Below the pieces are notes generated by a model. That model saw only the letters and a list, made by a program, of their open reading frames with translations. It did not search any database and was not told the origin of the DNA. Shown piece after piece: positions 1 through 64,000 of a DNA stretch of 64,000 nucleotides; position 1 is the stretch's first letter, and every line of letters starts with the position of its first letter. Source of the DNA: Eledone cirrhosa (lineage: Eukaryota); contig OZ024742.1 in NCBI GenBank assembly GCA_964016885.1, positions 286,130,001-286,194,000 on the forward strand, read 5' to 3'. The position numbers and the translations under genes are program-made.

Positions 1-2110
1 TAGTTGTTACTAGTGTTGTTGTTGTTGTTGTTAATGTCTTTAGGTGTTACTAGTGTTGTTGTTGTTGTCTTTAGTTGTTACTAGTGTTGTTGTTGTTAAT
101 GTCTTTAGTTGTTACTAGTGTTGTTGTTGTTGTTGTTAATGTCTTTAGGTGTTACTAGTGTTGTTGTTGTTGTCTTTAGTTGTTACTAGTGTTGTTGTTG
201 TTAATGTCTTTAGGTGTTACTAGTGTTGTTGTTGTTGTCTTTAGTTGTTACTAGTGTTGTTGTTGTTAATGTCTTTAGGTGTTACTAGTGTTGTTGTTGT
301 TGTTGTTAATGTCTTTAGTTGTTACTAGTGTTGTTGTTGTTGTTAATGTCTTTAGTTGTTACTAGTGTTGTTGTTGTTGTTGTTAATGTCTTTAGGTGTT
401 ACTAGTGTTGTTGTTGTTAATGTCTTTAGTTGTTACTAGTGTTGTTGTTGTTGTTGTTAATGTCTTTAGGTGTTACTAGTGTTGTTGTTGTTGTTAATGT
501 CTTTAGGTGTTACTAGTGTTGTTGTTGTTAATGTCTTTAGTTGTTACTAGTGTTGTTGTTGTTGTTAATGTCTTTAGTTGTTACTACTGTTGTTGTTGTT
601 GTTAATGTCTTTAGTTGTTACTAGTGTTGTTGTTGTTGTTAATGTCTTTAGTTGTTACTAGCGTTGTTGTTGTTGTTAATGTCTTTAGGTGTTACTAGTG
701 TTGTTGTTGTTAATGTCTTTAGTTGTTACTAGTGTTGTTGTTGTTGTTGTTAATGTCTTTAGTTGTTACTAGTGTTGTTGTTGTTGTTATTGTTGTTAAT
801 GTCTTTAGTTGTTACTAGTGTTGTTGTTGTTGTTGTTGTTAATGTCTTTAGTTGTTACTAGTGTTGTTGTTGTTGTTTTTAATGTCTTTAGTTGTTACTA
901 GTGTTGTTGTTGTTGTTGTTTTTAATGTCTTTAGTTGTTACTAGTGTTGTTGTTGTTGTTGTTAATGTCTTTAGTTGTTACTAGTGTTGTTGTTGTTGTT
1001 GTTTTTAATGTCTTTAGTTGTTACTAGTGTTGTTGTTGTTGTTTTTAATGTCTTTAGTTGTTACTAGTGTTGTTGTTGTTGTTGTTTTTAATGTCTTTAG
1101 TTGTTACTAGTGTTGTTGTTGTTGTTGTTAATGTCTTTAGTTGTTACTAGTGTTGTTGTTGTTGTTAATGTCTTTAGTTGTTACTAGTGTTGTTGTTGTT
1201 GTTGTTGTTAATGTCTTTAGTTGTTACTAGTGTTGTTGTTGTTGTTGTTGTTAATGTCTTTAGTTGTTACTAGTGTTGTTGTTGTTGTTGTTAATGTCTT
1301 TAGTTGTTACTAGTGTTGTTATTGTTGTTGTTGTTGTTAATGTCTTTAGTTGTTACTAGTGTTGTTGTTGTTGTTAATGTCTTTAGTTGTTACTAGTGTT
1401 GTTGTTGTTAATGTCTTTAGTTGTTACTAGTGTTGTTGTTGTTAATGTCTTTAGTTGTTACTAGTGTTGTTGTTAATGTCTTTAGTTGTTATTAGTGTTG
1501 TTGTTGTTAATATCTTTAGTTGTTACTAGTGTTGTTGTTGTTAATGCCTTTAGTTGTTACTAGTGTTGTTGTTGTTGTTGTTAATGTCTTTAGTTGTTAT
1601 TAGTGTTGTTGTTGTTGTTAATGTCTTTAGTTGTTACTAGTGTTGTTGTTAATGTCTTTAGTTGTTACTAGTGTTGTTGTTGTTAATGTCTTTAGTCGTT
1701 ACTAGTGTTGTTGTTGTTAATGTCTTTAGTTGTTATTAGTGTTGTTGTTGTTGTTGTTAATGTCTTTAGTTGTTACTAGTGTTGTTGTTGTTGTTGTTAA
1801 TGTCTTTAGTTGTTATTAGTGTTGTTGTTGTTGTTAATGTCTTTAGTTGTTACTAGTGTTGTTGTTGTTAATGTCTTTAGTTGTTACTAGTGTTGTTGTT
1901 GTTAATGTCTTTAGTTGTTATTAGTGTTGTTGTTGTTGTTAATGTCTTTAGTTGTTACTAGTGTTGTTGTTGTTAATGTCTTTAGTTGTTATTAGTGTTG
2001 TTGTTGTTGTTGTTAATGTCTTTAGTTGTTACTAGTGTTGTTGTTGTTGTTGTTAATGTCTTTAGTTGTTATTAGTGTTGTTGTTGTTGTTAATGTCTTT
2101 AGTTGTTACT
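1..2110. repeat. Compound minisatellite: constant TAATGTCTTTAG(T/G)TGTTACTAGT anchor plus variable-length (GTT)n
   Basis: Unit visible throughout; only the GTT count and a few positions vary; truncated by window start. Confidence 0.95.
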
Positions 2111-2892
2111 ACTGTTGATGTTGTTGTTGGTGTTTCTATCATCATTGTTGTTGTTGTTGTTATTGTTAATGTTTCTATCATCACGGTTGTTGTTGTTGCT
2201 ATTGTTGTTGTTAAGTTTCTCTCATCACTGTTGTTGTTGTTGCTGTCAATGTTTCTATCGTCACTGTTGTTGTTGTTGTTGTGGTCAATGTTTCTATCGT
2301 CACTGTTGTTGTTATTGTTGTTGTCGTAGAGTTTCTGTCATCAATATAGCTGTTGTTGTTGTTGTTACCAACGTAGTTATTACTGTTGTTGTTGTCATTA
2401 CTGCTGCTGCTGTTGTTGTTGTTGTTTCTATCATTAATGCAGATATTGCTGTTGCTGTCATTGTTGTTGTTTCTATCATCAATGTAGTAATTATTGTTGT
2501 TGTTGTTGTTGTTGTTACTGTCATCAATGCAATTATTGCTGTCGTTATTGTTGTTGTTATTGCTGTTGTTATTGTTGTTGTTATTGTTGTTGTTTCTGTC
2601 ATCAATGTAGTTATTAATGTAGTTATTTGTATGATTGTAGTTGTTTTTATTATTGTAGTTATTATTGTTGTTGTTATTGTCGTAGTTATTACTGTTGTTG
2701 TTGTTGTCACTAATGTAGTTATTACTGTTATTGTTGTTGTTATTGTTGTTAATGTTTTCCCTTCTAGCCACCATTAATTAAACTCTTTATTAGTTCTGGC
2801 TTTTGTTGTCATATAAATCGGACTTAAAACTTCTTTTGTTCTGGCCTACGTCGTTAAGTCTCATTAGGATAAAGCGACCTGTAGCCGCATTC

Positions 2893-2956
<64 letters not shown>

Positions 2957-3090
2957 ATTGTAGTAGTAATAGTAGTAATGGTAGTGGTTGTAGTGGTTTT
3001 GAGGGTAGTAGTAGGGATAAAGGTAGTGTTGTTGATGGTGTTGCTAGTAGTAGTGCTGCTGGTGGTAGTGTTGGTGGTAGTAGTAGTTTT
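2111..3090. repeat. Degenerate (GTT)n/(ATT)n low-complexity tract followed by (AGT)n
   Basis: Direct inspection; ORFs here are homopolymeric translations. Confidence 0.9.
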
Positions 3091-3339
3091 CTGTGTTTGA
3101 TGTTGGGCCTCAAATCTGTTTAGCTCTGTCAAGCTGACCTATGCTCAAAGATGTCCTAGCTGCAACTACTAAGTCAGTTGGTAAACCAAGCGTCACAAAT
3201 CTCTCCCTCTATATTTTGCTCTGAGTAACATTTTGGTAACTATTTTTAGCAGTTTCGACGACCAAATAGACGTTTGCTTGTTTGTGAAATTGGGGAATTT
3301 ACAGGGTATTCACATTTTTTGTGCATGAGCCCGGGCCCC

Positions 3340-3605
3340 CCAAGGTCTAAGCTCAACTCTGAGTCTACTCAGCTGCATTATTAAAGCTTGGGTTCACTCA
3401 GGACTATGATTAAAAAGAACATTTGTCCATGATGATACACAGTGGGATCGACGCAAGTCCATCGCAGGGTTAAACCTCCAATTATTGCTGATACTCATTT
3501 TCAGTTAATTATACTGAATTATACGTGAAACACATAATCTAGTCCAGGAATCGAACCTCCGACATTATGGTCGTAAGTCCATCAGCCTTACCACTAGGTC
3601 ACGCG
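3340..3605 (-). mobile_element. Degenerate tRNA-derived SINE fragments
   Basis: GGAATCGAACC...ACCACTAGGTCA (3547-3601) is the reverse complement of an A-box/B-box tRNA head. Confidence 0.55.
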
Positions 3606-4398
3606 TTTATACCAGTAAAGGCGCTCAAATATTAGCTAAATGAGCATTCAATAGATATAAGTAGAGAGTAGAAATTATTTTTACAAGAAAAAAAACTAAC
3701 TGTAATTGAAAAGTCGATTACAGGCGAAACTTCGAACTCACTGTCAACATTCTACTCGTACAATAAATATTCACTGAATAGCTGCATTCTTCACTGACTA
3801 GTTACCTAATTATTCCAACTATCCGTTATTATTATTTCATTATATATGTGATATTTACATTTTATCTTAACTATCAGCCAAGCGACATACCTACTTCCAC
3901 ATCAACTTGCCAACACAGCTATCTACTCTATCAACACTCCTGTTTCCTTATACAGCTTCCACGTATGACATAGCTAATAGTCTAACTTACAATACCTGCC
4001 CAAAATTATATTTCTCTTTAGCACCAATACTTCTAGGATTGGTGAGGGAGGGAGGAAGGTATCTAATTAAAGACGTGACCAGAATACTTGCAACAAAGTA
4101 AACTCCGCTAAAAGCATCCATGTGCCATGTGGGAATGTTAAACCGTTAATATATCATAGGGTTAGCGTTAGGGTTACGGTTAGGGAGCCAGGTGGACCAC
4201 AGTTTGATCTGAGCTCAGAACGCAAAGATCAGGTACAAATAAACGTATTGTGAGAGGAGATTAGAGAGGCAAGTGTCCCCGAGCCAATACAACAGATGTA
4301 ACATGCTAGACCGTAGAATTTCGTAGATTTAATAGAAGTACACTGACTTCTTTTGAATGAGCGCTGATTGAATAGATACTCGTGACTGGAGACTTTTC

Positions 4399-4399
<1 letters not shown>

Positions 4400-4444
<45 letters not shown>

Positions 4445-4620
4445 TATTTTCTCAGACAACGTTGATAGTTATACTTCTCCACTTGTCCCTATCCAGCATG
4501 GCTTCCACGAGTTCATTCTTTCTAAGATTCATGTCTTTGCAAACCTTCTCTAGAAACGTGAGGTTGACCATTTGTTTTTCTAACATGTGTAGGTTCCCAT
4601 TGCAGTAACAGGTGTATCTC
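4400..4620 (-). mobile_element. RTE-clade LINE 3' remnant with (ATG)n tail
   Basis: Minus ORF ends TFLEKVCKDMNLRKNELVEAMLDRDKWRSI, typical of an RTE C-terminus, immediately followed by (ATG)n. Confidence 0.6.
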
Positions 4621-5153
4621 TTCACCATATATGGCCTCTGAGACTGAGTCTCATAGACCACATACTTTCTGTCAGGAGTAATGATCGCTAGATAGTATCA
4701 ATAATGGAAAGACCAATGGAAACATCGTTTCCTTGATCTACTCTGATGATCAGCTCCTGTCTTTTGCCAGAAGTTGCGACCAGCAGATAGTATCAACAAC
4801 GAAAACACCATTGGAAACAGTGCTCCTTGGACAAATTTGACGAGTTCCAGCCTCACTCGATTAGCGAATGAGGTTTGGGACCTTGGGACCTTGTATGCTC
4901 TATTTTGGTTATGGTGGTGGCGAGTAGCGCCTAAAGGATGTGTCTTGTACTACAGGCGGCGAATTGACAGAGATATTAGAACAAAGGACAAAATACCAAA
5001 TATCCTTCGAAGACTACGTTAAAGGATATAATGTAATTTCAGACCTCCTGTACATGGGAATATAACAGTATGTTGATAGGTGGAGTGTCTTCCATCACAG
5101 GTACACTTACTGGAAAACTACAAGATGTTAAGATAAAATATACTTAAAATAAA

Positions 5154-5195
<42 letters not shown>

Positions 5196-5274
5196 TCTTC
5201 TACTTCCTCCTTACCGTGATACTAATAGGACTTTGTGTTATGCATCTCTGTGTTTGTCTTGTCATTTCTTGAAC

Positions 5275-5318
<44 letters not shown>

Positions 5319-5542
5319 ACATATATTTACACAATTTATATATATAAAAATAAGCAACTTCACGTATAATATACTCACTCAGACACAGACACACACATAC
5401 AAACACAAACAAACAAACAAACACGTGTGTGTGTGTTAGTTCGTGCGTGGGTACGTGAATAGAAAGATGGATAGATAAATAGGTAGCTAACTAGCTATCT
5501 ATGTATATATACAGAGAGATAGATAGACGCACCTTAATAGAT

Positions 5543-5655
<113 letters not shown>

Positions 5656-5954
5656 TAAACACACCTTAATAGATAGGTATATATATATATATATAAAACT
5701 AGGTAGACACTTAAAGACATTTAAACACACCTGTGTATAGCTTAAGGCTTTGTTTTTTGAAAGATTGGATGTTTTTTATAGTAACATATCCTTTTGTGAC
5801 AATATATAATCTCGAACGTTCTCCCTCTCTCTCTCCCTCGCTCTCACACTTTGCTTCTTTCTCTCCCTTTCTCTATCTCTCTATCTATGTCACTCACTGA
5901 CACCTCTCCCCCTCTCTCTCTCTATCTATCTATCTATCTTTCTATCTATCTATC

Positions 5955-6108
5955 TTTTAATTTGCATTTGTGATAATATTTTACACGTTTTTATTGTATG
6001 TAAACTCCCCCCTTTGTAATTGTCCCCTTCTTTTGTGCCCCTGTGACTAATGAAGAAACATATCTATCTATCTATCTTGTGGCAAATAAAGAAATATATC
6101 TATCTATC
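5955..6108 (+). mobile_element. Two severely 5'-truncated Tx1-like LINE 3' stubs (about 105 bp and 20 bp) inside a (TATC)n tract
   Basis: GTATGTAAACTCCC...TGTCCCCTTCTTTTGTGCCC and GTGGCAAATAAAGAAA match the 3'UTRs at 38255-38317 and 43880-43947; TATC repeats on both sides of each. Confidence 0.85.
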
Positions 6109-6779
6109 TTTATATATATATATATAATTCAAGCATCATACATAGTCTATATATGTTGTGATACCTTAAATTAGTATATATATATCCGTCTCTTTCTCTC
6201 TCTCTTTCTCTCTATCGCGGCTTTATTAGCTAGCTTAAAAGACAGAGTAGGCACGCCAATCACATCTAACACAAGCAAAGCAGGCAAGAAAACAAAAAAA
6301 CAAAACCCCCCGCAAAAAAAACTTACAAATAAAAACAGCAACAACAAACAAAAACCCACAACAAAACAACGACGAAAAACAATACTAATAGTAATTGTTT
6401 TCCATTTACATTAATTATTAGATTAGTAAGATTGACATAAGGTCACAAATTGGTATGAGACGGATATCCTTGGATTAAACTCAGAACGTGTCAGACATTT
6501 TAATCTAGGTACTTTGTAGCGGTGAGAAGATGAAAGTCGCTGTGTTTTGTAAACTGACAAATTATAACAGGACGAGGATAAATAAAAATATAGACATAAA
6601 ATGAAAAAAATACACCAAGGATGCTTACCATGACGTTCATTATATATATAGTACTATTACAGGAGGCCGACGAGCTTGTAATAAGGGTCCATATTCAGCC
6701 GTAATAAAATGAATATATATATATATATATATATAAAAATATACATATATGTGTGTGTGTCTGTGTGTGTGTGTGTGTA

Positions 6780-6900
6780 TACCACAGCAGAGGTCCGACG
6801 AGCTTTTGACTCCAGAGTCGGGCCGTATTGATCAGCCGCGAAACGCGCGTCACGCCTAGATAAATGTAATGAATATTTAATATTTCGTCCTTTATAATAT
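6780..6900 (+). mobile_element. HHR-like PLE terminal fragment in CA/TA microsatellite
   Basis: CCGACGAG...GCGAAAC GCGC GTC, a degenerate CUGANGA core with palindromic stem III; shorter relative at 6650-6712. Confidence 0.55.
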
Positions 6901-6916
6901 TATATATATATATATA

Positions 6917-7454
<538 letters not shown>

Positions 7455-7524
7455 TGTTATACTTCGGGAGGGTCATGGTGCCAAATTCAAATTAAAATTA
7501 AAAACGAAGTATATATATATATAT

Positions 7525-7878
7525 TTCGTTTCTGAATTTGTTTAGCAAGATTCTTTATCTGAAAACGTGTGTTGAAACTGATATTGTTATGCTTTAGGAG
7601 GGTCATGTTGCCAATAAGAAACACACGCACCAGCTGCTTTCACTCCAATTTATTATAGATTAAATTTATAAATTTAAGAATTTATAAATTTCCGGTTGGT
7701 TGGTTGGTTCCATAACCGGACGGTTGTTCATATATTGTCAAAGTTCTTTCGTCACACATTCTGTGACCTCTTCAGTAATTGGGGATTCTTTTCTTTGCTT
7801 TGTGCCTCTCCTTTGTTCTGTCCTACGCCATCTTGTTTTTGTATGTGTTGTGTGCTTAGTTTGCGCATGTGTTACATC
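7525..7878 (-). mobile_element. Penelope pseudo-LTR (family A) with hammerhead
   Basis: Near-identical to 8974-9270 and to the reverse complement of 48745-49055; HHR at 7737-7779 on minus strand. Confidence 0.85.
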
Positions 7879-8899
7879 GAACTACGACGAGTCCACGCCA
7901 CGACTTTAGCTTTTAACAAACGCACGCAATTGCCGTCGCAGGTCGATGAACAAACAGAAGCACAATTTAGTATAGCTAGATCTAAACTTAGAAGTGTTAT
8001 AGAACAGTATAGCAAGAAGCATAATAGAATGGAGTCCCAGTAACTGGGAGAAAAATCTTTAAATGGCTTGCGTAAGCTCATGCAGCGCTCGCGTAATGGA
8101 GAGATTGCATGCTTTCCAACAGACAAGTCTGGCAGAATGTGGGTTGACAGTCTGTCAAACTACATCCAGGCAATGCAACCCCACATCACTAACACAAGAG
8201 AAGTAACACCACAAGAGCATGAAGATAGGGAGAAAACCCTCAATGCCCATATGATGATGTGGACAAACATAATGCAGCCCAATAAAAGGACTGCCAACAA
8301 CTTCCAGGCCTGGAACAATGACGTGCCAGCGTTGTATGGGCTTCGAAAAGACCATAAGACGAGCAGTGACCCTGTCGCAGGACCACCAACACCGCCAGTC
8401 TGTGGAGCTAACATTGCTAGTAACTACAGACTTTCATACTTCCTCTCCCTGATCATACGCCCCATCATTGAAATGTCCCCAGATATATGTGACAGCACGG
8501 TGGACCTCCTCAGCAGAATCAGCGAAAATAACCGATCTAGGGACCTAACAGACTGTATAATAGGTAGTATGGATGTTGTGTCCCTAGATCCATCCATTGA
8601 CGTGGATTTTGCTGTGAAGAAATGCGTAGAAATGATCAGTGAGAGCAATGTTGAATTCCGTGGGATTGATACCAGTGAGCTGGGACTCCTACTTAAACTT
8701 ATCTATAGTAATGATTATCTAGCTACATATGACCGTAGCAACCAATGCCCTACAAGACCAGCAAGAGGCAGACCACCTACCATTACCTCAATGGCCAAGA
8801 AAACCCACACAGATAGATGGAACGTGTGGACCAGAGCCATACGGACTCCCGAAAACCACGATGAACTAAAGAAAATGATTGCACATGCGGTGGGGCCAT
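7879..8899 (+). pseudogene. Penelope-like reverse transcriptase fragment (N-terminal half), ends at (TA)n
   Basis: ORF 8068 motifs FPTDKSGR, LYGLRKDHK, PVCGA, GSMDVVSLDPSI match PLE RT; no YxDD; ORF reads on into TA repeat. Confidence 0.85.
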
Positions 8900-8920
8900 A
8901 TATATATACATACATGTATG

Positions 8921-8973
<53 letters not shown>

Positions 8974-8979
<6 letters not shown>

Positions 8980-9300
8980 ATGATTTGGGAGGGTCATGTT
9001 GCCAATAAGAAACACACGCACCAGCTGCTTTCACTCCAATTTATTATAAATTAAATTTATAAATTTAAGAATTTATAAATTTCCGGTTGGTTGGTTGGTT
9101 CCATAACCGGACGATTGTTCATATATTGTCAAAGTTCTTTCGTCACACATTCTGTGACCTCTTCAGTGACTGGGGATTCTTTTCTTCGTTTTGTGCCTCT
9201 CCTTTCTTCTGTCCTACGCCATCTTGTTTTTGTGTGTGTTGTGTGCTGAGTTTACGCATGTGTTACATCCGAGTGTCTGTGTGTGTTTTTATTTATATAT
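8974..9300 (-). mobile_element. Penelope pseudo-LTR (family A), tail-less copy
   Basis: Direct repeat of 7583-7878. Confidence 0.85.
9128..9170 (-). ncRNA. Type I hammerhead ribozyme (family A)
   Basis: Minus strand GTCA CTGAAGA G GTCAC agaatgt GTGAC GAA AG aa CT T TGAC: stems I and II pair, minimal stem III. Confidence 0.8.
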
Positions 9301-9544
9301 AAATCATATATAAACATATATGCACATATATTTATGTGTGTCTGGGAGGATTGTTATCGACGTAGGGTCAATGTTCTCGGGGTCAGGATATTCTCAGTAA
9401 TATCAATAGTTATACTCATATATAAATAGTAACGCTATCACCAAAGTTGATGAGATGAAAAGAAACGGCTAAATCTGTAATAGGTTTGACGTCAAGGGTC
9501 AAATTCTCGCTTATATGACATATACCTACTCCACGAAATATATA

Positions 9545-9715
9545 ATTGTTTCTACTTTTGGCACAAGGCCACCAATTACCCCAGTGTATTACTGGTGCTT
9601 TATTTTATCGACCCCGTAAGGATGAAAGGCAAAGTTAACCTCGGCGGGATTTGAACTCAGACCGTAAAGGGACGTAACTTTGCTAGAAAGCATGGCGTCC
9701 AACCCTCTACCGATA
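9545..9715 (-). mobile_element. Abundant tRNA-derived SINE (octopus-type)
   Basis: ATCGACCCCGTAAGGATGAAAGGCAAAGTTAACCTCGGCGGGATTTGAACTCAG, recurring more than 10 times in the window. Confidence 0.85.
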
Positions 9716-9834
9716 CTATATATAATAACTAGAGTCAGCGGGATATTTTTGGCGACGAATTGGCAGAGTCATTAAATCATCGGATAGAATAATTCTTAGT
9801 GTTGGTTCCTCTTCTATTATATCAGAATTTAAGC

Positions 9835-10050
9835 GCGGCGAATTGGCAGTATCGGTAGAGCGTCGGACAACATGCTTTGAGGTATAGAGTTACGGCCTTT
9901 TACGTTCTGAGATCAAAACCCGCCGAGGTTAGCTTTGCCTTTCATCCTTACGGGGTTGATAAAATAAAGTACCAGTAACGTACTGGGGTCGATTTAATCG
10001 ACTTTCCCCTCTCCCCAAATTGCTGGCCTTGTGCCTATAGTAGAGACAAT
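9835..10050 (+). mobile_element. Near full-length tRNA-derived SINE
   Basis: A-box TGGCAGTATCGG, B-box-like GAGATCAAAACC, central GCCTTTCATCCTTACGGGGTTGATAAAATAAAGTACC, 3' end TGCTGGCCTTGTGCCTATAGTAGAGACAATT. Confidence 0.85.
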
Positions 10051-10394
10051 TATATCAGAATTAAAAATCCGTCAATGCCAACTTTGCTTTTGTCCTTTTG
10101 AGGTCGATTCATACAATGCCAGTCCAGTACAGTACTGACGTTGATTCTTCCTTTATATTTATTTCTTATTTCCCCTCTGCTACTGTCTCTTTCTCTAGAA
10201 GAAATTAGCTGTATTGAAATCTGGAGAAGGATGGGTCCCACCAGGTTTAGATACGCAAGACACGTCATATATCCCTACGACTACAACATTAAGAGTTAAG
10301 GGTCTCATGGACCCAAGTTACTTTTAATAACAATTGCTCAATAAATATTCATAAAATTACGAAATTTTGTTTGGGCTACGACAAAAGTTTACAT

Positions 10395-10425
10395 CAGTCA
10401 TGTCCAAACTACGGCCCGTTTGGCT
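10395..10425 (+). mobile_element. Possible hAT (Charlie-like) terminus
   Basis: CAGTCATGTCCAAACTACGGCCCG resembles hAT TIR/subterminal motifs; partner end not found. Confidence 0.35.
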
Positions 10426-10544
10426 TTTTGAATGGCACACCTGATTTCAAAATAGTGTCCACCAAACCTATGCAGATTAAGTTATGTCTTATAGGAGGCT
10501 TGTTGGGTGTGTTCACCAATCCTATCATGAAAAACAGCTTGAAA

Positions 10545-10648
10545 TGAAGTGTCTTACTCAAGAACACAATACCTCACTCGTCTATGAATCGAACCTACGA
10601 CCGTATGATCATGAGCCCAACACCCAACCTAACCACTAGGCCATGTCT
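10545..10648 (-). mobile_element. Second tRNA-derived (CORE-like) SINE fragment
   Basis: Reverse-complement tRNA head plus GTGTTCTTGAGTAAGACACTT; relatives at 11006-11105 (+) and 20930-21130 (+). Confidence 0.6.
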
Positions 10649-11005
10649 CTTTACTGTAATGGCTTATCTTATCGATCATGGATTGAGGAAATGCAAAGTC
10701 GATCTTTGTGGAATATGAAATCAGTATCTAAATGGTTGTAAATAAATAGCACAACGCATGTTTTTATATCGTGTACTCAGGTGGAAGAGCAGCGTCCATG
10801 TCCTTTCATTTTCGTACGGCCTCTGAGATTATAGGAGGGAATTAAGTATCCTTAAATCAAAGACTCAGTCGCAATTTTTTGCAACAGCGTGAACTCTGCT
10901 AAAAGCATGCAATGATCATGTGGTGTTAAAATGAGGGGCGAATTATGCCCACCATTCAATTAAGACAATGAGGGATTTGAACTCAGAAGAAAAACTGTGT
11001 GTGAA

Positions 11006-11105
11006 GGCGCATGGCTCAGTGGTTAGAACATTGGGCTTGTAATCAGAAGGGTGTAATATCGAATCTCGGACTGGTGATGCGTTGTGTCCATGAGTACAAC
11101 GCAGC
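11006..11105 (+). mobile_element. tRNA-derived SINE head (CORE-like family)
   Basis: GGCGCATGGCTCAGTGGTTAGAAC A-box; degenerate B-box; TGTGTCCATGAG. Confidence 0.6.
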
Positions 11106-11297
11106 ATTATATATATATAGACATACAGAAGGGCGTGTTCTTTTCCGCCTGCGGCATATCACAAAATGGATTTTCATCTCAGGATACCGTTCTCATAACA
11201 ACAAATGCATGAATTACATCTTCGATTGCATGAGAGAACCATTAAAATAATTATTATGAATAAACGATGTATCTAACATCAGCATCATTCTTAATGT

Positions 11298-11329
<32 letters not shown>

Positions 11330-12457
11330 AAAGTTAAACAAGGTTCAATGAATAAATCAAAGAATGAGTTTTACAATAGATTGGAAGCACTCAACAGACT
11401 GGTTTTCCAGAGTTATTAATATTAATTCAAAATATTAACAACATTTTTTATATTTATTTTGTAACTAGCCCTTATCCTTAGGACTCATGTAGTTTTGACT
11501 TATATATTTATAGTATATATAAACTAAATGATCCTTTTACAATAATTGATATAAAACATTAATTTTTAACAATATTTTTTTAACAATATTTTCAGTAACT
11601 TATTTACTATATTGTATTATTGTATTATGTTATGCATATTTGAAAGGTATCACCTTAAGTCTTTAGACAATATAATCCTTGTATATTTTTTGATTAATAC
11701 ATTAATATAATTTAAAATTTAGACTTCTTTAAGTTTAAGTATAAGGCCTGTTGATCCTTTAGGCACTCAAATTGTTAATAATAAATTCTTTAATAATTAT
11801 AACTATAATTATTTTATTTTATAAATTATATTATATAAACTGTTGTCAATATTATAAATAATTTTGATAAAGTTTACCTTCGTGAGTTTATAAAAACATT
11901 ATATTTTCTTTCTCCTTTAAATTTGATTTCATAAAATTTGAATTTTAGAAATTAAACTTGATAGTATACTATAATATTAATACAGATACCTATTAACTTT
12001 TAAAACCTAAAATATTATTCATTACTCTGAACTAACTTAAATTAAATATTTTGAATATTAACGGTCAACCAAATAAGTTTAGATATATATTGTATATATC
12101 GATAATTGTCTATAAACTTGAACATAAATTATTCCCCTTTCCTTTGTCTCTCTCTCTCTTTAATCATCTCTCCTTTGTCTTTCGAGGCACCTACTAACTA
12201 TATTATCCCATCAGCTGTTTCTTCCTCTATGCTTTCCTTTCTTTCCTCTTTCTTCAGTAATTTAAATTTTTTAACTGTTATATTGATGCCATGTATTTTT
12301 TTAAGCTATATTACACGCACCCTCTCTATTGTAGGTATTATATATTTTTCTCATGTTCTCAATATTAAGGTATAAATATTGAGTTTTGTCATATATTACT
12401 CACTACCATGACTGAATTTTAACCATCTACTATGTCAGGGTATGTCATGCATCATCT

Positions 12458-12524
12458 TATTTTATCTGATGAGGACGTACTATTGAACTTAACTCAGTAC
12501 CTCTGAAATATGTATAATAAAATA
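12458..12524 (+). ncRNA. Type I hammerhead ribozyme (family B)
   Basis: TATTTTAT CTGATGA GGACGTAC...GTACCTCT GAAA TATGTATA ATAAAATA; 8-bp stem I; relatives at 18090 and 19441. Confidence 0.75.
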
Positions 12525-12597
12525 TACTTGAGCACAAGAATATCTATTTTGTTAATATTTTGAATTAATATATATATATATATTATATATATATATA

Positions 12598-13494
12598 CAG
12601 GTGTTCGGGATAAATTTGACAGAATAATATTTGGTTGTTTTTTCAGATGTTTTAAATTCATTCATGCCCACTAGGCTTTATTTGAAAGTTTAAACCCTCC
12701 TTCATTCATATATGTGATGACAACGAGAATGAATGACTGGGAGTCACCTGAATCATGGAAGAGAATAACTTGTATCATGATGATTCGTGCCGGCCATCAA
12801 AATAAGGAGATTATGGTCGCTGCTCAATGCTCCCTGAACACTGTAAAAACAATCCGGCATGAACTGGAGAATTGCAATGGAGACTACGAGACTGTGGCTA
12901 GAAGAAAGAAACATAACAGAAGATCTGATTGCTCTCGCACAGCAGAATTGCTCGAAAATCTGCAGAAAAAAGTGTTGGAGGACCCTGGCATCGGAATTCG
13001 GTCTTTGTCGCGTGAATTGAAGCCCTGGATAACAAGGGTAGCCAATAATAGGCCGTATGTATGGCAGCTGGATTCGGCCCCCTGCCACACCTCGGGGAAA
13101 AGTCAAAAATGGTTGTCAGCCAATTTTTACGACTACACCAGTCCCAATGTTTGGCCTCCGAACTCCCCTGATCTTAACCCGATGGACTATTATGTATGGG
13201 GCGCTGTAGAGAAAGACACCAATCGCCGTGCCAGTACTACAAAAGCCCAGTTAATCGACAGAATTAAAGTAGTTTTTGAGGGCCTTCCCAGGGAAAGTGT
13301 AAAATCAGCTTGCTCTAGGTTCCGGGCCCGGATTGAGGCTGTAATAGACGCTAATGGAGGTTATTTTGAGTAAAACTCTTTGACAATAGTGTAATTTCCT
13401 TCTCCATTGAATTTCTTTTAAACCAAATAAATTTTGTAGATACCAAGCACTTTTTCTTTTTCCTGATGAAACTGTCAAATTAATCCCGAACACC

Positions 13495-13497
<3 letters not shown>
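12598..13497 (+). mobile_element. Tc1/mariner DD37D (maT-type) transposon, internally deleted, 900 bp
   Basis: TIRs CAG(G)GTGTTCGGGAT(A/T)AATTTGACAG at both ends, flanked by TA. Confidence 0.93.
12714..13373 (+). pseudogene. Deleted DD37D transposase ORF
   Basis: N-terminal HTH-like region fused in frame to WQLDSAPCH...WPPNSPDLNPMDYYVWG; 37 residues between the last two Asp; first catalytic Asp region missing. Confidence 0.88.
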
Positions 13498-13535
<38 letters not shown>

Positions 13536-13540
13536 TATAT

Positions 13541-13738
13541 GAAAAGAGTCAGAACTCCGACGGCAGAGTTCAAACCGTTTCGACAGCTATTTCTTGGTCC
13601 AGAAATAGCTGTCGAAACAGCATGAGCTCTGCCGTCGGTGTTCTGACTCTTTTCCTATTTCCCACTCTACTACCCAAAGTATCGAGTACTCTGGTGGATT
13701 ATGGTCCACCTGGTTCCTTACCACACTTCCTTCGTGTT
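13541..13738. mobile_element. Fold-back PLE-like terminus (family C) in (TA)n
   Basis: Arms 13541-13593/13600-13653 plus unpaired 85-bp tail; GAAAC...GCCGTC resembles HHR stem III; relatives at 24850-24985, 45912-45950, 54291-54424, 54448-54622. Confidence 0.8.
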
Positions 13739-13786
13739 ATATATATATATATATATATATATATGTCTATATATGTAAACCTATGC

Positions 13787-13867
<81 letters not shown>

Positions 13868-13892
13868 TATGTCTATATATGTAAACCTATGC

Positions 13893-13968
<76 letters not shown>

Positions 13969-14027
13969 TGAAGTTTCTGTTGAAAAAGTCAGAGGAATGA
14001 AGAGTGTTCTATGTAAGTTACAGAGCT

Positions 14028-14225
14028 AAATATTTAATGTATAATAAACAATACAATATAATTACCTCATTACCAGAGGTTTCCCGAATAAGACAGATAC
14101 AAGAAAAGTCCGCATTAAATTGCCTTGTCTGACGAACGAATGCGGACTTTTCTTGTATCTGTCTTATTCGGGAAACCTCTGGTAATGAGGTAATTATATT
14201 GTATTATTTATTATACATTAAATAA
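14028..14225. mobile_element. Fold-back insertion containing a complete hammerhead (family D)
   Basis: About 85-bp inverted arms around a 20-bp spacer, between TA/TG tracts. Confidence 0.85.
14119..14194 (+). ncRNA. Type I hammerhead ribozyme (family D)
   Basis: ATTGCCTTGT CTGACGA A CGAAT...ATTCG G GAA ACC tct GGT A ATGAGGTAAT; 10-bp stem I with GU pairs, full stem III, GUA triplet. Confidence 0.8.
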
Positions 14226-14267
14226 TTATATATATATACATATATATATATACATATATAAATATAA

Positions 14268-14384
<117 letters not shown>

Positions 14385-14769
14385 CCTATGCACGGATATA
14401 TATGTACATATTTTTTAGAATAATATACAAGATTAAATAATGAATTATCTATGCATATTTGTATATTTTCCTATATTTGTTTATATCAGTTTGTTTACAT
14501 TATAACACCCAATATGTCGGCAGTGGTGTGTACAAATGTAATTCCATTCCAAATACATTAAATTTTAGTCTAGAAAGGTCAATAATTAGGATGAATTTAA
14601 TGATTAAAACCTGTATTATGTGATTGGTTCATTCAATTGTCATGCTGTTTTCTAATGTTTATAAAATACAGTCCTATATTTATTTATTCATTTAATTATT
14701 TATTTATTTATTTATTTATATATATTAATATATATATTAATATATATATTAATATAAATATTCATTTTA

Positions 14770-15315
<546 letters not shown>

Positions 15316-15695
15316 GGTCGATTGTTGTTTGTTTGTAAAGTGCTATGTTGTTTTGGGTTTTTGCTGTTGTTTTGGGGGGTTTTACCCACTTCATTTTCAT
15401 ACTGATATGTAATCATATGTTCATACTTTGTGATACATGCCTACATACACGTGATTTAAATGAGTGTATAAATATATATTCACACGCATATTTATAAACA
15501 TATCTAATATATATGTGTATGTGTTAATATGCATATATATATATATATATAGATATATGTAAATAGATGTAAAAGTATGTAAATACATGCATACACATAT
15601 TTATATAAATGTTTCTATATATATATACCCGCACATACACGCACACTATATATATATATATATGTAAAAGGTAAACAGAAATAACAACACAATCA

Positions 15696-15733
<38 letters not shown>

Positions 15734-15960
15734 GCTGACTGGGTCTAAAAATATTGGTTGCCAGGAGATGAAGGGGCCCACCTACATATAGAAAGCTATT
15801 ATTTAATTTTCATAATGAATAAATAACATTTTCGAAAAATACATAAATGGAAACAAAACAGTGAAATCAAATTTTTGCGGAAAAATATCTTACCTTCTCC
15901 AACAAAAAATATGATGTATTTTGCGAAAACCAGAGACTTTCAATAATGACCAGAAGTCGA

Positions 15961-16210
15961 CCCTAAATATTACTAATACATCTTTTTAACTTTGATTTTG
16001 AAAGTTGGTTTATAATTATCAATTTTTATTATGCTATTGTGGCTAACTCGGTGGCCTAGTTGGAGTAATCATAGATGGTGGTGGTCGTGGTCTGGATTTC
16101 GATCCTGGTCGGTAGTAGGATTACCAGTAAACCAGTTCAGTTTTTTTTCTATGGGTTGTAAAATAAAAACTGAAATATGTTACATGTACCTCTTGAACAG
16201 CATTGAACCC
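15961..16210 (+). mobile_element. Dispersed repeat with tRNA-like A/B boxes (partial copy of 17778-18195)
   Basis: TGGCCTAGTTGG...TTCGATCCTGGTCGG followed by a T-run; aligns by eye with 17778-18017. Confidence 0.7.
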
Positions 16211-16579
16211 AAAGCCAAGATCTCCACCGTCTCTAGTACCTACTGCGAGGCCACAGAGACAACTTCGAAAATCTTATGAAAATTCATACCTACTTTCAAA
16301 ATTTTCAAAACAAAGTGTTGTGGTGTCGTTCATATCTTTCTTAATGTTATTGCTCCTACTTAAGGTCGACTTCTAAATCATTTGGGTGTTCCATAAATTA
16401 CATCCTCGTTTTGTTTTACATCTATCTAGACTATATATTAACCTGTAATCCATGCTTCATTTCTGTTACCCCCCCCTCTCACTTTCACTCTGTGATATTT
16501 GAATCTACTATGATTTGGGCTTGCTTTATTCATATATATATTTTTTTGCATGTCAGATTCAAACTTACAATGATTGGCA

Positions 16580-16689
16580 TTATCCAGCCGAGGTTAACTT
16601 TGCCTTTCATCCTTACGGGGTCGATAAAATAAAGTACCAGTAATGTACTAGGTAATTTGCTGGCCTTGTGCCTAAAGTAGAAACAATTA
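16580..16689 (+). mobile_element. SINE 3' half
   Basis: Matches 9920-10050. Confidence 0.8.
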
Positions 16690-16709
16690 TATATATATAT
16701 ATAAGTTTA

Positions 16710-16894
16710 TCCCGGGTTCAATCGGGGGGTAACCACAGTAAGTAAGGTACTCAATACAAAGCACAGTATAAATATTTAATATAGAAAGGTTTCTACAGGA
16801 CTAGAACTGTTTCATTCGGGAGAAATCATCAGGATTTCCTGATGATTTCTCCCAAATGAAACAGTTCTAGTCCTGTAGAAGCCTTTCTATATTA
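16710..16894. mobile_element. Fold-back HHR-bearing insertion (family E) in (TA)n
   Basis: Arms 16777-16834/16837-16894, each with CTGATGA tttctccc(g/a)aat GAAAC; unpaired tail 16710-16776, also seen alone at 47868-47897. Confidence 0.8.
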
Positions 16895-17041
16895 TATATA
16901 TATAGGAATAATATTTTATTAGTATAGTAGTATTATTTTAATATATATATATATAATAGCTTTCACCGTATTTTTGACAAAAGAAATTTTAGCCTTATAA
17001 TGGGGTTTAGAACCCTCAGATAAATGGAAAAAGATGAGTAT

Positions 17042-17112
17042 TGACGTACATGAGAGTCGAACCCACATCTTTGGTTAACCAGACCACTGTGCTACCATTA
17101 CACCAACACATC
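17042..17112 (-). other. tRNA-like cloverleaf inside family T
   Basis: 71 nt; acceptor GATGTGT/GTACGTC+A, A-box TGGTGTAATGG, T-arm GGTTCGACTC; imperfect stems, so not called a functional tRNA. Confidence 0.7.
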
Positions 17113-17452
17113 ACCCATCTCCTTCCATTCAAATTAGAAGCTACATTCTTAGCGAGTATAAATGAAAAGTAAGTATGTTTTGAAACAGTGAGCAGGTTTG
17201 AAATTAGAAAATAGAATAGCTTTCACCGTATTTTTGACTAAAGAAATTTTAGCCTGATAATGGGATTTAGAACCCTCAGATAAATGGAAAAAGATGAGTA
17301 TTGATGTACATGGGAGTCGTTCTTTAGTAAAAAATACGGTGAAAGCTATTCTATTTTCTAATTTCAAACCTGCTCATTGTTTCAAAACATACTTACTTGT
17401 CATTTATACTTTCTAAGAATGTAGCTTCTAATTTGAATTGAAGGAGATGGGT

Positions 17453-17523
17453 GATGTGTTGGTGTACTGGTAGCACAATGGTCTGGATAACCAAAGATGT
17501 GGGTTCGACTCCAATGTACGTCA
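17453..17523 (+). other. tRNA-like cloverleaf inside family T (second copy)
   Basis: GATGTGTTGGTGTACTGGTAGCAC...GTGGGTTCGACTCCAATGTACGTCA. Confidence 0.7.
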
Positions 17524-17777
17524 ATACTCATCTGTTTCCATTTATCTGAGGGTTCTAAACCCCATTATCAGGCTAACATTTCTTTAGTCAAAAATACAGT
17601 GAAAGCTATTCTATTTTCTAATTTCAAACCTGCTCACTGTTTCAAAACATACTTACTTGTCATATATATATATATATATAGTATTTGCTAAAATAATCGA
17701 ATTAAATTAATTCAACAGTTAAACACACAAAGGAATAATAACGTTGTTACCAAAGTGCCAGAAGATTAACGAGTCTA

Positions 17778-18195
17778 CCCTAAATATTACTAATAGCTTT
17801 GATTTTGAAAGTAGGTTTATAATTATCAATTTTCATTACACTTTTGTAGCTATCTCTGTGGCCTAGTTGGAGAAACCATAGACGTTGGTGGTCCTGTATG
17901 AACTTCGATCCTGGTCGGGAGTAGGGTCCCAGTAAATTTTCAGTTTTTTTTCTATGGGTTGTGAAATAAAAACTGAAAAAGGTTACTACATGTACCTCTT
18001 GACCAGGATTGAACCCAATGAAATAAATCACTGCCAATACAGGAATTGAACTATCAAGACCGTAGAGGTATGTCATATATCAAATCATATATTTTATCTG
18101 ACGAGGAGTACTGAAAAAACAACACAGTACCTTCGAAATATATATAATAAAACATATATTTTGATTATGTGAATATCTTCATTTGTTAATATTAT
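17778..18195 (+). mobile_element. Non-coding element: tRNA-like Pol III cassette, then hammerhead (family B), then tail into (TA)n
   Basis: A-box 17859-17870, B-box 17904-17911; HHR 18092-18152 TTTTAT CTGACGA GGAGTACTG...CAGTACCTTC GAAA TATATATA ATAAAA. Confidence 0.75.
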
Positions 18196-18196
18196 A

Positions 18197-18241
<45 letters not shown>

Positions 18242-18243
18242 TA

Positions 18244-18283
<40 letters not shown>

Positions 18284-18489
18284 GGCTCTGTTTGTAGAAC
18301 GGACGGCTCTGTTTTATAATACGGGGCCAGAGCATTCACCCACAGCCCACCAATAAATCCGGCCTTGCTTAGCATCAGCATGGTTGAGGTTGATGCGGAT
18401 AGGGTTTGTGTAAAACTGATACAACTACAGATGCAGGTGAGCGCGAATTAAAAAACAGAAAATATTGCATTAATGTTGACAAAAAGCAA

Positions 18490-18670
18490 TAATTGTTTCT
18501 ACTTTTAGCACAAGGCCAGCAATTACCTAGTGTATTACTGGTTCTTTATTTTAGCGACCCCATAAGGATGAAAGGCAAAGTTAACCTCAGCGGGATTTGA
18601 ACTCAGAATGGCAAGGGCCGTAACTTTATGCGTCAAAGCATGGCGTCCGACCCTCTACCGATACTGCCAA
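18490..18670 (-). mobile_element. tRNA-derived SINE
   Basis: Reverse complement of the 9835-10050 consensus. Confidence 0.85.
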
Positions 18671-18924
18671 ACAATAATACTGTAGATGTTGGTCTGTGTC
18701 TGGACACATGAGAAGGGAGGTCTCGTGCTGAGTTAGAATTAGTGTGTTTGTGTTAATAGGTGACATGTCTGAGTGGGTGTGAGTGTGTGAGAGTGTATTA
18801 GACGGGGACGGGGTGTATACAAGAATGTAATTTCGTCATTCAGTCGGACTCTAAAACCCTTATATTATCTTGTTTCGATTTGTTTCTTAAATTGTCTGTC
18901 TATGTTTATGAGTAATTGTATATG

Positions 18925-18963
<39 letters not shown>

Positions 18964-19067
18964 ATGTATGGATGTAAGTATGTGTGTATGTATGTATGTA
19001 TGTAGGTATGTAGGTAGGTATGTGTGTATATATGTATGTATCTGTATGTATATATCTATCTATCCAT

Positions 19068-19136
<69 letters not shown>

Positions 19137-19156
19137 AACGCACACATATATATATA

Positions 19157-19370
19157 AAAATGAAAATGTTTCGTTTACATGTATAAGATTTTTTATTGTG
19201 TATCGACCTGTTACGCGCGTGAGCTAATCCTCTGCGAAACGCGCGTAACATGTCGATAGACAATAAAAATCTTTTGCATGTAAACGAAACTTCCTCGTTT
19301 TATTTTTAATATACACCCTGTCTGTGCATAGAGTGCTTGTTTTGGTAACACCACTAGTAATTCACTGATA
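19157..19370. mobile_element. Fold-back HHR-like insertion (family F)
   Basis: Arms 19157-19220/19239-19302; TGAGC...GC GAAAC GCGC GTA core remnant at the centre; unpaired tail to about 19370. Confidence 0.75.
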
Positions 19371-19387
19371 TACCTACACTATATATA

Positions 19388-19562
19388 TAATATTCAAAAT
19401 ATGAACAAATGAGAAATACTTTCACATAACCAAAATATATATTTTATTATATTTATTTCAAGGGTAGAGTATTTTTGAGTACGCTTTCATCAGATAAAAC
19501 ACAATAAATTGGTTATTCGACATACCGCTATGGTCTTGATCCTTCAATCCCAATAGTGGCAG

Positions 19563-19567
<5 letters not shown>
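19388..19567 (-). mobile_element. Family B terminus with degenerate hammerhead (19441-19500)
   Basis: Minus strand TTTTAT CTGATGA AAGCGTAC...CCCTT GAAA TAAATATA ATAAAA; flanks match 18028-18195. Confidence 0.7.
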
Positions 19568-19602
<35 letters not shown>

Positions 19603-19706
19603 TTTTAATGCGATGAAATACCAATGATGGTTGGAAAATCAGACGAAGGACTATTTTTATCATATGTAACCCATGTGCAAACCACGCAGTATTCTTTCTT
19701 CTCATG

Positions 19707-19744
<38 letters not shown>

Positions 19745-19747
<3 letters not shown>

Positions 19748-19914
19748 GTCAATACGTATCTTTTTGTACGTCAATGTACGTCAATACTCATCTTTTTCCA
19801 TTTATCTGAGGGTTCTAAACCCCATTATCAGGCTAAAATTTCTTTAGTCAAAAATACGGTGAAAGCTATTCTATTTTCTAATTTCAAACCTGCTCACTGT
19901 TTCAAAACATATTT

Positions 19915-19919
<5 letters not shown>
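19745..19919 (+). mobile_element. Family T copy 5'-truncated at the tRNA 3' end, with stuttered 5' junction
   Basis: TACGTCAAT three times, then near identity to 17516-17657. Confidence 0.85.
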
Positions 19920-19997
<78 letters not shown>

Positions 19998-20384
19998 GCG
20001 AGAAATACCCTCAAACACGAAATCCTTTGCCTTCGACACCCCCCCCCACACACACACACACATACACACTCATATTTGACCGCTTAAACAGCGCATGCAC
20101 TTTTATAGATGCACTTGAACCACAGCAGCTTCTTTTCCTGAAAACGATTACAAAGCTCTAACATATTTTATCCAGCCGATTGTTAGGTCACTTTAACTTT
20201 TACTGATCTCAAGTAAAACCCGATTAACAAGTCTCTCTTGAAAAGTAAATACAAAGCGAGGCTTATGACGGCATCACATTAAAAATTAAAACATTTACTT
20301 TAGTTTATATTACATATTTTCACAGCGATCTGTCCATTAGTAAAGTAACGTTTGAATCTACAAACCCGTTTTATGTCACTAAGG

Positions 20385-20810
20385 CGCCCCTACGACTTCA
20401 TCAGGAGTTACGGGACCATGCATGCATATTAAATATTTTCACAGCCATCTGTCTATTAGTAAAGGAACGTTTCGGCTCTCTGTTCCCTGAGTTCAAATCT
20501 CGCCGAGGCCATCTTTGCCTTTCATCGATAAGAATTACCAGTTTAGTACTGGGGTCGATTCTTTCTCTTCCTCTATATCTCGCTCTCACTTTCTTTCTCT
20601 TACATTCTATCCTCTGGGAGAAATCTGCTGTATTCAGACCTGGTGAGGAGATGGGCTCCGCCAGGTTTAAAAAACCCTAGAAACGCCGTATGTCACTACA
20701 CATCCCTACGACTCCACTAGGAGTTATGGGACCATAGAGGCATACATATTGCTTATTTTCACACCGATTTGTCCATTAGTAAAAGAAAGTTTGAATTAAC
20801 AAACCCCCGT
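20385..20810 (+). repeat. Unclassified dispersed repeat mixed with SINE pieces
   Basis: GCTGTATTCAGACCTGGTGAG...CCCTACGACTCC also at 10205-10285 (+) and 23080-23180 (-). Confidence 0.55.
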
Positions 20811-22629
20811 TTTTAGATATTTTTAGCAACGTTATTACAATTAAGAACCACGCATTGATAACATTGTTTTTATCGTAATTAACTGCATTATATTAGACAT
20901 TAGGTTTTCCTCTAATATAACAAATGTTCCTGGATTGGGTTGTGTGCTGTGTTCTTGAGCAAAACATTTCATTTCACGTTGCTCCAGTATACTCAGCTGA
21001 AGGTGTGTACCAGCAGTAGCTCGTGGTTTAACCCTGTAATGGACTGGCCTCCTGTCTAAGAAGAGTTTCTTGTACTCTCAATCAATTAACGCCAATGAAT
21101 CCAGTATAAACACCGGTCTAATGATCCCCCGAGCTTGAGTCAAGACTTTAGACATTTTTAAAACCACAGTCGAGATGAATAATCTTTATTAAAGTCAGGC
21201 CAGAGTCCTGTTACCCTAGGATGAAACGAAAAGTTGAACTCGGTGGGATTTGAACTCAAAGCACAGAGAACCGGAACAAATAACGCATCTAATTTTATCC
21301 GGCGTTCTCACGACGCTGCTATTTGTGGCCTTTTTAAAAAAAAAACAACCGTCATACAGGATAATTCAAAGATAAAGGGACTTCCGTTAATTTCAGCGAG
21401 AGTGTTATAGATATTCGGTCAGTGGAGCAGTCTACCCGTTAGATTAGCGTGTAGGTGAGCATGTATTTTACAGACCCATGAATCGTTGGCACATCTGTCA
21501 GGGAGATTCAGCATGACACTGTATTTCACAAACACCTCTGCCCGTAACATAATTCTTGAGGAAATTCAGCGAAACACAGTATGTGACAAGGTTGGACTTT
21601 TGAATTATATATAAAGCCCATCCGACGGACTTATGTACAGTTTCCGTCTAGCCAGTTTCATTTAATTGTTCATAGCACCACGTTGTATGATAGAATAAGG
21701 GTCTAGTCAGTTTCATTCACAAGGCTTGGGTTGACCCGAGGACATGCAAATGTCCATAGCACCATGTTGAGTGATCGAACCAGGAACCTCATTATTACGA
21801 AAACTAATGAAATTCTTAAAGAGACAAGATATTTTATGGTATCTGTTCCGGTTCCGTGTATATTGAGTTCAAATCCCATCTCCCGTCATCAGAAAAGCGG
21901 AAGTAGGAGATAGGAGACGACAAATATTATTAGCAATGGAAACATTTTACCTGTTCTCCTCTAAAGATCACCTCCTTTCGTTTTATTTCTATCAAATAAC
22001 AAACTTAGAAGGATATGTTCTACAAAAGTTCCCAATTAGTACTTTCTGACTCTTACCACCGTCTCCGGTGTATTTTCATTCAGAGAAATAATATTATGTT
22101 TAAGAAGGTGCCCATGTGAAGCTTTTGTGATCAGTCAACACGTGTCTGTCTTGTTCTTTAACAGACGCCCTTAAAATTGAACGGTAGCCAATAACAAAAG
22201 ACTGTTTTTTTACTTTGATTACCCGCCGACCCGCTAATTAAATAATTCTAAATGTCATCTTAGATAAATAGATTTTCGAAGCGGGGGCGATAAAGTTTTT
22301 TTCCATTCCACAAATAAAACAATTTTGCTATAATTTATAAGACAAAAAACAACAAAAAAACCCGACTGGTAAAACTAGTACACATTATCAAGTGTCAATT
22401 TAGATGTTTTACGGTGTCAAAATTTGGTGCGTCACATGTCTGCCTACGAAAATTTCACCGGGGTCGACCTGTCCTTTCGTCCTTCTGTCAAACTAATGGG
22501 GTCCAGTCAATTAACTACACCAGTCCTCAAAATATAAACAGCGAACATATGTCGGTTGAGAAGATCTATTAAAGAAATAATAATAACAATACTTATAACA
22601 ATTATAGGTGGAGGGACAGGAATTTAATG

Positions 22630-23395
22630 GGGGATGAGATAGTCGGTTAAATCAAGCTAAGTACTTGACTGGCACTTTGTTTTATTGACCCCGGAAGGAT
22701 AAAGGCAAAGTTGACTTCGGCAGGATTTGAACTTTGAAGAAGGTAAACAGCCGGTGCCGACGTTCTAAATATTCTGCCAATCCACCATCATAATGGTTTC
22801 TAATTTAGGAACAAATTTGGGGGAGGCGGGAGAAAGTCCATAATATTGACACCAGTACTTCACTGGTACCTTATTTTATCGACCTCGGAATTATGAAGGC
22901 CAACGTAAGGATCCGAAAGAAATACAGCTAAATATTTGTACGACTTTCTATAGAATCTGCACATTCACCGTCATAAATATAACAATAATTGTTTCTAAAA
23001 GTTAGAATTTTGGGTGAGGGGAGGGATACAGTTGAACAAAATTCCTCCAGTACTGGACTGATACTTTATTGTATCGACCATAGGAGTCGTAGGGGCACCA
23101 GAGTGGCATACGGTGTTTCTCGTGCATTTTAAACCCTGGTGGAGCCCATCCTCTCACCAGGTCTGAATACAGCATATTCTTTCTAGAGAAGGATAGAGAG
23201 TGAGAGAACGGAAATAAGAAAGAGATATAGAAGAGGAATCGACCCAGTATTAGACGTACTTTTTTATCGACCTCAAATGGAGGAAAAGAAAAGTTGACCT
23301 TGCGGAATTTGAACTGAGAGATCAGAGATCCGGAACGAATATCACAAAACATTCTATCCAACGTTCTAACGACTCTGCCAATACGCCAACTCTTC
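22630..23395 (-). mobile_element. Cluster of at least three degenerate same-orientation SINEs, one interrupted by another repeat
   Basis: SINE motif matches near 22670-22790, 22850-22970 and 23040-23390. Confidence 0.65.
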
Positions 23396-23509
23396 AATAT
23401 ATATGATTATATATAAATAGCATTGGCTAAAAAACAAAGTTGATAATTGTTTTCTGGTGGTTTATTCTTCTATCTGAGTAAACAGCGACTAAAGCAGTAG
23501 GCTTCTTGA

Positions 23510-23592
23510 GATTTGTTTTTCTGAGTTGTTATTCTGGTATTTCTGAGTTGTTATTCTGGTTTTTCTGAGTTGTTATTCTGGAGTTGTTATTC
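23510..23592. repeat. Short tandem repeat of TTCTGAGTTGTTATTCTGG, about 4 copies
   Basis: Direct inspection. Confidence 0.85.
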
Positions 23593-23639
23593 TTACATCA
23601 AATCTCTGGCATGAATATCAATAGTTCTCTGATATTGTC

Positions 23640-24325
23640 TACTTGTCTGGTAACAGTATCTGCTGGCCTATTTTATTGTCTGTTTTTCTGGCAACAATAT
23701 CTGGTAGTCTGTTTCATTATCTACATATCTGGCGACAATATCTGCTGGTCTGTTTCATTATCTACATGGCTCGCAACAATATCTGGTGGTCTGTTTCATT
23801 ATCTACATGGCTCGCAGCAATATCTGCTGGTCTGTTTCATTATCTACATATCTGGCGACAATATCTGCTGGTCTGTTTCATTATCTACATGGCTCGCAAC
23901 AATATCTGGTGGTCTGTTTCATTATCTACATGTCTGGCAACAATATCTGCTGGTCTGTTTCATTATCTACATATCTGGCGACAATATCTGCTGGTCTGTT
24001 TCATTATCTACATATCTGGCGACAATATCTGCTGGTCTGTTTCATTATCTACATGTCTGGCAACAATATCTGATGGTCTGTTTCATTATCTACATGTCTG
24101 GCAACAATATCTGCTGGTCTGTTTCATTATCTACAGGTCTGGCAACAATATCTGCTGGTGTATTTTATCGTCTGTTTGTCTGGCAACAATAGCTGGTGGT
24201 GTATTTATCGTCTGTTTGTCTGGCAACAATATCTACTGGTGTATTTTATCGTCTGTTTGTTTGGCAACAATATCTGCTGGTGTATTTTATTGTCTGTTTG
24301 TCTGGCAACAATATCTGCTGGTCTG
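23640..24325. repeat. 41-bp minisatellite TCTGGCAACAATATCTGCTGGTCTGTTTCATTATCTACATG, about 16 copies
   Basis: Direct inspection; a 40-bp variant occupies the right end. Confidence 0.93.
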
Positions 24326-24749
24326 TTATATTATCCACCTCGGAGGGATGAAAGTCAATGTTGACCTCGGAGGAATTTGAACGCAGAATGTAAATAACTG
24401 GAACAAATACTGATAGACATTTGTCCGACGCCTTAACACCCTAACGATTCTGCCAATCCATCCGATATACAAAATAATGCGTCTAAGAATACACTATCAA
24501 ATATGACTTCAAGAGTTGTAATTGATGTGAACTCAAAAGTGTGTAACACCTGCTATTTCTAGGAGATCAACTGGTTAGCTAGTCCAATCTAACTATATCT
24601 TAACTGTATCAAACTACCGTCTCCAGCTTTTCATCATATACAAAATGGAAGAAACAGAAACCACTTAACAAACATCAAGTATGGGTTTTGAAGCCACGCC
24701 ACAGATAGTGGGTTGGTGAAAGAGACAATAGCTCTCTCTCTCTCTCGCC

Positions 24750-24985
<236 letters not shown>

Positions 24986-25040
24986 ACTCATATATATATA
25001 TATATATCATATTTTCACTAGCTCTGACAGGTGAACAGTG

Positions 25041-25088
25041 AACTGTACTGATGAAGGGTAATACCCAGAAACATTAGTGTCTGCAATT
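25041..25088 (+). ncRNA. Canonical type I hammerhead ribozyme (family G)
   Basis: TGTA CTGATGA A GGGT aat ACCC A GAA ACA ttag TGT C TGCA; all three stems and a GUC triplet (25079-25081). Confidence 0.85.
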
Positions 25089-25215
25089 CTGTTTACATGC
25101 CAACACAAGAGCAAGATGAGGGGCTCATTCTACTGACATGGCTTTTAAAATGAGGCTTGATTGCATAATTGCAAACGAATCGAATATTATTATTAATATT
25201 CGAAAAACTCAGATC

Positions 25216-25305
<90 letters not shown>

Positions 25306-25309
25306 TTAG

Positions 25310-25760
25310 GGGCGGTAAAAATCAGTTTTGTTCCATTGGGAACAGTCTTTATGTTGATGATATTGTGGTAGCGGTGTTGGAGTGGGAAGTGCTTGTTAAG
25401 AAGTCTGAGGAAGATCTTCCCAATGGGTGTTATGACCTCAGCATTGTGGGAAGGAATAAACCACGTTATGCGGCGGCGTCGCCTGCTGGGTCCGCTAGTT
25501 GGGCCTGGATAATAAGTAAGTTCCTCCTTGAAGCCACTTCTTTTGAGGGCCTGATTGTAGTATGGCGCGTGTTCACTGAAGATCTGATCATTTGCAGAGA
25601 AGCAAGGAGGGAGATATTTTTAACCAAATTATAAGTAATATTACTTGGATGGTTGGAATAGCGGGGGATATAGTGTAAGTTCTTGTTCGGTTTCCTGTAG
25701 GGGTAGTACAAATTGTCCTCCAGATTTAGAGTTACATCCAAAAAGTTGACACGTGTATGG
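25310..25760 (-). pseudogene. Penelope-like RT C-terminal/thumb fragment
   Basis: VNFLDVTLNL...YYPYRKPN...YSNHP, then after a frameshift TWFIPPHN...IGKIFLRLLNKHFP. Confidence 0.85.
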
Positions 25761-26383
25761 GATGTTTGTAGGGTACTTCTGAAAACAAAATCGTTGTTTT
25801 ATATTTATTTTTGGACCTAATGTAGCTAAGTACAATGTCATTTTTACAGATTAGAAATATTTAAGATAGAATTCTCTCTTAAATGTGCGTGTGCTCTAAT
25901 AGCAAGCTTAACACCTTCAGGTCAATAGGACTAGTTACCCACTTTCTCCTATGTTTCATTCTGTCTGGCCGCCATGAGTGTACTACAATTAGATAATTCG
26001 AGACATTTATCGGGATAAACCAAGACTAAAACAACTATCTTTACGAAGACGTACATTTGAACAAATGTGAAAAAAAAAAAAAAAAAAAAAAAAACATTGA
26101 CTGCTCCAGGAAAAAAAAAACAAAAAACAAAACCAAGAAAACTTTAAAGATTATTTTTTTCGTATAGATTATTTTTTTGGCATATGAACTATAACCCATG
26201 AGGAAATCAGCTAGATTCCGGCCGCTTGAATACCGGCGCTTATGTATAACATAAGCCAAAACATGTTCTCTTCAGTTAAAATCCACAGGAAATGTAGAAA
26301 TTCTTTGATATGCAGGCGGTCAGATGAGCTGTTCAGATCCGTGGCCGGCAAGGATATGCTCGCCGGTCACGGATCTGAACAGC

Positions 26384-26408
26384 TTATATATAGAGAGAGA
26401 GGTAGTCA

Positions 26409-26445
<37 letters not shown>

Positions 26446-26547
26446 TATTGTTGTTGTTTTTTCAACAGAACAAAATTATTTTTCGGGAGAGGGAGATTTT
26501 CTCTAAATATGTGTGTGTATCTCAATTGTTGTATGTGAAAAAACACA

Positions 26548-26593
<46 letters not shown>

Positions 26594-26618
26594 TGACAAT
26601 CTCTCTCTATTTATATAA
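26384..26618. mobile_element. MITE-like inverted repeat with (TAG)n inside the arms
   Basis: TTATATATAGAGAGAGGTAGTCA(TAG)n ... (CTA)nTGACAATCTCTCTCTATTTATATAA. Confidence 0.55.
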
Positions 26619-26929
26619 GATTCCATTTTAGATCCAGCCTTCTTCTCAGCAAGAAAGATGAACAAACCTGCCTTAACACTTAATTTTAAATCTTTAATTA
26701 TTAATTCATTTTTATTCTTTTTAATTGTAATATTCAACATTTGATAAGATGGATTTCACTGATACATCGAAACCGGTTATATTTTGTATATTTTATATAT
26801 ATTATAAAACTCTTTATAAAAAGAATTATCCCTCTCATTTTTTCAATAATGTCACTTTGACGAATCAAAAAAGAAATAAAGAAAAACAGATCCTTAAATA
26901 TATTTTCCGTGCTATTTCCAATTCCACCC

Positions 26930-28184
26930 GTAGCCGAGATGACATCGTCATCAAACCGGCGGACAAAGGAGGCGCCGTGGTGGTGTGGCGCGCGGACCTC
27001 TACACAGCCGAAGCCCTCAGGCAGCTCCGTAACCCCCTCTTCTACCGCCCTCTACCCTCCGATCCCACACCCCTCTACCAACAACAAGTTTCCTCCACCA
27101 TCCAACACCTTGTATCCCCCCCCCACCGCTTCCCACCTCATCGTACGCACACCCCACACCCACACCATCTACTTCCTCCCCAACTCCACAAACCCGACAA
27201 CCCCGGCCGCCCCATCGTCTCCGCTTGCAACTACCCCACCGAATTCATCTCCGCCTTTCTCGACTCCATCCTCGACCCCCTTGTCACCACCCTCCCCTCC
27301 CACATCTCCGACACCAACCACGCCCTGCGCCTTTTCGACTCCTTTACCTACCCACCCGGCCCACAGCCCATTCCTCTTCACCCTAGACATCAAGTCCATC
27401 TATACCGTCATCCCCCACGCCGACGGCCTACGCGCCCTCAAACACTATCTCGACCTTCGCCCCTCCCCCATCCCCTCCACACCCACCCACCTTCTCCTCG
27501 CCGAGCTGGTCCTCACCCTCAACTGTTTCTCCTTCTCGGGTGAGTTTTACCAACAGGTCACGGTGGTAGCCATGGGTACAAGAATGGGCCCAAACTATGC
27601 CAACCTTTTTGTTGGCCATGTTGAGGCCCAAATCTTTGCCCAGTACACCGGCCCCACGCCCGAACTGTACGGTCGTTACATCGACGACTGTATCGGAGCC
27701 ACGACCCTCACCCGAGAACAGCTCGACTCCTTTCTCTCCTTCTTCTGCTCCTTCCACCCCTCCCTCCACTTCACCACCTCTATCTCCACCACCCACGTCC
27801 ACTTCTTAGACATCTCCGTCGCCTTCGACTCCTCCCACCACTCCCTCGTCACCTCCGCCTTCTTCAAACCCACCGACTCCCACTCCTACCTCGACTTCAC
27901 CTCTTCCCACCCCACGTCCAGTCTGTCCGACTTACGTCGGACAGACTGGACGTCGCCTGGCGGACAGATTTACTGAGCACCTCCGGGATATTCGTCTCGG
28001 TGGTAGTTCCCCCATCGCCAGCCACTTTGGTGCCCCTGGACATTCCGCACACCACCTCACAGTCTGTGGCCTACTCCAATGCCACGGAACACCCGCCAAT
28101 CTCCTAAGAGTCGAACAACGGACCATCTTCACCCTACAGACCCACACTCCCCCCGGCCTGAACTCCCCACCCTTATTCCTTTAG
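26930..28184 (+). pseudogene. PLE RT-GIY-YIG polyprotein remnant with frameshifts
   Basis: IKPADKGGAVVVW, HKPDNPGRPIVS, TLDIKSIYTVIPH, AMGTRMGPNYANLF, RYIDDC, FLDI, KPTDSHSYLDFTSSHP; then YVGQTGRRLADRFTEH...PPGLN after a deletion near 27917. Confidence 0.92.
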
Positions 28185-29639
28185 CCTTCGACCGCCCCCC
28201 TCCCCCCACACATATCCTCCACTAACACCACTAACACACCCCTCCTTTTCACCGCCCACCCCACAACTAACAATACTAACACCTCCACCCCACATCCGAC
28301 CACCCTTCCCCAACTAACATACTAACATCCCTCCTTTCTTCTCCTTCCCCCCTCCTTATCACACGCACACACCCACAGGTACATATATACACGCACTCAC
28401 ACTAAACACACACCCTACTACCACCACTAACCCTCACCCCCACACATCCACCCCACCACCCCGCAACTAACATCACTAACACCCCCTGACCCCAAACACA
28501 CGAACACACACACCCACTTACACCACCCACTCTACACGCAACTAACATCACTAACACCCCCCAACCCTACGCACACGTACACACACACCCTCTTACACCA
28601 CCAACTGACCCCCACTCACACCCACATTCAACCCTTTCTCCACCTCCAGTATACTAACACCCACTAACACACCCCCTTCACCACACACACACACCAGTAC
28701 ACTACACTCCCTCCATCGCCCCCCCCCCCCCCCCTCTCTCCCCGCTCCACCCACACCCTTTCTCAAATGCTCACACATCCCACTAACACCTCTACTAATA
28801 CACACACACCCCCTCCTCACTCCAACTTTCACACCTACCCATCCTCTCCCCTGTCCACCGCGCCTCCGCACACACTGACACACCTTCACTTACCATTCTA
28901 CCCTACTGCTGCTATGCCTCTGACCACCTCCCCGCACACACAGACACACAACCCTCCTCCTGCTTTGACCCTCTGACCACTTCCTGTTGCGCGCGCACCC
29001 CACATCTCCCCTCTTCCGACGAATCTCTTCACAGATTACACATATGTGAACCTTGATCCCGAGAATCTACCGCATCCCAGGATTTTACTCAGCATTCCAC
29101 CACAACTTTTTACGGAATTACCTTTACGATCACCCCAGACACACACCCCAAAAAAAAATTTTTCCCACACGCCACCTACATCCACAACACGCATAAACAC
29201 CACACACACACGTGCGTACCACCACATATTTACACATTCAGCCTCCGGAATCCTCTCCCCGCACCCCTCTATCCACACACGCACACACACTCCGACCTAC
29301 ACCCCACCCCACACACACCTCTTCCTGAACATGCAAACCCGTTCTTACCCCAACCCTTGCTTTCACATACACACACACACACACACACGTACACCTACAC
29401 ACACACACCACCTTCAGCCCTCCCCTCTCGGACACCCCGTCTCCCTCTCCCCACTCCACCCGCCACCACCTCTACACGCCCCACACCCTTCCACCACCTA
29501 TTTTACCCCATTTTAATTTTATTTTGATCATGCCTTTATTTTTAATTTCATTTGCACCGTTTCCTCTCACCCATGTTTTGCTATATGTCTCTCCACCACT
29601 CCCCTACACACCCTTTGAACTCTCTTCCCACACACTTTT

Positions 29640-29673
29640 CACCTGAAGAAGGGCTTATGCCCGAAACGTCGTT
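29640..29673 (+). ncRNA. Minimal hammerhead ribozyme of the PLE 3' pLTR
   Basis: CTGAAGA A GGGC ttat GCCC GAAAC GTC, the typical Penelope mini-HHR with palindromic ACGT stem III. Confidence 0.88.
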
Positions 29674-29761
29674 CCCCACCACCACCCCACTCTCAAGAGC
29701 GTGAAATTAATAAACCTTTGTTCGTACTGCCTCTCTGTTTTGTTCCTGTTCAATTTTTCAC

Positions 29762-29810
<49 letters not shown>

Positions 29811-29888
29811 GGTAAACAGAAATAACACAATCGGTACAGTATATAGAAGGGATGTATTAGGTTAACGCTTGATATAGCAGGAAGAGGA

Positions 29889-29924
29889 TCTTAACGTTTC
29901 GGACGCTAGACCTTCATCAGAAGA
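29889..29924 (-). ncRNA. Minimal hammerhead ribozyme (family H) within a terminus at 29805-29990
   Basis: Minus strand TCTT CTGATGA A GG tctagcgt CC GAAAC GTT AAGA; tail GTAAAAGGTAAACAGAAATAAC also occurs alone at 15664-15698. Confidence 0.82.
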
Positions 29925-30039
29925 AAGAATGAGAAATAAGATAGATTGAGGGGACGGGTGGGATGGAATTGGAAAAAATGTCTTTAGACAAAAAATGTCT
30001 TTAGACATTCATGTTCACATCTCTTGCAAAACTGTTGGT

Positions 30040-30960
30040 GCTGGCACTTTGGGAGGGTCATGCTGCCAATAAAAACACATGCACCTGTTGGTTTTCACTT
30101 CAATCTATTATAAGTTTCCGGTTGGTTGGCTGGTTTGATCTTGTTTCGTGTGTTGTGTGCTTAGTTTGCAGGTGCGTTACATCCGGGTGTGTGTGTCTAT
30201 TTATTTATTTATTTATGTGTTTATTTACTTGTCACTAGTTGGTTGTTTGTTTATCTGTGTGTGTATCTGATTTGTTTTGTTAGTTTGGTTTTTGTGTGTG
30301 TCTTTATGTCTTCATTTTTTCCTTAATTACTAGTTGTGATGTTGCTATTCCACTCATGTTTTCTGTTTAATTTTGGTTGGAGTTTGTTTATATTTGTTGC
30401 CTCTGTGATTTGTCTGAGCATTGCATCTTTTCTGTGTGTGGATATAATTTTTATCTCTATGTTCTCTAATGTGCCCTTATGTTCTATTTTGGCATGTTGG
30501 TGAAGTACTGATGAGGTTTTCCCATCCTGGAGTTCTCGCCAGTGTTCACTTATCCTTTCTCCTATGCCACGGGCTGTTTCACCTATGTATGTTACGTTCT
30601 TATTCCTTACTGTCCTTCAGTACATCTTATGCTATATACAACATTCCTAGTTTTGCAGTTAGTTTGCGGGCTTATCATGCAGAATATGCATTTTCTATCA
30701 ATGCAGGGGGTTCTTTGAAATGGGTATGTTTTACTAATTAGAGTTTTTATGGGACTACCTCGTCTTTAAACTATCTCAATATCTAATTTGAGCTTGTCTA
30801 GGGCCCTTCTAAATCTGTAAGCTAGTTCGCCTCTAGGGGTTGTATTGACGAACATTACACTCTGGTATTTATTGCTATCATACCATGAGTTTATTTTATT
30901 TGCCTTATTCCTAATCCTTTCTATTCTGTTCCAAAATTCTGTTTTGGAACAGAATAGAAA
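30040..30960 (-). pseudogene. Penelope-like 3' part: linker, GIY-YIG endonuclease and family-A-like pLTR
   Basis: SVMFVNTTPRGELAYRFR; NVVYSIRC...YIGETARGIGERISEH...LHQH; followed by sequence homologous to pLTR A. Confidence 0.85.
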
Positions 30961-31007
30961 TGTATATATGTATGCGCGCGCGCGTGTGTGTGTGATTGAG
31001 TGTATAT

Positions 31008-31084
31008 TCATTTTATTAAGGCTAAATGGTGAGTCTTGTTAATGTGGAGTTTTGCCTGTTTATCACAGGGTCATCCGACAAGAT
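31008..31084 (-). mobile_element. Degenerate HHR-bearing terminus (family I)
   Basis: Minus strand CTTGT CGGATGA C CCTG tgataaa CAGG C AAAAC...ACAAG; relative at 44792-44960. Confidence 0.6.
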
Positions 31085-31156
31085 ATATATGTATATATAT
31101 ATCTGTATGTAGATATGTGTGTGTTTGTATGTTAATATATATATATAAATGAAAAT

Positions 31157-31231
<75 letters not shown>

Positions 31232-31256
31232 GTGTGTGTGTGTGTGTGTTTGCATG

Positions 31257-31290
<34 letters not shown>

Positions 31291-31345
31291 TATATATATA
31301 TATATATATATATACATATATTTATATATATAAGTATATATATAT

Positions 31346-31586
31346 ATTTCGTTTCTGAATTTGTTTAGCAAGATTCTTTATCTGAAATCGTGTGTTGAAA
31401 CCGATATTGTTATACTTTGGGATGGTCATGTTGCCAATAAGAAACACACGCACCAGTTGCTTTCACTTCAATTTATTATATATTTATTATATATTATATA
31501 TATATTATATATATAATAAATTGAAGTGAAAGCAACTGGTGCGTGTGTTTCTTATTGGCAACATGACCCTCCCAAAGTATAACAAT
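31346..31586. mobile_element. Fold-back of the pLTR family A terminus
   Basis: Arms about 31405-31480/31512-31586 with AT spacer; unpaired 60-bp tail on the left. Confidence 0.88.
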
Positions 31587-31967
31587 ATATATATATATAT
31601 ACATACATATATATATACTTAAATATTCACTTTCACATACACATATACATATAAAAACCGTATATATGGATGATATATGTGTGAATATCGATTTTTGAAT
31701 TGAGCATAAAGTCAGATATTAGTAAGAAAGGGTGTGTGATTAATTGATTTGTGTTTTAAATTGTCAACCCCAGAGGAATCAGAACATAGTCAACTCAACA
31801 CCTGCTAGATTTGATGTCACTTAACATTCTATCTTTCATAGATGCCAAGGGCATTTGCCCCTCTAATCTGTTATTTGTACGTTGGTACGTGGGTGTATAG
31901 AATGTTTATATAGACATACATACATACATACATACATCTATATATATGTGTGTGTGTGTCTATGTGT

Positions 31968-32055
<88 letters not shown>

Positions 32056-32059
<4 letters not shown>

Positions 32060-33490
32060 TAAAATAACAGATTAAAGTTTAAGCAAAGAATCGCTGCTTT
32101 CACCCTTAACAGGATCTTCTGAAACTAACAAAGTCAATCTGTAAACGCAGAACTGGATATTTCAAAAAACGTTGCAACCGGAGGAAGACAGGAAGACGAT
32201 ACTTTGGTTCGTGGAAACGTTCCCTGGCAAAGAACGGGAAAAAACGAATAATACGTCATTAATAGGAGCGGTGAAAAACAATTACGCGCAAAGACAGAAC
32301 CACGTTTATGGTATAAAAGAGGTCGTAGACTAATGTTCTCTTAGGTGGTGCATAGAGACGTTCTCTGGCAATGAACGAAAAAACGAAGATAATAAGTCAT
32401 ATGTGGAGCGTGGAGAACAATAGCACGCAAAGACAAAACCACGTAAATGGTATAGCAGAAGTCGTAGACTAAAATTCTAACTAGGAGACCAAATGAATCT
32501 CCGCTACAGAGTTAAGAACAAAGTAAATAAATACAATACAGAAGTAATAGAAACAAATAAATACATACACGCAAACAGATACGTACATACACAAGCATAC
32601 GCAAAACCTTACCATAGGTATACAAAACCACGCACATATAAATATGTGTGTGTGTATGCTTGTGTACAAATAAATAAATAATTATATAAACGTATATAAG
32701 TAAATAAATACGTATATAACAAGCGCACACGCATACCTACATATAAATACACGAATGTTCGGAGACGTAAGTCAACTAAAACAAAAGGTACACATATACA
32801 CACACCCACCATACGTACGAACCTGCATACTCACGCAGACGCAAAACTCCCGTATACACATAGCCAAACCCTAAATACCAGAATATGTAAACATTATACG
32901 CCATAACAGTCAAATAAACGTACAAGAGGGTATACATACCTTCACAAAACATACGGGTAATATATACTTACCTATGCAAAGCGGAGATTCATTTGGTCTC
33001 CTAGTTAGAATTTTAGTCTACGATTCTGCTATACCATTTACGTGGTTTTGTGTTTGCGTGCTATTGTTCTCCACGCTCCACATATGACTTATTATCTTCG
33101 TTTTTTCGTTCATTGCCAGAGAACGTCTCTATGCACCACCTAAGAGAATATTAGTCTACGACCTCTTTTATACCATAAACGTGGTTCTGTCTTTGCGCGT
33201 AATTGTTTTTACCGCTCCTATTAATTACGTATTATTCGTTTTTTCTCGTTCTTTGCCAGCGAACGTTACCACGAACCAAAGTATCGTCTTCCAACGTTTT
33301 TTGAAATATCCAGTTCTGCGTTTACAGATTGACTTTGTTAGTTTCAGAAGATCCCGTTAAGGGTGAAAGCAGCGATTCTTTGCTTAAACTTTAATCTGTT
33401 ATTTTAATAAATATTTGCTCTACGGTTCTTATATATTTGATATATATTTTCCTTATCGAGCCCTCTTTGGATTTTAGTCTTCAATTTTAT
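32056..33490. mobile_element. Large fold-back non-coding element (CAGAAGA-HHR family J)
   Basis: About 440-bp inverted arms 32056-32505/32980-33412, 470-bp unpaired CA/TA-rich loop, right-hand tail, TA flanks; further copy at 54698-55594. Confidence 0.9.
33340..33390 (+). ncRNA. Hammerhead-like motif with variant core CAGAAGA
   Basis: AGTTT CAGAAGA T CCC gttaa GGG T GAA AGCA...TGCT T AAACT; three stems pair. Confidence 0.65.
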
Positions 33491-33496
33491 TATTAT

Positions 33497-33564
<68 letters not shown>

Positions 33565-34470
33565 AGATACTACTTATAGTTATGTATGTATTTACTATAC
33601 TATAAACAACTATAAACAGGGAAGGTCAGTAATTTATTATTACCTTATTACCAGTAAGAGAAATAGCTCAATGTAAGAACATCAGTTGTTTTACAGAGCA
33701 GTAATATAGATTACACAAGTATCAAAGTTATGTTTAAAACATTTAATCGCTGACAATTGTTTCTTCCAAACTTAGGCTTGGAGTCCTCGGAGCATTATCA
33801 ATGTTTGAACATATAATTAACCTCCTATTCAACTGAAGAATCATACAGATACATATATATTGATGTTGTGGACAACAGTTTCATGTTTACAGTGTGGAAT
33901 GGATGCGACATATATTATATTATACGAGTATTGTACAATAATTCAAATTAAGATTAAAATTAAAATTAAAATTAAAGTTAAAATTAAAAGCATACATGCG
34001 TCAGATAATATAGATAATACAAGAGAATAGTCTAATAATTAAATTAGAGAGAGTACATGCGTTAGTCATATGTAAAGGAATGGAACAAGTAAATGTATCA
34101 TGCATATATGAGTACTGTATGGCAGGGTATTACATAAAATACAAGCACTTTAAGCGAATATGTTAGTGTATTATGGTGGGTGCAATGCAAGGATATTTTC
34201 TGTATAGTTCAAATTTGTATGTGTGTAGAATATGAAAGTTACAGATTTCACATCCATTACATAAGTTAAGATATATTTGTATTGAATGTTTGTTATAGTA
34301 ATGGATTGTAAATTAGTGTTATTTAATCCATATTTATGGATTAGAGTTGTTTAACTGCGGGAATTTTCAACGGTTTAATATCCGGAAGTGGATATGGAAT
34401 TAAGGGGAGCTAATGCGTAAGAGGAGGTAACTAACTCATTATAATAATTAAATTCCTTGCTCTAATAGAC

Positions 34471-34712
34471 ATTATATAGTGCCTCAATTGAATCCCTTAT
34501 ATAAAAAGTTATATATTTATATTTAATTTTAAATACAGTCTACTCTCTCATAATATATTAAAGGTTTCATTAGATTGTTGTCTACCCAATATTATATAGT
34601 GCCATAATTGAATTCCTTAAACAAAATTTTATATATTTATATTTAATTTTAAATACACTCTACTCTCTCATAATATATTAAAGGTTTCATTAGATTGTTG
34701 TCTACCCAATAT
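34471..34712. repeat. 120-bp tandem duplication in AT-rich DNA
   Basis: Two near-identical consecutive copies. Confidence 0.9.
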
Positions 34713-35421
34713 TTGGTAAGCTATGGAATAACGTATAGCTGTTTGCATGATAAACTAGATACATCTCTTGAGTAAATAAATTAATCCTTTATATACAATG
34801 TTATTAATTTATACATTTAATTATAAATGTATATATAATTCATTGTTACATTTAATATTTAAAGTTTATATATATTGTATTATATTTCAATCACTATATA
34901 ATTATAAGTAATCTAAAGTAATTATATTAAAAGGCGGTGACTATAAGAATATTTCTAGAGTATAAAGTTATGGATAAAAATGATTTGTGTAGAGGAAAGG
35001 GTGGATCAAAGAGTGTGATGCAGTGGTGTAAGGTAAGTCTTAGAGGTGAAGTGCTAATGGTGGTGATGAGTTCAAACCTGACATTGTTATATACTAGGTT
35101 TAAAGCTTTGGAATGAGTGTTGGAAACGGTGCTGGCACGATGCAAACACTTCCGATTCTTTATTTAGGAGGTTAAGATTCGAAAAGATTATAGTATGGGT
35201 CTCTAGGAGACAGAGGTGACAAGATTTATTAGGTGGTTTATACGATGCAACCCTACCTACTACTTCCCATTGAAGTGTATATGATCTATTCCTAGTTTTC
35301 AGATAGTGTATGTAGCTAGATAGTGAAGTCGAGTTGACTAGATTGTGTTTTTTGAAAGAGTGGAGGTGCGAGTTGTATCTCGTCTTGAAGCAGTTCGAAA
35401 ACTATCTGAAAACTAGGAATA

Positions 35422-38345
35422 GTCAACCTTGACAAAACCCATAGACAGGGACCCAGCTACTGGGAGCTGAACTTGTCGTTACCGACATGCAAAGCCTACA
35501 GTAGACGGATTAGCACTTTAGTTAAGCAGCACTTGACGGGGGCCATTGTCAACAAGAGATGGTGGTACTCTCTCAGGAGAGCAGTTAGATTAGACTAGAT
35601 AGGTTTTAGTAAAGAATTAGAGTTAGATAGAAATAAGACCGAAAAGGAACTGGTAGATAAAGTAGAAGAGGCACTTAGGAGTGGCAACGTAGCCAGCGTG
35701 CTAGCGACGAGAACGGCCTTGGACCAGTTCTTCGACGCAAAGCATGAAGGCTGCGTTGTCAGAAGCAAAATACGTGCTCTGGGAAACGAGGGAGTTAAAG
35801 CTGTTAGCTGGGCCCGAGTGACGGAGGCGAAAAGTGGCAACAAGTCCACGATTCGATCTTTGAAGGACCAAGACGGACGCGTGATACGTGAGCCGTAGCA
35901 AATGTGCGCGGCCTTTTAGTGGCACTTTGCTCAACTGTTCGGGCAGGGCGGCGCGCCGGGAGGGGCTATGGATTTCGGTCCATACCTCGACGGCCTACCG
36001 CGACTCTCTTCTGAGATAGGGGACGCGCTGAGCCAATGCGGCAAAGGCAAATCTCCTGGTCTCGACGGTCTACCCTACGAATTTTACGTAGCAATGCCGG
36101 ACTTGTTCTCCGGTCTCCTGGAAGCGGTCTACTGCAATTGGCAGCAGAACGGGAGAATTTCCAGTTCTGTGACCAAGGGCGTAGTCACGTTAGTCAGGAA
36201 AGACGAGAATAAGTGGGATGACATAGGCAACTTCCGGCCCATAACTCTGCTAAACACAGAGTTACAGATTTTGGCCAAGGTGTTGGCAAAGAGGCTGGCG
36301 CTTGTGGTAGAAAACCTGGTGGGAGAAGCGCAGACATGCGCAAAACCGACCAGGTCCATACACGACAACCTCCACCTCATGCGATACCTCATAGAGAGGG
36401 TAGGTGTAAACCCGGCTTCGGTGGGGCCCTGATCAACTTGGATCAGTCTAAGGCTTTCGATAGGGCTGACCATCGTTACCTGGATGCGGTGCTCGAGGCG
36501 GCAGGCTTCGCACCCGTGTTCAGGGACTGGATTGCTGCAATGCACAGCAGCAACATCTGCTCAAGGGTCAAGGTGAACGGCTACCTCTCGGAGCCGTTCC
36601 ATATCACGCGATCCATCCGACAGGGATGCCCTCTCTCCTCCCTTCTGTACGTACTGACTCTCGAGCCACTACTGCGGAAGTTGGAACTATTACAGGGCAT
36701 CCCTTTGGAACCGGGACTGCGAAAAGCGGCGTCAGTCTACGCCGACGACGTGACAGTAATGGTGTCGAGCACCTCGCAAATCGAGGAGGTCGGCATCTTA
36801 CTGGAGGAATGCGAAAGGTTCACAGGAGCGAAGCTGAACCGGGACAAATCCGTCGGTTTGCAACTCGGAACGTGGAGAGGCAAACCGATGCCTTCCGATG
36901 GCGTCGTCGGACGCCGGACGGAAGGACCGGTAAAGCTGCTCGGGGTCTGGTTTGGTCCTGACCTCCAGGTGGAGAAGAACTGGAACGAGGTGTCGACCAA
37001 TGTGTTTGCGCTCACCCAGAAGTGGGCCGAGTGCAAACTATCCTTGAAAGGTCGAGCGGTGGTGGCGAACACTTTTATAGCGTCCGTCATCTACTACCGC
37101 TTGACCGTCGTGCCTTGCCCAGCCAAAACGCTCACCAAAATGGAGCGCGCGCTCTTCCAATTCCTTTGGAAGAAACGGGCTCCTTTGGTGAAAAGATCTA
37201 TCTGCTGCCAACACCCTTCAAACGGAGGGCTGGGGATGACGTGGCTGACGATGCGCAAACACGCGCTCAGGCTGCGGCACCTCCACGTATTCCTCACCGG
37301 ACAACCGGTGTGGGCCCCGTTCGTGAGGCGAGCCTCACCACGACTCGTCTCGCTGACCGAACTGCAGTCCTGGGTCAAGCAAAGACCGAAGAAAATGGGC
37401 GACTGGCACATCGAATGTGCTCAGGCGCTCACAGTCCTCTGGCAAACGGACCCGGCGATCAGTGGAAACTCCACTTCGAAATTCTATAGAGAGTTGGTCC
37501 GCAGCAAGTGCGATGACGCGCTCGGAGAAACTCTGGGCGTAGAGGAGGACGAACTGGCCAGTCTGTCTGGTAGGACCTTCCGCCAGGGACCAATGGACAA
37601 CTTCCAAAAGTCCCTGGCCTGACAGTGCTACCGAGGAGCTCTACCAGTTCGAGACAAGCTCTACAGACACGGGCGCCCGGGTAGGGACTCTTCAAAAAAG
37701 ATCTGTCCGAGATGCGTGTGCGACGAGGAAACCGTCGCACACGCATTTGTACACTGCCCGGGCGTTACCGACCTGTGGGGCTATGTAGAACGACTATTGT
37801 CGCGGGTGGGACCAATCCAGTTGACCACCGAGTCCATTGTCATGATCAAACCGCTACCCTCCTTCAAAAACGAAGGAGCGGCGGTTTTCCTATGTGTTAT
37901 GGCTATGGTGAAAGAGGTTATATGGTGGACGAGGTTAAAATGGCTGAGGTCAGACACCTTTCTCTCAGGCGAGCAACTGATTCGTTTTTTCAAATATCAT
38001 TTTGGAAGAAGAATTTTATAAAAGGTGGGTGAATGTGGCAAAGATGGCCCGAGTGGTTGGGCGTTCTCTCTATATAAGCATGTAGGTTGAGGAAAAAGAG
38101 GAAGAGAAGAAGGGAGTACTCACTCTTGGTGCTCCTGTAGATGAGGGTTGTACATTTTTTCGGGGTGTGTACAACCCCTGTGTAACGCCTCCCCCCTATT
38201 AGGGATTTCAATTGTTATTTGTTGTTTTATTAATAGTTTTATTTTCATATACCTGTATGTAAACTCCCATTTGTATTTGTCCCCTTCTTTTGTGCCCTTG
38301 TGGCTAATAAAGAAATTTATCTATCTATCTATCTATCTATCTATC
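35422..38345 (+). mobile_element. Tx1/L1-clade LINE copy 1, 5'-truncated, disrupted ORF2
   Basis: KSPGLDGLP, FRPITLLN, LDQSKAFDR, QGCPLS, YADD, C-terminal CPRC..ETVAHAFVHC; stops and frameshifts; AATAAA 38306; (TATC)n tail. Confidence 0.95.
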
Positions 38346-38548
38346 TTGATAGAGTAAGACACGCTTCACATCGGCTCCGCTATTCCATCGGGATTTACCC
38401 TTACTATTGTAAGTACCGGATAAATTTTTCAGTGCAACACATTTGGAACACTAACCCCTGTTTTTTAGGGAAACATTTTTGCATTTACCCCCTTTTTAGG
38501 GGGTAAAATAAATATCTATTTTTGCCGAAAAATTTCTTTCTTGGCAGC

Positions 38549-40380
38549 ATGGCGGAAAAGATGGCAGACATGTCTGCCATTAGCTCTGCCACGCCCCCCC
38601 AAGTCTGAAGAACAAAAAATAATTACAACAAAATTAGACAATGAAACAAACAAAGAAAATGAAAAAACAAATGTTAAGGAAAATGAGCAAACAGAAAACA
38701 AACAAACAGAAAATAATACAAATAACAACAGGGCAACTTTCGCCCAGAAAACAAAACAATCCATTACATACACACCAATTGACCTAACTGCCGCCAGAGA
38801 AAAACTGGCCGAAGCAAAGAAACACATTGTTTTGGGGGAGAACGGAATGTTTTCCATTAACTCCCCCCCCCCCCCAGAATTCAAGAAAGCCAGAGCAGAA
38901 AACACAGTTCTCTACAGAACTATACTGAACCAGACAAGAAAGCCAGCACAGCCCAGCCAAATGGAAATAGAGTTAGTCCTAAAAGACTATATGAAGAATA
39001 TTCTCTTCATACGAAAGGACCGACTCTATGGCAGCATTTCGGTCCTAACAAGAGACAAGGAAACGGCGGAGAAGCTTTCCTTAAGCCCACTCTCATCGAC
39101 AACATATAGCTTCTATCCCTCCTACATGGGTAGAAGAACACAGAGAGTAAAAGTAAAAACAATGCTGCCCACAATGGACTTCTGGTGGGCTATTGCTGGC
39201 TTCATTGATATGGGCGAAGACACAATGCTGTCAATGGGGAAGGCAACTGGAGATGCGTTCCTTGGAATGGGCCTCGACATACTAGTCCAAATGAGGCCCG
39301 AAAGAATAGCACAAATCCCGGATCGCATCTGGCTGGATGACCTTACCCCAATAGACATAATTGTAGAGGGGAGAAGACCAGCATGCTATTTATGCATGGA
39401 AAGGGGACACGTTAAGGCTAACTGCCCGAAACGTATCCCCCAAAAAGGACTATTGCCCACACCCACCACAAACAGTACACCAACACCACCCACCTCCAAA
39501 AATACACTAATACCACACACAGCAAACAAAATACAGACACCACCAACCACAAACACAACACAAACATCACCACCACCAAACACAAGCACGACACAAAAAT
39601 CACCACCACCAACCACAACACAAACACCACCATCACCAACCACAAGCACGACACAAACATTACCACCACCACCACAAAACCCATTCCAAACAAATAATAA
39701 AAAAAACAGTAACAAATCTACCCCTCCCGCAAAAAAAAAACAACCACACAACACGTCCCTCCCACCTAGCGCTGAAGAGTTTCCCCCAACTTCTGAAGAA
39801 GAAGGAGGAGAAGCCTTCAGACAAGTTAAAAGAAAAAAAAGAAAACACACACCCAGCACACCACAAATAACCCACACACAAACACCAACTCCAATCAAAA
39901 ACACCCCACCCTCAACAAACAAAAATAAATCTGCGCCTCCCCTCTCCGAAACATTGACAGCATCACAAAAAAAGACGTTGCAATACACATATATAAATAA
40001 AGAAAACAAAAAACTGGTTAAATTAATAAACAATAACCCTATGGTGCAGACCGAAGGGCCAAACTTTATCTCAACAGAGAACTTCACCCATTTAAAAATG
40101 ATAAAGGTCCCTCTGGACCTTTATCGTTCCTTAAAAGAACAATTTAGACGGGACGTGAGCCCCCCCCCCCTGTTTAAAACCGTTGAATCGCGTCCTCTTG
40201 AAAGATTTCCCCATAACCGCCCCTCTCCCTGACACAACTCCAAATACCCCAACCCCACCACACACGTGTACCCCCACACCACCACAAAACATCCCTCCAC
40301 CCAACACACCTGATGCCATGGAAATTACGCAACCCGGAGAGGTAAGTGCTTTTCTTTCTTCACTTTCAACACCAAAATAG
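38549..40380 (+). pseudogene. LINE ORF1 (gag-like, CCHC knuckle, P/T/K-rich C-terminus)
   Basis: CYLCMERGHVKANC; probable start MAEKMADMS at 38549; apparent frameshifts at poly-C runs near 38595 and 40165. Confidence 0.85.
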
Positions 40381-40385
40381 ATCAA

Positions 40386-43300
40386 TTGAGAGTTGGCTGT
40401 TTGAACGCGCGTGGCCTGGGCTCAGCTTGGAAGCAAGCAAAGCTTCTAAGTGACCTCAGGTCACAAAGTATAGATGTGATGGTTGTTTGCGAGAGTCGGA
40501 TCAGCAGCGTGAGACAGCTGGCGCCCGCCTTCGATGACTTTGAGATGCACGCATCTCTCTGTCAACCCGGAGGCGGGGGGGGGGGGGGGTTGCCGCAGTG
40601 CTGGATAAACGTCTGACTCTCGACGTACAGATTGTTCACTCGGGCCCGGGGGGTCGATTACTGGTGTTGGACGTCGCGTTCCCTGCTTTTAGTGGGGGAC
40701 TGGAATGGAATCCTAGATGCGCGTTGGGACTATGCAGGGGCATGTCCCGATAGAGGGGGGTGTAGCAGCCTCAAGGGGTTACTCGATCGATTCGACCTGG
40801 TCGATAGATTTCGACTAGATTGTTCAACTGCGCCAACCTGGACCTGGGCAAACCGCAGTGGACAATCTAGATCGTACCTAGATAGGTTTTTGGTTAGGAG
40901 TAAGGATAGGGACGTATTTAGTTGTCCAGAACTGATCATGGTTGGCTATTCAGATCACAAATTAGTGACCTGCGTGGTCAACCTTGATAGAACGCATAGA
41001 CAGGGTCCCGGTTACTGGAAGATGAACTTGTCCTTACCGACAAAGAAAGATTACAGAAACCGGATTAGTAGCTTAGTTAAGATGCGGTTGACGGGAGCGA
41101 TCGTCAACAGTAGGTGGTGGATATCTCTAAAGAGAGAGATTAGAGTAAGTTCGATAGGTTACAGTAAGGAACTAGCGGCGAATAGAAATAGGAGGGAAAG
41201 GGAGTTAACAGATAAACTAGAAGAGGCGATTAGGAGCGGAGACGTAGCCAGAGTGTTAGCGACGAGAACGGCATTGAGCCAGTTCTTTGACGCGAAGCAC
41301 GAAGGCTGCGTTGTCCGAAGTAAAATACGTGCTTTAGGAAACGAGGGGACCAAAGCTGTTAGCTGGGCCCGCGTGACAGAAGCCAAGAGTGGGATTAAAT
41401 CCACCATTCGGTCTTTGCGAGACCAGGATGGACGGGTGATCCTTGAACCTGAGCGAATGTGCGAGACCTTTCAAAGGCACTTTGCTCGACTGTTCGGAGG
41501 TGGCGGTGGGCCGGACGGGGATGTGAACTTCGGTCCATACCTCGACGGTCTACCGCGTCTTTCGAGCGGCGAAGCGGAATGCTGAGAAAGGCCAATCACA
41601 GCCACTGAAATCGGGGAAGCGCTCAGCCAATGCAGCAGACGCAAATCCCCGGGTCTCGATGGTCTACCATACGAACTTTATTTAGCTATGTCGGTCTTGT
41701 TCTCCGAACTCCTCGAGGCTGTCTATTGCAACTGGCAACAGAACGGGAGAATTCCCTGTTCTGTGACCAAGGGCGTGGTCACGCTAGTGAGGAAGGACGA
41801 GAGCAAGGGGGACGACTTAAGTAACTTTAGGCCCATAACTCTGCTGAATGCAGAGTTACAGATTTTGGCCAAGGTGTTGGCGAAGAGGTTGGCGCTTGTG
41901 GTGGGTGGTTTGGTGGGAGACGCGCAGACATGCGCTATCCCGTCCAGGTCCATTCACGACAACCTCCACCTCATGCGATACATCATAGAGAGGGTTGGCT
42001 ACGAACCCGGCTTTGGTGGGGCCCTGATCAACTTGGATCAATCTAAGGCGTTCGATAGGGTCGACCATGGTTACCTGGATGCGGTGCTAGCGGCGGCGGG
42101 CTTCGGACCCGTTTTCAGGGGCTGGATTTCTGCCATGCACAGTGGCAACATCTACTCTAGGATTAAAGTAAACGGCTATCTCTCGGAGCCGTTTCAAATC
42201 ACCCGATCCATCAGACAGGGGTGCCCCCTCTCCTCCCTTCTGTACGTATTGACTCTCGAGCCACTGCTGCGGAAGTTGGAGTTGCTGCGGGGCATACCCC
42301 TGGAACCGGGATTGCACAAAGCGGTCTCGGCCTATGCCGACGACGTAACAGTAATGGTGGCGGACGCCTCGGAAATCGGGGCGATCGCCACCCTACTGGA
42401 GGAATACGAAAGGCTGACGGGGGCTAAGCTGAACCAGGACAAGTCAGTCGGTTTGCAACTCGGAACGTGGAGGGGCAAACCGATGCCGTTAGACGGTGTC
42501 GTCGGGCGGTGGACGGAGGGCCCGGTGAAGCTGCTCGGGGTCTGGTTCGGACCGGACCTCCAGGTGGAGAAGAATTGGGGCGAGGTGACGAGCAGGGTGT
42601 TTGCGCTGACCCAGAAGTGGGCCAAGTGCAAACTATCACTGAAAGGTCGGGCGGAGGTGACGAACGCTTACATAGCGTCCGTCATCTACTACCGCCTGAC
42701 CGTCGTGCCTTGCCCCAAGGAAAAGCTCACCATCATGGAACGCATGCTCTTCCAGTTCCTCTGGAAGAAGCGGCCTCCCATGGTGAGGAGATCCATCTGC
42801 TGCCAGCACCCTTCGAAAGGAGGGCTGGGTATGCCGTGGCTGTTGATGCGTAGGCACGCATTGAGGCTACGGCATCTACAGGTATTTCTCAACGGTCAGC
42901 CGGTGTGGGCCCCGTTTGTGAGGCGAGCCTTCCCACAGCTCGTCTCGCTCACCGAACTGCAATCCTGGGTGAAGCAAAGACCGAGAAAACTGGGCAACTG
43001 GCACACCGAGTGTGCCCAGGCGCTCACGGCTATCTGGCAAGCGGACCCGACTGTCAGTGGAGAATCCACCTCGACATTCTATAGAGGGTTGGTGGCTAGC
43101 AGGGGCGACGACACCCTTGGAGAGTCGCTAGGCATGGAGGAGGACGAACTGGCCAGCCTGTTCGGTAGAACTTTCGGCCCGGGACCCATGGACAACTTCC
43201 AGAGGTCCCTAGCCTGGCAGTGTTACCGGGGGGCTCTGCCCGTTCGAGAAAAGCTCTACAGACACGGGCGCCCGGGCAGGGATCCCGCGAAAAAGATCTG

Positions 43301-43715
43301 TCCCAGATGCGTGCGCGACGAGGAAACCGTTGCGCATGCACTGGTACACTGCCCGGGCGTTGCCGATCTGTGGGGCTACGTCGAACGACTGCTGTCGCGT
43401 GTTGCGCCGATTCGATTAACCGCCGAGTCTGTGGTGAACATCAAGCCGCCTCCTCCCTTCAGAAATGAAGCAGAGGCGGTCTTTCTGTGCGTAATAGCCA
43501 TGATGAAAGAGGTTGTGTGGTGGACGCGCCTGAAAGGTCTGAGGTCGGGTGACTTTCTCTCCGGCCATCACCTGGTTTACTTCTTCCGATACCACTTCGG
43601 AAGAAGAATCAGGATGGAGAGAGAAGTGCTTGGTCCCAGACAGTTTTATGAAAGGTGGGTGAAAGAAGCGAGAATGGCCCGTGTAAATGGGCCTTCTCTC
43701 TACATTGTTCTGTAG
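40386..43715 (+). pseudogene. LINE ORF2: APE endonuclease, reverse transcriptase, C-terminal zinc finger
   Basis: CLNARGL, GDWN, SYLDRF, SDHKLV; YADD; CPRCVRDEETVAHALVHC; deletion in EN near 40676 and TGA at 41583; 675-aa RT part open. Confidence 0.93.
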
Positions 43716-44492
43716 GTGAAGAAGTGAAGAGGAAAGGGGGAGCGCCTCCTCTCTGGGCTTCCCCCGCGAAAAGAGTTGCACACTTTTCGGGGGTATGTGC
43801 AATCCCCAACACGCCCCCTCCCTTTTGAGGACTTTTTATTGTTATATTATTATTGTTATTCCTTTTTTCTTTACTCGATTTATGTAAACTCCCCCACTGT
43901 GTAAATGTCCCCTTCTTTTGTACCCTCGTGGCAAATAAATAGAAATTTATCTATCTATCTATCTATTTATCTATCTGTTACAAAGGAAATATATTGTACA
44001 ATATTAAGGCATAGTTCTGAAAGGGTCACGAAGACAAACATTTATATTTATATTTATTTATGCAAAAAAAATCTTGCTAAAATATAAAATATTCATGAAA
44101 TATGTTAAACAATAGGCATTATGGGTTCTACAACACGATATTATCTAAAACTGACGAATAATTCCGTTAAAAAAATAAATAAATAAACTGTTATTGATTT
44201 ACCCAAATATGGTGCGTTAAGGTAGGTGGGAAATGGTGGCTGTAGTATTTATTGATAGTTTATGTGGTGAAATTCTACATCTTATATATTTATTGTTGCT
44301 ACTTATGAAGTTTTGCCAAAAGGCGATTTTTGGTGGTGGTGGTGGTGGTGGTGATGGTGGTGGTGGTGTTGTGGTGGGGTGGGGATTCTGATAAATATAG
44401 TCTTATTGTAATCTTAACCCTAATTTCCTGAAGAGCAATTTTAAAGAGAAACACTAAATACTGAGGGCCTGACACGTTTGTATGTATGTATG

Positions 44493-44595
<103 letters not shown>

Positions 44596-44791
44596 ATGTA
44601 TGTATGGTTTCATATATGTATATATGTATACATATATATATGGATTTATATATATATGTATATGGTAGATATGTATATGTGTGCGTGTGTATGTATACAT
44701 ACAGTATATATATGAATATATGTATGTATATATACATACATGCACACACACGCACGCATACGCACACACACACACACATATATATATATAA

Positions 44792-44962
44792 TCAGGCTGA
44801 ATAGTGATTCTTGTTATTCTGGAGTTTCGCTGGAGTTTCGACCGTTCTTGTCTGGTGACCCTGTGATAAACAGGCGAAACTATTGAGCCTTAATAGAATG
44901 AATATTAACATTCTACACTCTACTTCGGTATTGAGTACCCTTTTCTCTCAGCCGTAAACCAC
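44792..44962 (+). mobile_element. Rearranged family I HHR terminus with short inverted piece
   Basis: CTTGT CTGGTGA C CCTG tgataaa CAGG C GAAAC preceded by the reverse complement of its own downstream sequence. Confidence 0.6.
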
Positions 44963-46284
44963 ATACGGATATATATCTGTCTGTCTGTCTCTCTGTACGT
45001 ATGTATGTATGTATTTATGTATGTATATATATATATGTGTCTGTGTATGTATGTATATATGTATGTATGTTTTTGTGTAAGTGTGTATATATGTATATAT
45101 GTATGTATGTGTGTATGTATGTATGTATGTGTGTGTATGTGTGTGTGTATGTGTGTATCTATGTATATACATGTATGTATGTGTGTATGTATGTATGTGT
45201 GTGTATGTGTGTATTTATGTATTTATGTATGTATGTATCTATGTGTGTATCTATCTATGTATGTAAGTGTGTATTTGTATATGTATGTATCTACGAGAAT
45301 TCTAGGAGAAGGAAAACTCTGATATAACACCTGCAACCCTGATGGTATCCAATGATGTTGACTTGTTCTTCTTTTTGGTAAATATCATCTTGGTTAAGAG
45401 AGTGGGACTGGCTTTGTGCAGTGCCTTTGCTCACTATAAAAGCTTCACGGCACAGGCATTGCTTTATATCTGGAGATCTCTCTGCACTTGTCGTCACATG
45501 GTAACGAAAGGATGTTTATACGTCATTATGTGGACGAGGAGAACAATGACACACACATTATATATCCACACTTGTTAGGTTATGTTTCGTCAATTGGTAA
45601 TGAAATAATATCTATATGTATATATAGCGTGAAACTAAGAAAAAAAAAAAAAAAAGAAGATATATATAATGTACAAAGCCGAATTTTCGGCTTTTGAAGC
45701 GTTGAGAATATAGAAAGCGCTATAAACATAGCTTATAAAATAGGGCGAAGACTCTTAAAAGTCGAACAAAGAATTTCCTATGAGGAATAGAACCCCATAT
45801 CTTCCAGATACCGACAAATTCTTTTTCCGTCACCCTATTTTATAATCTATATTTATAGCATTCCTGCGCTTGAGCACTTTCTATATACTTACATATGTAA
45901 ATGAAAAGATTCAGGAGCCCGACGGCTGAGCTCCGGCCGTTTCGGCAGCTAGATCCGCTAGATAGCTTTTAAATTATTTTTAATCCCTTACACATGCTTC
46001 TAGACAGTTGTATATCAAATTATTCGAATAATGGTAGGTGAAAATTCGTATAATCAAGATCTAGATATACAAAAGTATATATAGGTTTTGTACTTCTCCA
46101 TCTTCGGAAGATTAAAACAAAAAAATATATTAAACTGAAGCAGAACTCAATTCCCATCTTACAGAGGACGGGGGACATCTCAAGTCTACCCTTTAAAAAA
46201 TCTACTATTTCTTCAGACCAATATAATATATAAACACATTGAGCTAATTCAGAAACTACGTGGCAATTATATACTATCATATGT

Positions 46285-46400
46285 AATTGTTTCTACTTTT
46301 GGCACAAGGCCAGCAATTATCCCAGTGCATTACTGGTACTTTATTTTATCGACCCCGTAAGGATGAAAGGCAAAGTTAATCTCGGCGGGATTTGAACTCA
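46285..46400 (-). mobile_element. SINE 3' half
   Basis: Nearly identical to 9545-9660. Confidence 0.85.
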
Positions 46401-46479
46401 TAATACTCTACATGCATTTGAGCTTTGTATTCATAGTTTTACCTTTGCATCTGTGGTTTCAGTAGCTGTGTTGAAAATG

Positions 46480-47445
46480 TTGTTGATGGTGGTGTTGTTG
46501 GTATTTGGTGAAAGTGTCGTTTATTGCTGTTGTATGTTGTGGTGGTGATAATGGTTTTGTTATTGTTGTTGTTGTTGTGTCGTTGGTTGTGTTGTGCTGT
46601 TGTTGTTGGTGTTGAGTGTTGTGTGGTGTTGGTTGCTGTGTTGTTGGTTGTTGTTGATGTTGTTGTTGTGCTGCTGGTTGTTGTTGTAGTGGTAGTTGTT
46701 GATGGTTGTTATGTTGGTGGCTAGGTTGTGTCGATGATTGTTGTTGCTGTTGATGATGTGGTGGTGGTGGTGGTGGTGGTTGATGGTTGTTATGTTGGTT
46801 GTTGTTGTTGTTGTTGTTGTTGTTGTGTGGGAGCGGTGTTGCTGAAGTTTTTTCTGAATGTTTATTTTTTTTTTTTTATTCACAATTGTTCATCTCATTC
46901 ATTCATTCATTCTCATTCCCCGCGTTTTATTTAATATATAGTTTTGTACTTAAAGGAAAGATATAGTATAGGCGTATGTGAGAGAAGGTGAGAATGTTTG
47001 AGTGTGAAAGCGAGGGCGGGAATTTTAGGATTTAAGGTGTGTAAGAAAACTTAATGATGTGAAAGTTTTCTGTAGTACAGTAGCTTATTTTTAGAAAGAG
47101 AAAAAAAAGCTATATCATTCTTTCCCTTCCTAGCTACAAATTTTTTATTTAATCCTTTCATTTACTGTCGCCACCACCACAACGCCTACCAGCACCAACA
47201 CCACCACTACCACCACCACATAATCACCATTACTATCAACACTATCATCAGCACCTCCACCACCATCACCACCACCTCAACCACTATCACCATCATGATC
47301 ACAACCACCACCTTCACCCAGCACCACAACCATCGCCACCACCACTACTACATCACCATCGCCACCACCACCACCACCGCCACTACCACCACCACCACCA
47401 TAACTACAATAGCTACTACCAGTTCAACAACTACACCTACAACTG
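46480..47445. repeat. Opposed low-complexity tracts: (GTT/GGT)-rich 46480-46825 and (CAC)-rich 47170-47445
   Basis: Direct inspection. Confidence 0.85.
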
Positions 47446-47804
47446 TCGACAGCGAGGGAAGGGATAAAGGATGGACAGTCCACCCCTCCACACAGCCAGC
47501 CGTCCTTTTCTCTCTCATATAATGAATGAATCTGGTTGACATTCCATTCAATTGTCAATGGTGTTTTGTATGGAAGAAGAAGAAGAAGAAGAAGAAGAAG
47601 AAGAAGAAGAAGAAGAAGGAGAGCGGGTGAGAAGAGATCAGGTTACATGGGATAGTGCGCTGAACTTTTGGAGTGTTATAGTGAATGTTCAGCTTGACGT
47701 CACTTTTATTGTAAGTAAATACAATATGTGACGAACTATTAACCTCCACTACGTAGATGAATGAAAGTTTCTTGTGCAGAGTAGACATATGATACTCTTC
47801 CTCA

Positions 47805-47866
<62 letters not shown>

Positions 47867-48204
47867 GTACCGGGTTCAATCGGGGGTAACGACAGTATAT
47901 ATTAAATTTAATGTGCTACCAATTTTTGTCCACGTGCCTGAATGAAGGGCCAGTTTAAAAGTGCCTCCTCCATTATACAGTGTTGGTCATGACCTCTGTA
48001 TTTATCATTGCATTCGGTCGTTTTTCTTGAGTCGCACTTTTTAACTGTTGTCTTTTATTCTGGATGATAATGTTTAGCTTTTCGATCCATTGTGATTACC
48101 TCAAACAACTCGAGTAGTACCTGCTATATGGCAGCTACAACTTCGGTTCATACCTAATATCATATATATATATACGTTTATATATATGTTTTTTTTTTTT
48201 TTTC

Positions 48205-48585
48205 AGTGTGGTCTATCCTTGGTGGTAGGGTCCGTACTGTAGATAGAACTCAATGTAATCCGATGGGGTGTAATCCAGTAAAATCCATATAGAAGTTCGG
48301 TATTCCGCTGAGTTAATTCCTTAGATACAGAGTCAGATATTAGGTATTAAATTAACAATGAAAATAAAAACTACAAATTCAAGTAATTTTACCTATTCAT
48401 AAATCTGTTTCTGAAGAAGACGGTCTGATCGAACCTATATATGAATCTGATAGTATACAGTTACATAACTGCTATACATCAGACAATATGTCAATATGAT
48501 CGACCCTCCGAAACGATCGTAAAACTATGATATGAATAGGTAAGTTAACTTGACTTTGTTGTTTTTATTTTCATTGTTAATTTAA
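48205..48585. mobile_element. Older fold-back (family K-like)
   Basis: Diverged arms 48350-48401/48531-48583; GAAACGATCGTA motif and AGAACTCAATGTAATCC tail shared with 49860-50360. Confidence 0.65.
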
Positions 48586-48595
48586 GACATATATG

Positions 48596-48656
<61 letters not shown>

Positions 48657-48662
<6 letters not shown>

Positions 48663-49055
48663 ATACTTTGGGAGGGTCATGTTGCCAATAACAAACACAC
48701 GCACCAGTTGCTTTCACTTCAATTTATTATAATAAATTTAGGAATGGCGTAGAAGATGGCGCAGGACAGAACACAGGAGAGGCACAAAAACAAAGAAAAG
48801 AATCCCCAGTCACTGAAGAGGTCACAGAATGTGTGACGAAAGAACTTTGACAATATATAAACAATCATCTGGTTGTGGAACCAACCAACCAACCGGAAAT
48901 TTATAAATTCCTAAATTTATTATAATAAATTGAAGTGAAAGCAATTGGTGCGTGTGTTTCTTATTGGCAACATGACCCTCCCAAAGTATAACAATATCGG
49001 TTTCAACACACGTTTTCAGATAAAGAATCTTGCTAAACAAATTCAGAAACGAAAT
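48657..49055. mobile_element. Fold-back of pLTR family A with HHR at 48809-48851 (+)
   Basis: Short inverted arm 48657-48744; long arm with HHR and 60-bp tail. Confidence 0.88.
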
Positions 49056-49066
49056 ATATATATATA

Positions 49067-49418
49067 CACAAGCAAATTATAAACGTAAACATGTAAGTAT
49101 GTTTTTGAAACGGTGCGCGAGTTTGAAATTAGAAATTAGAAAATATAAGCTTTCACCGTATTTTAGACTAAAGAAATTTCTAGCCTGATAGTGGGGTTTA
49201 TAACTCTCGGCGGAGAAAATGGAAAAAGATGAGTGTTGCCGTACATGTACGTCAATACTCATCTTTTTCCATTTCTCCGAGGGTTATAAACCCCACTATC
49301 AGGCTAGAAATTTCTTTAGTCTAAAATACGGTGAAAGGTTATAATTTCTAATTTCTAATTTCAAACTCGCGCACCGTTTCAAAAACATACTTACATGTTT
49401 ACGTTTATAATTTGCTTG

Positions 49419-49419
<1 letters not shown>
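49067..49419. mobile_element. Symmetric fold-back of a family T subfamily centred on GTACATGTAC
   Basis: About 175-bp arms homologous to 17516-17660. Confidence 0.88.
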
Positions 49420-49507
<88 letters not shown>

Positions 49508-49556
49508 CGTCTGCGGTGCCGATACTGGGGAGACCACAAATCCGAGTAAATTATAT

Positions 49557-49640
<84 letters not shown>

Positions 49641-49859
49641 GTATGTATGTATATATGTATGTTTGTATGTTCAAGTCGCTGGCTGGAATAAAAAGTCACA
49701 TTCGTTCAGCGCATCGGTAGGGGTTCTCCTACATGGATATAAAGTAGTGGCCGTACTCGAAAACGAGTTGGCAGCCACCATGTTTGTATGTATATACGTA
49801 TAGATGTATATATGTATGCATGTATGTATATATATACATATATATATATATACAGAGAT

Positions 49860-50355
49860 ATCCACGGTAAGTTGTGGGGTGTAGTCTGCATGAAGAACTC
49901 AATGTAATCCCTGTTGAAAATGTTGTAGGTTAAAATAAATCCCGGAAAACAATAAAAGATTAAAAGGAAAACAGAGTCATAATATAAGTTAAAACAATGA
50001 AATAAAAATTCAAGTCATTAGAAATATACTTCACTGCTTTACGATCGTTTCTATGTGATGATAATACATCGTAACCATACTTCGTTATCGATCTATGTAA
50101 GGTTAGTTACAAAATATCAGATAAGGAAAATATTTACTTACATGCATATCACCAGCTGTTGTCAAAAGCATTGCCTTTGACAACAGCTGGTGATATACAT
50201 GTAAGTAAATATTTTCCTTATCTGATATTTTGTAACTAACCTTACATAGATCGATAACGAAGTATGGTTACGATGTATTATCATCACATAGAAACGATCG
50301 TAAAGCAGTGAAGTATATTTCTAATGACTTGAATTTTTATTTCATTGTTCTAACT

Positions 50356-50360
<5 letters not shown>
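49860..50360. mobile_element. Young fold-back (family K), about 185-bp near-perfect arms
   Basis: Arms 49982-50166/50176-50360, short spacer; GAAAC GATC GTA mini stem III; left tail. Confidence 0.88.
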
Positions 50361-50424
<64 letters not shown>

Positions 50425-50428
<4 letters not shown>

Positions 50429-50596
50429 TATTAGAAATGTAAGCTATCGCCGTATTTTGATTAAAGAAATTAAAGAAATTATTTAGCCTGATAGTGGGGT
50501 TAAGAACCCTCGGAGAAATGGAAAAAGATGAGTATTGACGTACGTCAATACATTTCTAATAATTTCAAACCCACTTGCTGTTTCGAAAATATTCTT

Positions 50597-50600
<4 letters not shown>
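50425..50600. mobile_element. Family T fold-back with internal deletion, centred on TATTGACGTACGTCAATA
   Basis: Homology to 49067-49419. Confidence 0.8.
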
Positions 50601-50686
<86 letters not shown>

Positions 50687-51219
50687 GATTTATAGATATA
50701 TTTAAAGTCTAACTTGGCTGCAGTTCAGTCATTAGATATATATAGAAAAAGAGTTCGGTGTACTTTTAGACAAAGATGATTTGAATAACTATAAAAAAAA
50801 AAAATGTTTAAATGTAAAGAGAAATAAGCCATAGGGCCAATACAGTGAGTTTAGATAAATAATTTCGTTAAAGGATGGTGTACAGAATGGTGTCCGCAAT
50901 AAATTCCAAATTTATTGAATTTTCTTTTTGAGTAGGAGACAATAAATTAAATATTTATTAGATATGACATACAGTACATTTTAAGTTAATTATCCAAATT
51001 TAAAGCATCGGCTCCTTTGATATATACTCCTTGGATTTTTAAACTTTTTTGATTATGCAAATAAATTTTTGTCAAAAATTTGAATGATTGGTTTCTATAT
51101 AAGTATGTATGTATCTATAAATGTGTATGATGAATAAAGGATTTTTAAACATCTTCACCGACCTTTACAATTTAACTTATTGTGTGCGTATATATATATA
51201 TGTATATGTATGTATGTAT

Positions 51220-51755
<536 letters not shown>

Positions 51756-52406
51756 TAATATACACTTTACAAATTATTATGATAAATTTTTTTTAAAAAT
51801 TAGTTAACCTATAATTAATATTCTACTACTAATGAACTGCATAATTTTATTTCCCTTTTACAGCTATCTTTTCCTAAAACTTATACCAATAAGTATACAT
51901 ATAAACTATTTTAATTTCAGGTTATGAATCTATATTCCTTGTAATCTATATAAATTTGTTATTTCTCACTCATACATTTATCCGCCCCACCCCCCAATTA
52001 TTTATTTTTTTTCCCTTCGTTTTTAACAACATTCTTCAATTACATCTAACTCTTATTTATCATATCTATATGAATTAATATAAATTTATCAATATAAATA
52101 TACCTATCAATTAAATTAATTTATTTTATTTTTATAGATGTAAATTCCTTGTTTTAAATAAGATTGATATTTTTCACTAACACATTTGTCGTAAAATTTA
52201 TCGTCTTCCCATGCATAGAGTACTCTACATACATACATACATACGTATTGTTGTTGTAATCTACAGAATTGCGGGCTTATGAAATTAACATGTATTTGTC
52301 TGCGTCTTCCACAGACATGTGCACTCGTAACGTTGTGGAGGTACATAACCTACTGAAATTCAAATATTTGACATTTACGTTCTGATTGAACCCACGCTCA
52401 ACACTC

Positions 52407-52536
<130 letters not shown>

Positions 52537-53623
52537 TACACACACAATTTTTCTTTTATAAAATGCACCCACTGTTGCAGTGGGTGTCGCAGAAATGCTT
52601 TTACGATCTTGTCCGCGGAGTGCAGCTCTAACACCGCCGCGCTCTAGGCCCATCACCCATCACCCTCCCATTTCCACTCCCATCGTTCTGTAGCCCTAGG
52701 ATCCTTGCTTTTCCCCTCCTTTTCCTCTCATTTATGGCTTTCATAGTCCTTTCCTCTACTTTCCCATACAGCCAGATCTGCCCTTCTTTAATCTTGTTAT
52801 GTCTTGAATCACGAAAACCTTTCAGAGGTTCATGTAGATTTAAGCCCCACCATCTGGGTGGCAAATCTTTTCAGTGTGACTGACATTATAGCACTAAGCA
52901 AATCTTGTGCGAGAACAAACGGGATTTTATTCTATACGTTTTTATAAAAACCAAGAGATGATATTTCTGTCAGTTTAGTAATAAATATTATTGCATTGTT
53001 GTTTATTAAATATACTAGCAGAAAAATCACCATTCGGGTGGTTTTCTGCTGGCATGTGTAGTGTGCATATTGATATTATACGCAAATGTATATGCATATA
53101 GATATGATACGTCACATAAAATTGTAATTGACAATATGCACAGCAATTGAAGAGAGACTGTGTTACACTCTCTTCTGTAATCAGTAAAGTTGTCCATTTA
53201 AAAAAGATATATAGACTACATTATGGCAAAATGTTATGAAAACGAAAAAGGAGAAAATTAGCGACGGAAATATAAACATTATGATGCAAATATATAAACG
53301 TTTATGTAAGCGATGTGATATAGCTTATGGCTATATGTGTTATGATATAACGGACGCTAACCGGAAGGAAGTGAATCTTAAAATAAGCTATACATTATTT
53401 ATATATATGAATATTTATGTTTAATCAACAGCCAAGAAATTTAGTAGATAAATTACACAATATTCATTCATGATTTATTCAAAGTAATCCAACTTATTTT
53501 AATAATGTGTTAAGAAAAAATATCCTTAACACAGTCCCGCAGTCCTCCAATCATTATATATTAGATTTGTTCTCCAAAATGGACAGGCAAGCTATTTAGA
53601 ACACTGGTTTAACCGCTTTACTT

Positions 53624-53660
53624 CCCTCTGAAGAAGAGATATTATCTCGAAAATTAAGGA
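53624..53660 (+). ncRNA. Minimal hammerhead ribozyme (family L)
   Basis: CCT CTGAAGA A GAGAT att ATCTC GAA AA TT A AGG; palindromic AATT stem III; AATAAA follows and a tail runs to (TA)n at 53821. Confidence 0.78.
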
Positions 53661-53818
53661 CATTTAAATAAATCTAAGGTAAAAGACTAATTGTCAACAA
53701 TATCTTTTGCATTTGCATTCTTTATTCTATGTCCATACCTGCATTGTTTTGGCTTTATTATACATATACAAACGTTTATACCTCATTACACAATGCTTCA
53801 AGTGAACTATAACTTCCT

Positions 53819-53872
<54 letters not shown>

Positions 53873-53990
53873 TTACGAAAGTATGCGAAATTATTTTTTC
53901 AGCGACTCAATGAGATAATAAGCGTGCGGTTGTGAAACTGCATCCTAAGGTTCAGAGAGCACACATTATAGTAAAGATACCTCACGTATC

Positions 53991-54033
<43 letters not shown>

Positions 54034-54290
54034 AATATAGACATAGAATATTCGAAAATATTCTGTATGTTTATAATAAACATTTTGAAGACCTAATCGC
54101 TATAGAATAGAATACGTCACGTATTACAATTAGATTCTCGATAAAAGCAAGGGAAGTAATCTACGCGTTTCATTCTTGTTAGAAATCTTCAGGACTACAT
54201 GTCTATATTCACATATATATCGCTATTTCAGAGCATTTATTCCAATATATATATATATATATATATATATTGTTTATATATATATATATA

Positions 54291-54619
54291 AACATAAGAA
54301 GTGTGGTAAGGAACCAAGTGGACCATAACGCACCAGAGTACTGGATACTTAGGATAGTAGAGTGGGTAATAAGAAAAGAGTCAGGACCCCGACGGCTGAT
54401 CTCCGGCCGTTTCGACTCTTTTCCTATATATATATATATATATATATAACGAAGGAAATGCGGTAAGGAACCAGATGGACCATAACGCACCAAAGTACTA
54501 AATGCTTAGGGTAGTAGAGTGGGTAATAGGAACGAGTAGGACTCCGACGGCTGAGCTCAAGCCGTTTCGACGGCTAATTCTGAAACGGCTTGAGCTCAGC
54601 CGTCGGGGTCCTACTCGTT

Positions 54620-54622
<3 letters not shown>
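54291..54622. mobile_element. Two family C termini separated by (TA)n; the second is a fold-back
   Basis: 54291-54424 (-); 54448-54622 with inverted arms 54527-54568/54581-54622. Confidence 0.85.
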
Positions 54623-54697
<75 letters not shown>

Positions 54698-54703
<6 letters not shown>

Positions 54704-55594
54704 TAACAGATTAAAGTTTAAGCAAAGAATCGCTGCTTTCACCCTTAACGGGATCTTCTGAAACTAACAAAGTCAATCTGTAAACGCAGAAGTGGATATT
54801 TCAAAAAACGTTGCAACCGGAGGAAGACAGGAAGACGATACTTTGGTTCGTGGAAACGTTCCTTGGCAAAGAACGGGAAAAAACGAATATTATACGTCAT
54901 TAATAGGAGCGGTGAAAAACAATTACGCGCAAAGACAGATCCACGTTTATGGTATAAAAGAAGTCGTAGACTAATGTTCTCTAAGTGGTTCATAGAGACG
55001 TTCTCTGGCAATGAACGGAAAAAACGAAGATAATACGTCATATGTGGACCGTGGAGAACAATTGCACGCAAAGACAAAACCCCGTAAATGGTATAGCTGA
55101 AGTCGTAGACTAAAATTCTAACTAGGAAACCGAATGAATCTCCGCTTCAGAGTTAAGAATAAAGTAAATAAAATACAATACAGAGGTAATAGAAATTAAA
55201 TAAATACATACACGCATGTAAATACGTACATACACAAGCATACGCGAAAACACTTGCCATAGGTATACAAAACCACGCACATATAAATATGTGTGTGTGT
55301 GTGTGCGTGTATACAAATAAATAAATAATTAAATAAACGTATATAAATAAATAAATACGTATATAACAAGCGCACACACATACCTACATGTAAAGACGTA
55401 AGTCAACCAAAACATGAAGTACACATATACACACACCCTACATACGTACGAACCTGCATACTCACACAGACGCAAAACTCCCGTATACACATAACCATAT
55501 GTACCAGAATATATAAAAAATTATACGCCAAAACATATACAATCAAATATACGTACGAGAAAGTATACGTACCTTCACAAAACATACAGGTAAC
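54698..55594 (-). mobile_element. Family J element, single tail-less arm
   Basis: Aligns by eye with 32059-32960. Confidence 0.9.
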
Positions 55595-56271
55595 GCGAAG
55601 AAATACCTATGATTCCTAGTAGACACCTGACGATGGATACTCCTCTTTTTTACCCGTAACTTTTATTTTTCATTATACTTAATTGCAACCACACACTCGC
55701 CATTTTCATATAAGCTTCCTTCTTCGCTGTGACCCGTCTCTTTTCTCTCCCCTTGCTGCTATACTCTCTCTCTCTCTCCCTTCTCTCTCCTTCTCCCTCT
55801 TACTTTCGCTCACCCCCTCGGCTAGTCACCTTCTCTCGCCTAGCCTCCCACTATAACTATCTCTTTCTAGCTTCCTCTTACTTTCACTCACTCCCTCTCT
55901 GCTAGTCATTCTCTCTCCTCCAGCTCACTTCCTCCCTCGTTCGCCACTGTAAGCAGTCTCTTCTCTCGCTAACACTGCTACAGCTAAGACGTGTCTTTTT
56001 TCTCTCTCGTCAAAATTTGCCAGTTCTTACGTTCGAAATGAGTTGTTGACTTGATATTTTTCCTACTTTTCCTCTCTTTACGTTGCTTCACCCTTCGTGT
56101 CTGTTTACATGTCCTCCTCCCCCTTCTTTTATCCCAATAACTTATTTTAGTTATTGTTCGCCCTAGGCTGAGGTATCTTGTCTCTAAAGCGAAGAAATAC
56201 CAATGATTCATAGTAGACAACTGACGATAGATACTCCTCTCTTTCGCCCGTAACTTTTATTTTTCATTATA
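55595..56271 (+). mobile_element. Non-coding element with 83-bp terminal direct repeats containing a degenerate HHR-like core
   Basis: 55595-55677 and 56189-56271; CTGACGA...CCCGTAAC; CT-rich interior; ends at TA. Confidence 0.7.
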
Positions 56272-56279
56272 TATATTTC

Positions 56280-56416
56280 TAGCATAGTTACGTCCCTTTA
56301 CAGTCTGAGTTCAAATCCCGCCGAGGTTAACCTTGCCTTTTATCCTTACGGGGTCGATAAAATAAAGTACTAGTAATGTACTGGGTAATTGCTGGCATTG
56401 TGCCTAAAGTAGAAAC

Positions 56417-56420
<4 letters not shown>
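56280..56420 (+). mobile_element. SINE, 5'-truncated
   Basis: GAGTTCAAATCCCGCCGAGG...GTGCCTAAAGTAGAAACAATT. Confidence 0.85.
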
Positions 56421-56488
<68 letters not shown>

Positions 56489-56997
56489 ACAGAATGTCAA
56501 ACTGAAAACTTTCTTTAAAATGTTAATTCCGCTAAAACACTATACATATTTCAATGGCCCACTTTCGTCATCCGATCTTGCTGCAAGACTTTGGAGATCT
56601 CATCAGAATTGGTTATATAAAAAGACAAAAGGATTACGGCGAACAGAAACAGAGAATTGAAAATAGAGGACATATTTGATTGAAAGATCGTCAGACAACT
56701 TGGTTTTATAACAACGGCAAACCATCATTCTAATTATGTATATATACTTATACACACATTCACACACACATATATATATATATACAAATGCACACACACA
56801 CACTCTCCCACACACACAAACATATATTATATGTATGTGTGTATGTGTATTTATATATACAGTTCTTAGAATAGTGGAGATTTATTCCGGAACTTCCGAC
56901 ACAAACCAGACCTTTGGTCTCTATGGCAACTTCAATAATTCTTACTCTCATTACAAAAATTACCATTTCTGCAGATGGAGAGTATGGAGATATCCTT

Positions 56998-57040
<43 letters not shown>

Positions 57041-57178
57041 GGTGGTGGTGGTGGTGGTGGTGGTGGTGGTGGTGGTGGTGGTGGTGGTAGTGGTGGTGGT
57101 AGTGGTGGTGGTGGTGGTGGTGGTGGCGGTGGTGGTAGTGGTGGTAATGGCAGTAGTAGTAGTAGTACTAGTAGTTGT

Positions 57179-57233
<55 letters not shown>

Positions 57234-57281
57234 ATGGTGGTGGTGGTGGTGGTAGTAGTAGTAGTGGTGGTGCTGGTAGTT

Positions 57282-57315
<34 letters not shown>

Positions 57316-57364
57316 CAGCAGTAGAAGTAGTAGTAGTAATAGTGGTGGTGGTGGTGGTAGCAGA
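56998..57364. repeat. (TAG)/(TGG)/(CAG) mixed microsatellite
   Basis: Direct inspection. Confidence 0.95.
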
Positions 57365-57743
57365 AGTAGAATGGTATGGGTCGTGATTATGATGATGATG
57401 GTGGTGGTGGTGGTGGTGGTGGTAGAATGGTATGGGTCGTGATTATGATGATGATGGTGGTGGTGGTGGTGGTGGTAGAATGGTATGGGTCGTGATTATG
57501 ATGATGATGGTGGTGGTGGTGGTGGTGGTGGTAGAATGGTATGGGTCGTGATTATGATGATGATGATGGTGGTGGTGGTGGTGGTAGTAGAATGGTAGGG
57601 GTCGTGATTATGATGATGATGATGGTGGTGGTGGTGGTGGTGGTGGTGGTAGTAGTAGAATGGTAGGGGTCGTGATTATGATGATGATGGTGGTGGTGGT
57701 GGTGTTGGTAGTGGTGGTAGTAGAATGGTAGGGGTCGTGATTA

Positions 57744-57777
<34 letters not shown>

Positions 57778-57925
57778 GGTGGTGGTGGTGGTGGTGGTGG
57801 TGGTGGTGGTGGTGGTGGTGGTGGTGGTGGTGGTAGTAGTAGAATGGTAGGGGTCGTGATTATGATGATGATGGTGGTGGTGGTGGTGGTAGTAGAATGG
57901 TAGGAGTCGGGATCATGATGATGAT
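57365..57925. repeat. Compound minisatellite GTAGAATGGTA(T/G)GGGTCGTGATT(ATG)n(GTG)n, about 9 copies
   Basis: Direct inspection. Confidence 0.92.
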
Positions 57926-57941
57926 AATGGTAGTATTATTA

Positions 57942-60900
57942 GCAGTAGTAGAGGTAGTGAGGTGGTGGTGATATAATTTGTTGTAGCTACTGTAGTAGTA
58001 GAGGTAGTGAGGTGGTGGTGATAGAATTTGTTGTAGCTACTGTAGTAGTAGAAGTAGTGAGGTGGTGATGATAGAATTTGTTGTAGCTACTGTAGTAGTA
58101 GAGGTAGTGAGGTGGTGGTGATAGAATTTGTTGTAGCTACTGTAGTAGTAGAGGTAGTGAGGTGGTGGTGATAGAATTTGTTGTAGCTACTGTAGTAGTA
58201 GAGGTAGTGAGGTGGTGGTGATAGAATTTGTTGTAGCTACTGTAGTAGTAGAAGTAGTGAGGTGGTGGTGATAGAATTTGTTGTAGCTACTGTAGTAGTA
58301 GAAGTAGTGAGGTGGTGGTGATAGAATTTGTTGTAGCTACTGTAGTAGTAGAGGTAGTGAGGTGGTGGTGATATAATTTGTTGTAGCTACTGTAGTAGTA
58401 GAGGTAGTGAGGTGGTGGTGATATAATTTGTTGTAGCTACTGTAGTAGTAGAGGTAGTGAGGTGGTGGTGATAGAATTTGTTGTAGCTACTGTAGTAGTA
58501 GAAGTAGTGAGGTGGTGGTGATAGAATTTGTTGTAGCTACTGTAGTAGTAGAGGTAGTGAGGTGGTGGTGATAGAATTTGTTGTAGCCACTGTAGTAGTA
58601 GAGGTAGTGAGGTGGTGGTGATAGAATTTGTTGTAGCTACTGTAGTAGTAGAAGTAGTGAGGTGGTGGTGATAGAATTTGTTGTAGCCACTGAAGTAGTA
58701 GAGGTAGTGAGGTGGTGGTGATAGAATTTGTTGTAGCTACTGTAGTAGTAGAGGTAGTGAGGTGGTGGTGATAGAATTTGGTGTAGCTACTGTAGTAGTA
58801 GAAGTAGTGAGGTGGTGGTGATAGAATTTGTTGTAGCCACTGTAGTAGTAGAGGTAGTGAGGTGGTGGTGATAGAATTTGTTGTAGCTACTGTAGTAGTA
58901 GAAGTAGTGAGGTGGTGGTGATAGAATTTGTTGTAGCTACTGTAGTAGTAGAAGTAGTGAGGTGGTGGTGATAGAATTTGTTGTAGCTACTGTAGTAGTA
59001 GAGGTAGTGAGGTGGTGGTGATATAATTTGTTGTAGCCACTGTAGTAGTAGAGGTAGTGAGGTGGTGGTGATATAATTTGTTGTAGCTACTGTAGTAGTA
59101 GAAGTAGTGAGGTGGTGGTGATAGAATTTGTTGTAGCTACTGTAGTAGTAGAAGTAGTGAGGTGGTGGTGATAGAATTTGTTGTAGCCACTGTAGTAGTA
59201 GAGGTAGTGAGGTGGTGGTGATAGAATTTGTTGTAGCTACTGTAGTAGTAGAAGTAGTGAGGTGGTGGTGATAGAATTTGTTGTAGCTACTGTAGTAGTA
59301 GAGGTAGTGAGGTGGTGGTGATAGAATTTGTTGTAGCCACTGTAGTAGTAGAGGTAGTGAGGTGGTGGTGATAGAATTTGTTGTAGCTACTGTAGTAGTA
59401 GAGGTAGTGAGGTGGTGGTGATAGAATTTGTTGTAGCCACTGTAGTAGTAGAGGTAGTGAGGTGGTGGCGATAGAATTTGTTGTAGCTACTGTAGTAGTA
59501 GAGGTAGTGAGGTGGTGGTGATAGAATTTGTTGTAGCCACTGTAGTAGTAGAGGTAGTGAGGTGGTGGTGATAGAATTTGTTGTAGCTACTGTAGTAGTA
59601 GAAGTAGTGAGGTGGTGGTGATAGAATTTGTTGTAGCTACTGTAGTAGTAGAGGTAGTGAGGTGGTGGTGATAGAATTTGTTGTAGCTACTGTAGTAGTA
59701 GAAGTAGTGAGGTGGTGGTGATAACATTTGTTGTAGCTACTGTAGTAGTAGAGGTAGTGAGGTGGTGGTGATAACATTTGTTGTAGCTACTGTAGTAGTA
59801 GAGGTAGTGAGGTGGTGGTGATAGAATTTGTTGTAGCTACTGTAGTAGTAGAAGTAGTGAGGTGGTGGTGATAACATTTGTTGTAGCTACTGTAGTAGTA
59901 GAGGTAGTGAGGTGGTGGTGATAGAATTTGTTGTAGCTACTGTAGTAGTAGAAGTAGTGAGGTGGTGGTGATAGAATTTGTTGTAGCTACTGTAGTAGTA
60001 GAGGTAGTGAGGTGGTGGTGATAGAATTTGTTGTAGCTACTGTAGTAGTAGAAGTAGTGAGGTGGTGGTGATAACATTTGTTGTAGCTACTGTAGTAGTA
60101 GAAGTAGTGAGGTGGTGGTGATAGAATTTGTTGTAGCTACTGTAGTAGTAGAGGTAGTGAGGTGGTGGTGATAGAATTTGTTGTAGCTACTGTAGTAGTA
60201 GAAGTAGTGAGGTGGTGGTGATAGAATTTGTTGTAGCTACTGTAGTAGTAGAAGTAGTGAGGTGGTGGTGATAGAATTTGTTGTAGCTACTGTAGTAGTA
60301 GAAGTAGTGAGGTGGTGGTGATAGAATTTGTTGTAGCTACTGTAGTAGTAGAAGTAGTGAGGTGGTGGTGATAGAATTTGTTGTAGCTACTGTAGTAGTA
60401 GAGGTAGTGAGGTGGTGGTGATAGAATTTGTTGTAGCTACTGTAGTAGTAGAGGTAGTGAGGTGGTGGTGGTGATAGAATTTGTTGTAGCTACTGTAGTA
60501 GTAGAAGTAGTGAGGTGGTGGTGATAGAATTTGTTGTAGCTACTGTAGTAGTAGAAGTAGTGAGGTGGTGGTGATAACATTTGTTGTAGCTACTGTAGTA
60601 GTAGAGGTAGTGAGGTGGTGGTGATAGAATTTGTTGTAGCTACTGTAGTAGTAGAAGTAGTGAGGTGGTGGTGATAGAATTTGTTGTAGCTACTGTAGTA
60701 GTAGAGGTAGTGAGGTGGTGGTGATAGAATTTGTTGTAGCTACTGTAGTAGTAGAAGTAGTGAGGTGGTGGTGATAGAATTTGTTGTAGCTACTGTAGTA
60801 GTAGAAGTAGTGAGGTGGTGGTGATAACATTTGTTGTAGCTACTGTAGTAGTAGAGGTAGTGAGGTGGTGGTGATAGAATTTGTTGTAGCTACTGTAGTA

Positions 60901-62561
60901 GTAGAAGTAGTGAGGTGGTGGTGATAGAATTTGTTGTAGCTACTGTAGTAGTAGAGGTAGTGAGGTGGTGGTGATAGAATTTGTTGTAGCTACTGTAGTA
61001 GTAGAAGTAGTGAGGTGGTGGTGATAGAATTTGTTGTAGCTACTGTAGTAGTAGAGGTAGTGAGGTGGTGGTGATAGAATTTGTTGTAGCTACTGTAGTA
61101 GTAGAAGTAGTGAGGTGGTGGTGATAGAATTTGTTGTAGCTACTGTAGTAGTAGAAGTAGTGAGGTGGTGGTGATAGAATTTGTTGTAGCTACTGTAGTA
61201 GTAGAGGTAGTGAGGTGGTGGTGATAGAATTTGTTGTAGCTACTGTAGTAGTAGAAGTAGTGAGGTGGTGGTGATAGAATTTGTTGTAGCTACTGTAGTA
61301 GTAGAAGTAGTGAGGTGGTGGTGATAGAATTTGTTGTAGCTACTGTAGTAGTAGAAGTAGTGAGGTGGTGGTGATAGAATTTGTTGTAGCCACTGTAGTA
61401 GTAGAGGTAGTGAGGTGGTGGTGATAGAATTTGTTGTAGCTACTGTAGTAGTAGAAGTAGTGAGGTGGTGGTGATAGAATTTGTTGTAGCTACTGTAGTA
61501 GTAGAAGTAGTGAGGTGGTGGTGATAGAATTTGTTGTAGCTACTGTAGTAGTAGAAGTAGTGAGGTGGTGGTGATAGAATTTGTTGTAGCTACTGTAGTA
61601 GTAGAAGTAGTGAGGTGGTGGTGATAGAATTTGTTGTAGCTACTGTAGTAGTAGAGGTAGTGAGGTGGTGGTGATAGAATTTGTTGTAGCTACTGTAGTA
61701 GTAGAGGTAGTGAGGTGGTGGTGATAGAATTTGTTGTAGCTACTGTAGTAGTAGAGGTAGTGAGGTGGTGGTGATAGAATTTGTTGTAGCTATTGTAGTA
61801 GTAGAGGTAGTGAGGTGGTGGTGATAGAATTTGTTGTAGCTACTGTAGTAGTAGAAGTAGTGAGGTGGTGGTGATAGAATTTGTTGTAGCTACTGTAGTA
61901 GTAGAAGTAGTGAGGTGGTGGTGATAGAATTTGTTGTAGCTACTGTAGTAGTAGAGGTAGTGAGGTGGTGGTGATAGAATTTGTTGTAGCTACTGTAGTA
62001 GTAGAAGTAGTGAGGTGGTGGTGATAACATTTGTTGTAGCTACTGTAGTAGTAGAGGTAGTGAGGTGGTGGTGATAGAATTTGTTGTAGCTACTGTAGTA
62101 GTAGAGGTAGTGAGGTGGTGGTGATAGAATTTGTTGTAGCTACTGTAGTAGTAGAGGTAGTGAGGTGGTGGTGATAACATTTGTTGTAGCTACTGTAGTA
62201 GTAGAAGTAGTGAGGTGGTGGTGATAACATTTGTTGTAGCTACTGTAGTAGTAGAGGTAGTGAGGTGGTGGTGATAGAATTTGTTGTAGCTACTGTAGTA
62301 GTAGAGGTAGTGAGGTGGTGGTGATAGAATTTGTTGTAGCTACTGTAGTAGTAGAGGTAGTGAGGTGGTGGTGATAACATTTGTTGTAGCTACTGTAGTA
62401 GTAGAGGTAGTGAGGTGGTGGTGATAACATTTGTTGTAGCTACTGTAGTAGTAGAGGTAGTGAGGTGGTGGTGATAGAATTTGTTGTAGCTACTGTAGTA
62501 GTAGAGGTAGTGAGGTGGTGGTGATAACATTTGTTGTAGCTACTGTAGTAGTAGAGGTAGT
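57942..62561. repeat. Homogeneous 50-bp tandem array, about 92 copies
   Basis: TGTAGTAGTAGA(G/A)GTAGTGAGGTGGTGGTGATAGAATTTGTTGTAGCTAC; one 3-bp GTG gain near 60470. Confidence 0.97.
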
Positions 62562-62659
62562 AATAGTGTTTGCTAGTGTGATTGGTGTCGTTATTATACA
62601 CACGACACAGTATTCGGTTTGCTTCCTGCTTACTTTTTAAACCAGTTCTTTTAGTTCAC

Positions 62660-62836
62660 CATCCTCCCCCTCATCCTCGCCAACATCCCCTCATCCTCCT
62701 TCTCCCCATCATCATCACCATCTTCATCATGATAATCATCATCACCATCACCATCATCTGCATCATCAATATCATCATCCTCACCGTCATCACCACCACC
62801 ACCATCATCACCATCACCATCATCACCATCATCATT

Positions 62837-62918
<82 letters not shown>

Positions 62919-62983
62919 GTAGCAGCAGCAGCAACATCATCCCTGTCATCCCTATCATCATCATCAACAACCTCACCTTCATC

Positions 62984-63016
<33 letters not shown>

Positions 63017-64000
63017 TTCACCCAGTAACACCATCACTCATCATTATCATCACCATTAATGTGTCCCTAATTATCAATCATCACCCCTCCACCACCCCCA
63101 TATCACCTCCCTAACCATCATCACCACCACGTCTAACACCATCACCATCATCAATACCATCACCATGATCACCATCATTAGCCGCAGCATCACAATCGTC
63201 ACCATCATCATCACCATCATCACCAATAACACCACCATCACAACAAATACCCCCAACTCCATCACCACCACCAGCGCCAACAACACCACCATCAATTCCC
63301 TCGCCACAATCAAGATCATCATCACCATCACCATCACCACTACCTCTATCATCACCACCACTACCTCTATCATCCCCACCACCTCCATCACCATCACCAT
63401 CACCACTACCTCTATCATCACCACCACCACCACCACCTCCATCACCATCACCACTACCTCTATCATCCCCACCACCACCACCACCTCCATCACCATCACC
63501 ACTACCTCTATCATCCCCACCACCACCTCCATCACCATCACCACTACCTCTATCATCCCCACCACCACCTCCATCACCATCACCACTACCTCTATCATCC
63601 CCACCACCACCTCCATCACCATCACCACTACCTCTATCATCCCCACCACCACCTCCATCACCATCACCACTACCTCTATCATCCCCACCACCACCTCCAT
63701 CACCATCACCACTACCTCTATCATCCCCACCACCACCTCCATCACCATCATCATCACCACTACCTCTATCATCACCACCACCTCCATCACCATCACCATC
63801 ACCACTACCTCTATCATCCCCACCACCACCTCCATCACCATCACCACTACCTCTATCATCCCCACCACCACCTCCATCACCATCACCACTACCTCTATCA
63901 TACCCACCACCTCCATCACCATCACCACTACCTCTATCATCCCCACCACCACCTCCATCACCATCACCACTACCTCTATCATCACCACCACCTCCATCAC
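62660..64000. repeat. (CAT)/(CAC) low-complexity tract grading into a 39-45-bp minisatellite
   Basis: Unit ACCACTACCTCTATCATCCCCACCACCACCTCCATCACCATC from about 63330; truncated by window end. Confidence 0.92.

Follow-up and report, generated by a model that had tools for sequence, protein, structure and literature searches.

A non-coding repeat of Eledone cirrhosa with an internal tRNA-like core and Penelope-type ends

We analyzed a stretch of 64,000 nucleotides of E. cirrhosa DNA (the window) and copies elsewhere in the genome of a repeat that forms an inverted block at 16955..17662. As judged from its sequence, the repeat is a real, non-autonomous element of the Penelope-like element (PLE) type that carries a selected tRNA mimic, in which no hammerhead was found, and that stands between SINEs and retrozymes. 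In our best explanation, this non-coding, tRNA-cored repeat is probably copied by a PLE reverse transcriptase (RT) from an RNA predicted to take the shape of a tRNA on a long stem. Such an element would widen the ways to parasitize a PLE, as it would do so without a ribozyme and without evidently resembling the sampled donors in sequence. It would also bear on the role of the hammerhead in PLEs and on what a PLE enzyme needs in trans, and a 260-nt template with two mapped start sites would be suited to the published in vitro PLE assay.

Structure of the inverted block and other copies in the window

The block consists of two inverted arms of a 260-bp unit. The left arm (16955..17319, minus strand) comprises unit positions 115-260 and 1-223, equal to 1.42 units, and the right arm (17320..17662, plus strand) comprises positions 189-260 and 1-271, equal to 1.32 units. 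These values agree with a first-pass annotation of the window, which had described inverted arms of 1.3-1.4 copies each set in (TA)n; TA tracts were present on both flanks (16941..16956 and 17662..17680). Unit numbering starts at window position 17392, and 5' ends are counted from the equivalent of tRNA residue A58 (17508). The left arm has a short 3' end without a tail at 16955, and its 5' end lies 2 bases upstream of the A58 of its second unit (position -2). The right arm is 5'-truncated at unit position 189 and has a tailed 3' end.

Each arm contains a tRNA-like cloverleaf that was recognized by ARAGORN and exceeded the Rfam gathering score for tRNA, which is 29. The left-arm cloverleaf, with A box and B box (17042..17112, minus strand), scored 45 bits against RF00005, and that of the right arm (17453..17523, plus strand), with the A58 equivalent at 17508 and the discriminator at 17523, scored 39.3 bits. 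Complementary flanks of 18 bp had been noticed around the tRNA-like domain, and sequence and folding placed them in a closing stem whose purine-rich 5' strand (17113..17130, minus strand) pairs with a pyrimidine-rich 3' strand (17022..17039, minus strand) that includes a T5 tract (17028-17032). The corresponding strands of the right arm (17435..17452 and 17526..17543, plus strand) have one substitution each, the second of which breaks the T tract. Further downstream, folds and alignment delimit a 3' body with two predicted short hairpins (17544..17613, plus strand) and a PLE-type tail (17614..17662, plus strand), which spans the interval between a short end at approximately 17614-17622 and the tailed end at 17662.

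Three other positions in the window had been assigned to diverged subfamilies. This holds for the inverted pair from 49067 (81-87% identity) and for the copy from 50425 (approximately 89%), but not for the copy from 19745, which belongs to the same subfamily as the block. The latter (19746..19918, plus strand; subfamily T1, 97% identity) is tailed, lies in (TA)n, and is truncated in the T-arm. The T2 inverted pair (49069..49418) has tails on both arms and a junction at the palindrome GTACATGTAC in the T-arm/acceptor region. The T3 copy (50427..50600, minus strand) is accompanied by a short inverted tail piece and is likewise truncated in the T-arm/acceptor region.

Conservation of the tRNA-like fold and its closing stem

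The tRNA-sense strand folded with a z-score of -3.29, and the opposite strand with -1.46; for the whole right-arm unit alone, the value was only -1.50. An additional outer pairing of AGAATGTAGCTTC with GAAAGCTATTCT, also proposed in the first-pass annotation, was not conserved: its energy was -8.5 kcal/mol in the subfamily of the window and -5.6 and -4.4 kcal/mol in two others, and it depends on a palindromic AGCT within a direct repeat.

Covariation was scored in 33 junction-free copies picked by hand from 123 distinct spans. Paired cells made up 81.0% in these copies, compared with 76.9% after shuffling and 40-56% after sliding. Cells changed on both sides numbered 80 versus 41 in shuffles (0/500 shuffles reached 80), although relatedness among the copies inflates these numbers, and the pairs having a both-side change showed no excess (16 versus 16.5). 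RNAalifold gave no consensus structure on the decayed copies. When the majority strings of seven subfamilies were compared in hand-set registers, pairing was kept in 251 of 266 cells; each T4 string was derived from 7-14 decayed copies. Nine of 38 positions were compensatory (closing stem 3, acceptor 4, anticodon stem 2); the independent events behind these changes are few, and most of them separate the young group (T1-T3) from the old one (T4). Covariation had been suggested as a check on the closing stem, and the three compensatory positions found there among the seven subfamilies bear the stem out.

A decoding tRNA gene has a conserved anticodon loop with U33 and a purine at 37. The loop of the present element drifts among subfamilies, with C or G at position 33 in four of seven and T at position 37 in four of seven, and a decoding tRNA is therefore ruled out. 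The covariation shows at the DNA level, and by extension suggests for the RNA, that the fold and not the anticodon is very likely under selection. The shape of the RNA probably matters, because a promoter alone would not need these pairs. In the copying cycle that we propose, the tRNA-sense RNA would, in all likelihood, fold as a cloverleaf on a stem of 17-18 bp. As for a source tRNA, the best identity among 19 tRNA-like sequences compared was 36-42 of 72 positions, and none was identified as the source.

Two classes of 3' ends and PLE-type mobilization

The 3' ends were read from the first 100 listed 15-mer matches on contig C1, which were not selected by 5' extent; the sample left out 10 duplicate loci and two near-identical neighbours of locus L155 and comprised 98 matches at 69 loci. 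Short ends were found in 37 matches and tailed ends in 50, with none between; 6/98 ran on into the next unit and 5/98 were unclassed. The two classes lie approximately 40-65 nt apart, and the tail called in L155 denotes a short end followed by a CT run. L155, L156, and L157 are near-identical insertions approximately 17 kb apart, probably from a local segmental triplication. Among opposite-strand pairs with both arms classed, 18 of 19 combined one short and one tailed end, the exception being the window copy at 49069 with its two tails. (TA)n was reached by 87 of the 98 matches, in one case through an intervening CT run. The 5' ends varied within (TA)n, and a target duplication was not discernible. 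The longest head-to-tail tandem array had 4.2 units. Apart from the target, neither poly(A) nor a tail of simple repeats was seen.

A PLE enzyme is described as cutting both strands and starting at two internal sites, whose spacing gives the tail, a signature termed unique to PLEs (Frangieh 2024, PMC11167929). Partial tandems, inverted truncated copies, the tail, and (TA)n targets are listed among PLE features (Craig 2021, PMC8557442). The tail of the present element is approximately 40-65 nt, compared with 30-40 nt published for PLEs. Because the 3'-end, inverted-arm, tandem, and (TA)n features match these descriptions, we infer PLE-type mobilization from the anatomy of the ends and the published mechanism with high confidence. 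The first-pass annotation had supposed a non-autonomous element mobilized by a PLE, and the two 3' ends, inverted arms, tandems, and TA targets are all present as this would predict. By the published mechanism, a PLE protein would almost certainly nick both (TA)n strands and start two cDNAs 40-65 nt apart, which would leave one short and one tailed arm.

In a tRNA SINE, the tRNA part forms the 5' head. SINEs of octopus were reportedly described by Ohshima and Okada in 1994. A short, tRNA-related sequence with intact A and B boxes and many copies would be accounted for by an ordinary tRNA SINE that a TA-targeting LINE mobilizes and in which tandems and inversions came about later. Published tRNA SINEs likewise are <700 bp, tRNA-related, and of high copy number, have A and B boxes, and depend on a partner LINE (PMC3531059). 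However, the tRNA of the present element lies inside a circularly permuted tandem unit, as had been annotated: 53 of the 65 arms with an A box continued upstream into the tail of the previous unit, and 12/65 ended near the tRNA 5' end. The ends are of PLE type and not of LINE type, with the 3' end fixed at two sites, which are divided between the arms of an inverted pair, and with no poly(A) or simple-repeat tail besides the target; moreover, the fold is conserved together with its closing stem. We regard a SINE origin as extremely improbable.

A candidate partner among Hydra-type PLEs

PLE-B, a Hydra-type family found at L170:2040-5035 and in L032-L060, is the best candidate donor of the enzyme, an assignment that we make tentatively and at slightly less than an even chance. 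Its 560-amino-acid frame folds like retron and telomerase RTs, and its relatives at E up to 1e-20 number 942. Sequence searches of Pfam and PDB gave the frame no name. The motifs DKT, CxCX5C, CxxC, and CxH match the description of the Hydra clade, for which (TA)n targeting is also reported (Craig 2021, PMC8557442), and the clade was assigned by motif and not by tree. PLE-B copies also end within (TA)n in a short or a tailed form of their own, the tail being approximately 80 nt. Its 3' region of approximately 1.3 kb contains a short tandem repeat, and near the 3' end, a hammerhead-like fold was seen by eye, with no canonical CTGANGA and no match to the hammerhead descriptor.

Locus L170 shows, in order, (TA)n, a truncated RT-endonuclease frame, a 3' region, 1.9 units, and (TA)n; that is, a 5'-truncated coding element is fused head-to-tail to units in one TA-flanked block. 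Three direct head-to-tail fusions of the unit with PLE-B-family ends were found, and in L197 and L251, the unit lies upstream of the PLE-B-like end. Three other direct joins were to other repeats. Across a TA gap, too, no neighbour was as frequent as PLE-B-like ends (27), so the three fusions may reflect no more than abundance.

The copy in L170, downstream of a PLE reading frame, is what would be expected if the unit were the pseudo-LTR of a coding PLE, a possibility raised in the first-pass annotation. Only 1 of 40 scored PLE-B copies joins the unit, the others having their own 3' ends, and upstream of full units lies another unit instead of a reading frame. When 69 Hydra-type PLE loci, which represent three or four of many PLE families, were searched with a 3'-half profile, no PLE terminus matched; the one strong match was a separate copy across a TA run. 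Among the PLEs sampled, a pseudo-LTR origin is very improbable.

At least two further Hydra-like families were found in L378-L407, with many uninterrupted frames of 714-719 amino acids, and a third, with frames up to 789 amino acids, stood lower in the list. Because uninterrupted Hydra-like frames are many, young PLE enzymes are likely available in the genome. Two other PLE-like RT fragments were recognized by motif in the window (8044-9054 and 26731-27976), the second with a weak RVT_1 match (E 1e-5).

Truncation of 5' ends in the T-arm

A stop in the T-arm was the dominant feature of the element and had been missed in the earlier annotation. The 5' ends were read by hand, through CpG-type mismatches, and TA-only matches and six short or 3'-broken arms were excluded. 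Within a 12-nt zone that was picked after the data were seen, between A58-1 and A58+10, ends were found in 50 of the 80 arms reaching the T-arm, compared with 60/943 in all other 12-nt bins (6% per 12 nt). The edge at A58-1 was sharp, with 0/30 ends in the next 12 nt upstream. Counting one arm per insertion gave 33/57, and subfamily T3 gave 18/41.

The peak of 5' ends was at A58+5/+6 and not at +1; only 6/110 arms ended at -1 to +3. At +5/+6, CATG allows arm-arm annealing or AT matches the target, and the T stem's three G-C pairs have their base at the same site. In copies that read through, A58 was substituted in 7/212, which is within the range for other A positions, and misincorporation at A58 was not above background.

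The modification m1A, a typical mark of tRNA position 58, halts RT one base to its 3' side (PMC4787781). The sharp upstream edge agrees with such an arrest, but the scarcity of ends at +1, the end of the window's left arm at -2, the lack of excess substitution at A58, and the mode at the base of the T stem speak against it. The pile of ends suggests m1A58 or a T-arm block to reverse transcription, and the chances that the block is m1A58, as opposed to structure or protein, are about evenly balanced. A purely structural or protein-caused stop (T-arm hairpin, tRNA elbow, or bound protein) without modification, with the remainder of our explanation unchanged, is a serious possibility that falls somewhat short of an even chance. 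A structural stall also fits because the mode of the 5' ends marks the base of the T-stem G-C pairs, and the lack of misincorporation at A58 agrees with it. However, the RT hazard was only 0.08 over the 18-bp closing stem and acceptor strand just before the T-arm, and a structural block does not readily account for the abrupt upstream edge.

Approximately 60% of the arms that reach the T-arm end there. In the cycle that we propose, the block would be m1A58 made by host tRNA enzymes, and the ends would then be cut back to the closest microhomology, which is CATG between arms and AT with the target, a step that we hold to be as probable as its opposite. If the block is m1A58, the genome would preserve, in this pile, a trace of an RNA modification, and host tRNA enzymes would be limiting a retroelement.

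Transcription, processing, and the copied template

The A and B boxes are intact, and a T5-T7 tract lies a few bases past the tRNA, as part of the closing stem, in all seven subfamilies (7/7). Such a T run normally acts as a Pol III terminator, and full-length transcripts therefore need read-through or another polymerase. As the first step of the cycle, Pol III would probably transcribe a tandem copy from the intact boxes and leak through the tract into the following unit. At the end of the cycle, the minority of copies that pass the T-arm would produce, from a template that is multimeric or closed on itself, full units and tandem arrays, which would then serve as the next source copies.

Twelve of the 65 A-box arms ended near the tRNA 5' end, at -49 to -61, a 3.5-fold excess (p 0.002); in T3, this applied to 9/18 arms. 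These ends are spread and confounded by arm-arm microhomology, and the diffuse excess could reflect either initiation by Pol III or cleavage by RNase P. Junctions lacking the tRNA, as excision and re-ligation would leave, gave one match versus one control match, and no pile of 5' ends was seen at the RNase Z site. A single 36-nt arm (L087:1617-1652) has its 3' end exactly on the discriminator, as an RNase Z product would.

Tandem neighbours shared rare variants in 11/44 pairs versus 32/3000 random pairs, and the divergence between units of one array was 5.5%, versus 4.1% between the two arms of one insertion. The likeness of neighbouring units is compatible with one template copied repeatedly and is no proof of a circle.

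An alternative for the same PLE-mobilized element is that the tRNA mimic acts as an RNase P/Z signal. Transcripts made by host Pol II, or multimeric ones, would be cleaved one time in each unit, the closing stem would hold the ends together, and a ligase would join them into a 260-nt circle for repeated copying. A fold selected beyond the needs of a promoter and a T5-T7 tract that is awkward for Pol III would be explained in this way, as would the 12/65 arms ending within 6 nt of the tRNA 5' end, at 3.5 times the rate further upstream, and the array units that differ about as little as arms do; retrozyme circles provide a precedent (PMC7229834). However, the ends are spread from -49 to -61 with no pile on G1, many of them are arm-arm junctions with microhomology, no pile stood at the RNase Z site, and tRNA-less copies did not exceed the control. 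In vitro, moreover, a PLE is reported to use mainly unprocessed RNA (PMC11167929). We consider this alternative unlikely. A still broader proposal is a retroelement class of its own, the PLE equivalent of a SINE or retrozyme, in which the place of the hammerhead is taken by a host-modified tRNA mimic: host tRNA enzymes would methylate A58 and cut each unit once, the closing stem would permit ligation into a 260-nt circle, and a Hydra-type PLE enzyme would copy the circle into tandem arrays. This proposal is improbable as a whole; if true, an RT stop would be fossilized in thousands of genomic copies. Pol III transcription followed by PLE copying of the folded RNA is the reading that we prefer.

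Relation to known elements

The absence of a CUGANGA core, reported in the first-pass annotation, was seen again: CTGANGA was absent from both strands of four natural arrays, which represent three subfamilies. A hammerhead descriptor gave 0 matches in the four arrays, but it is strict and was also blank on PLE-B, so divergent cores could be missed. Its positive control was a canonical type I hammerhead in a TA-flanked insert of the window (18060-18170, match at 18097). Rfam reported no ribozyme family at E<=10. Matches to miRNA families were below gathering scores, reflect the inverted arms, and were rejected.

Retrozymes are described as non-coding, non-autonomous tandem units of 170-400 nt and as proposed riders of PLEs (PMC7229834), and the present element, with its units of 260-290 bp, is alike; animal non-LTR retrozymes were also compared through Li, Clavereau & Pollet 2026 (10.64898/2026.07.22.740005). 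Retrozymes have a type I hammerhead in each unit, whereas in the present element none was found and a covarying tRNA cloverleaf is seen instead. It also differs in that no similarity to a PLE pseudo-LTR was found in the families sampled. Expression of retrozymes yields both linear and circular monomers, whereas our element is known here from DNA.

MRC1 of Chlamydomonas shares with the present element pseudo-LTR-like partial tandems, head-to-tail multicopies, and microsatellite targets, and its clade, the Chlamys elements, is mostly without hammerheads (Craig 2021, PMC8557442). According to the same source, non-autonomous Chlamys PLEs generally share their 3' end with an autonomous family; no such sharing was found here in the 69 Hydra-type loci. 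The sole mention of "tRNA" in the main text of that paper concerns selenocysteine. Hydra-clade PLEs are described as coding and hammerhead-bearing, and our element is neither, although (TA)n targeting is common to both.

Helenus/TRIMp3 (PMC10886601) is also non-autonomous, uses no LINE, and has a tRNA-like sequence inside its terminal repeat, a trait that it shares with the present element. However, Helenus is described as having LTRs, a primer-binding site, and 5-bp target duplications and as depending on Gypsy or Copia, whereas in our element the 3' end takes either of two forms and the 5' end varies within (TA)n. By this analogy, the element would be the PLE counterpart of Helenus. A literature search, which did not extend to Repbase, Dfam, or the Craig 2021 supplements, revealed no description of a PLE passenger with a tRNA; those supplements might contain one.

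Subfamilies, abundance, and other repeats

Searching with diverged copies recovered seven subfamilies (T1, T1b, T2, T3, and the old T4a-c), which reach down to approximately 75-80% identity. Genome-wide, a 15-mer of the 3' body had 5,272 exact matches (control 7) and an A-box 18-mer had 1,323 (control 0). Twenty evenly spaced 10-kb stretches of the 3.0-Gb genome contained 3 loci, corresponding, with a very wide margin, to approximately 45,000. Three contig sets from one sample contained the element, with loose ends at both 3'-end classes. The element is long-lived and abundant, and its copies would inflate tRNA gene counts for this genome.

A second, unrelated repeat (L410 and L412-L420) contains an internal tRNA-like gene scoring 52-71 bits and accounts for 10 of the 16 top tRNA matches. 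Its anticodon varies among copies (GAC, AGC, GGC, GGT, and GTC). It has a fixed left end approximately 310 nt upstream, usually by TA, and resembles a non-autonomous DNA transposon. The window also includes two LINE-like copies (35422-38317 and 40977-43947) that are 78% identical and have endonuclease-like and RT-like frames, and a tandem array of a 50-bp repeat (57944-62561) with 92 copies at 97% identity.
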